A DNA stretch of 64,000 bases from positions 2,309-66,308 of the forward strand of contig JAQTQO010000003.1 of assembly GCA_028712155.1 (NCBI GenBank), written 5' to 3'. The notes under the pieces are model-generated. The model had not been told where the DNA came from, made no database searches, and saw only the letters and a program-made list of their open reading frames with translations. Numbering within the stretch: position 1 is the first letter of the stretch; the number at the start of each line of letters is the position of its first letter. A program made the position numbers and the translations under genes. This document shows, one piece after another, positions 1 through 64,000 of the stretch. This DNA is from Patescibacteria group bacterium. GTDB taxonomy: Bacteria; Patescibacteriota; Patescibacteriia; Buchananbacterales; GWA2-38-13.

Positions 1-144
1 AACCAACAGAATGAAAATCAGGGCGGCAAAGAGCGCCGTCTGGGCGGCAAAGTATGCCCGGCGGTGCATTTTGGCCTGGCCGGCGGAAATTTTTTCAATC
101 ACCTGCTCGCGGACGGACGGGGTAGGCGCTTCATGTTTTTCCAT
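1..144 (-). CDS. N-terminal part of a membrane protein (candidate anti-sigma partner), runs off the window
   Basis: Hand translation MEKHEAPTPSVREQVIEKISAGQAKMHRRAYFAAQTALFAALIFILLV; start overlaps the stop of the ECF sigma gene; not in ORF track. Confidence 0.6.
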   Translation of the reverse strand, partial: MEKHEAPTPSVREQVIEKISAGQAKMHRRAYFAAQTALFAALIFILLV

Positions 145-700
145 AGGTTGGATTCAACGTATCATAAATTTTTCGCAGCGCAGACCGGCCGCGTTTGAGG
201 CGAACGCCGACCGTGGAGGCCGGAATCCGCAAAATTTCGGCGATCTCCCGGTAGTCGAGCTCTTCAAAGTAATACAGCACCAGCGGTTCGCGGTACTTGG
301 GCGGCAGGCGCTGCAAGCTGGAATGCAGCGTGGTTTTCAGATCGTTGGCGATGACGTCGCGGTCCGCGTGGTCCCGGGAGTGCGGATGGGGGAACAGTAC
401 GTCGGGGTCGAAGAAAGGGATCGGTTCCCGCCGCTTCCGTTTGATGGTATTTATGAACTCATTGTGGGCGATGCGGTACAGCCAGGGCGAAAATTTGCGC
501 TTCGGATCGAAGCTGCGGATATTAACGTAGGCTTTCAGGAAGGCTTCCTGTACCGTGTCCTCGGCGTCTTCGTAGCCAAACAGAAAGCGCCGCGCGTACC
601 GCAGCATTTTGGATTCATACCGTTCGACCAGAATTCCGAATGCCTGCCCGTCACCCCGCTGCACCTGGATGGCGATGTCTTCATCGGTACGCTCAGCCAT
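131..700 (-). CDS. ECF (sigma-70 group 4) RNA polymerase sigma factor
   Basis: DAEDTVQEAFLKAY, FSPWLYRIAHN (region 2); LPPKYREPLVLYYFEELDYREIAEIL..TVGVRLKRGR (region 4). Confidence 0.92.
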   Translation of the reverse strand: MAERTDEDIAIQVQRGDGQAFGILVERYESKMLRYARRFLFGYEDAEDTVQEAFLKAYVNIRSFDPKRKFSPWLYRIAHNEFINTIKRKRREPIPFFDPDVLFPHPHSRDHADRDVIANDLKTTLHSSLQRLPPKYREPLVLYYFEELDYREIAEILRIPASTVGVRLKRGRSALRKIYDTLNPTYGKT

Positions 701-885
701 AGCCTTTAATAGTACTACCATACGCAGCGGAATTTATTTCATACCCAGGCCTCCCGCGCACTCACGTCATCACGGCCGCTTGGGACCGTTCGCGCGTACT
801 TGTGGGGATTTTTCTCCTCCGCTATACTAATGAGGAGAGAACATTATATACCCGCACCCCGGTCGGGTCAATTGATTCCCGTCAT

Positions 886-1161
886 ATGGCAGAACAAAAA
901 ATCGCAAAAATTGTGGTCGATCGCAACCTGTGCATCGGTGCGGCCACGTGCGTGGTGACCGCCGGCACGGTGTTCGAACTTGACGGCGAAAATAAAGCCG
1001 TCATTTTGCAGCAGGGTGGTACGAAAAATTCCGGTCCTGCCAAACGAGCCGTTCTTAAAGACGCGGCGGTGGCGGATGCAACGATCCTGGCGGCGGCGCA
1101 ATCGTGCCCCACGCGCGCGATTTTCCTCTATGATGCAGCGGAAAAACAAATCTTTCCCTAA
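886..1161 (+). CDS. Monocluster ferredoxin (3Fe-4S type)
   Basis: VDRNLCIGAATC (CxxAxxC) and AAQSCPTRAI. Confidence 0.85.
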   Translation: MAEQKIAKIVVDRNLCIGAATCVVTAGTVFELDGENKAVILQQGGTKNSGPAKRAVLKDAAVADATILAAAQSCPTRAIFLYDAAEKQIFP

Positions 1162-2404
1162 GTCGAAGACCACCGAGGTGAAATATTTGATCATCGGCGG
1201 CGGGGTGGCCGGAACCACAGCCGCCGAAACCATCCGGGAGCGCGACGCTACCGGCAGTATTACGATCGTTTCCGACGAACCTTACCGGCTGTACTCCCGC
1301 ATCATGCTGTCCAAACCGAATTTTTTCCTTGGAAAAATTCCGTTCGAGCAGATCTGGTTAAAATCTGAGTCGTGGTACACCGACAAGAGAATTACGTTCA
1401 TGCCTGGCACGCGGGCCCAGACGCTTGACGCAGAAAATCAGCAGGTGACGCTCAGTAACGGGATGGTGTTCCGGTATGAAAAATTACTGCTCGCGGTGGG
1501 CGTGCTGCCCAATGCATGGCAAGTTCCGGGGTCAGACCGCCGGGGGGTCAATCAGCTGCGCACTCTGGACGATGCGAAAGTCATTATCCAGGGGATTAAG
1601 CGGGTGAAACACGCGGTTTGTATCGGCAGCGGGTTTACGACCTTTGAGATGTGCGACATGCTGCGGATGGCCGGCGTGGACGTCACGGTGGTGATGCGCG
1701 AGCCGCACTACTGGGATCCGCTATTGGATTCTGTATCAGGCGGCTTGATTGAACAGGCGATGGTGAAAGGCGGCGTGAAAATCGTCCGGCAGGCGCTGGT
1801 TAAAACGGTGGACGGCGGCAGGAGCGTCACTGGCGTCACTTTGGAAAGCGGCGAAAAGATTCCTTGCAGCATGGTCATCGCCGGCGTGGGAACGTACGTG
1901 CCGTGCGATTGGGTGAAAACAGGCGGGGTCGCGGTGAACCGCGGCATTTTAGCCAATGAATATCTCGAGACGAATTTCTCCAATATTTGGACTGCGGGAG
2001 ACTGTGCCGAGTTCAACGACCTTATTCTTGAAGAGCAGTTGGTGCTGGGGAATTGGGCCAATAGCCGGCAGCAGGGAGCCTTGGCCGGCGGCAATATGGT
2101 CGGCGGGCGCACGGCGTTCAAGATGGTATCATTTTATACCGCCAATGGATTCGATATAACGATCGCGTTTGTCGGTGACGTCCGGGCCAAAGACCGGCAG
2201 GTGATCGTGCGGGGCAGTTCCGCCCAGGGATTCTACATCCGTCTGATCGTTGACGATCATGATGAGATTGCCGGCGCGACGTTCATCAATAAGACGCCGG
2301 AGATGGCGCCGGTGTCCAAGCTGATCGAGACCAACGTGAAGGTATCGCCGATCCGGCCGCAGCTGGAAGATCCGGCGTTCGATTTACACAAGCTCGTATC
2401 CTGA
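1130..2404 (+). CDS. FAD/NAD(P)-dependent oxidoreductase (ferredoxin/rubredoxin reductase, NirB N-terminal-like)
   Basis: IIGGGVAG FAD motif, PYRLYSRIMLS, IGSGF NAD motif, IWTAGDCAE; start 1130 or GTG 1178. Confidence 0.88.
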   Translation: MMQRKNKSFPKSKTTEVKYLIIGGGVAGTTAAETIRERDATGSITIVSDEPYRLYSRIMLSKPNFFLGKIPFEQIWLKSESWYTDKRITFMPGTRAQTLDAENQQVTLSNGMVFRYEKLLLAVGVLPNAWQVPGSDRRGVNQLRTLDDAKVIIQGIKRVKHAVCIGSGFTTFEMCDMLRMAGVDVTVVMREPHYWDPLLDSVSGGLIEQAMVKGGVKIVRQALVKTVDGGRSVTGVTLESGEKIPCSMVIAGVGTYVPCDWVKTGGVAVNRGILANEYLETNFSNIWTAGDCAEFNDLILEEQLVLGNWANSRQQGALAGGNMVGGRTAFKMVSFYTANGFDITIAFVGDVRAKDRQVIVRGSSAQGFYIRLIVDDHDEIAGATFINKTPEMAPVSKLIETNVKVSPIRPQLEDPAFDLHKLVS

Positions 2405-2409
2405 GATCT

Positions 2410-2982
2410 ATGCCGATCAAAAAACTCCGCGCGCGACCGAAGAAAGCCAAGACGGCGGTTTTGAAGAAAACTGCCGCGGTCCCGGTACCGGCCGAGGAAC
2501 AAAAGATCCGGATCGGCTGGTTTACCTTTTCGTGCAGCGAGGATAATACGGTGGTGATGACCGAGATCATGAACGACCACTGGCAGGAATGGAAAAAAAT
2601 GTTTGATTTCCGCCACGTCCGGATGCTGAAATCCCACAATATTCTCGACGCCCTTGATATCGTTTTCATCGAAGGGGCGATCGCCTCGGAAGAGCAGGCC
2701 CAAAAGCTTAAGGAAATCCGGCAGCGGTCCAAGCTGCTGGTGGCGGTTGGCGCGTGCGCCTGCGTCGGTCTGCCGGCCGGGCAGCGCAACACGTTTACGG
2801 AAATTCAGCGCGCCAAAATCGAACATCTGGTGGCGAAATTTGCCGCCCTGCCGAAAGTGCTGAAAGTGGCGGAGGTCGTTTCCGTGGACGCGGAAGTTCC
2901 GGGCTGCCCGATGGACCCGGCGAATTTTTTGCGCGTGGTCAACCAGGCCGTCGCTCGGGTGCGGGCGGAGAGGCGGTCATAA
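2410..2982 (+). CDS. [NiFe] hydrogenase small subunit, proximal-cluster domain only (HydD/HoxY-like)
   Basis: FSCSED, FIEGAI, VAVGACAC.G, VPGCP; directly upstream of large subunit. Confidence 0.85.
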   Translation: MPIKKLRARPKKAKTAVLKKTAAVPVPAEEQKIRIGWFTFSCSEDNTVVMTEIMNDHWQEWKKMFDFRHVRMLKSHNILDALDIVFIEGAIASEEQAQKLKEIRQRSKLLVAVGACACVGLPAGQRNTFTEIQRAKIEHLVAKFAALPKVLKVAEVVSVDAEVPGCPMDPANFLRVVNQAVARVRAERRS

Positions 2983-2995
2983 CCCATCGTGTGCT

Positions 2996-4291
2996 ATGCA
3001 TACCGTCGATCTTGATTTCACCATCGACCGGGTGACGAAAGTGGAAGGCTCGGCGTCGCTGGACGTGAAGGTGCGCGGCGGCAAAGTGCAGGAAGTCCGC
3101 TTCAAGATTACCGAGTACAAGCGGTTCTTCACCCAGGCGATGCTGGGCAAGCCGATCGCGGCGTTGCCGCAGCTTTTGTCGCGCATTTGCGGCACGTGTT
3201 CCAACGCTCACCTCCTCTGCTCGATCGAAGCGTGCGAACATGCGCTCGGGGTGGTGCCGTCGCCGCAGACGATGCTGCTGCGCATGCTGACGATGTACGG
3301 TCTCATGATCCGGGACCACGCGCTCCATTTGTATTTGTTTTCCATGCCGGATATCTTCGGCAAGGATGCATTTCTGGATCTTGATGAATCCAACCCGGAA
3401 CAGCATCAGATGCTGCACGACGGCTTCGAGGTCAAGGCGGCGGGCAATTACCTCGCGACGTTGGTCGCCGGCCGTTCCGTACACGCGCTGTATCCGGCCA
3501 TCGGCGGTCACCTGCGCACTCCCGATGCCGAAGGTATCGCGGAGGCGGTTAAGAAATTAACGGCGGTGCGGCCGGCGGTCCTGCGCCTGATCGACATTTT
3601 TGCGCAGGCACCGTTCCATTTTGACCGGCAGACCAATTTCATGGCGCTGGTTCCCGAGCGGTACGGTTTTCTTAAGGGCGTGATCGTCACCAGCCGGGGC
3701 GATCGCATCCAGGAGGAGCAGTTCCGGCGGCACCTTGAGCGCGTTGTGCTCCCGTACTCCCAGGCGTCGGCGTACAAGCACCAGGCATCGTCGTACATGG
3801 TCGGGTCACTTGCGCGGATTAACCTCGCGAGCGATCACCTGCATCCCAAAACCAAAGAGTCGGCCGCACACGTATTGAAACACTTCCCATCGACGGATGT
3901 CTTTCACAACAATTTGGCCCAGGCGATTGAGATACTCCATGCGGTTGACGATGCTATCGAGATGCTTACGACGCACCAGTTCAAACCGGAACCGGTACCG
4001 AAACTGGTCTACCGCGAGGCCGTCGGGGTCGGCGTTATCGAAGCGCCCCGCGGTACGCTCTACCATGAGGTTGGAATCGGCGCCGACGGCGTGGTCACCC
4101 ACGGAGAAATCGTGGTCCCGACGGGGCAAAACCAGATCAATATCGAAGAGGACGTTCACCGGCTGGTCCAGGATCTTCTGCCGCATGTCACGCGCGAAAT
4201 ACTGACGCATGAAATCGAAAAGCTCATCCGGGCATACGATCCGTGCATGAGCTGCGCTTCCCACTTCTTGAAGGTGAACTGGGACGCGTGA
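2996..4291 (+). CDS. [NiFe] hydrogenase large subunit, group 3b-related
   Basis: TKVEG, L1 SRICGTCSNAH, EAPRGTLYH, L2 RAYDPCMSCASH plus short cleavable tail FLKVNWDA. Confidence 0.95.
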   Translation: MHTVDLDFTIDRVTKVEGSASLDVKVRGGKVQEVRFKITEYKRFFTQAMLGKPIAALPQLLSRICGTCSNAHLLCSIEACEHALGVVPSPQTMLLRMLTMYGLMIRDHALHLYLFSMPDIFGKDAFLDLDESNPEQHQMLHDGFEVKAAGNYLATLVAGRSVHALYPAIGGHLRTPDAEGIAEAVKKLTAVRPAVLRLIDIFAQAPFHFDRQTNFMALVPERYGFLKGVIVTSRGDRIQEEQFRRHLERVVLPYSQASAYKHQASSYMVGSLARINLASDHLHPKTKESAAHVLKHFPSTDVFHNNLAQAIEILHAVDDAIEMLTTHQFKPEPVPKLVYREAVGVGVIEAPRGTLYHEVGIGADGVVTHGEIVVPTGQNQINIEEDVHRLVQDLLPHVTREILTHEIEKLIRAYDPCMSCASHFLKVNWDA

Positions 4292-4324
4292 TAAATTTGC
4301 TTACCGGGCCGGTCGCCACATTTG

Positions 4325-4357
4325 AAACTCTGACGCCTCACGGAGGTGTCAGAGTTT
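4325..4357 (+). terminator. Hairpin after hydrogenase operon
   Basis: AAACTCTGACGCCTC-ACG-GAGGTGTCAGAGTTT inverted repeat. Confidence 0.6.
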
Positions 4358-4506
4358 ATCTTGGGCGGTGGAGGGCGAATGAACAAAGTGTGTTACCTTT
4401 CTGATATTTATCGTATGTTTATAGTACGGGAAAAAGCTGGTAAAATAACCGCAGAGTGGTTATCGCCATGTATGGCCGTAGTGCCGGGCGGGCGAAGTCA
4501 ATTATC

Positions 4507-5088
4507 ATGACGCATCAGTGCATGGAGCTGGATGAACGCACAATTATCCGCAGGATTCAGGCCGGAGATTTTGATGATTTTCATCATTTGTATGACGCCT
4601 ACGCGCGGCGGATTTACCTGTTCATCTACTACCGGACCTACCACAAGGAAACGGCGGAAGACTTGACCAGTGAGGCGTTCCTCAAGGCGTTCCGGGGGAT
4701 CGGGAGTTTTGATGCCGCCAAAGGAACGTTCGGCGCGTGGCTCTACCGGATCGCCCGCAACGTGGTCATTGACCACTACCGCACCGCGCACCCGACCGTT
4801 GATATGGAAAGCATATGGGACCTCTCAACCGACGATGACGTCGCGCAGGAGGTGGATGTCCGGCAGGATCTGGACCGCGTGCGAGGGTATCTTAAAGATT
4901 TAAAACCCGAGCAGCGCTCCGTGATCATCATGCGCGTATGGGACGAGCTGAGCTACCAGGAAATCGCTGACATCACGGGCAAGTCGGTTCCGAGCTTGAA
5001 AATGATGTTTTCGCGTGCGATCGCGCAATTGCGCCGGGATCTGCCGCTGGGGATGTTACTTTTGGCGCTGTGGCGCGTTTATCATTAG
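4507..5088 (+). CDS. ECF RNA polymerase sigma factor
   Basis: TAEDLTSEAFLKAF, FGAWLYRIARNVVIDHYR, LSYQEIADITGKS; start 4507 or 4522. Confidence 0.92.
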   Translation: MTHQCMELDERTIIRRIQAGDFDDFHHLYDAYARRIYLFIYYRTYHKETAEDLTSEAFLKAFRGIGSFDAAKGTFGAWLYRIARNVVIDHYRTAHPTVDMESIWDLSTDDDVAQEVDVRQDLDRVRGYLKDLKPEQRSVIIMRVWDELSYQEIADITGKSVPSLKMMFSRAIAQLRRDLPLGMLLLALWRVYH

Positions 5089-5091
5089 TGT

Positions 5092-6636
5092 ATGGAACAA
5101 AAAATCCAAAAAATTCTCCGCGACCTCTACAAGATTGACGGCACGCTGCGGCAGCACGATGGAGAGCTGCACGAAATCGTTGCCCGACTGATCGCGTCTC
5201 GGCCGGATGCGGTCCTCGACCAGCGTTTTCACGATGCGCTGCGGCAAACCATCGCCCAGGCGCTGCGCGCCCGATCTTCACCGGCGGTTGCGAGTACTCG
5301 CCAGACAAACTATTTCTTAACCTATATGAAAAAAGCATTGTACGCACTCATCCCGGCTTCGGTCGGTGCACTGGCCGTGCTGTTGGCCGTCGTGTACGGC
5401 GGCAAGATGAAGATTTTGTCGCCGACTGCGCCGGGCGCAGCGTCGCCGGTCTTTGAACAGCATCAGAGCATCATCGCCCGGGGTAACGAAGCGTTCGGTA
5501 AATTGGTTGCCAGCAACTCCGTTTCCCAAGCGGAACAATCCGGTACGTCCGTTGGCAAAGCGGTCGGTTTGGGCGGCGGCGGCAGCGCCCCGATGGCGGT
5601 TTCCGCCGACAGCGGCAAACGGTCGTCTATGGTGGCGCCGGTTCCCGGCTTTGCTCCCGAGTGGACGGCCTACCACTATGTGTACCAGGGGGATCCGTTG
5701 ATGTTGGCTGACGACACGGTTGAAGTATTGCGACGGACCAAGGGTGCGGGAAATGGCGCCGCGGTAGCAGCCGTGCTGCAGGGTATGAATTTCGGTGTGG
5801 CCGACCTCAAGAGTTTTACGAGCCTGCAGGTACAGTCGTTTTCGCTGCGCGAGGATAAAGAGTACGGCTATACCGTTGACGTGAACATTCCCGAAGGGAC
5901 CGTCGGCATCGGCCAAAACTACGAGCGTTGGCCCTATCCGAAGTGCAGCGATGAAGCGTGCTACCAGAACTCCCGCCTCAAGGAGTCGGATATGCTCTCC
6001 GACACGGCAGCCATCCAGATCGCGGATACGTTCGTCCGCGAACACAATTTGGCGCAAAGCGACTACGGTACACCGGAAATTGTGGACGATTGGCGCGTGC
6101 TGTACGCCCAAACTACGGTCAAGACAGACTTTTATTTCCCGGAAGCGGTCAATGTCCTGTACCCGCTGACGGTGAACGGCAAACCGGTGTATGATGACAG
6201 CGGCCGGAAGGTCGGCATGAACATCACCGTTGATGTGCGGTTCAAGCGGGTGTCCGGCGCGTACAACATCGCCACGCAGACGTACGAGAGCTCCAGCTAC
6301 GCCGCCGAAAAGAACGCCGATGCCATTCTCAAGATTTTGGGGCAGGGAGGGCAGTATGCCGGGTACGACGCCCAAGCGCCAAAGATCGTTGACGTGACGG
6401 TGGGTGCACCCCAGACGGCTTACCTGAAGATGTGGCAGTACAACGAGAAGGGAAGTAATGAGCTGCTGGTGCCGGCGTTGGTTTTTCCCATCGCCAAGTC
6501 ACCGGAGCCGTACTTCTGGCGCAAAGCCGTGGTGATCCCGCTGGCCTCTGAACTCTTGCAGCAAACGAATTCCGGCGGGCCCATCCGGACATTGGAGAAA
6601 AGCGTGCCGTCGGTCGTCGTGCCGCCGTCCCAATAA
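5092..6636 (+). CDS. Single-pass membrane protein with large extracytoplasmic domain (candidate anti-sigma factor)
   Basis: 3 nt after ECF sigma; short helical cytoplasmic N-terminus, TM ALIPASVGALAVLLAVVY, long C-terminal domain. Confidence 0.65.
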   Translation: MEQKIQKILRDLYKIDGTLRQHDGELHEIVARLIASRPDAVLDQRFHDALRQTIAQALRARSSPAVASTRQTNYFLTYMKKALYALIPASVGALAVLLAVVYGGKMKILSPTAPGAASPVFEQHQSIIARGNEAFGKLVASNSVSQAEQSGTSVGKAVGLGGGGSAPMAVSADSGKRSSMVAPVPGFAPEWTAYHYVYQGDPLMLADDTVEVLRRTKGAGNGAAVAAVLQGMNFGVADLKSFTSLQVQSFSLREDKEYGYTVDVNIPEGTVGIGQNYERWPYPKCSDEACYQNSRLKESDMLSDTAAIQIADTFVREHNLAQSDYGTPEIVDDWRVLYAQTTVKTDFYFPEAVNVLYPLTVNGKPVYDDSGRKVGMNITVDVRFKRVSGAYNIATQTYESSSYAAEKNADAILKILGQGGQYAGYDAQAPKIVDVTVGAPQTAYLKMWQYNEKGSNELLVPALVFPIAKSPEPYFWRKAVVIPLASELLQQTNSGGPIRTLEKSVPSVVVPPSQ

Positions 6637-6755
6637 ATAATGATCCCGGTAAACTCGGGACAGGTACAAAAATTTATGCTCATCCGGGGAACGATTCCCG
6701 CATGAGTAGCGCGTCCCGGTTCTCCAAAGACCGGGACGCGTAACCGTAATAACGT

Positions 6756-7028
6756 ATGGCCAAAAAGTCATTTACGGCCGATGAGGCGAAAGCGGTCGGC
6801 GGAAAACTCGGCATCGACTGGTCCAAGTTCGACGTTGAGCAGTTCCGGATGGGCATGGATGTGGAGCTCGAGCATGGCCTGCGCGATCCCCACACCAACG
6901 TCACCAATGACGACCCGCTGACGACGGGAAAAATTGCGCTTGCCCACCTGAACGAGTTTCCGGATTATTACACGCGGCTGGATACAATGGAAAAAGAGGG
7001 GGACGCATTCTGGAAAGGAAGGGCGTGA
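6756..7028 (+). CDS. Small conserved protein, DUF5661-like
   Basis: QFRMGMDVELEHG...KIALAHLNEFPDYYTRL signature. Confidence 0.75.
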   Translation: MAKKSFTADEAKAVGGKLGIDWSKFDVEQFRMGMDVELEHGLRDPHTNVTNDDPLTTGKIALAHLNEFPDYYTRLDTMEKEGDAFWKGRA

Positions 7029-7184
7029 GGGCAACAGAATATTTTTGTGTTTACGGCAGCGGCGCGGCAACTGCCGCGCCGTTTGATTTGACTTTTTCGC
7101 TTTCCTCCCGCAAGATTTCGATACGGAAGCTGCGCGGAGCAGTTTTCAACGCAGGCACATTGGCATTTTTTGGAGGACGACGTC

Positions 7185-8249
7185 ATGGCGCCAGAAGGAG
7201 CGTCTACGTACAAAGCCGCCGGGGTTGACCTCGATGCGGCCGACCGGTTCGAAGACATGATCAAGGAGCGGGTCGCGGCGACGTGGCCCGATACTGGGGG
7301 AGAGATCGGCGGGTTCGCCGGCGGTGGTCCCATTCCGCCCGGGGCCACTCACCTCAAGGGTTCCACCGACGGCACCGGCACCAAGGCGATTCTTGCCGCG
7401 CTGCTGGGGAAGTTCGACGGGCTGGGTCAGGATGCGGTCGCCATGTCCGCGGTGGACATGTACGTGTCCGGCAATCGTCCGACGTACCTGCTGGACACGC
7501 TGGACGTGGGCCACCTGGATCCCGATCTCCACATCGCCGTCATCGAGAGCGTGATCCGCGGCTGCCAGCGTGCCGGCTGCAAGCTCATCGGCGGCGAGAC
7601 CGCCGAGCTGCCCGACCTGTTCCGACACCCGTGGATGGTGAACGTCAACGCGCACGCCATCGGCTTTCCCGCCGAGGAGCTGAAGTTCGGGACAGTCAAG
7701 TCGGGCCAGGCCGTGTACGGCTGGGCGTCCCACGGGCCGGGATCGAACGGCTTTTCCCTGCTGCGCAAGGTCTTCAAGCTCAAGGACGAGCCGGCCCGGG
7801 CGCGTCGGCGACTCTTGCGCGAGTACGATGAGCTCGGTACGCTGCCGTTGCACTCGGCCCTGCTGGCGCCCACGGAGATCTGGATTCAGGAGATCGAGCG
7901 GCAGCGCAAGGCCGGCGTCCGGTTCTGTGGCCACGCACACATCACCGGTTCCGGCATGCCGGGCAACATTCCGCGCATCCTGCCTCCCGACTGCAAGGTC
8001 GTCATCGACCGCAGCCGGTGGGGACGTCCGCTCATCTTCCGCCTGACCCAGGAGATGGGCCACGTGAGCGAGGCCGAGATGGATCGCGTCTTCAACCAGG
8101 GAGTCCAGGTCGTTTCCATCGTGTCCCAAGATAGTCCATCGGTGGTGCAGGATCGTTTCGCACACATGATCGGAACGGTCGAGTCTCGCACCGACGACGA
8201 GCCGCAGGTCGTGTTCACCGGAAAACACAGCGACGGCGAGATCTTCTAG
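7185..8249 (+). CDS. purM: Phosphoribosylformylglycinamidine cyclo-ligase (AIR synthetase)-like, divergent
   Basis: TYKAAGVD, GGFAG, TDGTGTK, GGETAELP, SNGFSL, AHITG; SD GGAGG at 7172-7176. Confidence 0.82.
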   Translation: MAPEGASTYKAAGVDLDAADRFEDMIKERVAATWPDTGGEIGGFAGGGPIPPGATHLKGSTDGTGTKAILAALLGKFDGLGQDAVAMSAVDMYVSGNRPTYLLDTLDVGHLDPDLHIAVIESVIRGCQRAGCKLIGGETAELPDLFRHPWMVNVNAHAIGFPAEELKFGTVKSGQAVYGWASHGPGSNGFSLLRKVFKLKDEPARARRRLLREYDELGTLPLHSALLAPTEIWIQEIERQRKAGVRFCGHAHITGSGMPGNIPRILPPDCKVVIDRSRWGRPLIFRLTQEMGHVSEAEMDRVFNQGVQVVSIVSQDSPSVVQDRFAHMIGTVESRTDDEPQVVFTGKHSDGEIF

Positions 8250-8291
8250 TAGTCGCCGCCGTTCTCCGACACCACGGCACCCCAATTACGC

Positions 8292-8329
8292 AATCGCCTT
8301 GCCGATCTCCGACAAGGCGATTTTTTTAT
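8292..8329 (+). terminator. Intrinsic terminator after purM-like gene
   Basis: AATCGCCTTG...CAAGGCGATT stem then T run. Confidence 0.75.
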
Positions 8330-8350
8330 TGTCGAGTGCAGGGTAGTTTC

Positions 8351-8728
8351 CTATGCTCTGACCTGCTTGAGAATTTCTGTTACCGCGCGGAAAGTATGTT
8401 CGGGATCTGCGGCCGGAGGAACCCCAATGATAAGCACTTCCTTGATGTGGCCGAGTTTTTGGAGATAGCGGAGGTTTGCGTAGGCGTCGAAATCGTGCAG
8501 CGTGACGTTCGGCGCGGGGACGAATTTTTTCAAATCGGAAAAAACCGTGACCCGGTCAACGCCGACGACGGTATCCAATACCACCAGCCGTTCCGGTACG
8601 GCCCACTCTTCGTTGGGGTCAACCACCTGAAATTGCACTGTGGGAAACTGCTGCCGAAGTTTGGGCAGCAGTTGCAGCGGCAGCGCGTCGCCGGGAAGAT
8701 CGGGGTTGCCAAAGACGAATATTTCCAT
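8351..8728 (-). CDS. Hydrogenase maturation protease-like protein (HycI/HybD fold, short)
   Basis: VFGNPDLPGD, LVVLDTV, TLHDF, VLIIGVP match the GN..xD / D / H pattern. Confidence 0.7.
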   Translation of the reverse strand: MEIFVFGNPDLPGDALPLQLLPKLRQQFPTVQFQVVDPNEEWAVPERLVVLDTVVGVDRVTVFSDLKKFVPAPNVTLHDFDAYANLRYLQKLGHIKEVLIIGVPPAADPEHTFRAVTEILKQVRA

Positions 8729-8763
8729 GATCAATCATTATCAGAAGCTTCGCTGAGGCGCAT

Positions 8764-10041
8764 TCAACGGAACCTAAAGAGGAAGGGGAATATGAACGTG
8801 ATAAAGGCGGTCCACACCGCATATACCGGTAGATAACCGCTGATCCAGCGGTAGGTGGCGGTGAGTTCCGCATTCCGCCGCCAGTCCTTTAAAAAGCAGC
8901 GCAGCAGGCCGGCGGCGTTTCCGAAGATCAGCAGGTTGGCGCCGAGCACCGCGATGCGGTTGGGCGTAAAACCGTAACTGCCCAGGCGGAAGAGAATGGC
9001 ACTTAATCCTACGACATCCACCGCCAATCCCACCACCAGCAAGCCGAGCGTGACGAGGTCGTGGATGGTTCGGCGTTGCCGTTCGGTGAGCGCAAGAATA
9101 CTGATGGTGAGAACCGCCAGCATCATGACATTGAAGATGATCAAAAATTCACGGTCGGTATACGGGCTTTTCCCGTTCACGCCCATTATCACCAAGTACG
9201 CGACCAGTGTTACCAGTACGAGCGGGGAAAAAATTTTTGCGATGACGGGTAGGATTCTGGCGGCGGAGCGTGAGCGAACCCATGCGAGGTGGGCGCCGAC
9301 GATAGGCACCGCCGCGGCACCGTAGATCACCACCCAGTGTTCATACCAGGTAGCAATGTCAATTTGAATCGCAGAAAATAATCCGATCGTGAGTACGGTG
9401 AGCATGACCCCGGCGCTCATGAGGACTCCTGCATAGATGGCGTATTCCCCGTTGAATTTCAGGTACTCGACGCGTGCCGCGGCACCTGCGGACCAACGGC
9501 CAGTGAACGCCAAACCGGCGACGGTCCACAGCAAGAGCGGGAGGTGGAGGTATGTGAGCATGAGGGTATCCGACCTCGGTACGTCCGGCAGCAGGTTGAC
9601 ATAGACAGCTGAGACAACGAAAACGCCACCGGCAATCGCGAGGGTGCGGCGATCAACGGGGCGGGTCATGGCGAAGTAGACGGCCAGAGCGGGAAAAATA
9701 ATCAGACCGGCGTTGCGCAGGTAAAAATTTTCCGGTTGCGCGAGCTGGAGGAAATCAGGCAGTTTGGCGATCGTCCCGGCAAAAATCGCCAGCAGCAAAA
9801 CCAGCCATCCGAGGGCCCAACCGTACGGCCCGGACACGGCTGATGTTTGAAGACCAGCCGGACGATCATACGCGAGCCGGATTTCCCAGTACTTCACGAG
9901 CGGTGAACCGGGTTGCGTTTTCACCAGGGTTGCGTAGGCTGCGGTAAACTCCTTGGGGTTTTGGCGGAAAAGCGTTTCGAGTTTCGCCGCCTCTTCCCAC
10001 TTGTTCGCTTCCGGTGTTTCCTGCGGTTGGTTGGTTGGCAT
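8764..10041 (-). CDS. Multi-pass membrane protein (DUF4153-like)
   Basis: About 10 hydrophobic segments; IAKIFSPLVL, YGFTPNRIAVLGAN. Confidence 0.65.
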   Translation of the reverse strand: MPTNQPQETPEANKWEEAAKLETLFRQNPKEFTAAYATLVKTQPGSPLVKYWEIRLAYDRPAGLQTSAVSGPYGWALGWLVLLLAIFAGTIAKLPDFLQLAQPENFYLRNAGLIIFPALAVYFAMTRPVDRRTLAIAGGVFVVSAVYVNLLPDVPRSDTLMLTYLHLPLLLWTVAGLAFTGRWSAGAAARVEYLKFNGEYAIYAGVLMSAGVMLTVLTIGLFSAIQIDIATWYEHWVVIYGAAAVPIVGAHLAWVRSRSAARILPVIAKIFSPLVLVTLVAYLVIMGVNGKSPYTDREFLIIFNVMMLAVLTISILALTERQRRTIHDLVTLGLLVVGLAVDVVGLSAILFRLGSYGFTPNRIAVLGANLLIFGNAAGLLRCFLKDWRRNAELTATYRWISGYLPVYAVWTAFITFIFPFLFRFR

Positions 10042-10064
10042 ACGAGAACTTCGGGGGAAATAAA

Positions 10065-10796
10065 TTAGAGCGTGAGATTAGCCAGTTGCAGGTGCCGTAT
10101 GGTGTACTTGCGAAGCGCGGCGGCCTGGGCAGGGGTGATTACCTCGCACGGAACATTCCAATGCAGCGTGATGATATTGCCAGGTTCGAGCTGTTCGAGG
10201 TCGGGGGGCGCATCCAGCGCGCGGATAACCGTTTTTTTCTCCGGCGCAGAGAGCGACAGTTTCCCGTTCTCGTAGCGTAACGGTTCGGACATCAGGGTGA
10301 TGTTTGGCCCCGCGACATGCGCGACGGTGCCCCAGCTGATGCGGCAGTTGTCCATGCTCTCGATAGTGTGCTCGCGCTCAACGTGTCCGGTGCGCAGCCA
10401 CACGTCGAGCACATGGAACGAGTGATGGGGGAGCGCGCCGAGGCGGATTTTATCCCCCAGACGGTCGAATTCTTTCCCCTTCATCCGGTCTTTGAGCCGG
10501 ACGCCGTCGCGGAGATGTTCAAAAAAAGACTGCCGCGAAACGTTTTCGAGCAGATCGTTGCCGATCCAGTACGCTTCCACCACGCGTTCGTCGAACGGAT
10601 CCGGTATCCGGTTGGATTGGGCGATCCGCTGCAGGTAGGGGTAGAGAGTGGAAAATTGTTCCAGCATTCCGCGCAAGCCCGGATCACTCGCGTCTGCGCG
10701 CAAATACTGCAGCATCTCCCGATTGCGGTCCGGTCCGCAGTAGTGCAATCGGTTGGGGCCAAACGAGTAGCGGCTGCAGCGCAAAACGCCGTCCAT
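10065..10796 (-). CDS. DUF6390-like protein (hydrogenase-associated)
   Basis: RYSFGPNRLHYCGP, RVVEAYWIGN, PHHSFHV, MDNCRISWG, LHWNVPCE. Confidence 0.75.
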   Translation of the reverse strand: MDGVLRCSRYSFGPNRLHYCGPDRNREMLQYLRADASDPGLRGMLEQFSTLYPYLQRIAQSNRIPDPFDERVVEAYWIGNDLLENVSRQSFFEHLRDGVRLKDRMKGKEFDRLGDKIRLGALPHHSFHVLDVWLRTGHVEREHTIESMDNCRISWGTVAHVAGPNITLMSEPLRYENGKLSLSAPEKKTVIRALDAPPDLEQLEPGNIITLHWNVPCEVITPAQAAALRKYTIRHLQLANLTL

Positions 10797-10802
10797 ACCT
10801 TT

Positions 10803-11729
10803 TCAAACCGCGTGTGTCATTCGGTCCGATTGGATTTTAATTTGCGGGTGGCGGGCAAACCGGACTATCAGCAGCGCACCGACGGTAAACAGAAGCGCGC
10901 TTTGCACTTCGCGCACGCTGATGGCATGGGTGATGAAAATTGCCGACCAGACGTTGGTGACCAGCGTCGCCGGCACCAGGAGCGTCGCGACGTACGTGGC
11001 CGGCGCATATTTGAGCGCGGTGTACCAGGTCAGCACATAGCTGGCCAGAAGCCCGCCGGCCAAAAGCACCCAGCCCCATTGCACCGCGGTCAATTGCAGC
11101 ATCGCGGACGCCTCTCCTTGCCAGCATACGACGGTAAACAGGAGAACGGAGCCGATTACCATGCGGGCGGTCGCAACGGTGAGCGCGGACACGTCGCGGA
11201 GGGCAATCTTGGCGATGATATTTTCCACCGCCCACAACATCGTCGCGAGCATGATCATCAATTCGCCCGCGTTATAACGGAATCCGGAAAAACCGCCTAC
11301 CAGCAGGTTGGCCGCAAAAATTGCGGCAATGCCAAACCATTGGAATCGGGTCGTCTTTTCGCGCAGAAGCGGGATTGCCAGCAGCAGCACCCATAGCACG
11401 AGCGTCTTGTGGATGAGGGCGGCGTTGAGGGCCGAGGTCTGCGTCAGACCGGTGAAGTAGAGCGCGAACGGCAAGCCGCCGCCGACCACCCCCACCGTGA
11501 GCAGCACAACCATCTGGCGTATATTCAGGCGGATAATCTCCCGCCATTGTTTGGCGGCAAAAATGAGGCCGACCAGGAAAATCGCAACCGTAGCATTTTT
11601 GAGCGTCGTGAAGAGCACCGGGCCCTGGACAGCGGTGACGGCAAATTTATTGAAAAAGTTTGCCGTTCCGGAAATGATCGCTGTCCCCAGCGCCAGGATT
11701 GTGGCGTATCTCCAACGGTTCTGTACCAT
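10803..11729 (-). CDS. DMT/EamA family transporter
   Basis: Ten TM segments in two EamA repeats; LLREK motif. Confidence 0.85.
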   Translation of the reverse strand: MVQNRWRYATILALGTAIISGTANFFNKFAVTAVQGPVLFTTLKNATVAIFLVGLIFAAKQWREIIRLNIRQMVVLLTVGVVGGGLPFALYFTGLTQTSALNAALIHKTLVLWVLLLAIPLLREKTTRFQWFGIAAIFAANLLVGGFSGFRYNAGELMIMLATMLWAVENIIAKIALRDVSALTVATARMVIGSVLLFTVVCWQGEASAMLQLTAVQWGWVLLAGGLLASYVLTWYTALKYAPATYVATLLVPATLVTNVWSAIFITHAISVREVQSALLFTVGALLIVRFARHPQIKIQSDRMTHAV

Positions 11730-11902
11730 AGCGGTTGCTTGAAAAAAATTCGCGTCCGGGTGGAATGCTTGCATTATAAGGTCAGTTTGGCCAATACACA
11801 AGTCGGACGGGATTGCCGCTGGGAGTCACCCATCTTCAAGAGTGTCGTGAGGTAATCCGCTCGCCGGATTATTTCGTGGTAGACCGGGATACAATTTTAC
11901 CG

Positions 11903-11931
11903 TTGACAAACCGCGTGGTTTCAAGTACATT
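11903..11931 (+). promoter_or_regulatory. sigma70 promoter
   Basis: TTGACA-N17-TACATT. Confidence 0.7.
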
Positions 11932-12008
11932 ACGTTATTGTTTTCGCGGTTTACGGTGAAATCCATTCGAGGCGGTTGTTCCTTGTTTGGCCAGAAAGGA
12001 TGGTACTG

Positions 12009-12290
12009 ATGGTCGGTGAGTTGGGATCCGGTGGCGTTGAACCCCGTTGCCCGTATCACGAATGGGGGAAACCCGGCGGGAGTATGTTCGACAACCCGTT
12101 GTGGTTTATCGAACGGCTCATGGGGTTCGCCGTTGTCGCTTTGTGCGTCATCTGTGTCGTGTGCGCGCTCATTCCGCCCGTTACGTTTCTCTTGGTGTGG
12201 CTGCTCATCGGCTTCAAGAGCGCGGCAATTGCCGGTGCGCTGGCGGCGATCACGGTGATCGTTGCCTTTAAACGGTTTATCCGTTCATAA
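12009..12290 (+). CDS. Small membrane protein, paralog of 13202..13447
   Basis: SD AGAAAGGA at 11993-12000; own promoter and terminator; hydrophobic C-terminal half; alternative start 12084. Confidence 0.65.
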   Translation: MVGELGSGGVEPRCPYHEWGKPGGSMFDNPLWFIERLMGFAVVALCVICVVCALIPPVTFLLVWLLIGFKSAAIAGALAAITVIVAFKRFIRS

Positions 12291-12312
12291 CGGTGTTCCT
12301 TGCGAAGCGTCG

Positions 12313-12341
12313 AATGCCTGGCAGTTGCCGGGCATTTTTTT
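12313..12341 (+). terminator. Intrinsic terminator
   Basis: AATGCCTGGC-AGTT-GCCGGGCATT + T run. Confidence 0.75.
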
Positions 12342-12359
12342 GCGTTATTTCGCCTCCTC

Positions 12360-12415
12360 TTGACAACGCCAGTGATTTGCGGTAGACTGCCGGTGTGGCA
12401 TAGATAATCATCTAT
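12360..12415 (+). promoter_or_regulatory. sigma70 promoter with downstream palindromic operator (candidate ArsR site)
   Basis: TTGACA-N17-TAGACT (12360-12388); ATAGAT-AATC-ATCTAT at 12400-12415. Confidence 0.65.
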
Positions 12416-12434
12416 ATATAATAACAAATCATTT

Positions 12435-12692
12435 ATGAAGCAGAAATGCCTGGGGTGCCTGCAAGCGGTGGCGGTCGAGACGCGTTTTAATATTTTCCAG
12501 TACTTGCGGAAATTACGGGGCAAGGCAACGGTGTCAAAACTGGTGGAGCTGACCGGGCTGCGCCAGCCGACGGTAACGTTTCATGTGAATGCGCTGGCGG
12601 AGGCCGGATTGGTCAAGAAAACGCGCGTCGGGAAGAATGTGTTCTGTCGGCTGCAGGAGCAATGTGCGGATTGTCCGCTGTTTGTTTCCTGA
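12435..12692 (+). CDS. ArsR/SmtB family transcriptional regulator
   Basis: ETRFNIF, TVSKLVELTGLRQPTVTFHVNALAEAGLV wHTH; CLGC and CADC Cys pairs. Confidence 0.85.
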   Translation: MKQKCLGCLQAVAVETRFNIFQYLRKLRGKATVSKLVELTGLRQPTVTFHVNALAEAGLVKKTRVGKNVFCRLQEQCADCPLFVS

Positions 12693-12736
12693 AGGGTTTT
12701 GAGGCATCTCGGAGCGCGAGTGAGGGGGTGAGAACT

Positions 12737-12901
12737 ATGGACAAAACGATGAACAAAATAGAGTGCGATCCGTCTTGCGGATTTATGGTGCAGAGCCACG
12801 ATGAAAAGGAAGTAACGGGGATGGCGATGTCGCATGCGAAGAACATGCACAAGATGGACGTATCGGAGCACGATATGCGCAAGCGCATGATGTCGGTATG
12901 A
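12737..12901 (+). CDS. Small metal-binding protein, DUF1059-like
   Basis: CDPSCGF..HDEKEV..HAKNMH pattern. Confidence 0.7.
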   Translation: MDKTMNKIECDPSCGFMVQSHDEKEVTGMAMSHAKNMHKMDVSEHDMRKRMMSV

Positions 12902-13129
12902 TCGGAAGTTTTTCACACGCACCACTGGCGCCAGCGAGTGCATCGTTCTTTCAAGTGCGTTCCATGGAGACTCGGTTGCCGATCCCAATGGGCGCATGTA
13001 AGCAACAATCCACGGATACACAGCCCCGCGATCGAGATACGGCCGTTTGATGCCAGTCGCGGGGTGGCGGCCGTGGAATCTGTAACGCCCAAACGTTGTT
13101 TTTTATTTTGTCTCAAGTATCTCATCAAA

Positions 13130-13158
13130 TTGACAAACCAGTCCGTTTGTCTTACATT
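13130..13158 (+). promoter_or_regulatory. sigma70 promoter
   Basis: TTGACA-N17-TACATT. Confidence 0.7.
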
Positions 13159-13201
13159 GACGGGCTTCGCACCTTCGAACTTTTCGGGAAAGGATGTGGT
13201 T

Positions 13202-13447
13202 ATGGTCCATAGCGAAGGAGACGGTTGCGCGCGCCAATGCAGCGAGCCTGACTGCGACAGTCTGGCCGACAACCCCTCGGGGTTTTTGGCGTTCTTGTAT
13301 CTCCTCATCCTCGTCATCCCGGCGGTCATTATCGTCGCACTCGTCACCGGCGGTGTCTGGCTGTTCTGGGGGTCCACCCCCGCCCTGATCGCCGGCGGCG
13401 TCACGCTCGTCGTTGCCGCCGGAGTCGTGTGGTGGTTTGCGCACTGA
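13202..13447 (+). CDS. Small membrane protein, paralog of 12009..12290
   Basis: SD GGAAAGGA; Cys-containing N-terminus then two hydrophobic helices. Confidence 0.65.
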   Translation: MVHSEGDGCARQCSEPDCDSLADNPSGFLAFLYLLILVIPAVIIVALVTGGVWLFWGSTPALIAGGVTLVVAAGVVWWFAH

Positions 13448-13469
13448 TCGGTCGCGCTCATTGCAGAAT

Positions 13470-13502
13470 AATTGCCTGACGTATCCGCCGGGCAATTTTT
13501 TT
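13470..13502 (+). terminator. Intrinsic terminator
   Basis: AATTGCCTG...CGGGCAATT + T run. Confidence 0.7.
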
Positions 13503-13576
13503 GTGGTTGTTTTTTGGTTTCCGCGTTGGCGCCGTGGTATTGGTGCTATAATGAAAATGAAATATTTTATTGACAT

Positions 13577-14152
13577 ATGGAACCACGCGGTATCCTGATC
13601 CACGTCTGTTGCGGCGTGTGCGGTGCGTATGTGGCGGAGAAATTGCAATCCCAGTATGACCGGCTGGTTTTGTTTTTCTTTAACCCCAACATTTATCCGC
13701 CGGAAGAATACCTTCGGCGGTTAGCCGTCGCCCGGCAACTGGCCGGGATATACCAGCTGCCGTTGATGGAAGGCGAGTATCGGCCAAAGGAGTGGGAGAC
13801 GGCGGTGCGCGGACATGAAGCGGAACGGGAAGGCGGTGCACGGTGCGCGATTTGTTTTCGGCTGCGGCTTGAACAGGCGGCCGCCGCCGCCAAAACGCAC
13901 GGCTGTGAAATCTTTACGACCACCCTGACCATGGGCCGGCAGAAGCGTGCGGAGGTGGTCAACCGGATCGGCCGGGACGTTGCCCGGCTGCAGGGGGTGA
14001 AATTTCTGGAGGAGAATTTTAAAAAACAAGACGGGATCGAAAAAACGTTGGCGATCGCCCAGCGACACAATTTTTACCGGCAGCGTTACTGCGGCTGCCG
14101 GTATTCGCTGGCGGCGGCAAATTCGGTTGCATCGCGTCAACGGCCGCAGTAA
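13577..14152 (+). CDS. queH: Epoxyqueuosine reductase QueH
   Basis: LIHVCCGVC, FFNPNIYPPEEY, RCAICF, YRQRYCGC. Confidence 0.9.
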   Translation: MEPRGILIHVCCGVCGAYVAEKLQSQYDRLVLFFFNPNIYPPEEYLRRLAVARQLAGIYQLPLMEGEYRPKEWETAVRGHEAEREGGARCAICFRLRLEQAAAAAKTHGCEIFTTTLTMGRQKRAEVVNRIGRDVARLQGVKFLEENFKKQDGIEKTLAIAQRHNFYRQRYCGCRYSLAAANSVASRQRPQ

Positions 14153-14212
14153 ACTGAATTTGTCCCGCGTAATTTTTCGGGTAGCGGATCATTTTGGATT
14201 GGCACTGCCGTT

Positions 14213-15748
14213 ATGCGGAGAAAACATATCTTGACGTTTGGATTGATCATCCTTGCAGTTTTCGGAATATCGGTAACCGGAAAAATCATGCTGCGTAAAC
14301 GCGCCGTACCGTCCGATATAAATGCGTCGTCGCCGGAAACGGCGGGGCGGGTCCGCTTGGCGGCGGTCGCGGGAAGTTTCTACCCCGGCGAACCAAAGGA
14401 TCTGTCCGCCACGGTGGACCGGTATCTGGCAAACGCCACACTGCCGCAAGCCAGGGGGCAGATTTTAGCGCTCGTCGTTCCTCATGCCGGCTACCAGTAT
14501 TCCGGCCAAGTGGCGGCCTATGGCTATAAACTGCTCGTCGGTCAGCACATCGATACGGTGGTGCTCGTCGGGAGCAGCCACACCGCCAGGTTTCCGGGCG
14601 CGTCCATTTACGCCGAGGGCAGCTGGCGCACGCCGCTGGGCGATGTGGCGGTCGATCGCGACGTTGCTTTGGCGATCATTTCCGCCGCACCGCGGGTGCG
14701 GTTCATTGAATCCGTGCACGTCGAGGAGCATTCGCTCGAAGTGCAACTGCCGTTTTTGCAGAAAACGTTGAAGAATTTCAACATTGTTCCGATCATGCTG
14801 GGCAACGATGGTGAAACCGATTACCAGATGTTGGCGCAGGCGATCATCACGGCGGTCAAGGGCAAAAACGTGCTTGTGGTGGCGAGTTCCGACCTGTCTC
14901 ATTACCCCGGTTACCGCGACGCCAAAACCGTTGACGCAAAAACAATTCAGGGAATTCTGGGCGGCGATTGTCAGAAATTGGAAAAAGTTATCGCGGATTT
15001 GGAGACGCAAGAAATTCCCGCGGCTGCCACGTTTGCCTGCGGCGAGGATGCCATCAAGACCGTGATGTTGGTGGCCCAAGCCGCCGGTGCGGATGAAATC
15101 AAGTTGCTGAACGCCGCCAACTCCGGCGACGTGTCCGGCGACCGCAGCCGCGTGGTCGGTTACGCCGCGATCGGTTTTTTCGGCCCGCGCCGCGGCAATG
15201 CATTGAGCACGGCGGAGCAGCAGCGGCTGCTTGGAATCGCCAAGACTTCAGTGGAAACGTACGTGCGTACCGGCAAGACGACAAAGTTGAACGTGACTGA
15301 GCCGGCGCTGCAAGCGCACGTCGGCGCGTTCGTCACGCTGAAGGAGAACGGCCGGTTGCGCGGATGCATCGGACGTTTTTCTCCCACTGACGCCCCGCTC
15401 TGGCAGGTAGTGTCGCAGATGGCGATGGCGGCGGCCACGGAGGACCAGCGGTTTCTGCCGGTGGAACCGGCCGAACTCGGAGCCCTCCGTTACGAGATTT
15501 CCGTGTTGGGCGACAACGAAAAGATCAGTGATGCCAGCCGGATTCAGCTCGGCAAGCACGGCGTCATGGTGCGCGCCGGTGCACGCTCCGGCGTTTTTTT
15601 GCCGCAGGTCGCCACCGATACGCAGTGGGATTTGGATCGCTTCCTGGGCGAACTCTGCGCGCAGAAAGCCGGGCTCGCTTATGATTGCTGGAAGGACTCG
15701 CGCACGGAACTGTTCGTGTTTACCGCCCAGGTGTTCGGTGATGAGTAA
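14213..15748 (+). CDS. AmmeMemoRadiSam protein B (MEMO1)-protein A (AMMECR1) fusion with N-terminal membrane anchor
   Basis: AVAGSFYP, VPHAGYQYSG, EHSLEVQLPF, SSDLSHY (MEMO1); GAFVTL..LRGCIG, GVFLPQV, KAG (AMMECR1). Confidence 0.9.
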   Translation: MRRKHILTFGLIILAVFGISVTGKIMLRKRAVPSDINASSPETAGRVRLAAVAGSFYPGEPKDLSATVDRYLANATLPQARGQILALVVPHAGYQYSGQVAAYGYKLLVGQHIDTVVLVGSSHTARFPGASIYAEGSWRTPLGDVAVDRDVALAIISAAPRVRFIESVHVEEHSLEVQLPFLQKTLKNFNIVPIMLGNDGETDYQMLAQAIITAVKGKNVLVVASSDLSHYPGYRDAKTVDAKTIQGILGGDCQKLEKVIADLETQEIPAAATFACGEDAIKTVMLVAQAAGADEIKLLNAANSGDVSGDRSRVVGYAAIGFFGPRRGNALSTAEQQRLLGIAKTSVETYVRTGKTTKLNVTEPALQAHVGAFVTLKENGRLRGCIGRFSPTDAPLWQVVSQMAMAAATEDQRFLPVEPAELGALRYEISVLGDNEKISDASRIQLGKHGVMVRAGARSGVFLPQVATDTQWDLDRFLGELCAQKAGLAYDCWKDSRTELFVFTAQVFGDE

Positions 15749-15811
15749 CCAAAACTTTTCCACGTACCGCGGCTTTTCCTGCCGAGTTTTTTTTGGTATG
15801 TTTAGCCTTAT

Positions 15812-18385
15812 ATGCCAGATCTCGATGCGCGCATCCTTGCCCGGGGTTTATCCGATGAGCAAGCGGTAAAACGGTTAACTGAAGAAGGGTACAATGAACT
15901 GCCGACTGCAAAGCGGCAGTCAATTTTGCGTTTAATTCTAGAAATCGCCCGCCAGTCGATGTTTTTGCTCCTCATCGCCTGCGGTTCGCTCTATCTGGTG
16001 CTCGGAGACATCACGGAGGCACTGCTGCTGCTGAGCTTCGTTTTCGTGGTCATCGGCATCACCTTTGTTCAAAAACGAAAAACCGAGCGGGCACTGGACG
16101 CCTTGCGGGAACTGTCGAGTCCGCGGGCGCTGGTCGTACGGAACGGCCGGCGGCAGCGGATCGCCGGCCGCGAGGTCGTGCGCGACGATATCGTGCTGTT
16201 GTCCGAAGGCGATCGCGTACCGGCTGATGCGGTGCTGCTGCGATCCACCAACGTCAGCGTGGATGAATCACTCCTGACCGGCGAATCCGTACCGGTGCGA
16301 AAGGTGGTCTGGGACGGCAAGCTGACCATCGGCCGTCCCGGCGGTGACGACCTTCCGTTCATCTACTCCGGCACCATGGTGGTGCGCGGGCAAGCCATCG
16401 CGCAGGTGCGCGCGACCGGGCCGCGGACGGAAATCGGAAAAATCGGGAAAGCGTTGCAAATCCTTGAGCCCGAGGGTTCCGATCTCCAGCGCCAGACGGA
16501 TCGGATCGTCAAAATATTCGCGTTCGTCGGACTGTGCCTGTGTTTTTTTGTCGTGGTGGGTTTCGGTTTGACGCGGGGCGATTGGTTGCACGGGTTGCTG
16601 GCGGGATTGACGCTCGCCATGGCGACGCTCCCGGAAGAATTTCCGGTAGTCATGACCATTTTTTTGGCGCTGGGTGCGTGGCGGATCGCCAAGCGGAAAG
16701 TGTTGACCCGCCGCATGCCGGCCGTGGAAACGCTGGGTGCAACGACGGTGCTCTGCGTGGACAAAACCGGCACCATCACCCTCAATCGCATGTCGGTGGC
16801 GAAGGTGTGCGTGGAGGGGCACGTGCATGACGTGGGCACCGACCAGGGGAGCCTGGCGGAAAACCTCCATCAGATCGTCGAGTACAGCATTCTTGCCAGC
16901 CCGAGCGATCCGTTTGATCCGATGGAACGGGCGATGCAGGAGCTCGGCGCGCGTACCCTGGCGCACACCGAGCACCTGCACAGCGACTGGAAGCTCCTCC
17001 GCGAGTATCCGCTTACCGATAAGTTGTTCGCGATGTCGCGCGTGTGGCAGTCGCCGGACGGCGAGGACTACGTTATCGCGGCCAAGGGTGCGCCGGAAAC
17101 GATTGCCGACCTCTGTCATTTCGATGCGGCGCGTTTGGCCGACCTGGAGCGGCAGATCGAGCAGATGGTCGTCCATGGCTTGCGTGTGATCGGTGTGGCG
17201 AGCGCGCACTTCCGCCATTCCGCGCTCCCGCCGACGCAGCACGATTTTCCATTTACATTTCTCGGTTTGCTGGGGTTGGCCGATCCGGTGCGTCCCGGCG
17301 TACCGGAAGCCGTTGCCGAATGCGCGTCGGCGGGAATCCGCGTCATTATGATCACCGGCGATTATCCGGGGACGGCAAAAAATATCGCGCAGCAGATTGG
17401 ACTGAAACCGGTTCACCACATTATTACCGGATCGGCGCTTGACGCTATGGATGACGTCGAGCTGCAGCGGCGCATCCATACCGCGTGCATCTTCGCCCGC
17501 GTCGTGCCGGAGCAGAAGCTGCGCATCGTGAACGCGCTCAAGGCGAACGGCGAGGTGGTGGCGATGACCGGTGACGGCGTCAACGACGCTCCGGCGCTCA
17601 AGGCGGCGCACATCGGTATCGCGATGGGCGGCCGCGGCACGGACGTCGCGCGGGAGTCGGCGTCAATGGTGTTGCTCGACGACAACTTCGCTTCGATTGT
17701 CGCAGCCATACGCATGGGCCGCCGAGTGTATGATAATCTCAAGAAGGCCATCGTCTACATTTTTTCCGTGCATATTCCCATCGCCGGCATGTCGTTACTG
17801 CCGGTTTTGTTCAAATGGCCGCTGGCGCTGCTCCCGGTGCACATCGTGTTTTTGGAGCTCATCATTGATCCGGCCTGTTCGATTGTTTTTGAGGCCGAAC
17901 GGAGCGAGAAGGACGTGATGCGGCGCAAGCCGCGGCATCTCAAGGAACCGCTGTTCGGGCGCGCCATGGTTTTCCTCGGGCTCGCCCAGGGCCTGGGGAT
18001 TTTGACGATGGTCGCCGGCGAGTATGCGCTGGCGCTCGCCCTGGGCTTACCGGCGGGGGAGGCGCGGGCGTTCGCGTTCGTCAATTTGCTCATCGGCAAT
18101 CTCGGCTTGATCGTGGTGAACCGTTCGTGGACGCGATCGACCTGGGCAACGCTGAAGACGCCCAATCCCGCGCTCTGGTGGGTGGCCGGTGGGGGGGTGG
18201 GGTTTCTCGCTGCGGCACTCACCATTCCGTGGCTGCGGGCCATATTCGGTTTTGCGACGTTGCATCCCATGGATTATGCGCTCAATATGATGACCGCCCT
18301 CATGATCATCCTGATATTGGAAGGCTTTAAATTTCCCGCGGTGCAACGCTGGTTCGCTGCGGCGCACAAGCGCAAAAAACCTTAG
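15812..18385 (+). CDS. Cation-translocating P-type ATPase (P2-like)
   Basis: LTGES, PEEFP, DKTGT, KGAPE, TGD, GDGVNDAPAL. Confidence 0.95.
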   Translation: MPDLDARILARGLSDEQAVKRLTEEGYNELPTAKRQSILRLILEIARQSMFLLLIACGSLYLVLGDITEALLLLSFVFVVIGITFVQKRKTERALDALRELSSPRALVVRNGRRQRIAGREVVRDDIVLLSEGDRVPADAVLLRSTNVSVDESLLTGESVPVRKVVWDGKLTIGRPGGDDLPFIYSGTMVVRGQAIAQVRATGPRTEIGKIGKALQILEPEGSDLQRQTDRIVKIFAFVGLCLCFFVVVGFGLTRGDWLHGLLAGLTLAMATLPEEFPVVMTIFLALGAWRIAKRKVLTRRMPAVETLGATTVLCVDKTGTITLNRMSVAKVCVEGHVHDVGTDQGSLAENLHQIVEYSILASPSDPFDPMERAMQELGARTLAHTEHLHSDWKLLREYPLTDKLFAMSRVWQSPDGEDYVIAAKGAPETIADLCHFDAARLADLERQIEQMVVHGLRVIGVASAHFRHSALPPTQHDFPFTFLGLLGLADPVRPGVPEAVAECASAGIRVIMITGDYPGTAKNIAQQIGLKPVHHIITGSALDAMDDVELQRRIHTACIFARVVPEQKLRIVNALKANGEVVAMTGDGVNDAPALKAAHIGIAMGGRGTDVARESASMVLLDDNFASIVAAIRMGRRVYDNLKKAIVYIFSVHIPIAGMSLLPVLFKWPLALLPVHIVFLELIIDPACSIVFEAERSEKDVMRRKPRHLKEPLFGRAMVFLGLAQGLGILTMVAGEYALALALGLPAGEARAFAFVNLLIGNLGLIVVNRSWTRSTWATLKTPNPALWWVAGGGVGFLAAALTIPWLRAIFGFATLHPMDYALNMMTALMIILILEGFKFPAVQRWFAAAHKRKKP

Positions 18386-18446
18386 CGCGATATAATTTTG
18401 GCGCTTGCGCTCCGCAATCAGCGGCAAGTTTTTCGGTGAAAAAAAT

Positions 18447-18474
18447 AAAAAAAAACGGGGTGCATGCACCCCGT
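18447..18474 (-). terminator. Intrinsic terminator for the 18501..19226 gene
   Basis: ACGGGGTGCATGCACCCCGT palindrome next to A run on + strand. Confidence 0.7.
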
Positions 18475-18500
18475 GGCAAAAGAACTGGGACTGCCGAAGG

Positions 18501-19226
18501 TCACTGGATGTGGCCGGAGCAGTGGAAGAAGACGTAGGCGCCTTCCTTGTTGAAGCCGGCCAGCGGATTGCCCGACTCACGCCACAGCGTCAGGGCAGCC
18601 GCGATGCCTTCCCGGAGGCCGGCGTCATCGAAGTAGACGGCGAACGCCAGCGCCTGGAGCAGCTGCCGGAGATTCTGCTGCCAGAGATTTGACGGAGAGG
18701 CGGGCAGCTTGGGTTGGAGCGGCTGGTACGCCACTTCCTCGACGTCGCCCATCAGCAGGGCGATCTCGTCGCTTTTGATGTCGCGATCGTCCAGCCATCC
18801 GACCAGCGAGTCTGCCAGTGCCTGCGCGAGCGTGCAGTCCACCGCTGAGGGAGTAGAAGCTTGAACGTCGACGAAGTCGTAGGTGCTGGGGATTGGCAGC
18901 AGGCGCCGTCCGCCGCACTCGCGCATCCTCAGGATGCAGGTATGCACGGCATCCTTGTCCAGCGGCCGGATGGACAGATCGGGGATCGGCGGGGTGTAAA
19001 ACGGCCCCAGAGCATCCGCCATCGCTCTGCCCTGCCGGGGGTCGCGCAGCCGCCAAAAGAGGAATTGGCAGCTCGTGCCCAGTATCCTGCCGGCCTCGAC
19101 GGTGTGCTGGAGCTGGCGCAGTACCCACGCCGGGCTGCACTGGTATTGCCCCAGTTCACGGATTTCCCGGCTGAGTTCGCTCAGAGCCTCTTCGTCTTTG
19201 GGCTCGCCAAAGGTTGTTTCCGGCAT
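18501..19226 (-). CDS. Hypothetical protein (orphan cassette)
   Basis: SD GAGGAGG, own promoter and terminator; no recognised motif. Confidence 0.65.
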   Translation of the reverse strand: MPETTFGEPKDEEALSELSREIRELGQYQCSPAWVLRQLQHTVEAGRILGTSCQFLFWRLRDPRQGRAMADALGPFYTPPIPDLSIRPLDKDAVHTCILRMRECGGRRLLPIPSTYDFVDVQASTPSAVDCTLAQALADSLVGWLDDRDIKSDEIALLMGDVEEVAYQPLQPKLPASPSNLWQQNLRQLLQALAFAVYFDDAGLREGIAAALTLWRESGNPLAGFNKEGAYVFFHCSGHIQ

Positions 19227-19295
19227 CTTTGCCTCCTCAAAGAACAGTGCTTGCCATCATCGCGAAAACCGATTTCGCGCGCAGCATAGTGAAGT

Positions 19296-19324
19296 ACCCT
19301 ACACAAATATCATTGATTTGTCAA
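19296..19324 (-). promoter_or_regulatory. sigma70 promoter
   Basis: TTGACA-N17-TAGGGT on minus strand. Confidence 0.6.
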
Positions 19325-19428
19325 GGGTTTACTTACAGCCATGTCATCCTGTTGGGCGCGAATTTTTTACTCTTCGGTCCAGTAGGAATATATTTATGGT
19401 GTGGTAGAATAGAGATACTTGGCTGGCT

Positions 19429-19905
19429 ATGGAAATTTCCACCCTTGTAAATCCACGGCAAGTCATTTTGCTCACCGCCCGCGCCAAGGGCCGCGACAAT
19501 GTCATGGCACTGGCTTGGCATACGCCGGTGAGCTACGATCCCCCGATGTATGCGGTCGCCATCTACCGCGGATGGTTCACCTGCGGTTTGGTGCGGGCGT
19601 CAAAAGTGTTTGTCGTCAATTTCATGCCGAAGAGTTCCGCACCGGCGGTGTTGATATGCGGCAGAAAATCAGGAAAGAAAATGGATAAGTTTGCCGCCAG
19701 CGGGCTGGATAAAGAGGAGGCGGAAAAGGTGAAAGCTCCTCGCATCAAACAGGCGCTCGGGTATTTGGAATGCCGAACCGTGCGTTCGGTAAACGTCGGC
19801 GATCACGTGGTATTTATCGCCAAGGTGCTGAAGGCCAGACTCAAGAGCAAAGGCAAACGTCTTTTTCATCTCGGCGGCGATCGTTTTACCACGACCACTC
19901 GGTAA
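19429..19905 (+). CDS. Flavin reductase family protein
   Basis: NVMALAWHTPVS, FVVNF, DKF, LECR, GDHVVFIA. Confidence 0.85.
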   Translation: MEISTLVNPRQVILLTARAKGRDNVMALAWHTPVSYDPPMYAVAIYRGWFTCGLVRASKVFVVNFMPKSSAPAVLICGRKSGKKMDKFAASGLDKEEAEKVKAPRIKQALGYLECRTVRSVNVGDHVVFIAKVLKARLKSKGKRLFHLGGDRFTTTTR

Positions 19906-19912
19906 TTTATAT

Positions 19913-20176
19913 ATGCAAACGAAAATTTCCAAGCCGACGCCGCAGCAAATTACGGCAGCGGAAAACTGGGGAACCTGGGAAAAAGAAATTTCTGAATTTC
20001 CGTTGGAGTACGATACGCAAGAGACGTGCTACATTTTGGAAGGGGAGGCGGAGGTGATCGAGGCGGACGGAGCCGTGGCGCATTTTGGCGCGGGTGACTG
20101 GGTGGTATTTCCGGCCGGCCTGAAATGCACCTGGAAGATTACACGGCCCATCAAGAAAAGATATCTATTTAATTAA
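19913..20176 (+). CDS. Cupin (cupin_3/DUF861-like)
   Basis: ETCYILEGEA, GDWVVFPAGLKCTWKI. Confidence 0.85.
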   Translation: MQTKISKPTPQQITAAENWGTWEKEISEFPLEYDTQETCYILEGEAEVIEADGAVAHFGAGDWVVFPAGLKCTWKITRPIKKRYLFN

Positions 20177-20191
20177 GTGTACGAACATCGT

Positions 20192-20674
20192 ATGCCAAAT
20201 GAACCAGTGACCGAGACCGGTTGCTGCGCGCGTTTCGATCCGGCGCCGTGGCAGGACAAAGAGATCACGTGGGACAAGCGGCGGTTTGTCAAAGACCACG
20301 TCACCAGTTTTTTGCACATTCCGTTGAACATGGGCGCAAAAGTCGTCAAAAACATGAAGACGATTGAAGCGGCCGGTGCGAAATCAGGAATCCAACTGAT
20401 GCTGACGGATGAAAAGTCGCTGTGGGGATCCGACATCTACATTGACGTTGCCAAAGACGTCCCCGGCGCGCAGATGGCAGAAATTTCCGGCACGTTTTTA
20501 ACCAAGGTATTTGAAGGTCCGTACAATCAGGCCGGCGTGTGGGCCAAGGAGATGGTCGAGTACGTCAAGGCGAAAGGCAAGACGCTCAAAAAATTGTACT
20601 TTTCGTACACCACCTGCCCGCACTGTGCGAAGGCCTACGGGAAAAATTACGTAGTGCTATTTGCGCAGATATAG
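20192..20674 (+). CDS. Conserved hypothetical protein (GyrI-like fold, terminal Cys motifs)
   Basis: GCCARFDP, KVFEGPY, YTTCPHCAKAYGKNYVV. Confidence 0.7.
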   Translation: MPNEPVTETGCCARFDPAPWQDKEITWDKRRFVKDHVTSFLHIPLNMGAKVVKNMKTIEAAGAKSGIQLMLTDEKSLWGSDIYIDVAKDVPGAQMAEISGTFLTKVFEGPYNQAGVWAKEMVEYVKAKGKTLKKLYFSYTTCPHCAKAYGKNYVVLFAQI

Positions 20675-20696
20675 GCGCGCATCTGACGGTAACCTC

Positions 20697-21242
20697 ATGG
20701 ACAGAAATTTTCTCGACCAGCGCATCCGCAAAATTCCGGACTTTCCCAAACCCGGCGTGCTGTTCTACGACATCACCACGCTGTTTGAGGATGCGCAGGC
20801 ATTCCGTGAAGTGATGGATGTGCTTTCCGCAAATTACGCCGGAAAAAAGGTTGACAAGGTGGTGGGCATTGACGCCCGCGGTTTTCTGCTGGCCTCGGTC
20901 ATGGCGTACAAACTGAACGCCGGCATTTCGATCGTACGTAAAAAAGGCAAATTGCCGTACAAAACGAAATCCGCATCATACGAAAAGGAGTATGGTCCCG
21001 ATGTCATCGAAATGCACGAGGGAACGATTAAGCCCGGCGAGAGCGTAGTGATCGCCGACGATCTGCTGGCCACCGGCGGCACCATGCTTTCCACGGTTCA
21101 GCTCGTCGAGCAGATGGGCGGAAAGATTATGGGGATTGATTTTATCATCGCGCTGACGTTTTTGCCGGGCCTGAAAAAATTGCAGGCACGCGGATTTCCG
21201 GTGCACTACTTGATTGATTACGACCATGAAAAAGTCAGTTGA
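20697..21242 (+). CDS. apt: Adenine phosphoribosyltransferase
   Basis: IPDFPKPGVLFYDIT, IDARGF, RKKGKLP, DDLLATGGT. Confidence 0.95.
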   Translation: MDRNFLDQRIRKIPDFPKPGVLFYDITTLFEDAQAFREVMDVLSANYAGKKVDKVVGIDARGFLLASVMAYKLNAGISIVRKKGKLPYKTKSASYEKEYGPDVIEMHEGTIKPGESVVIADDLLATGGTMLSTVQLVEQMGGKIMGIDFIIALTFLPGLKKLQARGFPVHYLIDYDHEKVS

Positions 21243-22038
21243 TTCGGCGACACCCGAAATAATTATCGGCATTATCGGCGGTTCCGGGTTGGATGACCCG
21301 CAATTGCTTGTAGATTTCAAGGAGATCGCGCTGGAGACGCCGTACGGGCAGCCCTCCTCGGTGGTGACGGTCGGTCGGTTGGGAAACGCAAAGGTGGCGA
21401 TTTTGTCCCGGCACGGGAAAGACCATTCCATCGTGCCGACCAAAGTGCCATACCGCGCCAATCTGTGGGCGCTCAAGGAGGTCGGCTGCACGCATATTCT
21501 GGCCACCACCGCCTGCGGTTCGCTGCGCGAAGAAATCCGGCCCGGCGATTTCGTGTTTCCGGATCAGTTCATCGATAACACGAAACACCGGCCGCTGACG
21601 CTGTTTGAGGACCAGGTCATCCATACGGCCATGGCCGATCCGTTCTGCCCGATGCTGCGCGCGCTGCTCATGCGGGCGGCGACGACCATGCAATTGCGCC
21701 ATCACCCGAACGGGACTATCGTCACGATTGAAGGTCCGCGGTTTTCCACCCGCGCGGAATCAAAGATGTTTCAGAGCTGGGGCGCCGACGTTATTAATAT
21801 GTCCACGGTGCCGGAGGTGACGCTGGCACGTGAGCTGGGGTTGTGCTACCAGACGATTGCCATGACCACCGATTACGACTGCTGGAAGGAGGGTGAGGAG
21901 CCGGTAACGTGGGAGATTATTTGTGAACGGATGCAGCAGAATGCCGAACGGGTCAAACAGCTCATTTTCGCAGTGGTTCCGACCGTTGATCGCATCGATC
22001 AGACCTGCCGCGCGACAACGGAGCTCAAGATAGAGTAG
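21226..22038 (+). CDS. mtnP: S-methyl-5'-thioadenosine phosphorylase
   Basis: IGIIGGSG, SRHG, EGPRFSTRAES, INMS, TDYDCW. Confidence 0.92.
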   Translation: MKKSVDSATPEIIIGIIGGSGLDDPQLLVDFKEIALETPYGQPSSVVTVGRLGNAKVAILSRHGKDHSIVPTKVPYRANLWALKEVGCTHILATTACGSLREEIRPGDFVFPDQFIDNTKHRPLTLFEDQVIHTAMADPFCPMLRALLMRAATTMQLRHHPNGTIVTIEGPRFSTRAESKMFQSWGADVINMSTVPEVTLARELGLCYQTIAMTTDYDCWKEGEEPVTWEIICERMQQNAERVKQLIFAVVPTVDRIDQTCRATTELKIE

Positions 22039-22074
22039 AAAACAGGGATCTGTGCGTGCTTGTCTTACATAACT

Positions 22075-22851
22075 ATGTCTGAGTATTACCGCCCCCGGCG
22101 GAGCTCCAATCTCTATACGCCCGGCAGCGCCGAGCCATTCCGCGTCAGCCGGTCAAAGATCGACCTCTTCCTCAACTGTCCGCGGTGTTTCTACCTCGAC
22201 CGCCGGCTGGGCGTGGCGCAGCCGCCCGGTTTTCCATTTTCGCTCAATGCCGCCGTGGATAAACTTTTAAAGAAAGAGTTTGATATCCACCGTGCGCAGG
22301 GCACCCAACACCCGCTGATGCGCGCCTATAAAATTGACGCCGTTCCGTTCGATCACCCGAAGATGGAGGAGTGGCGCGACAGTCTGGGCGGCGGCATCCG
22401 GTACTTTCATGCCCCGACAAAATTTTTGGTAACCGGCGGGGTTGATGACCTCTGGGTGAACCCCGGCGGGGAAATTTCCGTGGTGGATTACAAGGCGACA
22501 GCCAAAGACAGCGAGGTGAACATTGATGCGGCGTGGCAGATCGGTTACAAGCGGCAGATGGAGGTGTACCAGTGGCTGTTTCGGCAAAATGGTTTTACCG
22601 TGTCGGACGCCGGTTACTTCGTGTACGTCAACGGCAAAACCGATCGCAAGGCGTTTGACGGCAAGCTCGAGTTTGACGTAAAGATTTTGCCCTACCGCGG
22701 AAACGATGCATGGGTGGAGCCGACGCTCTACGAAATCCTGCGCTGTCTGGAGAGCGATCAGCTGCCGGCACCCGCCAAAGACTGCGATTTTTGCAATTAC
22801 CGCGCCGCCGTCCTGGCGGTCGAGAAATCCGCCGGAAGAAAACGCGGGTGA
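22075..22851 (+). CDS. PD-(D/E)XK nuclease, Cas4/AddB-like (solo)
   Basis: SRSKI..F..CPRCF, GGVDD, VVDYK, QMEVY, C-terminal CDFC. Confidence 0.85.
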   Translation: MSEYYRPRRSSNLYTPGSAEPFRVSRSKIDLFLNCPRCFYLDRRLGVAQPPGFPFSLNAAVDKLLKKEFDIHRAQGTQHPLMRAYKIDAVPFDHPKMEEWRDSLGGGIRYFHAPTKFLVTGGVDDLWVNPGGEISVVDYKATAKDSEVNIDAAWQIGYKRQMEVYQWLFRQNGFTVSDAGYFVYVNGKTDRKAFDGKLEFDVKILPYRGNDAWVEPTLYEILRCLESDQLPAPAKDCDFCNYRAAVLAVEKSAGRKRG

Positions 22852-22947
22852 AAATCCCAGCACCAATCTCAACAATACTTTTTTCTGGATCCCCGCGGGC
22901 GCAAAAATGACATCGGGGAAATTACACGATCCATTTGCATGTTCGGT

Positions 22948-23412
22948 ATGGATTTTTGGGAGGTTGTAGAACTACGCCACTGCGTGCGGTCGTTTGATGC
23001 CGGCCGCGAAGTTACCGATGCCCTTGTTGCCAAACTGCTGGATGCGGCCCGGCATGCGCCGTCAGCGGGTGGAATTTATCCGACGGAGTTTGTCGTCGTG
23101 CGGGATGTTGCGGTGAAAACGCAGCTGGCGGCCGCGGCGCGCAATCAGGAATTTTTGGCTGACGCACCGGTGGTCATCGTCGTGGTCTCCGATGCAGGCA
23201 TGAGCGCGGCCAAATACGGCGAGCGCGGAAGAAATCTCTATGCGGTGCAAGACGCGGCAGCCGCAACGGAAAACCTGTTTCTGGCGGCGACCGCATCGGG
23301 TTTGGGCGCATGCTGGGTCGGCGCTTTCGAAGAAAGCGAAGTGGCCAAGGTGCTGCAGCTTGATGAGGCGAAGCGTCCCCTGGCGATCATTCCCGTCGGT
23401 TATCCGCGGTAG
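22948..23412 (+). CDS. Nitroreductase family protein
   Basis: RHCVRSF, APSAG, LGACWVGAF, IPVGYP. Confidence 0.9.
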   Translation: MDFWEVVELRHCVRSFDAGREVTDALVAKLLDAARHAPSAGGIYPTEFVVVRDVAVKTQLAAAARNQEFLADAPVVIVVVSDAGMSAAKYGERGRNLYAVQDAAAATENLFLAATASGLGACWVGAFEESEVAKVLQLDEAKRPLAIIPVGYPR

Positions 23413-23420
23413 CCCGAATG

Positions 23421-23453
23421 TAAAAAAGCGCCCGACGTGCGGGCGATTTTTTT
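23421..23453. terminator. Bidirectional terminator between convergent genes
   Basis: AAAAAA-GCGCCCG..CGGGCG-ATTTTTT. Confidence 0.65.
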
Positions 23454-23468
23454 GTGGGTGAAAATATA

Positions 23469-24521
23469 CTATGCGGGTGTTGCCGGCTGGTATACCAGCT
23501 GCCCGCACGCGGCGGCAATGTCTGCACCCATCGCGTGGCGCTCGGTCACGTCGCAGCCGCCAGTGAGCAGGATATTCTTGAAACCGTCGATCCGTTCCCG
23601 CTGGCTGGGGGTAAACGGTTTGCCGGACACCGGGTTGTACGGGATGACGTTGATTTTCTTTGCGCCGGTGGTTTTCAAATATGCCGCCAATTCCGTGGCA
23701 TCGGCGACGGAATCATTGACCCCGTTGAGCAGGATATATTCGAAGGTCAGGTACCGGCGGCGGTTGCCGAGGGTCTGCTGGTAGCGCCGCGACCATTCGG
23801 CAAGCTGCGGCAGGAAATTCTGCGCCGTGGACGGAACGATTTTATTTCGCAGCTTCTCGTTGGCGCTGTGGAGCGATATCGCGATGCGCACGGGAGGCCA
23901 GCCCGGGTCGGTGAGCAGCTGCTCGAGCATCGGCAGCAGGCCGACGGTGGATACCGTGAGATGCGTGGGGCCAAGATCGGTGTTTTTTAACAAGGCGGCA
24001 ACTGCGGCTTTCACGTTTTCGTAGTTGGCGAGCGGTTCGCCCATGCCCATCATGACGAGATTGCTGATGCGCGGCGGCAGGTCGGGGCGGTCGTGGAGAA
24101 ATTTTTGCCAGCTGCGGAACTGGTCGACGATCTCGTCGGCGGTGAGGCTGCGTTTGAGGCCCATGGTACCGGTGGCGCAAAATGAACAGCCCATACCGCA
24201 GCCGATCTGTGACGAGACGCAGATCGTCCAACTGCCGCGGGCGTTTTTCATCAGGACGGTTTCGTAGCGCAGGCCGTCGGCTGCCTGCAGCACCGACTTG
24301 TAGGTATCATGCGCCTGACTTTCCAGCGTGCGCACCACCGTGTGCGTAACCCATGGTATGGCCGCGTTCAGCGTCTGGCGCATTGCTTGCGGCAAAACGG
24401 TGATGCCGTCCCAGCCGTTAACGGCAGGGTCAAAGAACGCGCGTTCGATCTGTGCCAATCGATAGCGCGGCGCGTCCGGGAAAAGCGTCGCGAAGTGTTG
24501 GGCGCGGGAAATGGTTGGCAT
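23469..24521 (-). CDS. rlmN: 23S rRNA/tRNA m2A methyltransferase RlmN
   Basis: CVSSQIGCGMGCSFC, MGMGEP, ISLH, EYIL, IAAACGQL. Confidence 0.93.
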   Translation of the reverse strand: MPTISRAQHFATLFPDAPRYRLAQIERAFFDPAVNGWDGITVLPQAMRQTLNAAIPWVTHTVVRTLESQAHDTYKSVLQAADGLRYETVLMKNARGSWTICVSSQIGCGMGCSFCATGTMGLKRSLTADEIVDQFRSWQKFLHDRPDLPPRISNLVMMGMGEPLANYENVKAAVAALLKNTDLGPTHLTVSTVGLLPMLEQLLTDPGWPPVRIAISLHSANEKLRNKIVPSTAQNFLPQLAEWSRRYQQTLGNRRRYLTFEYILLNGVNDSVADATELAAYLKTTGAKKINVIPYNPVSGKPFTPSQRERIDGFKNILLTGGCDVTERHAMGADIAAACGQLVYQPATPA

Positions 24522-24679
24522 AGGTAGCGGTTCTTACCATCCTAGGATGAATGCGTGATTGGCGCAACCCGGGCGATCGCTGAAAGTCACATGGAGAGAA
24601 GCGGCGGGGGGACTGATGTGCTATACTATAAAAATGAGGGAGATGGAATATTTTGGCAATCACAAAACAGGATATCGTT

Positions 24680-25996
24680 ATGCCGAAAAGGAATGATAAA
24701 GTTAGCGACCCGTTTGACGGAGTCTCGCGGTCAGGTTTGGGTTTGCCCACGCGGTATTCAAGCGTCTGGTTGATTGTGGTCGGTGGATTGGTGGTTGTTG
24801 GCGCAATCGGTGCGGTATGGTTTTTGCCGCAATTGCATCGTGCGGTGGGTCCGGCGCCGGCGCCGTTCGCGTTGCCCAGCGCGACGGTGGCGCCGGCGGT
24901 AAGCCCGGCGGCAGCCGTCCCCGCGACGAGTCCCGTAGCGGCCCCAACGCCATCAAGTCAAGCGGCCGCCACGTTTAATGAATTCGGGCGCACGTTCCGC
25001 GAGTACGGACGGGAGTATAGCGATGCGGGCGATCTGTTTTTCGGCGGGTACGCTAACGTCGGCGGCACGCTGGCGTACACTGCGCGGCAAGGGAATCAAC
25101 TGTTTGTCGTGCACCGCGGCGGCATGATCGGGCAAGATCTTCCTGACCTTGGAGGGATTTTGGAAATTTTGGATAACGGCGGGAAGCCGGCGTTCCTCGC
25201 GCTGCGATCGGACCTTTCGCCGTTGGGCGGTTTTGGGTCGTATATTTTCTTTGACGGACAGCGCATCGGTGCGTCGTATGCGTACGTGCGGGATCCGGCG
25301 AGCATCAGCGGGAAACTAGCGTATGTTGGAATAATCAAGGATTCGACCCGTCCGGGCGGACAGCGCTCCGTGGTGGTCTACGACGGCAAAGAGTACGGCC
25401 GGGCATACGACGAGGTGGAAACTCCGTTCGCGCTGGAAGGGAAACTGGCATTTTTTGCCACGCGCGGCGCGGACTTTATGGTGGTGACCGTCTACGACGG
25501 CAAGGAAAGTATACTGCCGGAAAGCCAGTTTGACGTCCCGGCAGTGAAAGATGCCGCGGGTCGCGTCGTGTTTGTTTACGATAATGGTACCGCCCGGGAC
25601 CAGGCGGTTTTCAACGGCAAGGCCGTGACGGTGGATATGGGAACCGACCGGTCATACGCGTGGTATGACGGGCAGAAGCTCGGCGCGGAGTACGACGAAG
25701 TGCTCGAAGTCGCGCCGGTCGGAGGGAAGCTGGCGCTGCTCGTTCAAAAAAAAGGCCGGACGCTGATTGCGTACGACGGTAAAGAGTACGGGCATCATTA
25801 TGATTCCGTCTATGATTTGCCGGGCGAGAAAAGCGATGCGTACAGCCTGCGGATGCCGTACCGGATGGGTAAACCGCAAGCGATGTTTTCCGCGATTAAA
25901 TTCGTCGGTGACGTGGGCGGGAAGCTGACGTATCTGGTGACCGTCGGATTTTCCGCCGATGGTAGCCCGAAGCAAATTATCGTGCAGGAGGAGTAA
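24680..25996 (+). CDS. Membrane-anchored surface protein with Pro/Ala linker and beta-rich repeats
   Basis: TM WLIVVGGLVVVGAIGAVWF; repeated YDGKEYG..YD.V....GKLA units. Confidence 0.75.
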   Translation: MPKRNDKVSDPFDGVSRSGLGLPTRYSSVWLIVVGGLVVVGAIGAVWFLPQLHRAVGPAPAPFALPSATVAPAVSPAAAVPATSPVAAPTPSSQAAATFNEFGRTFREYGREYSDAGDLFFGGYANVGGTLAYTARQGNQLFVVHRGGMIGQDLPDLGGILEILDNGGKPAFLALRSDLSPLGGFGSYIFFDGQRIGASYAYVRDPASISGKLAYVGIIKDSTRPGGQRSVVVYDGKEYGRAYDEVETPFALEGKLAFFATRGADFMVVTVYDGKESILPESQFDVPAVKDAAGRVVFVYDNGTARDQAVFNGKAVTVDMGTDRSYAWYDGQKLGAEYDEVLEVAPVGGKLALLVQKKGRTLIAYDGKEYGHHYDSVYDLPGEKSDAYSLRMPYRMGKPQAMFSAIKFVGDVGGKLTYLVTVGFSADGSPKQIIVQEE

Positions 25997-26010
25997 ACCG
26001 CACGGAAATT

Positions 26011-27582
26011 TTACCCGAGGTCCTTCACCAGGTACGTACCCGCTCGGCGGTAGCCGAGACGGCGGTAGTAGGGGCGCACGCCGACGCCGGAAATGACGGC
26101 GATTTTTTTTATGCCGCGGCGGCGGGTGATATTTTCGGCCGCGGCCATCAGCTTTTTGCCCAGTCCCGTGTGCTGGACCGGGCCTTTCTTTGACAGCGGC
26201 GTGAGTTCGCCGTAGGTGTGCAGTTCGCGGATGATCGCCGCGTTTTTTAATTCTGGTATGAAGTTTTGCTCCGGATGGTCGTTGAAACGCAATCGCAAAA
26301 AAGCGTAGAGGATTTTGGCGTCTTTTGATTCGTAGCTCAAGAAGTGCTCCACTCCTTCCGACGCCCGATATGTTTGCTTGCGGTAAACGATTCCTTGCGG
26401 TCTGTTTCCTGCATCCTGTTTTCCCATCCGGTGGCCGGCTTCGCGGCAGCGAATGCACCGGCAGCCGGTGAACTCTTTCGCGATCATTTGGCGGAGGTTG
26501 GTGATTTTGTTACCGGCGACAATGCTTTGGGCCGGAATGTCGCGCACCAGCCGCGTGATGCGCACATACGGCGGAGTGATTTTTTTTATGGCGATAATGA
26601 TTCTTTTTAATTCGGCGTCCGTGTACGGCCGGAATTTTTTTTGCCGCCACCAGCGGTGGAGCAACGTGCCTTTTGTCACGACGCAGGGGTAGATTTTCAA
26701 AATGTCCGGCTGGAAATCTGAACTGGTATATATTTTTTTAAACATCACCAAGTCTTTTGCGACGGTGGAACCGGGCAAATTGGGCATCAGGTGATAGTGG
26801 ACTTTGAATCCGGCCTGCTTGAGTAGCCGGGTAGCGGTTATCGTTTCCCGCACAGTGTGGTCGCGACGGTTCTTTTCGAGCACGCGGTCGTCAATATTCT
26901 GGACACCGATTTCCACGCGCGTCACGCCAAGCTGCCGCAGAAACCGCAGCTCATCTTCCGTGACGTATTCTGGACGAGTTTCGATACTGATGCCGATGAT
27001 GCGATTGTGTACGTGCTCGTTTTGGCGCTGGGCGGCTGTCAGCGTTGGCGACGTTTTTCCGTTGGCGGCGTCAAAGCAGCGCTTGATAAACAAAGATTGA
27101 TATTTCCGTGGGTATGCCGACCACGTGCCGCCGAGGATGATGAGCTCGACCTTGTCGGTAGCATGGCCGTTGCCGTAGAGGATTTGCAAACGCCCGCGGA
27201 CCTGGCGGTAGGGGTCAAATTTTTCCCGCACGGCGCGCATGATGGCCGGCTCATTCGGCAAATAACTTTTCGGCATGCCCAAGACATTGGGGCAGTACGC
27301 GCAGCGACCCGGGCAGGGGAATGGTTTGGTAATCACCGTGACCGGCGCAACACCGGAAAGTGTTCGAATGCTGCGTTTGAGCAATCCCTGCTCGATTGCC
27401 GGATTTCTCTTCACTTCCTTTCGTTCAACCATCCGGCGGTATGCTAAAAGCACCGCAGCGTTCGACGGCGTTGTGCGCGTAAGTTTTCCGGCCAGACGAT
27501 CCTTTTTCGCCACAATGTCGCGCGGCAGTTTGAGCCGGCTTTGGGCCAGTGCGCGGGCGATTTTTTTTGCTGCAGTGTCCAT
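26011..27582 (-). CDS. elp3: tRNA uridine(34) acetyltransferase Elp3 (radical SAM + KAT)
   Basis: RTLSGVAPV, CPGRCAYC, PKSY, GGTW, IETRPE, LKIYP, CRCIRCRE, IRELHTYG, QHTGLG, ISGVGVRPYY. Confidence 0.93.
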   Translation of the reverse strand: MDTAAKKIARALAQSRLKLPRDIVAKKDRLAGKLTRTTPSNAAVLLAYRRMVERKEVKRNPAIEQGLLKRSIRTLSGVAPVTVITKPFPCPGRCAYCPNVLGMPKSYLPNEPAIMRAVREKFDPYRQVRGRLQILYGNGHATDKVELIILGGTWSAYPRKYQSLFIKRCFDAANGKTSPTLTAAQRQNEHVHNRIIGISIETRPEYVTEDELRFLRQLGVTRVEIGVQNIDDRVLEKNRRDHTVRETITATRLLKQAGFKVHYHLMPNLPGSTVAKDLVMFKKIYTSSDFQPDILKIYPCVVTKGTLLHRWWRQKKFRPYTDAELKRIIIAIKKITPPYVRITRLVRDIPAQSIVAGNKITNLRQMIAKEFTGCRCIRCREAGHRMGKQDAGNRPQGIVYRKQTYRASEGVEHFLSYESKDAKILYAFLRLRFNDHPEQNFIPELKNAAIIRELHTYGELTPLSKKGPVQHTGLGKKLMAAAENITRRRGIKKIAVISGVGVRPYYRRLGYRRAGTYLVKDLG

Positions 27583-27587
27583 TTCGG

Positions 27588-27620
27588 TTGATAGTTCCAC
27601 AGGTAAAGGATACCATTATA
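27588..27620. promoter_or_regulatory. Overlapping divergent promoters for elp3 and the methyltransferase
   Basis: + strand TTGATA-N17-TACCAT (27588-27616); - strand TATAAT at 27615-27620. Confidence 0.5.
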
Positions 27621-27630
27621 CATGAGAGCT

Positions 27631-28332
27631 ATGAAACAAGCCACGGCACAAAAAATATTGCAGCAGACCAAGGAAACGTATAACTCGATCGCGAGTGACT
27701 TTAATGCTACGCGGGGATATCTGTGGCCCGGTTTTGATAAGTTTTTGGCGTACGTGCCAAAAAATTCCCAGGTGCTTGATGTCGGCTGCGGTAACGGTCG
27801 GCTGGTGGAATTATTCGCGCACCACGCCGTCACCTATACGGGAATAGATGCGAGCGAGGGGCAGGTAACTTGGGCGAGAAAAAACCATCCGGTCGGCCGC
27901 TTTATGGTGGGCGATACTTTGCAGTTGCCGTTTCCCGACGCGTCATTTGACGCAGTGTTCATGATCGCGGTACTGCATCATATCCCAAGTCGCGCATTGC
28001 GCCAGCGTGCCTTGCAGGAAGTGCGGCGTGTGCTCAAACCGGGTGGTGTGTTCATTATGACCAACTGGGATTACTTCAACCGGACATTTGAAAGAAAAAT
28101 TATCGCTCAATTTACCATCAGAAAAATTTTCGGTAAATCAGAGCTTGATTTTAAGGACATTTTGAAGCCGTGGGCGCATTCCGGTCTAAGCCGTTACTGC
28201 CATTGTTTTACCATGGGCGAAATGCGACGGGCTGTAGCCGCGGTCGGTTTTGCCGTCAAAGAATCTTTCTACACGGCCAAGAGGGGGCGCAACGCCGAGC
28301 GGAATCTCGTGGTCATTGCCAGGAAACGGTAA
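27631..28332 (+). CDS. Class I SAM methyltransferase, Trm9/ALKBH8-like
   Basis: YNSIASDFNATR..W, VLDVGCGNGR, IAVLHHI, RVLKPGG, DILKPW, RYCHCF; start 27622 or 27631. Confidence 0.8.
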   Translation: MKQATAQKILQQTKETYNSIASDFNATRGYLWPGFDKFLAYVPKNSQVLDVGCGNGRLVELFAHHAVTYTGIDASEGQVTWARKNHPVGRFMVGDTLQLPFPDASFDAVFMIAVLHHIPSRALRQRALQEVRRVLKPGGVFIMTNWDYFNRTFERKIIAQFTIRKIFGKSELDFKDILKPWAHSGLSRYCHCFTMGEMRRAVAAVGFAVKESFYTAKRGRNAERNLVVIARKR

Positions 28333-28365
28333 GGCGTCGCGCATTTTACTGTTGCCCCTCCCGCA

Positions 28366-28394
28366 TTGACAGAACCATGTCGGCGTGGTAGCAT
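28366..28394 (+). promoter_or_regulatory. sigma70 promoter with extended -10
   Basis: TTGACA-N17-TAGCAT with TGG before -10. Confidence 0.7.
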
Positions 28395-28480
28395 GTTTTT
28401 TCGTTTGGATGTAATTGTCAGGTCTTTGAATAATCGGCTGGGGCAATTCACTTGCATATGAGGAAAAACTGGAGGTTGAT

Positions 28481-28873
28481 GTGGAGCGAATTCCCATGCA
28501 GACGGTTGTCCGTCACCGGCTATCCGGCCGGGTCGGCGTGACGGTACCCGACCACTTCAATATTTGTATCGCCGAGGAAACCTTCGTGGTTTTCGATGGC
28601 GAGCAGGAAGGACAGGGGACGTTCACCGAGGATCTCGAGGTGGTCGGTCCGGAGCATGCCGTGGCGGATCCCGTCAAGTGCGGTATCGGCACCGGCGGGA
28701 ATGCCTGCATGTTTTTCTCCCGCTCGATGAGCGGCTGCCATTGCGAGCGGTTCGGTCCGGACCGTTTTCGAACCATCGCGAGTGCAGAGCAGTCGCCGAC
28801 ACCGCTGCGGCATCCCGCGCAACTCTACCCGAATTGCCTGCTGCCGCTGCCATCAGCGCCCGCGCAGTCCTGA
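28481..28873 (+). CDS. Hypothetical Cys-containing protein (orphan cassette)
   Basis: SD GGAGGT, GTG start, terminator at 28888-28915. Confidence 0.65.
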   Translation: MERIPMQTVVRHRLSGRVGVTVPDHFNICIAEETFVVFDGEQEGQGTFTEDLEVVGPEHAVADPVKCGIGTGGNACMFFSRSMSGCHCERFGPDRFRTIASAEQSPTPLRHPAQLYPNCLLPLPSAPAQS

Positions 28874-29011
28874 CGCTCCTTTCCGTTTCCGCCCCCTGCC
28901 CGGGCGGATTTTTTTGACAATGCAGTAGCATGCATGATAAGACGAAGTTTACGTTGATAGCTCTTTGTTTACCCGATAGCCGATACGTTAATTGACAATG
29001 GAGAAGGTGGA

Positions 29012-29875
29012 ATGGTAGAGGCCAATGACTTACGACCCATCGTCTGCAAGTTCGACGGTACGGCGACCGCGAACGCCGACCGGTTGCGCCGGGTGCGCGA
29101 CATCGTGAGGTCAGACCCGCTGCGGCGGTTCGTCGTGGTCTCGGCGTTCGGGAAATACACTCACAGCGATCACGACTGCACCAGCTTGCTGATGCTGTGC
29201 GATGCGCACGTCCGGCTCGGCTACCGTTTCGACCCGTTTTTCAAGCCCATTGCCGAACGGTTTCGTACCATCGTTCGTGACTTGCAGCTGGAAGTCGATA
29301 TCCAGCGACTTTTGGATGAAGTCGAGGCCGGCATCATGACGCAGGCCGAAGGTAATAAGTGTTACGCCGCCAGTCGCGGCGAGTACCTCATGGCCGTTGT
29401 TGTGGCCAACTTTTTGGGGTGGCCGTTCATTGATGCCACGGAGGTCATTCGCTTCAGTGCGGACGGTGCGCTCGACAGCGCGGCCACGAACGCGGCAATC
29501 GCGGAACGACTGTCGCAGGTCGAACACGCGGTCCTGCCGGGATTCTACGGCAGCCTGCCGGATGGGCGGCTCAAGACGTTTCCCCGCGGCGGGTCGAACA
29601 TCACCGGTGCGTTGGTGGCCGGCTCCGTGCATGCTGCCCGCTACGAGTGCTGGACCGACGCGGCAGGACTTGTTTGCCCGGCCCCCGGCGCAGAACCGGT
29701 TGGGCGGATGACCTACGCCGCATTCAAAGCTCTGCCGGAGGGCGGGGTGAAGATTTTCCCTGCCGAAGCGCTGGCGGTCGTGCAGGAGACCGGCCTTCTC
29801 CTCAACCTTCGCGACACCGATCGGCCGGAACATCCGGGCACGCTGATCGTGCCCGACCATCGCGCGTTGCAATGA
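29012..29875 (+). CDS. Aspartokinase-like amino-acid-kinase domain, degenerate, no ACT domains
   Basis: VCKFDGT, VVVSAFG, SRGEYL, VLPGFYG, TFPRGGSNITG, WTD, GTLI. Confidence 0.8.
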   Translation: MVEANDLRPIVCKFDGTATANADRLRRVRDIVRSDPLRRFVVVSAFGKYTHSDHDCTSLLMLCDAHVRLGYRFDPFFKPIAERFRTIVRDLQLEVDIQRLLDEVEAGIMTQAEGNKCYAASRGEYLMAVVVANFLGWPFIDATEVIRFSADGALDSAATNAAIAERLSQVEHAVLPGFYGSLPDGRLKTFPRGGSNITGALVAGSVHAARYECWTDAAGLVCPAPGAEPVGRMTYAAFKALPEGGVKIFPAEALAVVQETGLLLNLRDTDRPEHPGTLIVPDHRALQ

Positions 29876-29885
29876 CCTTTCGATA

Positions 29886-29918
29886 CGGCATGCGCATAAA
29901 CGCATGCCGATTTTTTTT
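29886..29918 (+). terminator. Intrinsic terminator
   Basis: CGGCATGCG...CGCATGCCG + T8. Confidence 0.8.
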
Positions 29919-29944
29919 AATAACAAAAAAACGAAGGAAAATTT

Positions 29945-29973
29945 TTGACACTCCACGATTGGTACGGTAGACT
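29945..29973 (+). promoter_or_regulatory. sigma70 promoter
   Basis: TTGACA-N17-TAGACT. Confidence 0.7.
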
Positions 29974-30062
29974 GCCGGTGGCTCGTTCGGTTCGTTGAAA
30001 AAGTGTTACTGTTTTGGACATTTCAAGCCACCAGGAATTCAAGTTACAGGAGGTACGTTGTG

Positions 30063-30611
30063 ATGAATAAGAAAAACAAACGGCGCTGGCTGCCCAAGAC
30101 CGACGATGAGCGGCGGCTGCTGTGCCGGGCGGCGCAGTTCGTGGTGCACGGACGGGAGTGCGGAGTGAAGTCGCTCACGGCAGAGCTCGACATCGCGCCG
30201 GCACTGGCCAGAAATCTCCAGTGGTGGATGGAGGATCACGAGGTGATCGAAGGCTGTCGCAACGGTCCCGGCCGACGGAAAGTGCTGGTACCGGACCTCA
30301 AGGCGCTGGGCAGGCGGTTTCCGCCGTTCGCCAAACTCATCATCGATGACGGCAACCATACGTCGCCATCCCCGTCTCCTTTACCGGCCGCTCGCGCGCC
30401 GGCACCACTGCCCGATGAGGCGGACGTCGGATCGCCCGACAAGGGGTTTGCCGCACCCGGAATTTCGGCGAAGGATCTCGAACGCCTGTCCGGGAAATTA
30501 CGGCAGCTGCTGGCTGCCCAACGCCTGGTGTTGGGCGACACGCCCGGCACAAAAATCATCCAGGAGACGATCGTTTTGTTCCAGAAGCTCGTCGAAGAGC
30601 GTAGCCACTGA
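30063..30611 (+). CDS. Protein with N-terminal FtsK-gamma-like winged helix
   Basis: SD AGGAGGT; LCRAAQFVV..RE.GV..L...LDI....A..L...MEDHEVI......GRRKVLV follows the FtsK-gamma pattern. Confidence 0.65.
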   Translation: MNKKNKRRWLPKTDDERRLLCRAAQFVVHGRECGVKSLTAELDIAPALARNLQWWMEDHEVIEGCRNGPGRRKVLVPDLKALGRRFPPFAKLIIDDGNHTSPSPSPLPAARAPAPLPDEADVGSPDKGFAAPGISAKDLERLSGKLRQLLAAQRLVLGDTPGTKIIQETIVLFQKLVEERSH

Positions 30612-30639
30612 ACCTTGGCAAATACTTCACCGCGTTACT

Positions 30640-30673
30640 CGCGCCGCGACCCATAGTCGTTGGCGCGTTTTTT
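30640..30673 (+). terminator. Intrinsic terminator
   Basis: CGCGCCGCGAC..GTCGTTGGCGCG + T6. Confidence 0.7.
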
Positions 30674-30782
30674 AATGCGCATTGCGCGGCCATGATTGAC
30701 GTCACTTCCGTTCCATGGTAATACGGGAACGCGTTTTTTGAACCTTGTCATTTTGCTCGGTAAACCCGGTAGCGGAGGAGCC

Positions 30783-31997
30783 ATGACCTTCGAACAACCG
30801 TCGAACGCATTGCTCATCGCAACGCGTTGGGATGAGCTTTCGCCTCCTCCGGGGCCAAAACGGAGGACGGAACTTCTTGCAGCCCAGCAGAGGGCGCTGG
30901 GAACCGAAGTTCCCGAGAATGTTTACTGTAAAATGCACGGAGAAGAGATTTCCGTGCGCCGGTGCTTAGCGTCCCAGTTCGACCCCAAGTGCCTGGGCTG
31001 CAGCGCCGTTTCCCATCTCTGCCATCGTTGCTGGTTGCAACCGATTGCGATGGCCGAACTGGAGCTGTGCGCGGAATGCCTGGAGTTCTTCCTGGCGGAA
31101 GAGAAATCCCGCGGCCAGCCGCAGCTGGATGACGAACGGATCGTTTGGTGTCTCGTTGAGAAACGAAAAGTGAAAGTGTTCGGTTGCCGTCGGCGGCAAC
31201 TGCGCAGCGCCAAGTCGTGCTTCGGCTGCGGCCAACCCGCACGCGTATGCGGGTGCAAGGAATTTCCCGTGTGCTATCCCCAGGACGGCTACTGCCGCCG
31301 CTGTGCGGTGAAAACCTACGGCGGCGATGAGTACGCGCCGCTCATTGCACGGGCGCACGCGCCCGGACGGTACCGGGAACTCTGCGGGCTGCATCGGGCA
31401 AGAGTTTCGAGCCGGGCGAACCCTTCTTTGACAAATCCTTTGCCGGTTCCCGCGGCGGATGCGGCAGCCGACGGTCGTTTGACGGGAATCGATGCGTTGG
31501 CATGGGAAGCTGCCATGCGCATGGTTATGGATTTCCAGGAACACGGCAAGGCGAACACGGGACAAATTTGGCTCGCCAAACAAGGGAGAATTCCCATCGC
31601 AGAGGCCCATGCGCTGCAGCTGCGCCTCGAAAAGCTCGGGGTGCTTGGCCCCAGTAGCGGCACCACGCAACCGCGCCGGTTACTGGTGAGGTCGCTTGAA
31701 GAGCTTGAGCGGGTAGTCCGCCCGAAGCTGAAACCGTCGGGTGTTCCCGGCACACCGGCAGTTGCGCCAAGCGATGCCGCATTAGCGCTGCGGCAGATCG
31801 AAGAGCTCCTGGGCGCACGACCGAACGGCACGTTGGCGCCCGGGCAGGTCGGCACTCAGCTGCAAGTCATCTGCCAATACCTCGAGCCGCTCGGCTTTCC
31901 AACGATCGTTGCCGTGCTGCAACGGGCCAGCGACGGCCTGAACGCGTTCGGGCAGATCATCGGCCAGATGGATAGCTGGCTCAAGCGTACCAAGTGA
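30783..31997 (+). CDS. Protein with two 8-Cys repeats and an FtsK-gamma-like winged helix
   Basis: SD GGAGGA; tandem C-x11-C-x8/10-CxxC-x6-Cx(1-2)C-x12-CxxC; LEKLGVLGPSSGTTQPRRLLVRSLEELE. Confidence 0.7.
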   Translation: MTFEQPSNALLIATRWDELSPPPGPKRRTELLAAQQRALGTEVPENVYCKMHGEEISVRRCLASQFDPKCLGCSAVSHLCHRCWLQPIAMAELELCAECLEFFLAEEKSRGQPQLDDERIVWCLVEKRKVKVFGCRRRQLRSAKSCFGCGQPARVCGCKEFPVCYPQDGYCRRCAVKTYGGDEYAPLIARAHAPGRYRELCGLHRARVSSRANPSLTNPLPVPAADAAADGRLTGIDALAWEAAMRMVMDFQEHGKANTGQIWLAKQGRIPIAEAHALQLRLEKLGVLGPSSGTTQPRRLLVRSLEELERVVRPKLKPSGVPGTPAVAPSDAALALRQIEELLGARPNGTLAPGQVGTQLQVICQYLEPLGFPTIVAVLQRASDGLNAFGQIIGQMDSWLKRTK

Positions 31998-32016
31998 CGC
32001 CGCATTTTGAACATTC

Positions 32017-32084
32017 TCTGGCACAGATACCCCTCTGTGCCAGATTTTTTTATAAAAAAAGAGCGGGGACGGTGATCTCCGCTC
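32017..32084. terminator. Back-to-back terminators for the convergent genes
   Basis: TCTGGCACAGA..TCTGTGCCAGA+T7 (+) and GAGCGGAGA..TCCCCGCTC+T7 (-). Confidence 0.8.
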
Positions 32085-32118
32085 AACGTTGAAGGTTCCG
32101 CATGCGTGCGCCGCACCG

Positions 32119-32919
32119 TCACGATTTGAGTTTTTCCTCAATGAATGCTACGAGCGTGCGCAGCTCGGGGCCAAGCGTCTCCCTCCTTCCGCGGGGAAGG
32201 TCTTTCCAGGCGCCATCGAGCGCGTCGTAGAGTTCCTGGACGAGGTTGGTGATGCGCTCGAGCGAAACGGTCTTGGGGCGCTTTGGCTTGTTGGGGCGCT
32301 TGGGCTTCGCCCGGTTCGAGGTTTGCAGGAAGCCTTCCAGGTCGCTGACCGACCACCGGCGGGTGGCGGCCAGTTGGGCCGCCCGTTCCTGCACGACCGA
32401 GTCACCGGTCATGGCGTTAAGCATCTTCCCGTGCCCGAGTCCGATCTCGCCCGAATCGAGCAGGTCCTGGACGCGGGGTGCGAGTTCCAGCAGCGCGAGA
32501 CGTTCGCGCACGTAGATCGGGGACTTGCCGAGACGTTCGGCAACGCGTTCGACGCTGCCTGCGCAGTGGTCATCGCGGAGCCGCTGGATGCCCTCGGCCT
32601 CCTCCATGATGGTGAGGTTTTCGCGCTCGACGTTGTCCGTCAGTGCGAGCGACGCCGCTTCGGCGTCATCAGCAGCCTTGACCGTGGCCGGAATCTTGTC
32701 CCGGCCAAGGTGGACGAACGCTTGCAGGCGACGGGCGCCGGCGATGAGTTCGAAGCGGTTGCCCTTCCTGCGTACGATGACGGGGTTGATCAGCCCCTCG
32801 ATGCGGATGCTCTCCGCGAGCGATCCGATGCCGTCCGCGGCGTTCCGTCGGCGCGGTTGGTACGGGCTGGGGTCGATGTTGGCGATCGGCAGTTCCACGG
32901 AAACCGTGGATGGCGTCAT
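32119..32919 (-). CDS. ParB/Spo0J-family protein, orphan
   Basis: PYQPRR, LAESIRIEGLINPVIVR, IAGARRLQA, DNVERENL, HTH VAERLGKSPIYV; SD GGAGGTGG. Confidence 0.9.
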   Translation of the reverse strand: MTPSTVSVELPIANIDPSPYQPRRRNAADGIGSLAESIRIEGLINPVIVRRKGNRFELIAGARRLQAFVHLGRDKIPATVKAADDAEAASLALTDNVERENLTIMEEAEGIQRLRDDHCAGSVERVAERLGKSPIYVRERLALLELAPRVQDLLDSGEIGLGHGKMLNAMTGDSVVQERAAQLAATRRWSVSDLEGFLQTSNRAKPKRPNKPKRPKTVSLERITNLVQELYDALDGAWKDLPRGRRETLGPELRTLVAFIEEKLKS

Positions 32920-32987
32920 GATCCACCTCCCTTCACGAGCCGTAGGTTGGATTCGCAAATTCCGAAAAGGTCAACGATCTGCCCACC

Positions 32988-33016
32988 AGCCTACTGGTTT
33001 TATGTAAAAAACGCAA
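32988..33016 (-). promoter_or_regulatory. sigma70 promoter for ParB-like gene
   Basis: TTGCGT-N17-TAGGCT on minus strand. Confidence 0.5.
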
Positions 33017-33059
33017 ACGTTTGGTGGCCGATAAATCTTTTTTCCGATATACTAGGACT

Positions 33060-33347
33060 ATGCCGAAGTTATCGTCAATATTTTCCGGCGTCCGTTACGG
33101 GCGGTATGACAAGCTCGTCCATTTTTTTGCCAGCGCCGCTATTGCCGTAATTTTTTTGCCCATCCTGCCGTTACCGCAGGCGGCAGCCCTGAGTTTGAGT
33201 TTCGGTATTGCCAAAGAGCTGTACGATTGGCTGTGGCGTCACGGCAGTTTTGACTGGTACGATATTTGCGCCGACGCTTGCGGGGTGGCGGCGGCAACCG
33301 CCGCGTACGGGGTGATGCTCCCGATCATGCTCCGGTCTGCGGGGTAG
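33060..33347 (+). CDS. Small membrane protein (VanZ-like)
   Basis: DKLVHF, GIAKELYD, FDWYDICADACG. Confidence 0.7.
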   Translation: MPKLSSIFSGVRYGRYDKLVHFFASAAIAVIFLPILPLPQAAALSLSFGIAKELYDWLWRHGSFDWYDICADACGVAAATAAYGVMLPIMLRSAG

Positions 33348-33475
33348 TGTGCCGGCGCCTGGAACATGGTTGCCGGTCACCGCCAGATGTTGACAAACCG
33401 GCCGGGTTTGGCGTAGTATATCGTATGCCGATGTTGGTAATCCAACAGGTTAATTATTAAGGGAACATGCGACCT

Positions 33476-34258
33476 ATGAAATTTATCGAAGGTTTGCCGT
33501 CCAAGACCGCGTTTTGGCTCGGGGCGGTCGGCGGAATGCTCACCGTATTGGCGGTGGGGTTTCTCGTGACGTTACCGATGGTGCTGGCCGGTACCGGCGG
33601 ATCCGGCGGCAACGATACCGTGATTGCCGCTAAAGCGACCCCCAGTCCGGGAAAAGTCGCCGGGGCGGCGAATACGCCCGCGCCGGGTGGACTCCCGGCA
33701 GCCGGCGAAGTAACGCCGGTGACCTCAAGCGATCACGTTCTGGGTGATATCAACAAAGCCAAGGTGTTTTTGATCGAGTATTCGGACATGGAGTGCCCGT
33801 ACTGCCAGCGGTTCCATGCAACGATGCACGAAGCGATGAAAACGTTCGGTACGGATGTCGCGTGGGTCTACCGGCACTTCCCGCTGTCGTTCCACGCCAA
33901 CGCGGAGAAAGAAGCGGAAGCTTCGGAATGTGCGGCGGAGCTGGGCGGTAACCAGGTGTTTTGGAAGTACATCGATGCGATCTACGAACGGACGAAGACC
34001 GGCGGGACCGGATTTGCGCTTGATCAACTTGCCCCGTTGGCCAAGGAGCTTGGATTGAACGAAGCGAAATTCAAAACTTGTCTGGACAGCGGCAAGTACG
34101 CCCAAAAGGTGCAGGACATGATGTCGGGCGGCGAAGCCGGCAGCATTACCGGTACGCCGGGAACGATTTTGCTCACCCGGAGCGGTGAGAGCGGCGTCAT
34201 TTCCGGCGCACAACCGCTTGAACAGCTGAAGGCGTCGGTGAACCAGTACCTCAAGTAG
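33476..34258 (+). CDS. DsbA/BdbD-like thioredoxin-fold oxidoreductase, membrane anchored
   Basis: EYSDMECPYC, YRHFPL, AEASECA, ITGTP, GAQP. Confidence 0.92.
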   Translation: MKFIEGLPSKTAFWLGAVGGMLTVLAVGFLVTLPMVLAGTGGSGGNDTVIAAKATPSPGKVAGAANTPAPGGLPAAGEVTPVTSSDHVLGDINKAKVFLIEYSDMECPYCQRFHATMHEAMKTFGTDVAWVYRHFPLSFHANAEKEAEASECAAELGGNQVFWKYIDAIYERTKTGGTGFALDQLAPLAKELGLNEAKFKTCLDSGKYAQKVQDMMSGGEAGSITGTPGTILLTRSGESGVISGAQPLEQLKASVNQYLK

Positions 34259-34280
34259 GCGCCTTGAACTTGGAATGATC

Positions 34281-34310
34281 ACCCGCCCCGGACTCCGGGG
34301 CGGGTTTTTT
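34281..34310 (+). terminator. Intrinsic terminator
   Basis: ACCCGCCCCGG-ACT-CCGGGGCGGGT + T run. Confidence 0.8.
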
Positions 34311-34376
34311 GTGGTGCGAATATCGTGGTATGCTCTTAGTGGCTATCAAACAGGCGACGGGAATCATGCAATGATT

Positions 34377-36167
34377 ATGGAGAAAAAGGATTCCGGTACT
34401 TCTTCGGTAGGATCGTCCGTTCTCCGAATGCTCTATCGCCACCGGACCGGGCTGGCGCTGATCGCTCTGTTCGCGCTGGCGGCGCTGTTGCGATTTCCCA
34501 ACCTCACACAGCACGATGTGATTGACGACGAAGCTTTGATGGCGTTCCGCAGCATCGGCTGGCTGGATACCTGGTTTGGCAGCATGCAGACGCCGGTGGA
34601 TCTTTTCGACACCGAACAATGGTGGCAGAAGTTTTCGTTCCATGATCATCCGCCGCTGCTGTTTTTTGTCGAGCACCAATTTTTTCAAATGTTTGGGCCG
34701 ACGGTTTTCGCCCTGCGCTTGCCGTTCGCGATCGCCGGCATGGTGTCGGTGTATTTAGCGTATCTGCTCGGACGCGAAATGGCGGGCCGGCGGTTCGGAC
34801 TGCTGACGGCGGCGGTCATCTCGGTGGCGAATTTTGCCGTCTGGCTGTCGCGCGCCGGATTCCAAGAGGGGATTTTGCAGGTGTGGCTGCTGCTGGCGCT
34901 GTGGTTTTTCCTCCGCTCGATAAAAAATCCCACGTATTGCCTGGGGGTCGGTGCGGCGATGGGGTTGGCGCTGCTGACAAAATATTCCTCGATCGTGCTT
35001 GTCCCCGTCATCCTGGGCGGGTATGCGGTACTGAAGCCGTCGGTGCTGCGCTCCGTCTTCGCCGCCGCGGGGGCCGGAATATGTCTGGTGCTGTTTTCGC
35101 CGGTCATCGTTTACAACGCCATGCTGTTTTTCACGCGCGGCCATTTCGACGCGACCTTGTGGGCCATGCTGGGGCAGCAGCATCCGGATTTCTGGAGCGA
35201 TTACCATGCGTATAGCTCGTGGTCGAATTTTTTGAACTGGTGGCACTGGATGCCGGACGGACTGGGGTTGCTGTTACTCGGCTTGGCCGGTTTTGGCGGC
35301 ATAGTTTTTGCTCTGGGTTTATGGCGGCGTCCGTTATCGCCGGTGGCGTTTGCCCCGCCGGCGCGCTGGACGATTTTGAGCCTGGTGTTTTCGGTCGGCA
35401 TTTTCTTGTGCCTGTCGCCGGGACGAAAACAGTACGTGGCGCTTGCCATCGTGCCGGTCGCACTCGTGGCGGCCCTCGCACTTGCGTACCTGAGCCGGTT
35501 ACGGTATGGCACAGTCATCGTTAGCATGCTGCTCCTGGTGCTGGGCGGCATAACGTTCAATACGCAAGTGCTGGCGCGACCGGTGGGAACCGCGGGGTTG
35601 AGTTATTTGCCGCTCCGGCCGACGTCGTATGCGTACCAGAAGCTGGATGCGTATTTGGACAGCGTTTTTGCCGGAAAAGACCCGGCGTACGCCACCACTG
35701 CCGATAAACAGCTGAAAGCGTACCTGCAGCGTCGCGCGAAAGAGCGCTTCGGGGTTGATAATCCGGTGTTTCGTTCCCGCCCGCCGTACGTGATATTCGA
35801 TCCGCGGATGGATTTTGCCGCCGTGCGTTGGACCATGTACCGGCGCGACGTGTATCTTTTACAGCCGGCGATGATGATGGAAAAGCTGACCGAAGTTGCC
35901 CGTTTGCATGGCGTCGCATACATCGAACAAGCGGGTTTCCGGGATTTCCGCATGATTTTTGTTGAGCCCGAACTGCTTCAACGGTACGGAGTGGCCGATA
36001 ATGACCGGTCGCCGGCCTGGTACATGCGCAAGAAGTTGGATGCCATGGGGGAAGCGCCGGAGACGACGATCGCCGATATCAATGGGACGCCGGCGTTCGC
36101 GGTGTACCGCGTCAGTCAGGTGAGTCCGCTGCTGGGCCCCTGGGATAAAGCAAAAAACGCCGAGTAG
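34377..36167 (+). CDS. GT-C glycosyltransferase (ArnT/PMT_2 family)
   Basis: DDEA, DHPPL, ALRLPF, LALLTKY and many TM helices. Confidence 0.85.
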   Translation: MEKKDSGTSSVGSSVLRMLYRHRTGLALIALFALAALLRFPNLTQHDVIDDEALMAFRSIGWLDTWFGSMQTPVDLFDTEQWWQKFSFHDHPPLLFFVEHQFFQMFGPTVFALRLPFAIAGMVSVYLAYLLGREMAGRRFGLLTAAVISVANFAVWLSRAGFQEGILQVWLLLALWFFLRSIKNPTYCLGVGAAMGLALLTKYSSIVLVPVILGGYAVLKPSVLRSVFAAAGAGICLVLFSPVIVYNAMLFFTRGHFDATLWAMLGQQHPDFWSDYHAYSSWSNFLNWWHWMPDGLGLLLLGLAGFGGIVFALGLWRRPLSPVAFAPPARWTILSLVFSVGIFLCLSPGRKQYVALAIVPVALVAALALAYLSRLRYGTVIVSMLLLVLGGITFNTQVLARPVGTAGLSYLPLRPTSYAYQKLDAYLDSVFAGKDPAYATTADKQLKAYLQRRAKERFGVDNPVFRSRPPYVIFDPRMDFAAVRWTMYRRDVYLLQPAMMMEKLTEVARLHGVAYIEQAGFRDFRMIFVEPELLQRYGVADNDRSPAWYMRKKLDAMGEAPETTIADINGTPAFAVYRVSQVSPLLGPWDKAKNAE

Positions 36168-36206
36168 CAGCGGCGTGGTTCCGATGGGGGCTGGGTTAAT
36201 GGGTGA

Positions 36207-37676
36207 TCATTTTGTCGCATCGTGCGACGGCAGGTTTGCCTTCGGCGCGGGACGGGTCAGGATGAGGTACCGTTCTTCAGCCAGCTGAGCGGCGTACCCC
36301 AATTCCTGGGTGTAGCGATCGAGGTACTGTTGAAATTCTTCCGGTGAGTCAAAACCGGTGTTGTCCCAAAGATCGGCAACGATGATATCGGGAGCGGCGA
36401 TTGGTTCGGTACTCACCATCCAAATTTCACCCCGGTGAGTGAGGTGCGGCACGAGGTTGGAGGAAGCTGCCACGGCGGCATTCGCGGGCAAGGCATCGCG
36501 GATGGTGGCCAGCGCCACGGCGCGTTCGTCGGGTCGGAACTGCGCCCACGGGTACATTTTCAATCCCGCCGGTGACCACCAGAGAAATGCCGCCAGGCTT
36601 GTCCCGAGTGCGGCGTACCGGAGCAGACGTTGCTGGCGCGGCGCCCGGCGGGCGATCGCACGCCATCCAGCCGTGACGCCATACAGTAGGAACGGGATGA
36701 GAATGGCGTCGTACTGGTAGGAATTTTCAAATTGCGGGCCGTAGTCGGTCAAAAGGTTCTGGCTCAACCCCGGGATGAGCATCACGAGCGTTGCCGGTGC
36801 GGCGAGCGGAAAGAACGCGAGCGGCGAGAACAGCCGTCCCAGGTAACGGAGCTTGGCCGGGCGCGTGACGGTTTCCCAAACAAGGGCCGGCTGCGTCAGG
36901 ACGGTGCGGGCGATCGCCGGCGGCGTGGCACCGAGATTGGCATAGCGGTCCAGCCGATAAATTTTTCCGCCCAGTGCGGGCATGAAAATTTTTGCGACGA
37001 GCAGAAAGTAAATGAGACTCGATCCCAGTACCATTACACCGAAGCGCCGGTGCGATGGTTGCGTCAGGATAAAGTATGCGCCCGCCCCGGCGACGGCCAG
37101 CACCATGTTCTCGGCGGTGCCGGCGGCCAGTGCCAGTGCGATGGCGGCGCCGATGGCATGGCCGCGGTCGAGCAGCGCAAACGCCCAGAGGAATGCCGGA
37201 ATCGCAAAGGCGACTTCGTGAAAGTCAAACAGGTTGAGCCAATGCAGCGGCGGGTAGAAGAGGTAAGCGGCCACAATGACCCACGCGGTAGCCCGGTTCA
37301 ACCATCGGGTCGCCAGCAGGTAGAGGGGAATGACGGCGCTGCCGAGCGCGACGCTCTGCAGCACCAAAAGCATCTCCGGTCCGGGCGCGATCGCGTAGAA
37401 CGGCAGCAGCAGGAAAAGGAACGGGCTGAAGTGCACCGAAAGGTGATTGACGTTTTCAAAGGTGTTGAACATCACCCGTCCGTGCAGCGTATTCCAGAAC
37501 GATTGTTCAAAAATTCCCAAGTCCCAGGTCTGCGTGTAAAACGCCAGATGGCGCGCGATCGAAAGCGCAGAAAAGACCGCCGCATACACCGCCGCCACAG
37601 CCAAAACCATCCCGTACCGTTGCAAGACCCGGCCGACGGGAAGTCGGAAACGAATGAGGCGATGGTTTTCGGTCAT
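36207..37676 (-). CDS. DUF2079-like membrane protein (GT-C-like)
   Basis: WDLGIFEQ, HFSP, LLVLQS, FDFHE, YQY, PHLTHR. Confidence 0.8.
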   Translation of the reverse strand: MTENHRLIRFRLPVGRVLQRYGMVLAVAAVYAAVFSALSIARHLAFYTQTWDLGIFEQSFWNTLHGRVMFNTFENVNHLSVHFSPFLFLLLPFYAIAPGPEMLLVLQSVALGSAVIPLYLLATRWLNRATAWVIVAAYLFYPPLHWLNLFDFHEVAFAIPAFLWAFALLDRGHAIGAAIALALAAGTAENMVLAVAGAGAYFILTQPSHRRFGVMVLGSSLIYFLLVAKIFMPALGGKIYRLDRYANLGATPPAIARTVLTQPALVWETVTRPAKLRYLGRLFSPLAFFPLAAPATLVMLIPGLSQNLLTDYGPQFENSYQYDAILIPFLLYGVTAGWRAIARRAPRQQRLLRYAALGTSLAAFLWWSPAGLKMYPWAQFRPDERAVALATIRDALPANAAVAASSNLVPHLTHRGEIWMVSTEPIAAPDIIVADLWDNTGFDSPEEFQQYLDRYTQELGYAAQLAEERYLILTRPAPKANLPSHDATK

Positions 37677-37804
37677 ACGGCTGCCCGCGACGCGTCACTA
37701 CCGGCGGTATAAGCATACCATAGCGGAAGCCGGGAAATCGCGGGGAACGGCCGCCGGCCTGCCTTGCCATTTGCTTGGTAATAGTATATCGTAAAGTGTG
37801 ACGT

Positions 37805-38233
37805 ATGCGGTTTCGGAGAAAAACAATTGCGTTGATTACCGTGGGTGTATTGGGGATGGCGGTCCTGGGTGTTTTGGATATGCGCGCGAATTCCATGGAA
37901 CCGATTTCCTCCAGCTGCCTCGCCAGCCTGGTGACCAAAGAGCCCTGTCATGACGCGGCGCCGTTGGGCATGGTGCGCTTTCATTTGGATGCCTACCGGG
38001 TGCTTGTGAACGCCGTGGTCATGACCGGTCTGACGCTGGCGTTCGGATTTTTGGCGTTCGGTTGGTTATTGCGGTGGTTGGCGATCGGTGCGGCTGCGGT
38101 GGACGCAGCCCGCATCCCGGTGCGTCCGCCGCCGTGGAGCCCACACCGCGCGGTCAGGCCATGGAGAATCCAGCGGCGGTTTTGTCGTTGGATCGCGTTG
38201 CACGAACGTTGCGATGCCGTCGCTTGCGCGTAG
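37805..38233 (+). CDS. Hypothetical membrane protein
   Basis: Two hydrophobic segments, C-x8-C and FH motif; leads the ccdA-like cluster. Confidence 0.55.
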   Translation: MRFRRKTIALITVGVLGMAVLGVLDMRANSMEPISSSCLASLVTKEPCHDAAPLGMVRFHLDAYRVLVNAVVMTGLTLAFGFLAFGWLLRWLAIGAAAVDAARIPVRPPPWSPHRAVRPWRIQRRFCRWIALHERCDAVACA

Positions 38234-38338
38234 CTTCTCCTGACCGGGTTAAAATACCCGGTGCGGATGCGTTCATTGCCGGGAGAAGCTGTGCCGTGCG
38301 TCGGATTTTTTTGTTCCGGTTAATCATTGCTTTCCCGT

Positions 38339-39136
38339 ATGTTTCGTAAAACGCAGATCGTCCTGTTTGTTGCCGCGGCGTTCGCAGTTTTGGTCCTGGT
38401 TCTGCGGTTCGGAAATGTCTCCCACTCCCTCTGGGTCGGGAGTGCCCCGTCGTGCACGACCTGGCTGCTCCCGCTGGTCATCGTTGCGGCGCTGGTGGAC
38501 AGCTTCAATCCGTGCGCATTTTCGGTGCTGCTTTTGAGCATCGCGTTCCTCTTCAGTATCGGCCGATTGCGCCGGCACGTTTTTGCGCTCGGGATTACCT
38601 ACATCCTCGGGCTGTACATCGTGTACCTCCTGCTCGGCCTGGGTCTCCTCAGGGCGATGTCGTTATTCGGCGCCCCGCACCTCCTCTCCCGGCTGGGGGC
38701 GGCGCTGCTGATCGGCCTCGGGGTATTGGACCTCATCAATTACTGGTTCCCGCGTTTCCCCGTGAAACTGAAAATCCCGAGTGCCAGCCACCACGTGATG
38801 GGCAAGCTCGTGGATCGCGTGTCGTTCCCCGCCTTCTTTCTGCTCGGCGCCGTCGTGGGATTGTTCGAGTTTCCGTGCACCGGCGGTCCGTACTCCGCCA
38901 TTCTCATGCTGCTCAACGAGTGCCAAACGTTTGCCACCGCGTACTGGCGGGGGATGGGGTACTTGTTGCTGTACAATTTGCTGTTCGTTTCACCGCTCGT
39001 GGTGATCCTGCTGGTCGCCAGCGACCGCGGCTTACTGGAGAAATTCTCCGCCTGGCAGAAACGCCACCAGCAGCAGATGCGATTACTGACCGGGTTGGCA
39101 TTGCTGGCGATCGGTTTGCTCATTTTCGTCGCTTAA
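38339..39136 (+). CDS. CcdA/DsbD-beta-like disulfide electron transporter
   Basis: DSFNPCAF and EFPCTGGPY membrane Cys pair. Confidence 0.85.
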   Translation: MFRKTQIVLFVAAAFAVLVLVLRFGNVSHSLWVGSAPSCTTWLLPLVIVAALVDSFNPCAFSVLLLSIAFLFSIGRLRRHVFALGITYILGLYIVYLLLGLGLLRAMSLFGAPHLLSRLGAALLIGLGVLDLINYWFPRFPVKLKIPSASHHVMGKLVDRVSFPAFFLLGAVVGLFEFPCTGGPYSAILMLLNECQTFATAYWRGMGYLLLYNLLFVSPLVVILLVASDRGLLEKFSAWQKRHQQQMRLLTGLALLAIGLLIFVA

Positions 39137-39165
39137 ATAAATTTAATCATAAGTTTTACTGACGT

Positions 39166-39675
39166 ATGCCAGAGTTACCTCAACTCAAAGAACTCTTCGA
39201 AGCCACCAAGCGCCTGGTGGCGGAAAAAAAGCTCGATCTTTCCTCGGATGAAGATTTGAGCCTGGCGGTCATGAATCTCGTGAGCATCGAGGAGCACCTC
39301 GTATTCTCGGGGTCAAAGACCAGCGCGCGTGAATACTACGACCTCATCGGCCCCGTCCGTGAGCTTCGCAAAACCTACCTCAAGCAGTTGCTGCCGGATT
39401 ACGAAGGCGAGGTGTGGTGCATCTGCAAGCATTTGCTGGCCGCTTCGATGCGGCTGATCGAAGTCGGCACCAAGCGCCAGGAGAAAGATCCCCAGGCGGC
39501 GCAGGCTTGTTTTCAGCACGCGTTCACCCTCTATTCGTATTTCTGGACGCTGAAACTCAAGATGGCAACGGGCAAGACGTTGGGCGGAAAAACTACGGCA
39601 CCCCAAGCGCCAACCCCCAAGCAAAAAGCCGTCGAAGAATTCCTGGCGAAACTGGTAGATTGCTGCGGAGAGTAA
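39166..39675 (+). CDS. Conserved hypothetical helical protein with Cys/His motifs
   Basis: MNLVSIEEH, WCICKH, C-terminal DCCGE. Confidence 0.75.
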   Translation: MPELPQLKELFEATKRLVAEKKLDLSSDEDLSLAVMNLVSIEEHLVFSGSKTSAREYYDLIGPVRELRKTYLKQLLPDYEGEVWCICKHLLAASMRLIEVGTKRQEKDPQAAQACFQHAFTLYSYFWTLKLKMATGKTLGGKTTAPQAPTPKQKAVEEFLAKLVDCCGE

Positions 39676-39687
39676 GTGCTACGATCT

Positions 39688-40059
39688 ATGTTGAAAAAAT
39701 CAATCATGGGTTTTACGGTGCTGGCATTGGGCGGGGTGTGGCTGAGCGGGTGTACGGTTCCGACCAACTCCGCCGGCAATATCAACCCGTCGGCGTTGGC
39801 GGCGTGCTTGTCGCAGCGCAAAGTAACGATGTACGGTGCGGCGTGGTGCTCGCACTGCCAGGCGCAAAAGCAGATGTTCGGCACGTCGACGTCCGCGTTG
39901 CTGTACGTCGAGTGCCCGGATAATCCCCAGCGCTGCATCCAGGCGGGCATCGAGTCATACCCGACGTGGGTGCTGCCCGATGGCCGCAAGCTGGTCGGTG
40001 AACAGTCATTGGAAGTTCTTGCCCGCGAGAGCGGATGTGAAGCCGAGGTGCAGCAGTAA
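39688..40059 (+). CDS. Exported thioredoxin/glutaredoxin-like lipoprotein
   Basis: Lipobox LSGC, MYGAAWCSHC, YVEC, IESYPTW. Confidence 0.85.
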   Translation: MLKKSIMGFTVLALGGVWLSGCTVPTNSAGNINPSALAACLSQRKVTMYGAAWCSHCQAQKQMFGTSTSALLYVECPDNPQRCIQAGIESYPTWVLPDGRKLVGEQSLEVLARESGCEAEVQQ

Positions 40060-40070
40060 TCCATCGTCTT

Positions 40071-41462
40071 ATGGGGAAGAAGGTGTGCATCATCAATCCA
40101 AATCTTTCCTCTTCCCGGCGCACGGTGATGCAGGCCCGCCACCGCCCTCCGCTGGATTTGGCCTATATCGCATCGCTGTTGCGGGGTGATTTTGACGTCC
40201 GTTTGGTGGATGCACAAGTGGAAGGGATGGACATATCTGAAATGGCCGGCGTGGTGCGGCAGTACGCGCCCGACCTGCTGATTACCACGACCACGCCGGT
40301 CAACCGGTGGGAGTGTCCGCAGTCCTACGTGGATTCTTTTTTCGTTTGGCTGAACGCGGTGGGGCAGCTGCCGTCTCGACCCGTGATCATCGTGACGGGG
40401 ACGCACGGCACGACGCAGCCCGATTGGCTGCTGAAGAAATGTCCGAGCATCGATTACGTGGTGCGCGGCGAGCCCGAACGCACGAGTACCGCGCTGGTGC
40501 GGGCGCTTGCCGCAGGCGGTGACGGCGCATCGGTGGCGGGCGTGTCCTACCGCGAAGGCGCGCGGTTCGTGCATAACCCGCCGGCACCGCGGATTACCGA
40601 TCCCGATGCACTGCCGTTTCCGGCGTACGACCTGCTGCCGATGGCAAAATACCGCTACACGTTCGGCGACATCCCGCAACCCTTTTCCATCGTGCTGGCC
40701 AGCCGCGGCTGCCCATTTAGCTGCACGTTCTGCTGCCGCGCGATGATGGAGGGCGCGCACGTGTCGCGCAGTCCCGAAAACGTGTACGCCGAGCTTAAAT
40801 TGTTGGCCGAGCGTTTCGGCGTGCGCGGCGTATTTTTCCAGGACTGGGAATTCACCATCAACAAGCCGTTCGTGACGGCGCTGACGGAGCTGCTGAAGCA
40901 TGACCCGTTGGGTATCGTCTGGGGATGCAATGCGCGGGCGAACGATTTCCGCGTGCCCGGTTTGTTCGAGCAGATGAAGTCCGCCGGGTGCGTGCGCGTG
41001 AATATCGGCTTTGAATCCGGCTCCCCGGAGGTATTGGAAGCGGTCAAAAAACGGGTGACCGTGGATGATCTGGCGCTGGCGATTACCGTTAGCCGAAAGC
41101 TCGGGCTGAAGCTCGGGATGTACGCACTGCTGAACGCGCCAGGGGAAACCGCCGCGACGATCCGCCAGACGATGCAGTTTTTGCGAAAGCAGGGAATTTC
41201 CGCCATGAACTTCAACGTCGTGGTGCCGTACTTCGGTACGGACATCAACCGGGAATTGCTCGCCCAGCTTGGGCCCGAGGCCGCCAAGCGCGTGTCGTGG
41301 GACAACATTGAAGATTATGCCGGCCGTGTGCGTACGCAACTTCCGCCCAAACTGGCCAAGCTCTACCAGCGCCACGTAAAATTTTCGCTGCGGTACGGCC
41401 GCGGGTACATATTCCGTTGGCGATTTTTGCGGGATGCAATTACCCGGTTTTCCAAAGCGTGA
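40071..41462 (+). CDS. B12-binding-domain radical SAM protein
   Basis: PPLDLAYIAS, RGEPE, SRGCPFSCTFC, IGFESGS. Confidence 0.9.
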   Translation: MGKKVCIINPNLSSSRRTVMQARHRPPLDLAYIASLLRGDFDVRLVDAQVEGMDISEMAGVVRQYAPDLLITTTTPVNRWECPQSYVDSFFVWLNAVGQLPSRPVIIVTGTHGTTQPDWLLKKCPSIDYVVRGEPERTSTALVRALAAGGDGASVAGVSYREGARFVHNPPAPRITDPDALPFPAYDLLPMAKYRYTFGDIPQPFSIVLASRGCPFSCTFCCRAMMEGAHVSRSPENVYAELKLLAERFGVRGVFFQDWEFTINKPFVTALTELLKHDPLGIVWGCNARANDFRVPGLFEQMKSAGCVRVNIGFESGSPEVLEAVKKRVTVDDLALAITVSRKLGLKLGMYALLNAPGETAATIRQTMQFLRKQGISAMNFNVVVPYFGTDINRELLAQLGPEAAKRVSWDNIEDYAGRVRTQLPPKLAKLYQRHVKFSLRYGRGYIFRWRFLRDAITRFSKA

Positions 41463-41605
41463 CGCGCCGGCGCGCGGTTTTCGCCGGCGATGGCTTTTTG
41501 GTGACGGGAAAGTCGGGACGAACACGGCGGAGTGCCGTAAACCGAGGATTAGCTGACTCGGGTAGATTATGGTATAATTAGATGCAAGAATAATCGCAAA
41601 TATTT

Positions 41606-42037
41606 ATGCCCAAAGGCTCAAAAAAGAACGCCGCTGCATTGAAAGCAGCCACATCCGCTCGGCCTAAGCAAAGCGGTTCCGTTCTCATTATCGAAGATGA
41701 TGAATTTTTGGCCAAAATGATCGCGCGGGTGCTGGAGGGCGAAGGATTGCAATGCGAGCTGGCCGGCAACGGCCGGGAAGGGCTGCGGAAAGCACAATCC
41801 GTCAAGCCGAAGCTGATCATCCTTGACGTGATTTTGCCCGACCTGGACGGGTTTTCGATCTTGGGCAAACTCAAGGCGGCCAAAGCCACCAGTCGGATTC
41901 CGGTCGTCATCGTATCCAACCTTGGGCAGGAGGAAGACGTGCAGCAGGGGCTGCAACTTGGGGCGAAGGATTACATCGTCAAGAGCGACCTGAGCCTTGA
42001 TGCCATGGTGGCTAAGGTGAAAAAATACCTGAAATAA
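41606..42037 (+). CDS. Single-domain response regulator
   Basis: IIEDD, ILDVILP, VSNL, DYIVKS. Confidence 0.9.
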   Translation: MPKGSKKNAAALKAATSARPKQSGSVLIIEDDEFLAKMIARVLEGEGLQCELAGNGREGLRKAQSVKPKLIILDVILPDLDGFSILGKLKAAKATSRIPVVIVSNLGQEEDVQQGLQLGAKDYIVKSDLSLDAMVAKVKKYLK

Positions 42038-42058
42038 GAATTTGCCGCATTCCGTTGT

Positions 42059-43753
42059 ATGCATTTATCCGACGAGCAACTCAAAGACGTCCTGATCTCC
42101 AGCAAGCTCATACCGGCCAAAGAGGTGAACGCGGCGTATGCGAAAGCGGCCGCGCAGGACGTGCCGTTTCGCGAGGTGTTGCTCAACGACGACCTCATCA
42201 CCGATGAACATCTCGGCCGGATCACCGCCGAACAGACCGGCGTACCGTTCGTCAATTTGCGCAAGATGCAGATTGGCGACGAGGTGCTGCGGCTGATCCC
42301 CGAAGTGGTCGCCAAGAGCCGGCGGGTCATTGCGCTCAAGCGCGACGCCAACGGCGTGACGGTCGCGATGGCCGATCCCGATGACATGGAAACCGTCGCG
42401 CTGGTGCAGAAGCACACCGGGGAAATGGTGTCCGTAGTGTTTGCGACCGCCCGCGATATTCTCGGCACGCTGGGGCGTTACCGGCACGGCTTGCGGGAAG
42501 ATTTCGCCGAGGCGATGCAGCGCGCCGCGGCGGAGGTGAAAACAGCCTCCCGCCGGACCACCGATCAGGATGAGACGACGGTCGTTTCCATTGTCGAACA
42601 GCTGCTCACGTACGCCTACGATAATAAGGCGTCGGATGTGCACCTGGAACCCCAGCGGACGGCGGTGGCGGTCCGGTTCCGGATTGACGGGGTGCTGCAC
42701 GACGTCGTGGATTTTCCCAAGGCCATTCACGAGCAGATCGTCTCGCGGATTAAGGTGCTGTCGCGTTTGCGGACCGATGAGCACGCCGCGGCCCAGGACG
42801 GAAAATTCCGTTTCACGGTTCCCGATGAGGACGTGGACGTGCGCGTTTCGATTCTGCCGATTGCCGCCGGCGAGAAAGTGGTGCTGCGGTTGCTGTCTTC
42901 CAAACAGCGCCAGTTCAGCCTGGAGGACCTCGGGTTCGGCGCGGCCGACCTCGGGAAAGTCAAACGGGCATTCAGCAAACCCTACGGCATGGTATTGGCC
43001 ACCGGCCCGACGGGCTGCGGCAAAACCACCACGCTCTACGCGATTTTAAAAATTCTCAACACGCGGGAGATCAACATTTCCACGATCGAGGATCCGATCG
43101 AGTATGAGGTGGCGGGCGTGAATCAGATCCAGGTCAACCCGAAAACGAACCTGACGTTTGCCGCCGGGTTGCGCAGTATCCTGCGCCAGGATCCCGACGT
43201 GATCATGGTCGGCGAAATCCGGGACGATGAAGCCGCCGGCATCGCCGTCAATTCGGCCATGACCGGCCACCTGGTGCTGTCGACGCTCCATACCAACGAC
43301 GCCGCGACCGCCCTGCCGCGCCTGTTCGATCTGAAAGTCGAGCCGTTCCTCATCGCCAGCACGGTCAATGTGATCGTGGCACAGCGTCTGGTGCGCCGCA
43401 TCTGCAGTCAGTGTTTGGTGAGCTATCTTGTGAAACCGACGGAGCTGGCCACGATGCTGAGCCCCACGGTAGTGCAGCGGCATTTCGGCAAAGGGCGCAA
43501 GTCGGTGCGCCTCTACCGCGGCAAGGGATGCAAAGTGTGCGGCGGGAGCGGGTATCACGGCCGGGTCGGCATTTTTGAAGTGCTCGAAGTGTCGGAATCC
43601 GTGCGCCAGCTGATCATGGAGCACACGAATGCGGATCGCATCAAGGCGCAAGCGGTGGCCGAAGGCATGCGCACCATGTTCGATGACGGTATCACCAAAG
43701 CCATCGAGGGCCAGACGACGATCGACGAGGTCATGCGCGCGACGCAGGAATGA
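42059..43753 (+). CDS. pilB: Type IV pilus assembly ATPase (PilB/GspE)
   Basis: ASDVHLEP, GPTGCGKTTT, TIEDPIE, LRQDPD, TGHLVLSTLHTN, Zn CxxC pairs. Confidence 0.93.
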   Translation: MHLSDEQLKDVLISSKLIPAKEVNAAYAKAAAQDVPFREVLLNDDLITDEHLGRITAEQTGVPFVNLRKMQIGDEVLRLIPEVVAKSRRVIALKRDANGVTVAMADPDDMETVALVQKHTGEMVSVVFATARDILGTLGRYRHGLREDFAEAMQRAAAEVKTASRRTTDQDETTVVSIVEQLLTYAYDNKASDVHLEPQRTAVAVRFRIDGVLHDVVDFPKAIHEQIVSRIKVLSRLRTDEHAAAQDGKFRFTVPDEDVDVRVSILPIAAGEKVVLRLLSSKQRQFSLEDLGFGAADLGKVKRAFSKPYGMVLATGPTGCGKTTTLYAILKILNTREINISTIEDPIEYEVAGVNQIQVNPKTNLTFAAGLRSILRQDPDVIMVGEIRDDEAAGIAVNSAMTGHLVLSTLHTNDAATALPRLFDLKVEPFLIASTVNVIVAQRLVRRICSQCLVSYLVKPTELATMLSPTVVQRHFGKGRKSVRLYRGKGCKVCGGSGYHGRVGIFEVLEVSESVRQLIMEHTNADRIKAQAVAEGMRTMFDDGITKAIEGQTTIDEVMRATQE

Positions 43754-43825
43754 GCGCGGCGAACGGAAATGAACAGCGCTGCGCGTTAAAAAATAAATAC
43801 ACTTTTAAAAGAAAACGTTTCGGGT

Positions 43826-45031
43826 ATGAAGTTTTCCTACACTGCGGCCACGCCGCAGGGGAAAATCAAAACCGGTCTGGTGGAAGCGGCTGACCGGAAA
43901 TCGGCGGCGGTGCAGCTGGCCCATGAGCAGCTGTCGGTGGTGCGGATTGCAGCGGTCCGGCAGTGGTCCGTGCATTTTTCTCATATCTCGCTGTTGCAGC
44001 GGATGTTGATCGCCCAGCACCTGGCCACCCTCTTGTCCGCCGGCGTCAGCTTGCTCGAGGCATTGCGGGTCATCGAAGATGAGGCGCGGACGCGGCGGAT
44101 GCGCAAGGTCATCGCGCGCGTGCGCATGTCCGTTGATTCCGGAACGACACTCGCGGGAGCGCTGGAGGCGCAGGGGCACTCGTTTGATCCGCTGTTTGTC
44201 AGCCTCGTGCGGGTCGGCGAAAGCAGCGGGACCCTGGAGGAAAACTTACAGTATTTGTCGGAGGAACTTGAAAAACGTCTGAACCTGCGCAGCAAGGTCC
44301 GGGCCGCGGCAACGTACCCGGGCGTGGTGGTGATGGTGACCGCAGTGCTGGGCGCGGTACTGGTGTATTTCGTGCTGCCAAAAATTGTTCCGTTGTTCTC
44401 ATCGCTCAAAGTTAAACTGCCGCTGACCACCGTTGCTTTGCTGTGGGTGGCGACGTTCATGCGCAATTCCGGGGTGTTGGCGTTTATATTAACCGTGGCG
44501 GTGATCGTACTGTTGCGTTCGAGCCTGCTGCTGCCGTCGGTTCGACTGGCGTGGCATCGGGCGTTGGTCAGAATGCCGGTGGCCGGGCGGGTCGTGCGGA
44601 ACATCAACCTGGCGAACACGTGCCGGACGCTGGGCACATTATTGAAGAGCGGCGTACCGATCGTGGAGGCGCTCGATATCACTGCCGAAACCAGCCGGAA
44701 CGTTGCGTACCAGCAGGAAATTTTTGAGCTGCGCAGCGCGACGGCGACCGGTCAGAGTTTGGCGGCCGCCATGGCGGGCCGGTCCGGACGCATGTTTTTT
44801 TCTCCGCTCACCCTGAGCCTGGTGCGCGTGGGGGAAACGAGCGGCAAACTTGATGAAAGCCTTTTGTATCTCAATCGTTTTTACGAACGCGAGGTGGACA
44901 GCATCATGAAAGATTTATCGGTGATTCTCGAGCCGGCGCTGCTGGTGTTCATCGGCCTGATCGTCGCGCTCGTGGTGAGTGCCATCATTACGCCGATCTA
45001 TCAAATTTCCGGCAGTCTGCAGGTGCGTTAG
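43826..45031 (+). CDS. pilC: Type IV pilus platform protein (PilC/GspF)
   Basis: LSAGVSLLEAL, VGESSGTL, TYP, GETSGKLD, ILEP. Confidence 0.92.
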   Translation: MKFSYTAATPQGKIKTGLVEAADRKSAAVQLAHEQLSVVRIAAVRQWSVHFSHISLLQRMLIAQHLATLLSAGVSLLEALRVIEDEARTRRMRKVIARVRMSVDSGTTLAGALEAQGHSFDPLFVSLVRVGESSGTLEENLQYLSEELEKRLNLRSKVRAAATYPGVVVMVTAVLGAVLVYFVLPKIVPLFSSLKVKLPLTTVALLWVATFMRNSGVLAFILTVAVIVLLRSSLLLPSVRLAWHRALVRMPVAGRVVRNINLANTCRTLGTLLKSGVPIVEALDITAETSRNVAYQQEIFELRSATATGQSLAAAMAGRSGRMFFSPLTLSLVRVGETSGKLDESLLYLNRFYEREVDSIMKDLSVILEPALLVFIGLIVALVVSAIITPIYQISGSLQVR

Positions 45032-45041
45032 CATGCAATCT

Positions 45042-47099
45042 ATGTTTCACTGGCCACGGCACAGCGTCGTCGGCATTGACGTGTCCGACCGGACGGTTGA
45101 GGCGGTTTTACTGAAACGGAAGTTCGGCAAACCTTGGCTGGCCGCGTACAGCCGCCAGGTTTTCCCCGCGGGCATGGTGGAGAACGGACGGATCCTCAAG
45201 CCGTCCGAGCTCGCCGAATGCTTGCGCGCGCTTTTGCGCCAGGCAAAGCCCGAGCCGATCCGCGAACGCCTGTGCGTGCTCTGCCTGCCGGAGTCACAGG
45301 TGTTCTCGCACGTGTTTGCGGAGTCGCCGGTGCTGGCCAACGACCAGGTGCGGCGGGCGATCCTTCTGGAGGCCGAGCAGTTCACCCCGATTCCGCTGCG
45401 CGAAAGCTATTACGATTTTTTGCCGCTGGGAAAAGCGGGTGATGCGCAGGAGGTGTACTACGTGGCGACGCGGCGAAGCCTCGTGCACCAGTACCTGGAA
45501 GTCTTTCGGTCGGCCGGGATTTTACCGATCGCGTTTGAGCCGGAATCCGCCAGCCTGGCGCGGTCGTTGACGCGGCGGGGTCTGACGGATCGCGGGGCCA
45601 TGGTGCTGCTGCTGGATGTCGGCGCGCGCACGACCAACGCGCATCTCGTGCGCCAGGGCACGGTCGTGGGAAGTCTCACGATCCCGCGCGCGGGCAGCCA
45701 TTTCACGGCGGCGGTCGCGACCGCATTGAAATTGAAAGAGACGGAAGCGGAGGAAAAAAAGATTGCCTCCGGTTTTGATGCGCAACGCGGTCGGGGTGAA
45801 CTGCTACCGACGCTGGTTGCCGCCGCCCGTCCGATCGTTGAGGAGATCAAACGGTACATCGCGTATGCGGAGGAGCACCGTTCGTTGACCGTGCAACAAG
45901 TCATTTTAGCCGGCGGTTCGGCGCTCCTGCCGGGTTTTCCCGAGTACCTGGCGGCTCAGCTGGGGTTGCCCGTGACGCTGGGCAATCCGCTCCAGCGGGT
46001 CCGGTTGGGGGCGGCTAAATTGCCGGAGCGCGAATCGGTTTTGTACGGTAATGTTATCGGCCTGGCTTTGCGGGGGCTGATGCGCGACCCCGTCGGGGGC
46101 GGCCTCAATCTGCTGTCGCAGGCCCAGGATCGGATTCGCAGCGAGCAAATTCAGCAATTCTTCACCCGGCCAAAGCTTGACCGCAAGCTCATCGGATTGA
46201 TGGTCGCGTTCGGGTTGAGCCTCGCGGTTCTCGCCGGATTGGTATGGTTTCGATACGCCGCACCGTCACCGGCCCGGCGTGCGCCGGTTGATTTATCGCC
46301 GGTGGATTGGCAGGCGCTGCAGGCGCCCCGTACCTATCATCTGGTTTTTTCCTATGGCACCACCACTCCGTCGGAATCTTTATCCGGGCGGTTGCTCGAA
46401 GGAACTTTCACCGTGACCGGGAACCACCGTACCACCGGAACGACTACGGCAACTTTGCTCAATGCGGTTTCCGTGCGGCTGGTCAATGAACGCGACGTTG
46501 AGCAGCCGCTGGTCCTGCGCACGCGCCTGCAGTCGGCCGACGGTAGTATCGTGCGGCTGCCGCAAGCCGTGGTTGTCCCAGCGGACAGTACCCTGGCGGT
46601 TGAGATCCCGCTCGCGGAAGGTGCGGTTCCGCCCAATGGCCGCCTGCGGATACCGGGGTTGCGCGCGGATTTGCAGGATGAGGTGTACGGCGAAGTGCTG
46701 CAAACCGGAACGGGCTCGGACCCCGTGGTGACCGCGGACGACCTCACGGCGGCGCGCCTTCAACTGCAGACCGCGCTCCGCAAAAAAGCGCAGGATACCT
46801 TTGTGCCGCAAGCTGCGGTCGGGGAATATTTGCTCCCGTTCGATATTCCGCTTGGCGAGGAACAGTATGCGCCGGACGCAGCCGCAGGGGCTAAGGTTGT
46901 GGAATTTTCCGCCGCATTGACGCAATCGGTCGGGGGGTTAGTGACTTCGGAGCGGTCGCTGCAGGAGGTTATTGCGCGGGAGTTTGGAATAACGCAGCAG
47001 CAGCTGGAATCGGTGAGCTATCAATTGGAAGGTGTTGACTTGGAGCAACGGCAAATTCGTGTTATAATAACATCGTCACTCCAGGCTGTGGAAAAGTGA
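45042..47099 (+). CDS. pilM: PilM-like actin-fold protein fused to TM helix and extracytoplasmic domain
   Basis: VGIDVS, LDVGARTT, ILAGGSALLPG, GLALRG; then TM and about 270 aa extra domain; start 45033 or 45042. Confidence 0.8.
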   Translation: MFHWPRHSVVGIDVSDRTVEAVLLKRKFGKPWLAAYSRQVFPAGMVENGRILKPSELAECLRALLRQAKPEPIRERLCVLCLPESQVFSHVFAESPVLANDQVRRAILLEAEQFTPIPLRESYYDFLPLGKAGDAQEVYYVATRRSLVHQYLEVFRSAGILPIAFEPESASLARSLTRRGLTDRGAMVLLLDVGARTTNAHLVRQGTVVGSLTIPRAGSHFTAAVATALKLKETEAEEKKIASGFDAQRGRGELLPTLVAAARPIVEEIKRYIAYAEEHRSLTVQQVILAGGSALLPGFPEYLAAQLGLPVTLGNPLQRVRLGAAKLPERESVLYGNVIGLALRGLMRDPVGGGLNLLSQAQDRIRSEQIQQFFTRPKLDRKLIGLMVAFGLSLAVLAGLVWFRYAAPSPARRAPVDLSPVDWQALQAPRTYHLVFSYGTTTPSESLSGRLLEGTFTVTGNHRTTGTTTATLLNAVSVRLVNERDVEQPLVLRTRLQSADGSIVRLPQAVVVPADSTLAVEIPLAEGAVPPNGRLRIPGLRADLQDEVYGEVLQTGTGSDPVVTADDLTAARLQLQTALRKKAQDTFVPQAAVGEYLLPFDIPLGEEQYAPDAAAGAKVVEFSAALTQSVGGLVTSERSLQEVIAREFGITQQQLESVSYQLEGVDLEQRQIRVIITSSLQAVEK

Positions 47100-47228
47100 T
47101 TCCGCCGAGGAATCACTTTGAGTGCAATCGAGGGATCTGTAATTTTTTATATTTTTTGCTAATCAATGAGCGGTTAAGCAGAAAACTTAGCCGCCGATAA
47201 ATGATAACATCATTAATATTCATAACCT

Positions 47229-47747
47229 ATGGTACGTGTAGGCCACTTGCGACGAAAGGGGTTCACGCTCATTGAACTCCTCATTGTCATCGGCATCATT
47301 GCAGTGCTCGCGGCGATAATCTTTGTCGCCGTGGATCCTGCCCGGCGGTTTGCGGAAGCCCGCAACGCGCAGCGCTGGTCGGAAGCGAATGCGGTGCTCA
47401 ACGCGATCCTCAAATGCACGGTGGACAATAACGGAACCCTGCCGTCTGCCGTGGGGAGCGCGACGGCCGGAACGTACTACATGATCGGGAGCGGTACGAG
47501 TTTCGCCGGTTGCACCGATGCACACGCTGGAGCAGGGACTACCGCCGTGATGGATCTGGGGGCCTCCACGTGCGAGACTGGCACGACATTGGCGCCCGAT
47601 TATATCGCGCAAATGCCGGTTGAACCCGGAAGCGGAACCTGGGATCAAACGAAAACCGGTTACTACATCGTCAAAACATCTTCAGGCAGAATCACCATCG
47701 GCGCGTGCGCCGGAGAGCGGAGTGAAACGATCGAAGTTACGCGCTAG
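47229..47747 (+). CDS. Type IV pilin
   Basis: Prepilin motif KG-FTLIELLIVIGIIAVLA. Confidence 0.93.
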   Translation: MVRVGHLRRKGFTLIELLIVIGIIAVLAAIIFVAVDPARRFAEARNAQRWSEANAVLNAILKCTVDNNGTLPSAVGSATAGTYYMIGSGTSFAGCTDAHAGAGTTAVMDLGASTCETGTTLAPDYIAQMPVEPGSGTWDQTKTGYYIVKTSSGRITIGACAGERSETIEVTR

Positions 47748-47770
47748 CTAAAAATTGCTATTCGTACGTT

Positions 47771-47798
47771 CAAGAACGGCCCGGCTGGGCCGTTCTTG
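47771..47798 (+). terminator. Hairpin after pilin
   Basis: CAAGAACGGCCC-GGCT-GGGCCGTTCTTG. Confidence 0.6.
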
Positions 47799-47890
47799 CG
47801 TCACGGCAAATGAGCCCGAGGGGCGTCGCAAATTCAGGGTTTGACTCAGTTGCCACCGGCTTCGTTTCGGGGTATATTTTGAGCAGTACT

Positions 47891-48403
47891 ATGAATCCAA
47901 AAGTTGCCATTGTAGTAGCGCAAGCGGATTTCCGTGACGAGGAATTTCTGCAGACCCGCGAGATATTGCAGCGTTTTGGTTTTATGATCACGGTCGTATC
48001 GGAGACGCTGGAACCGGCGCACGGCAAATTCGGCGCGATCGCGCTTCCCAACCTGACCCTGCAGGAGCTGCGGGCGAAGGATTTTGATGCGCTCGTGCTG
48101 ATTGGCGGTCCCGGGGTGCGGAAGATGTTTGCCATGCGGACCGTGCTGCGGCGGGTCCAGGAGTTCGCCCGCGCGGGAAAGGTGGTGGCGGCAATTTGCA
48201 GCGCGCCGACGATTCTTGCCAACGCCGGGTTGCTGATGGGTAAACGGGCGACGGCGTACCCGACCGAAGAGACGGCGTTGCGCGATCGCGGGGCGGAGTA
48301 TACGGGGTTTCCGGTGGAGTCCGACGGCGTGCTCATTACGGCCAAGGATTCCACCTACACGCGTGAATTTGCCGAACGCATCGTCTGGGCGCTCGGCGAA
48401 TGA
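47891..48403 (+). CDS. DJ-1/PfpI family protein
   Basis: FRDEE, LIGGPG, AAICSAP. Confidence 0.9.
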   Translation: MNPKVAIVVAQADFRDEEFLQTREILQRFGFMITVVSETLEPAHGKFGAIALPNLTLQELRAKDFDALVLIGGPGVRKMFAMRTVLRRVQEFARAGKVVAAICSAPTILANAGLLMGKRATAYPTEETALRDRGAEYTGFPVESDGVLITAKDSTYTREFAERIVWALGE

Positions 48404-48460
48404 GCGGGGACGGGCGGCATTCATGTTTCCTTAATCCGAAGGTGGTACTTTTACTGTCGT

Positions 48461-49102
48461 ATGATACATACCCTTCCAAAACTTCCATTTGCATACGACG
48501 CGCTTGAGCCGCATCTCGACGCGCGGACGGTGGAGATTCATTACGGCAAACACCACCAGGCGTACGTTGATAATCTGAACAAGGCGCTGTCCGCATATCC
48601 CGAACTGCAAGCATGGACGCTCGAGCAGCTTATTTTGCGCAGCAGCGAGGTGCCCGAAAAAATTCGCACGGCCGTGCGCAACAACGCCGGCCAGCACCTG
48701 AACCACTCGCTGTATTGGCAGTATTTGTCGCCGCGCGGCGGCAATCCATCGAGCGCGCTGCTGGCGGGAATCACCCGCGCGTTCGGGAGCCTGGCGTCGT
48801 TTCAGGCGCAGTTCACGCAAACCGCTTTGGCGCACTTCGGGAGCGGCTGGGCATGGCTGGTGGTGCACCACGGCGCGTTGGAAGTACTGAGTACGCCGAA
48901 TCAGGAAAATCCGCTGGTCTTAGGCGCGCAGCCGATTCTTGTCTGCGACGTCTGGGAACATGCGTACTATCTGAAGTATCAGAACCGCCGGGCCGATTAT
49001 CTGGCCGCCTGGTGGAAGGTGGTTGATTGGAATAGAGTGGCCGAAGCATTCTCTGCGGTTGGAGATGCGCCGGGAGCATCGCGGCGCAAGCGCGACGAAT
49101 AA
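48461..49102 (+). CDS. Fe/Mn superoxide dismutase
   Basis: HYGKHH, NHSLYW, FGSGWAW, DVWEHAYY. Confidence 0.95.
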   Translation: MIHTLPKLPFAYDALEPHLDARTVEIHYGKHHQAYVDNLNKALSAYPELQAWTLEQLILRSSEVPEKIRTAVRNNAGQHLNHSLYWQYLSPRGGNPSSALLAGITRAFGSLASFQAQFTQTALAHFGSGWAWLVVHHGALEVLSTPNQENPLVLGAQPILVCDVWEHAYYLKYQNRRADYLAAWWKVVDWNRVAEAFSAVGDAPGASRRKRDE

Positions 49103-49130
49103 TTTGCACAATATTCGCAAGACGTAATTT

Positions 49131-49979
49131 ATGCCACATACCCAACGATTTCGCATCGTGCTCGCAACGGCGTTGCTGAGTACGGTCTTTGGCGGCTGCG
49201 CAAGACAGACTCCAACACCGGGCAACCCCAATGAAAACCCCAGCGGCGGTGCGGGGATTGGAGGCGCCACGCCAACGCCGGCCGGGTCAGTGACGGGCGA
49301 TGTCGTTACTTTTTTTGGCGTGCGGACAAACGTGCTGGTCGGACAGCCGTTTGAAGTGACGTGGCGGGTGCAGCCGGCAGAAAAGGATGCGACGCTCACG
49401 GCTACGTACCTTCACTATGATACCATTTCCCATCCCGGGAGCTTCGGTCCTGCGGTGACCGCGACGGACGCGGGCTATACTTCCATCGCCACCAACTTTG
49501 CCAAAACTTCGGACCGACTTCCCCGCGCGTTTACCATGAAAGTGCCGGCCACCCGTACGGGGACCCTGTATATGCGTGCGCATGCGGTGATCGGCGGTAA
49601 GAATTACTGGTCGTCAGAGGTGAAGGTGGTGGTGATGACTCCAGACGAACTGCGCGGCAGTCAGACGTCGGAGCCTAACCCTTCCGAGGCGCCGGAAGCG
49701 ATCGGCGTTTCGTTCAGTATGACGGCGAAAAACTGGGAATTTTCGCCCAACGTTCTGCGGGTGAAAAAAGGGAATTCGGTCGTGATTTCCATCACCAATA
49801 CGGAGGGCGCCCATGGATTTGTCTTGCCGGATTTTAGCATCGATGAAAAGCTCGTGCCCGGGCAGTCCGTGACGGTAAAGTTGTTCGCTTACAAATCGGG
49901 CGAATTCACTTTTTCCTGCGGCGTTCCTTGCGGTTCGGAGCACCAGAACATGAAAGGTACGCTGATTGTTGAACCGTAG
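49131..49979 (+). CDS. Lipoprotein with C-terminal CuA-type cupredoxin domain
   Basis: Signal ending GGC; HGF..., CGVPCGSEHQNM. Confidence 0.8.
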   Translation: MPHTQRFRIVLATALLSTVFGGCARQTPTPGNPNENPSGGAGIGGATPTPAGSVTGDVVTFFGVRTNVLVGQPFEVTWRVQPAEKDATLTATYLHYDTISHPGSFGPAVTATDAGYTSIATNFAKTSDRLPRAFTMKVPATRTGTLYMRAHAVIGGKNYWSSEVKVVVMTPDELRGSQTSEPNPSEAPEAIGVSFSMTAKNWEFSPNVLRVKKGNSVVISITNTEGAHGFVLPDFSIDEKLVPGQSVTVKLFAYKSGEFTFSCGVPCGSEHQNMKGTLIVEP

Positions 49980-50070
49980 AGTCGCCGCGACCGGCGACCG
50001 TTTGGATGAGCCGCACGTGTGGATGCAAGGTATGCAATATCGGGAATCGCATATATTCCCGCTTACAGCT

Positions 50071-52098
50071 ATGGGAAAAAAAGACTTAACGCGCCCGCGC
50101 CGTGCGGGCGTTACTGTATCGCCGCGCGTTACATCCGCCGACCCCCAGGGCGGCAGATTCATTCTGCGTGCGCCGTTTCAACCGTCCGGTGATCAACCGA
50201 AGGCGATTGCCGCGCTCGTCGCAGGAGCGAAGAAAACCGGCGGCCAGACGCTTTTGGGAGTGACCGGTTCGGGGAAAACGTACACGATCGCGCAGGTCAT
50301 CGAACGCCTGCAGCGGCCGACGCTGATCCTCTCGCACAACAAGACGTTAGCGGCGCAACTCTATCAGGAATTCCAGGAATTTTTTCCCCAAAACCGCGTG
50401 TGTTTCTTCGTGTCGTACTACGATTACTACCAGCCGGAAAGCTATTTGCCGGCGTCGGATACGTTCATCGAAAAAGATGTATTGATCAACGAGAAAATCG
50501 AACAGCTGCGGTTGGAAGCCGCGACGAGTTTGCTGACCCGACCGGATGTCATTATCGTGTCGTCGGTTTCCTGCATTTACGGGTTCGGCCGGCCCAAAGA
50601 CTACGAAGCCGGCCGAATGCAAATGTCCGTCGGGCAGGGGATTGACCGCCAGGAGCTACTGGGTAAGCTGGTCGCCATGCAGTACGAGCGCAATGACCTT
50701 GAACTCAAGCCGGGAAGATTCCGCGTACGGGGCGACACCGTTGACATTCTGCCCGGTTCGGCCTTTTCCGAAATTATCCGGATCCAGCTGGATGGAGATG
50801 CGATTGGTAAAATTTCCAGATTGCTGCGAAGCGACGGTCGCCAGGTCGGCACCTTGTCTGACGTGATGATTTTTCCGGCAAAATCGTTTGTGGTACCGCT
50901 CGAACGGCGTCAGGCCGCCATGACGGCTATTCGGGTCGAACTGGAACAGCGGCTGCCGCAGCTCGGGGCGGTGGAAGCTTACCGCCTGCGGCAGCGCACC
51001 GAATACGATCTGGAAATGATTGAGCAGCTTGGGTACTGCAAGGGCATTGAGAATTACTCGCGGCATTTTGACGGACGCGTTCCGGGTACGCATCCGTTCA
51101 CCCTGTTGGATTTTTTTGATTACGCCGCCAAAAAATGGCTGATGGTGATTGACGAGTCGCATGTCACGCTGCCGCAGGTATCCGGCATGTACCACGGGGA
51201 CTTCGCCCGGAAAAAAAATCTCGTGGACTATGGTTTTCGGTTACCTTCGGCATACGATAACCGTCCGCTGAAGTTTGAGGAGTTTGAACCGTATCTTTCC
51301 CACGTCATTTATACTTCAGCCACCCCGTCCGCTGATGAGGTATCTCGTTCCACGCAAGTGGTGGAACAAATCATCCGTCCGACCGGCCTGGTGGATCCGC
51401 CGATTGAAGTGCGGCCAGTCGCTAACCAGATTCCTGATCTGACGGCAGAAATTAAAGCGACCATTGCCAAAGGGTATCGCGTGCTGGTCACGACGCTGAC
51501 CAAAAAACTGGCGGAAGAATTGAGCCAGTACTTGGTCGCCGCCGGCATTAAAAGCGAATACCTGCATTCTGAGATCGATACCCTCGAGCGGACCGAAATT
51601 CTCCGCAAGCTTCGGTCCGGCATCATTGAGGTTATTGTCGGCATCAACCTGCTGCGCGAGGGTTTAGATTTGCCCGAGGTGGCACTCGTGGCAATACTTG
51701 ACGCCGACCGCGAGGGGTTTTTGCGCAATACCGTCAGCCTGATCCAGACCATCGGCCGTGCTGCGCGCAATGTTGATGCGAAAGTCATCATGTACGGCGA
51801 CACCGTGACTTCCTCCATGCGCGAAGCCATGGACGAAACAAACCGGCGCCGCCGGATTCAACTGGCGTATAACGAAAAACACGGTATTACGCCGCAGACT
51901 ATCCGGAAGGCGATTCGTGAGATGGGGCATGCGGTTGCACCGCGCGCGCCGAAGTCGGCCAAACAGCTTGCCGTCATCATCGAAGATCTCGATATGCAGA
52001 TGCAAAACGCCGCCGAAGCGCTGGATTTTGAAAAGGCGATTGAAATACGCGATAAGATCGCGCAGCTGAAAGCGCAAGTTGAGGTAAATAAAAAATAA
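50071..52098 (+). CDS. uvrB: Excinuclease ABC subunit B
   Basis: GVTGSGKT, YYDYYQPE, DESH, DNRPL, QTIGRAAR, UVR tail. Confidence 0.97.
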   Translation: MGKKDLTRPRRAGVTVSPRVTSADPQGGRFILRAPFQPSGDQPKAIAALVAGAKKTGGQTLLGVTGSGKTYTIAQVIERLQRPTLILSHNKTLAAQLYQEFQEFFPQNRVCFFVSYYDYYQPESYLPASDTFIEKDVLINEKIEQLRLEAATSLLTRPDVIIVSSVSCIYGFGRPKDYEAGRMQMSVGQGIDRQELLGKLVAMQYERNDLELKPGRFRVRGDTVDILPGSAFSEIIRIQLDGDAIGKISRLLRSDGRQVGTLSDVMIFPAKSFVVPLERRQAAMTAIRVELEQRLPQLGAVEAYRLRQRTEYDLEMIEQLGYCKGIENYSRHFDGRVPGTHPFTLLDFFDYAAKKWLMVIDESHVTLPQVSGMYHGDFARKKNLVDYGFRLPSAYDNRPLKFEEFEPYLSHVIYTSATPSADEVSRSTQVVEQIIRPTGLVDPPIEVRPVANQIPDLTAEIKATIAKGYRVLVTTLTKKLAEELSQYLVAAGIKSEYLHSEIDTLERTEILRKLRSGIIEVIVGINLLREGLDLPEVALVAILDADREGFLRNTVSLIQTIGRAARNVDAKVIMYGDTVTSSMREAMDETNRRRRIQLAYNEKHGITPQTIRKAIREMGHAVAPRAPKSAKQLAVIIEDLDMQMQNAAEALDFEKAIEIRDKIAQLKAQVEVNKK

Positions 52099-52147
52099 CG
52101 CCACGGTGAGGTGGCGTTAGACGAAAGGGCGAAACGGGATAGAGCGT

Positions 52148-53461
52148 TCAGGCGAGTGCGCGGAAGATGAACGGTTTGATTGCCAGCAGTTGATCGCGGC
52201 AGGCGTCGATCTCATCCCACGTGAGCTGTTCGAGCGTTATTTCCTCGTCGAGTGCGTCCGCTGGTTGTTCGCCAAGGCGTAATGCCTGCTTGATACGCTC
52301 GTTGGCCGTTCCTGGGTTGAGGGGTTTGTCTGACCGCGAATGATGTCGGCGTTTATTACGGTTTTGGTAAGCGCTCCATTTTGCGGTAGTGAGTTCCTCG
52401 GCCGCTTCCCGAATAACCTGGAGTGCGGTTGTGAAATGATCCCGTTGGACCGGCAGGCGAAACGACAGGCAGCAGAAGTGCGGTTGTATTTCGAACCGTG
52501 CAAGCCTTTGTGCGGAATAGATGAGCCGGTGTTTTTCGCGCAACGCATTGCCAACCGGATTTGCATCATCACCGCCAAGGTAATGACAAAATTTATCCCA
52601 CGCAACACGGGCACGCGCATCGGGACGCGACAGGGGGAAATTGACATTGATGCTATCAATGCGAAAATCCGAGCCGCACAGTTCGATTTCTTTGCCGTAA
52701 GGCAGCGGGGGGAGAACGATTGGTTCGACGGCAGGTGCGCACGTGAGCGTTCCGAAAGCGGTCTCAAGATGCGTCAGCAGCTGGACGCTCGGCGGCAGGG
52801 TGCCGCAGCAGAAAAGTGCGAGGTTGCTCGCGTGGTAGTAACGCCGCTGGAATTCCACTAGGGTCTCCGGCGTCATGTGCTGGATGGAGTCCGGGGTGCC
52901 GATGGGGGAATGGTTCAATGGATGGTCCCCGTAGAGTGCATGCAAGAATTCCTCCAAATACACCCGTCCGCGAAGGATGTGACTTTCGCGGTACTCAGCG
53001 GCGATGACTTCGCGTTCATGGGCTGTGCTTAACGCGTCGATGCGTGGAGCCGTGATGATTTCCGCGAAAACCGGCAACAGGCGCAGGAAGCATTCGGCTT
53101 TGCAGTGCAGGCCGTACTCGGTGTACGTTTGCGAAGTGCGTGCATCGCGCCAATTGCCGCTCGCATCGAATACGGCGGCAAGCGCTTCAAAGCTTGGGCA
53201 GTGCACCGTGCCTTGGTATCCGATGTGTTCGCGGAAATGCGCTGTCCCTAGTGCATCAGGAGGGTCCAGCCAGCTGCCCACGCGGTGTAAAAGCGCGTAT
53301 ATCCAGCACGGTTCATCCTGCTCCTTTTCTATCTGCTTTTTTCCCTCGTCAGCAGACTTCTCCTCCCCCTTTTTCTTGCTGTCATCCTGGTAGCGGCGGT
53401 AGATGTAAACCGGTATACCGTTGCCGAGCGCGTGGCGTTCGAATAGTTCCGACGATTTCAT
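52148..53461 (-). CDS. M16 family zinc peptidase (insulinase-like)
   Basis: GTAHFREH (HxxEH), EREVIAAE, PIGT, YYHASN, LREKHRLIYS; SD AGAAAGGA. Confidence 0.85.
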   Translation of the reverse strand: MKSSELFERHALGNGIPVYIYRRYQDDSKKKGEEKSADEGKKQIEKEQDEPCWIYALLHRVGSWLDPPDALGTAHFREHIGYQGTVHCPSFEALAAVFDASGNWRDARTSQTYTEYGLHCKAECFLRLLPVFAEIITAPRIDALSTAHEREVIAAEYRESHILRGRVYLEEFLHALYGDHPLNHSPIGTPDSIQHMTPETLVEFQRRYYHASNLALFCCGTLPPSVQLLTHLETAFGTLTCAPAVEPIVLPPLPYGKEIELCGSDFRIDSINVNFPLSRPDARARVAWDKFCHYLGGDDANPVGNALREKHRLIYSAQRLARFEIQPHFCCLSFRLPVQRDHFTTALQVIREAAEELTTAKWSAYQNRNKRRHHSRSDKPLNPGTANERIKQALRLGEQPADALDEEITLEQLTWDEIDACRDQLLAIKPFIFRALA

Positions 53462-53531
53462 TGCGGTACGTCCTTTCTGTTCCTGGTTTTGTTTTTTTGC
53501 CGGTCAATTGTCAAGCTACAGCGAATGTGCT

Positions 53532-53560
53532 AGGATATCACCGAAGTTTGACTTTGTCAA
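53532..53560 (-). promoter_or_regulatory. sigma70 promoter for M16 gene
   Basis: TTGACA-N17-TATCCT on minus strand. Confidence 0.7.
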
Positions 53561-53619
53561 GCCAATTTTGGGTATTTCAAGAACAATAAATTACTCTGAC
53601 CTATCAGGAGAGGCGCGTT

Positions 53620-56525
<2,906 letters not shown>

Positions 56526-56526
<1 letters not shown>

Positions 56527-56556
56527 AAAAAAGAGGGGTCGACGCGCGGTCGACCC
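56526..56556 (-). terminator. Intrinsic terminator for 56577..56810
   Basis: GGGTCGAC..GTCGACCC stem with T run on minus strand. Confidence 0.7.
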
Positions 56557-56576
56557 GTGGGAAACGCAAGGTACAA

Positions 56577-56810
56577 CTACCCTTCTTCGTGAGGCACCGG
56601 CTGTAAGGCGGCAGTCGTCAGCTTCGTGCTGCCGTTCGTCCCTGTGCTCACAAGGAAGATCGGGGGGATGGATATCCCCAGCCGGATCATTTCCGTGAGG
56701 GACGAGATGATTTGGAGGCTGCGGTCGCAGGCCGGGCATTTTCCTTTCTCGTTGGGGACGACGGGAACCCGACAGTTCGGGTTATGGCAGAAGGCAACAT
56801 GAACGTCCAT
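56577..56810 (-). CDS. Small zinc-ribbon protein
   Basis: CHNPNC..CPAC; SD GAGGAGG; own promoter and terminator. Confidence 0.6.
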   Translation of the reverse strand: MDVHVAFCHNPNCRVPVVPNEKGKCPACDRSLQIISSLTEMIRLGISIPPIFLVSTGTNGSTKLTTAALQPVPHEEG

Positions 56811-56970
56811 CGCACCCTCCTCTTCGTGGAACGCAAGGTTCTTCCGATTTTAAAAAAATATCCGCTGATGGCGGACGGCGGCGCGGGAAAATTCTGTGCA
56901 GCCCGCCACGTCGAATTTTGTTTTCTCTCCTCTTGTTAAAGACCGAGGTTTACGCACCCAAATTGTAGAT

Positions 56971-56999
56971 AGTCTAGTCCGGCAGTAGTTGGTTGTCAA
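56971..56999 (-). promoter_or_regulatory. sigma70 promoter
   Basis: TTGACA-N17-TAGACT on minus strand. Confidence 0.7.
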
Positions 57000-57054
57000 G
57001 ACTTACCTTGTGGATAGATCAGATTATATTCAAGGGTGGAATCTTGGGTCAATG

Positions 57055-57086
57055 AAAAAAGGGTCGAACCACGGATGGTTCGACCC
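57055..57086 (-). terminator. Intrinsic terminator for 57113..57319
   Basis: GGGTCGAACCA..TGGTTCGACCC + T6 on minus strand. Confidence 0.8.
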
Positions 57087-57112
57087 TCGTATCTTGCACG
57101 GGGATGTGCTGT

Positions 57113-57319
57113 TTATCCCGTGAGATAGATCTGGAGTTCGAAATCGAAGAAGCATCGATTGCAAACCCCTCCGTCGTCGACCAGCCCGCCGCAACTGCAG
57201 CGAACACCTTGGAGACGCGGCTTCTGCCGGATATCCGGGGGCCGTTGTGCCGACGGTTCCGACAGTACCTGCTTTTGCGCTGGCGCAGGTATTGGAGTCT
57301 TCAACCTTTCCATCACCAT
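57113..57319 (-). CDS. Small zinc-ribbon protein
   Basis: CSC..CNRC at C-terminus; SD GGGAG; own promoter and terminator. Confidence 0.6.
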   Translation of the reverse strand: MVMERLKTPIPAPAQKQVLSEPSAQRPPDIRQKPRLQGVRCSCGGLVDDGGVCNRCFFDFELQIYLTG

Positions 57320-57366
57320 TCTCCCAAAATAGGTTGAACGAAAGTAAATAACGATTATTGTGCAGC

Positions 57367-57395
57367 AATATACAACAAATTTTACATATTGTCAA
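57367..57395 (-). promoter_or_regulatory. sigma70 promoter
   Basis: TTGACA-N17-TATATT on minus strand. Confidence 0.72.
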
Positions 57396-57406
57396 GTAAA
57401 CCGAGT

Positions 57407-57545
57407 AAAATAAAGTGGGGTGGCCTCGTAACGAGAGTTACTTGGCCACCCCTGGGGCAGTTGTGGGCTGATTGATTGATGATTGCGGCCGATAGATTGC
57501 CCGCAGCTGCTTTGGAGGGATTTTTCCCTCAAGGAACATTTAGTG
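57407..57545 (-). ncRNA. Candidate small RNA (or 33-codon ORF)
   Basis: Promoter TTGACT-N17-TAATGT (57551-57579) and terminator GGGGTGGCC..GGCCACCCC + T-rich tail (57407-57452). Confidence 0.4.
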
Positions 57546-57711
57546 CCGTTACATTACACCCGTACAGAAATATAGTCAAGGAAATCGTTCATATTTGCTT
57601 AATGATATTCGTGCAAAGGCGTGCATCTGGTACAGGATGTCGCATGACAGCTCAAAAAATGGCCTGGGCGTGGTCCGCTGCACCCGGGCGTGGTAAAATT
57701 CTAACGCCGTT

Positions 57712-59304
57712 ATGCTTTCGCAGGTATTACAAACGATTACTTTGCCCGATGCCCCGGGTAGTTACCAGTTTCTCAACGCCGAAGGCGTGGTGATTTATGT
57801 CGGCAAGGCAAAAAATCTTGCCCGCCGGGTGGCAAGCTATTTGCGCGAAACCGCGGATGAAAAAACAGCGAAACTTGTTCGGGAAATTACCGATCTCCAA
57901 TTCACCGTTACCCGAAACGAAGTCGAGGCGTTGTTGCTGGAAGCAAAGCTTATCAAGGAGCATCAGCCGAAGTACAATGTGGCGCTCAAGGGCGGTGAAC
58001 GTTATGCGTATATTCAGGTGACCAATGATGCGTTTCCGCGACTGGTGACCACGCGCAAGCCATTGCGCAGCGACCGGGTGTTTGGGCCGTACACGTCAGG
58101 CGAAGCGCGGGTGGAGGCCCTCCATCTCGCTAATACTTTGTTCAAGTTGCGCGTATGCAAACGTCTGCCGAAGCGCGCATGCCTGCTCTATCACCTGAAG
58201 CTATGCGCGGCGCCGTGCATCGGAAAAATTTCTGTTGAAGATTATCGGGCAAACATCCGGAGAGCCGAAAGCTTTTTGCGCGGTGACGTACAGCCGCTGC
58301 TGGAGCGACTGGAGCAAGAAATGCGCGCCTATGCCGCCCGCGAGCAGTACGAAATGGCGAAAGTGCGCCGCGACCAGATCCGCGCCCTGCGCCACCTCGG
58401 CGTGAATCCGGTGGGCAAACCGCGCCGCGCGTACGATCAGGATGCGGTGAATTTTGTCGCCAGCCCGTCGAAAATGGTGGTGCAGATATTTCACATCAGC
58501 CGCGGGGTGATTTCCCGGCGGCGCGAGTTTAGCGTGCGGCGCACTTTGGGCCAGAGCGATCAGCGACTGCTGACCGATTTTCTCATCCAATATTACTACA
58601 CGGAAGACATCCCGGAGGAAATCATCACGCCAATCGCTCTGTCCGAAGCCGCTTTGGTGGGGGAGTATCTGGCAAAGGAGTCCGGTCGTCGCGTGGCCAT
58701 TACCGTGCCGCAGCAAGGGGAAAAAATGCGGCTTTTGGAGTTGCTGGCTGAAAACATTTCCGTGAGCGTGAAGGCCGGCGACAGTGCCTTGCTGGAACTC
58801 CAGGAAAAACTCCGGCTGCCGCGGCTGCCGCGGGTGATCGAATGCGTTGATATTTCTAATCTCGGTCCGACCAATCTGGTCGGGTCACTGGTGACGTTTT
58901 GCGACGGCCATCCGGACAAAGATAATTACCGGCGGTTTAAAATCCGTACCGTACGCGGCCAGTCGGACTACGATGCCATGCGCGAAGTCATCGAACGCCG
59001 TTTCCGCCGGTTGCTGGCGGAGAAAATCCCGCTGCCGGACCTCGTGCTGGTGGACGGCGGTAAGCCGCAGCTCTCCGCGGCGCTGTCGGTTTTTCGGCAG
59101 CTCGGCGTGACCCAGCCGGTGGCGGGGCTTGCCAAAAAATTTGAGGAACTCTACACGACCGATACGATGTACCCGCTCAGACTGCCCAAAACCTCGGCTG
59201 CTTTACATCTGATGCAGCGCATCCGCAACGAGGCGCACCGCTTCGCCATCGCATACCAGCGCCTGCTGCGGAGCAAAAGTTTCTTGCAATCCGGGGATGC
59301 GTGA
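57712..59304 (+). CDS. uvrC: Excinuclease ABC subunit C (no C-terminal HhH domain)
   Basis: GIY-YIG IYVGKAKNL, UVR domain, IECVDIS, DGGKPQ, RNEAHRFA. Confidence 0.93.
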   Translation: MLSQVLQTITLPDAPGSYQFLNAEGVVIYVGKAKNLARRVASYLRETADEKTAKLVREITDLQFTVTRNEVEALLLEAKLIKEHQPKYNVALKGGERYAYIQVTNDAFPRLVTTRKPLRSDRVFGPYTSGEARVEALHLANTLFKLRVCKRLPKRACLLYHLKLCAAPCIGKISVEDYRANIRRAESFLRGDVQPLLERLEQEMRAYAAREQYEMAKVRRDQIRALRHLGVNPVGKPRRAYDQDAVNFVASPSKMVVQIFHISRGVISRRREFSVRRTLGQSDQRLLTDFLIQYYYTEDIPEEIITPIALSEAALVGEYLAKESGRRVAITVPQQGEKMRLLELLAENISVSVKAGDSALLELQEKLRLPRLPRVIECVDISNLGPTNLVGSLVTFCDGHPDKDNYRRFKIRTVRGQSDYDAMREVIERRFRRLLAEKIPLPDLVLVDGGKPQLSAALSVFRQLGVTQPVAGLAKKFEELYTTDTMYPLRLPKTSAALHLMQRIRNEAHRFAIAYQRLLRSKSFLQSGDA

Positions 59305-59351
59305 TCAGGCGGCCCCCTTGACAAATATTTTTGAACTGGTAGTATCAAATA

Positions 59352-59581
59352 TTCATGAGTCGAGGCTCCTTTGATACCCCTGCCCTGCTGATGCGGGGAT
59401 GGTGGCTGCATTGCCGCTTGCATGGATGATGCTTCCCGACCAGCATCAAGGCAAACTCCAGGTTCAGAGAACCGTTCGAGAAATGGTTTTCGGGTCTCCG
59501 GCGGTGCCGTCGGGTGTGATCTTGTTAGATCCATCATCAGGGGTAGTCCGCTCTCTTCCCAGTGCTGAGAGCGGACTTTTT
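59352..59581 (+). ncRNA. Candidate structured ncRNA with own promoter and terminator
   Basis: TTGACA at 59318, TAGTAT at 59340; long-range TACCCCTG/CAGGGGTA pairing with several internal stems; terminator 59545-59581. Confidence 0.6.
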
Positions 59582-59630
59582 ATTTCAGTTGAAAAAAACC
59601 GCAAATTATGGTACGGTCACGTTATTCGCT

Positions 59631-60299
59631 ATGGGTACGCTGTACATTATGGCAACGCCGATCGGAAATCTTTCCGATATCACGCTGCGCGCGCTGGAAA
59701 CCCTGAAATCCGTTGACCTGGTGGCGTGCGAAGATACGCGGCATTCCAAAATTCTGCTCGACCGTTGCCGGATCGAAAAACCCCTTATCAGTTACCACCA
59801 GCACAGCGGCCCGGTCGGGGTGGAAAAAATTTTGGCGGAGCTTGGGGCGGGGAAAGCCATTGCGCTGGTGACCGATGCCGGTACGCCCGGCATCAACGAT
59901 CCGGGCGGTGTGCTGGTTGCCGCTGCGGTTGAGGCTGGCCATACCGTTATTCCGATTCCCGGTGCCACGGCGTTTGCCGCGGCGTTGAGCGTGTCGGGGC
60001 TGCCGGCGGACCGGTTCACATTTTTGGGTTTTTTGCCGCACAAGAAGGGGCGGCAAACGCTGCTGCAGTACATTGCTGACACAGAGAGCACGGTGGTTTT
60101 CTACGAGTCAACGCACCGGATTATCAAAACGATGCAGCAGCTGGCAACCCTGTTGCCGCCGGAACGCCCCGTGGTGGTGTGCCGCGAGCTGACGAAAGCC
60201 TTTGAAACGATCTATCGCGGGAGTGCAACCGAAGTGCTGCAGCAGCTGCAAGCGGGTGTGACCAAAGGGGAGTTTGTGGTGATCGTGGGACCCAAGTAA
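59631..60299 (+). CDS. rsmI: 16S rRNA C1402 2'-O-methyltransferase RsmI
   Basis: LYIMATPIGNLSDIT, CEDTR, DAGTPGINDPG, YES.HR, RELTK, KGEF. Confidence 0.95.
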   Translation: MGTLYIMATPIGNLSDITLRALETLKSVDLVACEDTRHSKILLDRCRIEKPLISYHQHSGPVGVEKILAELGAGKAIALVTDAGTPGINDPGGVLVAAAVEAGHTVIPIPGATAFAAALSVSGLPADRFTFLGFLPHKKGRQTLLQYIADTESTVVFYESTHRIIKTMQQLATLLPPERPVVVCRELTKAFETIYRGSATEVLQQLQAGVTKGEFVVIVGPK

Positions 60300-60387
60300 A
60301 CGCAAAGCGAAAATGCAGAACAGCAACTCACAACCAAAAATATTTTGAATTTTATACTGTAATTTTTACGCTTTTCGCTTTACGTTT
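60298..60387. repeat. Imperfect intergenic inverted repeat
   Basis: AAACGCAAAGCGAAAA (60298-60313) vs TTTTCGCTTTACGTTT (60372-60387), 15/16 complementary. Confidence 0.6.
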
Positions 60388-60411
60388 TGCACTTGATCCG
60401 GAAAGTCGTTT

Positions 60412-61854
60412 ATGCCCAAGAAATTTTACCTCACCACGACCATTCCCTACGTCAATGCGGCACCGCACATCGGTTTTGCGCTGGAACTCGTGCAGTCCGA
60501 TACGGTGGCGCGCTGGTCGCGGCAACGCGAACGGGATGTTTTTTTCCTGACCGGCGCCGACGAGAACAGCTTGAAAAACGTCCGGGCCGCCGAAGCCGAA
60601 GGCATACCCACGCCGCAGCTGGTTGACCGCAATGCGCAGCGCTACGTCGATCTAACCAGGGCGCTCAATATTTCCAATGACGATTTCATCCGCACTTCAA
60701 CCCCTCCGCATCACGCCGGTGCGCAGGCGCTGTGGCGCGCCTGTCGCAAGGAAGATATCTACCGGAAATCGTACCAGGGGCTCTACTGCGTCGGCTGCGA
60801 GGCGTTTTATCTGCCGAAGGATCTGGTTGACGGAACATGCCCCGAGCACCGGACGGTGCCCGAGACGGTGAATGAGGAAAACTACTTTTTCCGCCTGTCC
60901 CGTTACGGCAAGAAACTGACCGGGCTCATTGAGAGCGGTAAGTTTTTGATTTTGCCGGAGAGTCGGCGCAATGAAGTGTTGAGCTTCATCAAGATGGGCC
61001 TGGAAGATTTTTCCATCTCCCGGACGCGCGTCCGCGCGAAAGATTGGGGCGTATCGGTGCCCGCAGATCCCGATCAGGTGATGTACGTGTGGTTCGACGC
61101 CCTCTCCAATTACATCACCGCTCTTGGCTACGGTCAGGAGCAACCGGCGCGGTTCAAGCGCTACTGGCCGGCGGATTTGCATATTTTAGGCAAGGGGGTG
61201 GTGCGGTTCCATGCCGTGTACTGGCCGGCGATGCTGCTGTCGGCGCGGTTGCCGTTGCCCAAGCGTTTGTTCGTGCACGGCTATGTTACCGTCGGCGGCG
61301 GAAAAATTTCCAAGTCGCTGGGCAATACCGTTGATCCGTTCGCCTGTATCCGCCAGTTCGGCGCCGACGCGGTGCGCTACTATCTGCTGCGGTACGTGCA
61401 TCCGACCCAGGACAGCGATTTTTCCGAAGCGCAGTTGGCGGATGCTTACCAGGCCGATCTCGCCAACGGTTTGGGGAATTTAGTTTCCCGCGTAACCGGT
61501 TTGATCGAACAGAATCAGGTGAACGTTGCGCCCGTGACCGCAAAAAAACCGACTCATGAACTCGGCCAGCTGGTGGAAGGTTTTGAATTTAATGCGGCCC
61601 TGAAACTCATCTGGGAAGAGGTGAAGCGGCTTGATACGCTGATCGCGACCGCCGAACCCTGGAAATTAGCCAAGGAAGGAAAAACCGCCAAATTGACTTC
61701 GGTGTTAAAGCAGGCGGCGAATGGGATTGCGACCGTCGCCCACTGGGTGGAACCGTTTTTGCCCGAAACCGCGGAAAAAATTAACCGGGTGATGACGGCG
61801 CAGCCGATCGTCAAGTCGGCACCGCTTTTCCCGCGTCTCGATCAAAAAACCTAG
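60412..61854 (+). CDS. metG: Methionine--tRNA ligase (short form)
   Basis: PYVNAAPHIG, YCVGCE..CPEH, YVWFDAL, KISKSLGN. Confidence 0.95.
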   Translation: MPKKFYLTTTIPYVNAAPHIGFALELVQSDTVARWSRQRERDVFFLTGADENSLKNVRAAEAEGIPTPQLVDRNAQRYVDLTRALNISNDDFIRTSTPPHHAGAQALWRACRKEDIYRKSYQGLYCVGCEAFYLPKDLVDGTCPEHRTVPETVNEENYFFRLSRYGKKLTGLIESGKFLILPESRRNEVLSFIKMGLEDFSISRTRVRAKDWGVSVPADPDQVMYVWFDALSNYITALGYGQEQPARFKRYWPADLHILGKGVVRFHAVYWPAMLLSARLPLPKRLFVHGYVTVGGGKISKSLGNTVDPFACIRQFGADAVRYYLLRYVHPTQDSDFSEAQLADAYQADLANGLGNLVSRVTGLIEQNQVNVAPVTAKKPTHELGQLVEGFEFNAALKLIWEEVKRLDTLIATAEPWKLAKEGKTAKLTSVLKQAANGIATVAHWVEPFLPETAEKINRVMTAQPIVKSAPLFPRLDQKT

Positions 61855-61864
61855 CGCCTGTTGT

Positions 61865-62413
61865 ATGGTTACCTTAAGCTGGCCCGATCTCGTGATGCTG
61901 CTGGTAATCGTCGGGTTCAGCGCGTTCGGGTTTGCTTTGGGATTAATCCAGGTGATCGGCAGTTTGGTGGGGATCGTGGCAGGCGCGTGGCTCGCCGTCT
62001 TTTTCTACCCGCCCTTGAGCCAGGCGCTCGCGCCGTATTTTCTCGGCCATGAAACTGCGGCAATCGCCGTGTCGTTTATGCTCGTTTTTCTGCTCGTCAA
62101 TCGGGCGTGCGCGTTCGCTTTTTATCTCATAAATAAAATATTTCATTTGCTGAGTTTCATCCCGTTCATGAAAAGTTTCAACCGTCTCGGCGGGGGTTTG
62201 CTTGGTCTACTGGAGGGGGCATTGTTATTGGGAGTCATTCTGCAGTTCTCCGCCAAGCTTTCCGGGCTGCCGTGGGTGGATTGGGTTACCGCCAAGTCGG
62301 TCGTCGCGCCGTGGCTTTTACGTTTAGTGGAATTGCTTTCTCCGATCCTGCCCGCGATCTTAAGTGCCGCGACCAAAACTCTTCCCATTGATGTCGGTAC
62401 CCAAATTATTTGA
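61865..62413 (+). CDS. CvpA family membrane protein
   Basis: Four TM helices, GF..GLI, NRLGGGLLG. Confidence 0.8.
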   Translation: MVTLSWPDLVMLLVIVGFSAFGFALGLIQVIGSLVGIVAGAWLAVFFYPPLSQALAPYFLGHETAAIAVSFMLVFLLVNRACAFAFYLINKIFHLLSFIPFMKSFNRLGGGLLGLLEGALLLGVILQFSAKLSGLPWVDWVTAKSVVAPWLLRLVELLSPILPAILSAATKTLPIDVGTQII

Positions 62414-63191
62414 CACGCACGCCCACCTGAATTTTGAGGCATTCCAGGCGGACTGGCAAAACGTCGCGGAGGACTGCCGGCGGCGCGGCGTGTGGGTGGT
62501 GAGCGTGGGATCGCAGTTTCCGACCAGCCGGCAGGCGGTGGATGTCGCCGAACACACCGGGGACGGTTTTTTTGCGGCCGTCGGCGTGCATCCTATTCAT
62601 GCGCACGAAGCGGCGCATGCTTTTGATTATAAAAAGTATTCGGACCTCATCCGGTCGAGTAAAATTATCGTGGGCATAGGTGAAACCGGCCTGGATTTTT
62701 TTCACGACGAAAAAACATATGCGGTTCAGCGCGAGGCGTTCGTCCAGCAGATTCATTTGGCCAAGGAGTTTGACCTCCCGCTTATCATCCACGGGCGCAA
62801 CCGCGTTGATTCCACCGCCAGCTGCTATCAAGAAATTTTCAATATTGTCCAGTCTGAACGCGTGACGCGTGCCGTGGTGCACTGCTTTGGCGGCAATCGC
62901 GAGGAAGCCAAGGCATTCCTCGAACTTGGATTTTTTATCGGCATTACCGGCATCGTGACCTTCCGCAATGCCCGCACTTTGCAGGCGATGGTCAGCGCGG
63001 ACATTCCCCTGGAACGGCTGTTGATCGAAACGGATGCGCCCTACCTGGCTCCGGATCCGCATCGCGGGCAACGCAATCAGCCGCAGTACGTCGAGTACGT
63101 CGCCAGGAAAATCGCGGAACTGAAAGAGCTCAGTTACGAAGAAGTCGCCGTTGCGACAACCGCAAACGCACGCCGTTTCTACCGCGTCTAG
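62391..63191 (+). CDS. tatD: TatD family hydrolase
   Basis: DTHAH, GVHP, IGETGLD, VHCF, ETDAPYL. Confidence 0.92.
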   Translation: MSVPKLFDTHAHLNFEAFQADWQNVAEDCRRRGVWVVSVGSQFPTSRQAVDVAEHTGDGFFAAVGVHPIHAHEAAHAFDYKKYSDLIRSSKIIVGIGETGLDFFHDEKTYAVQREAFVQQIHLAKEFDLPLIIHGRNRVDSTASCYQEIFNIVQSERVTRAVVHCFGGNREEAKAFLELGFFIGITGIVTFRNARTLQAMVSADIPLERLLIETDAPYLAPDPHRGQRNQPQYVEYVARKIAELKELSYEEVAVATTANARRFYRV

Positions 63192-63267
63192 CGATCGTTT
63201 ACGGACCCGCAGTTTTTGGGTATACTGTGGATACGTCAAATATTTCGTGAGTACCCGAGATGTGGGT

Positions 63268-63387
63268 ATGCCGCGACCGAGCGAAGATTGTCCTTGCGGG
63301 TCCGGGCTGCCGTACGGTGAGTGCTGCGGCGCTACCGAACCGTGCGATTGCGGCTCCGGCAAGCTCGCGGGGGACTGCTGTTACTGA
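63268..63387 (+). CDS. 39-aa peptide made of two SEC-C motifs
   Basis: MPRPSEDCPCGSGLPYGECCGATEPCDCGSGKLAGDCCY. Confidence 0.7.
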   Translation: MPRPSEDCPCGSGLPYGECCGATEPCDCGSGKLAGDCCY

Positions 63388-63490
63388 TGGAAAATACAAC
63401 GTTCCGTAACCGCCTGCGTGCGGGCTTTTTTAGTGCATTCCCTGCGCCGCTTGTGGGGGGCTTCTGCGGACGGTACAATGGGTGAGCGAT

Positions 63491-64000
63491 ATGGCCACGG
63501 ATTTACTTGCCAATCTCAATGACGCCCAGCGGGCGGCCGTCACGCATGGTGATGGGCCGCTGTTAATCGTGGCGGGCGCCGGGACCGGAAAAACCACTGT
63601 GGTCACCTCGCGGATTGCCTGGTTGATTACCCAGGGGAAGGCGGAGGTGTCCGAGGTGCTGGCGCTCACGTTCACCGACAAGGCGGCCGGCGAAATGGAG
63701 GAGCGCGTAGACCGCCTCGTGCCGTACGGCACGGTGGATTTGTGGGTGTCGACGTTCCACAGTTTCTGCCAGCGCATCCTGTCGGCGCATGCGCTCGACA
63801 TCGGCATCCCCGGCAACATCCGGCTGCTCAACACCACCCAGCAATGGCTACTGGTGCGCGAGCATCTCGACAAATTCCAGCTCAAGCACTACCGGCCGCT
63901 TGGCAACCCCACGAAATTCGTTCACGCCCTGCTGGCGCATTTCGCGCGCGCGAAAGACGAAGCGGTCGGCCCGGAAGAATATCTGCGTTTTGCCCATGAA
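63491..64000 (+). CDS. UvrD/PcrA-family helicase, N-terminal part (runs off window)
   Basis: Hand translation MATDLLANLNDAQRAAVTHGDGPLLIVAGAGTGKT..LALTFTDKAAGEM..STFHSF; not in ORF track. Confidence 0.9.
   Translation, partial: MATDLLANLNDAQRAAVTHGDGPLLIVAGAGTGKTTVVTSRIAWLITQGKAEVSEVLALTFTDKAAGEMEERVDRLVPYGTVDLWVSTFHSFCQRILSAHALDIGIPGNIRLLNTTQQWLLVREHLDKFQLKHYRPLGNPTKFVHALLAHFARAKDEAVGPEEYLRFAHE

Follow-up and report, generated by a model that had tools for sequence, protein, structure and literature searches.

The reading that we favour, with a probability of about 0.45, is that gene B encodes a motor-less protein combining an FtsK-gamma-type winged helix with a 16-cysteine module, a likely reader of DNA sites which, likely together with the adjacent ParA-independent ParB, forms a two-gene module organising or distantly silencing chromosomal DNA. 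The recurrent and partly fused pairing of B with ParB, combined with a cysteine module that no family model describes, makes this a concrete two-gene system. An earlier note had described the locus as two motor-less FtsK-gamma-like proteins converging on an orphan ParB; this observation is confirmed, and its interpretation is partly supported.

Gene layout and the gamma-type winged helices

The features of the locus, in coordinates of the window (the whole stretch of 64,000 nucleotides that was analysed), are as follows.

29886-29909: terminator-like hairpin of the aspartokinase gene, preceding the gene A promoter-like site
29945..29973, + strand: sigma-70-like promoter of gene A (TTGACA-17-TAGACT, 10/12 matches)
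30063..30611, + strand: gene A, 182 aa, with a gamma-type winged helix, a Pro/Ala-rich linker and a helical tail
30105..30302, + strand: FtsK-gamma-type winged helix of gene A, residues about 15-80 (from profile and hhalign; sequence-based)
30783..31997, + strand: gene B, 404 aa, with a double eight-cysteine module, a gamma-type winged helix, a degenerate second winged helix and a helical tail
30900..31337, + strand: double eight-cysteine module of gene B, residues 40-185, predicted to bind zinc
31485..31700, + strand: FtsK-gamma-type winged helix of gene B, residues 235-306
31767..31994, + strand: C-terminal helices of gene B, residues 329-404, the remnant of a second gamma copy and the tail
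32017..32044, + strand: terminator-like hairpin with a T run, 3' of gene B
32119..32919, - strand: ParA-less ParB-family gene, 266 aa, convergent with B (ParB_N, HTH_ParB, TIGR00180)
33049..33078, - strand: sigma-70-like promoter of the ParB gene (TTGACG-18-TAGTAT, 9/12 matches)

The ribosome-binding site of gene A is AGGAGG, 7 nt 5' of the ATG, and that of gene B is GGAGGA 5' of the ATG. The locus is represented in contigs from one public study, of which one spans it in a single piece at 100%; among the public runs listed, no RNA run contains it.

A gamma profile built without A or B was compared with 12,515 frames and ranked FtsK first (E 1.6e-27), A second (9.2e-6 over the whole domain; 24.8 bits, profile positions 3-65) and B third (9.6e-5), the fourth frame reaching only 0.039. 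Alignment with hhalign gave 85.8% (P 5e-6) for A against gamma and probabilities of 93-96% (P 3e-7 to 1e-8) for the winged helices of the B family against 30 FtsK gammas. The gamma-like segment noticed earlier in both proteins is therefore present, and the coordinates proposed for it (about 30105-30290 and 31490-31710), as well as the strings APALARN and PIAEAHA set against GY.RAAR, agree with the alignment. The recognition-helix columns read IAPALARN in A and IPIAEAHA in B, not the G-Y-x-R-A-A-R shared by the 30 FtsKs from related genomes; given this difference, the gamma helices of A and B may bind DNA words unlike those of FtsK.

Two checks suggested in the earlier note gave no support. Pfam PF09397 (FtsK_gamma; gathering cut-off 30.6 bits) matches neither A nor B at E<=1, so that both lie under the cut-off, and across the whole genome it finds the real FtsK alone at E<=10. 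In favour of a gamma identity, two congeneric B orthologues do match it, at E 1e-6 (28.7 bits) and 3e-4 (20.8 bits), both below 30.6 bits. No other Pfam or NCBIfam family at E<=1 and no PHROG matches A or B. Foldseek against the PDB returned nothing at E<=1e-3 for either predicted model of B, only generic winged-helix regulators, and sequence searches of the PDB gave chance-level rows only. The first fold of B, from 3 sequences only, was poor (pLDDT 44.8); AlphaFold2 with a 65-row alignment gave a mean pLDDT of 83.3. In the predicted structure, the winged helix has three helices and superposes on solved gamma domains; since the alignment included gamma-bearing relatives, this match is tied to the sequence evidence and does not add an independent line.

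That neither protein has an ATPase or a transmembrane part, as had been claimed, was borne out by Pfam, motif and hydropathy checks: A and B have no P-loop ATPase motor (PF01580) and no membrane anchor, the Walker A motif is absent from both, and no 19-residue stretch exceeds 1.27 on the Kyte-Doolittle scale. Overall, these data support motor-less gamma-type winged helices with altered recognition helices in both A and B.

Compared with the second winged helix of its orthologues, the C-terminal region of gene B carries two deletions of 8 and 7 columns; it has no gamma-profile match and is folded by AlphaFold2 into three helices. Judged from this alignment, gene B has lost a second gamma copy, one still present in the congeners.

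Gene A is a lineage-specific single-gamma protein, outside the conserved B/ParB set. Of 61 related genomes, only the one analysed here carries it, and it is missing from the syntenic loci of the congeners; it stands as a species-specific insertion in place of the ACT part of the aspartokinase, and neither an ACT-domain remnant nor DNA similarity elsewhere was found for this region. A word-indexed homologue search returned the query alone, and a longer search returned nothing. Gene A is homologous to the repeats and tail of P0077, a multi-repeat gamma protein known from metagenomes only (BLASTP E 6e-9), and the winged helices of A, B and P0077 form a single clade (SH-like 95). No P0077 relative was found in viral contigs; a search of 401 genomes from the phylum at E<=1e-6 gave none either, but was insensitive, as it also missed gene A in its own genome. 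A protein-atlas look-up of gene A gave FtsK_gamma clusters at 0.86, no more than a lead.

The insertion of gene A would suit a locus that is the remnant of a plasmid, phage or mobile element, a cassette for partition or interference that the chromosome took over. Orphan ParBs are frequent on mobile elements (PMC12704722, main text), and phages commonly have gamma-only proteins. We nevertheless regard such an origin as hardly probable: the locus is flanked by uvrABC, metG, rlmN and type IV pilus genes, a chromosomal setting with housekeeping genes on both sides, and is syntenic in the congeners; the codon-position GC is native (0.67/0.46/0.75 in gene A, resembling the neighbouring genes); searches of the viral contig collection yielded no relative; and integrase, repeats and tRNA borders were not seen at the locus.

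The cysteine module of gene B and its relatives

The architecture assigned earlier to both proteins, a gamma domain followed by a Pro/Ala linker and a tail, holds for A; the main part of B is an overlooked module of ~145 residues with 16 cysteines. It consists of two ~70-residue repeats of the pattern C-x11-C-x3-Q-x4-C-x2-C-x6-C-x2-C-x12-C-x2-C and is the largest and best-conserved part of gene B, with 12 Cys and 2 Gln invariant across 65 sequences and an AlphaFold2 pLDDT > 90. No Pfam, NCBIfam or PHROG model matches it, and it defines a new domain family for annotation. Compared as part of whole B, it has no listed structural match, a result that does not mark its fold as new. The module is predicted to coordinate about four zinc ions and may be a common part through which partners or DNA are bound. 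A protein-atlas look-up of the module gave a best score of 0.79 and was uninformative.

A word-indexed search for homologues of gene B returned the query alone. The module is present in 93 of the 106 representative proteins found. Among the 92 module proteins other than B, PF09397 matches 44 at E<=0.01, 27 of them above 30.6 bits, with up to 4 tandem gamma copies per protein; other module proteins carry ParB, tyrosine recombinase, GerE, Xre or SprT domains in place of gamma. These varied DNA-acting partners (GerE, Xre, recombinase, SprT) are as compatible with a module of general use as with one dedicated to ParB. A C-terminal tail motif common to 41/106 family proteins is undetectable in A, B and the B orthologues. 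The B family is rare: among 401 genomes sampled from the phylum, 3 have it.

The domain partners bear on two other readings. In one, A and B would be ordinary stand-alone transcription factors with a gamma-type DNA-binding domain, and the ParB an unrelated gene kept by synteny. In its favour, the module is also joined to classical regulator domains, to GerE three times and to HTH_3 three times. The gene layout points the same way, as all three genes come with a promoter-like site or a ribosome-binding site and with a terminator-like hairpin of their own. We return to this reading, which is on the whole unlikely, with the data on neighbouring genes.

In the other reading, the gamma domains would bind and activate a XerD-like tyrosine recombinase without a motor, and A and B would control site-specific recombination. 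The module is joined to Phage_integrase or its SAM-like domain in 4/92 relatives. The alignment column tentatively assigned to the critical arginine of PMC5052618 holds Ala in A and Lys in B, which speaks against recombinase control. PMC5052618, together with PMC3130261, reports that XerD is activated by FtsK gamma alone (both in excerpt); a motor-less Xer activator, XafT of TLC phage, is also known (PMC6744903, in excerpt). Since neither this locus nor any of the 9 related loci scanned has a recombinase gene, and ParB, not a recombinase, is the conserved neighbour, we consider recombinase control very unlikely.

Pairing of the B family with ParA-less ParBs

The window ParB scores well above the cut-offs of ParB_N (75.3 bits, cut-off 26.3), HTH_ParB (64.7 bits, cut-off 22.6) and TIGR00180 (120.4 bits, cut-off 58.45); its best NCBIfam match is Noc (TIGR04285), at 154.2 bits and under the curated cut-off of 315. 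There is no parA gene at the locus, and the canonical parA-parB operon of the genome lies on another contig (C16), which makes the window ParB a second, ParA-less copy, as the description of an orphan ParB had implied. The N-terminal ParA-binding peptide GLGRGL..LIP is absent in 8/8 B-linked ParBs and present in 6/6 canonical ParBs.

The B-linked ParBs keep the QPR, GERR (8/9) and ENLQR-like boxes and have a C-terminal region of their own in common; box II reads GARR in the window ParB and GERR or GERG in the 8 others. As the family boxes are kept, the ParB may act as a CTP-dependent clamp. In the ParB tree, the canonical clade (support 100/99) excludes every B-linked ParB, and six of the latter form their own clade (91/92).

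A B-family gene adjoins or is fused with a peptide-less ParB in 9 of 10 evaluable loci, or 7/8 when the three congeners are counted once. The order aspartokinase - B - ParB (convergent) - VanZ - DsbA is kept in both congeners having B. At L045, L047, L048, L049 and L053 (G108) a convergent ParB directly follows the B-family gene, and at L046 (Ca. Uhrbacteria) a fusion of the module with ParB_N+HTH_ParB precedes a convergent ParB. Of the three-gene module proposed earlier, the B/ParB part is thus retained, in both congeners, in five distant loci and, fused, in a sixth, and gene A falls outside it.

It should be noted that the loci are few and mostly from one small-genome radiation, so that the adjacency may in part reflect common descent. 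The scores of A and B under the Pfam cut-off, the varied domain partners of the module, the rarity of the B family, the GARR box of the window ParB and the lack of a recurring parS-like palindrome also count against the two-gene module. The reading of A and B as stand-alone regulators is also favoured here by the divergent orientation of most B relatives to a sigma-70 gene and by the sole exception, L054 (G267), where the B-family gene has no neighbouring ParB. However, the pair survives in two differing gene surroundings, sigma-70/helicase/RNase III in most loci and aspartokinase/DsbA in the window and congeners; the module and ParB are fused in 3 proteins (P0049, P0062 and the L046 protein); and the linked ParBs are a distinct subtype. 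All three observations are in line with the two-gene module.

A complex prediction for B and ParB (score 0.01, mark 0.32) speaks neither for nor against binding. The canonical parS consensus has 0 exact matches; its sole one-mismatch match lies on contig C35, and none falls in the window. Four AACGCGTT palindromes occur at the locus, a marginal number, as 19/400 random windows equal it; they are missing from the orthologous loci, and the 8 other loci have no recurring palindrome that could serve as a parS-like site.

Proposed role and comparison with known systems

In the two-gene module that we favour, the gamma-type helix of gene B would read specific DNA sites, and B would load, position or lock the ParB clamp, by analogy with KorA and TrbA acting on KorB. 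Gene A may supply a second gamma domain in a species whose B lost its second copy. The roles suggested in the earlier note, nucleoid organiser, regulator or interference factor, would be conceivable functions of such proteins.

A far broader proposal, which we think quite unlikely, is that small-genome (candidate phyla radiation) bacteria possess an undescribed chromosome-handling system, in which a single protein chain bearing one to four FtsK-gamma helices in tandem would read polar DNA words motor-free and place a ParA-independent ParB CTP clamp via a four-zinc module, mostly wired to adjacent sigma-70/helicase/RNase III genes.

Non-partition ParB-family CTP switches are a current open field, in which few have a known partner. 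A B/ParB system could reveal how minimal-genome organisms organise or silence DNA.

The gamma domain of FtsK/SpoIIIE (PF09397; PDB 2VE8, 5DCF) shares with A and B the winged-helix fold, profile homology and the pattern L..A...V, LE..GV.GP and R.VLV. The translocase has an ATPase motor and a membrane part, whereas A and B have neither; the recognition helix GY.RAAR differs in A and B, which score under the Pfam cut-off, and their gamma-type domain is joined to the cysteine module (B) or stands alone, unlike that of FtsK/SpoIIIE. Several gamma domains sit together on one KOPS word, a multi-gamma binding that the tandem copies in B relatives recall.

The textbook role of FtsK gamma is to read chromosome polarity, and motor-less copies are numerous. 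The claim that no system of this makeup had been described stands for the pairing, for which we found no published description, and falls for its parts, since precedents exist both for orphan ParBs and for motor-less gamma proteins: we found 13 gamma-only proteins, and several PHROGs consist of such proteins. The phage FtsK_gamma proteins (phrog_13700, 6576, 36563, 6152, 22882) have, as A and B do, a motor-less gamma as the presumed DNA-recognition part. PMC8190038, in the portion available, states the role of stand-alone FtsK_gamma phage genes to be unknown and describes a further motor-less use of gamma, its fusion to the small terminase in Bacillus phages Sam46/Sam112. Unlike A and B, the phage stand-alone gammas are near-canonical (85-254 bits), with no cysteine module and no ParB link.

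Noc and the orphan ParB-CTPases of PMC12704722 are likewise second ParBs outside the parAB operon and without the ParA-binding motif; the main text of that paper does not mention a gamma/cysteine-module neighbour ('FtsK' and 'Patescibacteria', 0 occurrences). The window ParB differs from Noc in its score below the cut-off, its own C-terminal region and its dedicated gamma/cysteine-module neighbour.

The AspA-ParB-ParA system of Sulfolobus pNOB8 reportedly combines a winged-helix site binder with a ParB-like adaptor and a ParA motor; the winged-helix/ParB-like pairing would be alike, and pNOB8 differs in having the ParA motor and being plasmid-borne.

KorA and TrbA have no sequence relation to B, and RK2 is plasmid-borne, whereas the window locus is chromosomal and known here from sequence. 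RK2 KorB works with KorA and TrbA as clamp-locking partners (PMC11790492, PMC13584720, both in part), so that a ParB-family protein with a small site-specific DNA-binding partner, and not ParA only, offers an analogy for the mechanism proposed for B and its ParB.

Locus anatomy and chromosomal setting

The stretch under study holds three genes, A, B and a ParB gene, each with separate signals:

29886-29909, terminator-like hairpin upstream of gene A
29945-29973, + strand, promoter-like site TTGACA-17-TAGACT ahead of gene A
30063-30611, + strand, gene A, 182 aa, with AGGAGG 7 nt before the ATG
30783-31997, + strand, gene B, 404 aa, with GGAGGA before the ATG
32017-32044, hairpin with T run beyond the stop of B
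32119-32919, - strand, ParB gene, 266 aa, convergent with B
33078-33049, - strand, promoter-like site of the ParB gene, separate from the A and B signals

The codon-position GC of gene A (0.67/0.46/0.75) agrees with that of the adjoining housekeeping genes, and the window, which contains uvrA, uvrB, uvrC, metG, rlmN, elp3 and type IV pilus genes, is ordinary chromosome in a source genome of 1.44 Mb in 72 contigs (0.7–1.4 Mb in relatives). Candidatus Uhrbacteria and Magasanikbacteria are among its relatives, in keeping with the note's assumption of a candidate-phyla-radiation organism. The housekeeping context and the synteny argue against the locus being a mobile-element remnant, as does the fact that it was not found in viral contigs, and we regard such an origin as very improbable.

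The palindrome AACGCGTT occurs four times within 1.8 kb around B and the ParB gene (30728, 30821, 31941 and 32542), one copy lying inside a 26-base near-perfect palindrome at the start of B (30812-30837), and nowhere else on the 81.6-kb contig (34 copies in the genome); the clustering is only marginal, being equalled by 19 of 400 random windows, and is not conserved in related loci. At 980-4291, a flavoprotein oxidoreductase adjoins delta and alpha subunits of a sulfhydrogenase-like NiFe hydrogenase in this small genome, the subunits scoring far under the equivalog cut-offs.

Gamma-type winged helices and the cysteine module

The earlier note proposed that A and B carry the winged helix of FtsK gamma with neither an ATPase nor a transmembrane segment. 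A direct Pfam check failed to recover this domain: A and B gave zero matches to Pfam and NCBIfam at E ≤ 1, and the sole match of the gamma model PF09397 across the whole genome was the true FtsK on contig C8. The check succeeded through B orthologues, which are present in two of three congeners at 40–42% identity and match PF09397 at E values of 1e-6 (28.7 bits; cut-off 30.6) and 3e-4. Each orthologue has two winged-helix copies, and these helices, set against 30 FtsK gammas of related genomes in a profile–profile comparison, scored probabilities of 93–96%. A local gamma profile, composed of FtsK gammas and the gamma-type domains of B-family matches with A and B both excluded, was run over all 12,515 frames of at least 60 aa in the source genome; it put FtsK at the top (1.6e-27), followed by A at 9.2e-6 over the whole domain and then B at 9.6e-5, with the fourth frame at 0.039. 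The winged helix of A also aligned with gamma in hhalign (85.8%), and a language-model lead was counted as support for its identity. The recognition-helix strings picked out in the note fall at the GY.RAAR columns of FtsK, and both proteins are free of a Walker A motif and of membrane-like stretches. Judged by sequence, the gamma-type segment of A and B is real and detectable through relatives.

The note was right about the winged helix of B and overlooked a module at residues 40–185. This consists of two repeats of ~70 residues, both with the pattern C-x11-C-x3-Q-x4-C-x2-C-x6-C-x2-C-x12-C-x2-C, and 12 Cys and 2 Gln are invariant in 65 sequences. No Pfam, NCBIfam or PHROG model matches it. The Cys spacing and predicted beta-hairpin knuckles suggest putative zinc binding. 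Run through a full HMMER search, the B alignment retrieved 106 representative proteins, 93 of them with the module; thirteen gamma-only proteins without it were among the 105 matches scanned with Pfam. Setting B aside leaves 92 proteins with the module; PF09397 appears at E ≤ 0.01 in 44 of them (27 over its cut-off), in tandem copies of up to four, and the other partners are Phage_integrase or its SAM-like domain (4), GerE (3), HTH_3 (3), SprT-like (3), ParB_N+HTH_ParB (2) and DnaA_C (1). Since it is joined to such varied DNA-acting domains, the module is a movable part. In P0015, P0028, P0034, P0067, P0059, P0065 and P0080 it follows an extra ~30–120 residues and stands ahead of tyrosine recombinases or SprT-like metalloproteases.

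A and B might instead be motor-less activators of a XerD-type recombinase, given that the module is found on recombinases and that gamma by itself activates XerD, as stated in PMC5052618; no recombinase occurs in any of the loci, and we hold this to be improbable.

Pairing of B with ParB and the place of gene A

Both congeners with B have the order aspartokinase, B, convergent ParB, VanZ, DsbA, glycosyltransferase. Among distant loci, collected by scanning a genome collection and metagenomes and by searching across the phylum, a convergent ParB directly follows the B-family gene in L045, L047, L048 (two ParBs), L049 and L053; L046 has a module–ParB fusion and then a second, convergent ParB, and L054 a B-family gene without an adjoining ParB. 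L052 is truncated by the contig end and is not evaluable, and L050 and L051, apparent copies of L046 and L047, were left out of the count, as was a weak match in genome G047. Co-occurrence, put forward as a check in the note, holds for B with ParB, adjacent or fused at 9 of 10 evaluable loci (7 of 8 counting the congeners once), but not for gene A, for which a search of 60 related genomes gave no match. It seems unlikely to us that A, B and ParB are independent regulators held together by synteny.

On its other side, the B-family gene in most of the loci above has a sigma-70 gene in divergent orientation. This gene is frequently part of a fusion (1224–1299 aa) with an HrpA-like helicase and a DnaA_C helix-turn-helix, and RNase III comes next. 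This arrangement is absent from the source genome, where the B–ParB pair is retained.

Giant fusions, divergent from the B-family gene and beside RNase III
L045:2996-6670
L047:2856-6755
L048:2884-6768
L049:2848-6744
L052:2707-6417

The giant fusions join an HrpA-like DEAH helicase to sigma-70 regions 2–4, with the DnaA_C helix-turn-helix in four of five; their parts are separate genes in G108 and in Ca. Uhrbacteria. At L054:3079-4299 (genome G267), the B-family search match G267:C12:4066-4305 was flagged for one in-frame TGA, and a second ParB-like gene of that genome lies on another contig.

A canonical parA-parB operon is present on contig C16 of the source genome, so the window ParB is a second copy. 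In the tree, ParA-linked ParBs form a clade (support 100/99) with all B-linked ParBs outside it; six of the latter form a clade of their own (91/92), beside which stand the window ParB and two orthologues, their placement not fixed. The N-terminal GLGRGL..LIP peptide is present in 0 of 8 B-linked ParBs versus 6 of 6 canonical ones, the B-linked ParBs have their own C-terminal region in common, and GARR replaces GERR in the window copy only. The second ParB paralogue of L048 (8802-9626), adjoining the first, clusters (97/93) with the ParB to which the module is fused in Ca. Uhrbacteria (L046:3721-5103), and HNH_repeat proteins come after these ParBs in both loci.

Gene A occupies the site of the ACT domains in the congeners' aspartokinase: the window enzyme (29012-29875) has 287 aa and a kinase domain only, versus 478–486 aa with ACT regulatory domains, and no ACT remnant was found around gene A in any frame. 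Residues 4–101 of A match three repeats in the metagenomic protein P0077 of 543 aa (BLASTP E 6e-9), including a post-wing motif L..L..RFP that has a weaker form in B; the Pro-rich linker and helical tail are also alignable. A domain tree, weak because of its short alignment, places A, B, a B orthologue and the P0077 repeats in a 10-row clade (SH-like 95). By these alignments, gene A is not an orphan. Two deletions have cost the window B its second winged helix, and A may provide the missing gamma domain in the source species.

Proposed role and known systems

The reading we prefer, with a probability of about 0.45, is that B, joined by A in the source species, would recognise DNA sites by means of gamma-type helices with a specificity other than that of FtsK, and would cooperate with ParB, a likely, putative CTP clamp independent of ParA; B and ParB together would organise or silence chromosomal DNA.

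Motor-less gamma genes are already known, their role being stated as unknown in PMC8190038, and orphan ParBs are known as widespread from PMC12704722, which names neither FtsK nor Patescibacteria in its main text. No publication describing a gamma/cysteine-module partner for ParB came up in our literature search. We class B–ParB as an orphan ParB together with a putative DNA-binding partner of its own, at whose core lies an undescribed domain. For the proposed cooperation, KorB and its partners KorA or TrbA (PMC11790492, PMC13584720) serve as the working analogy.
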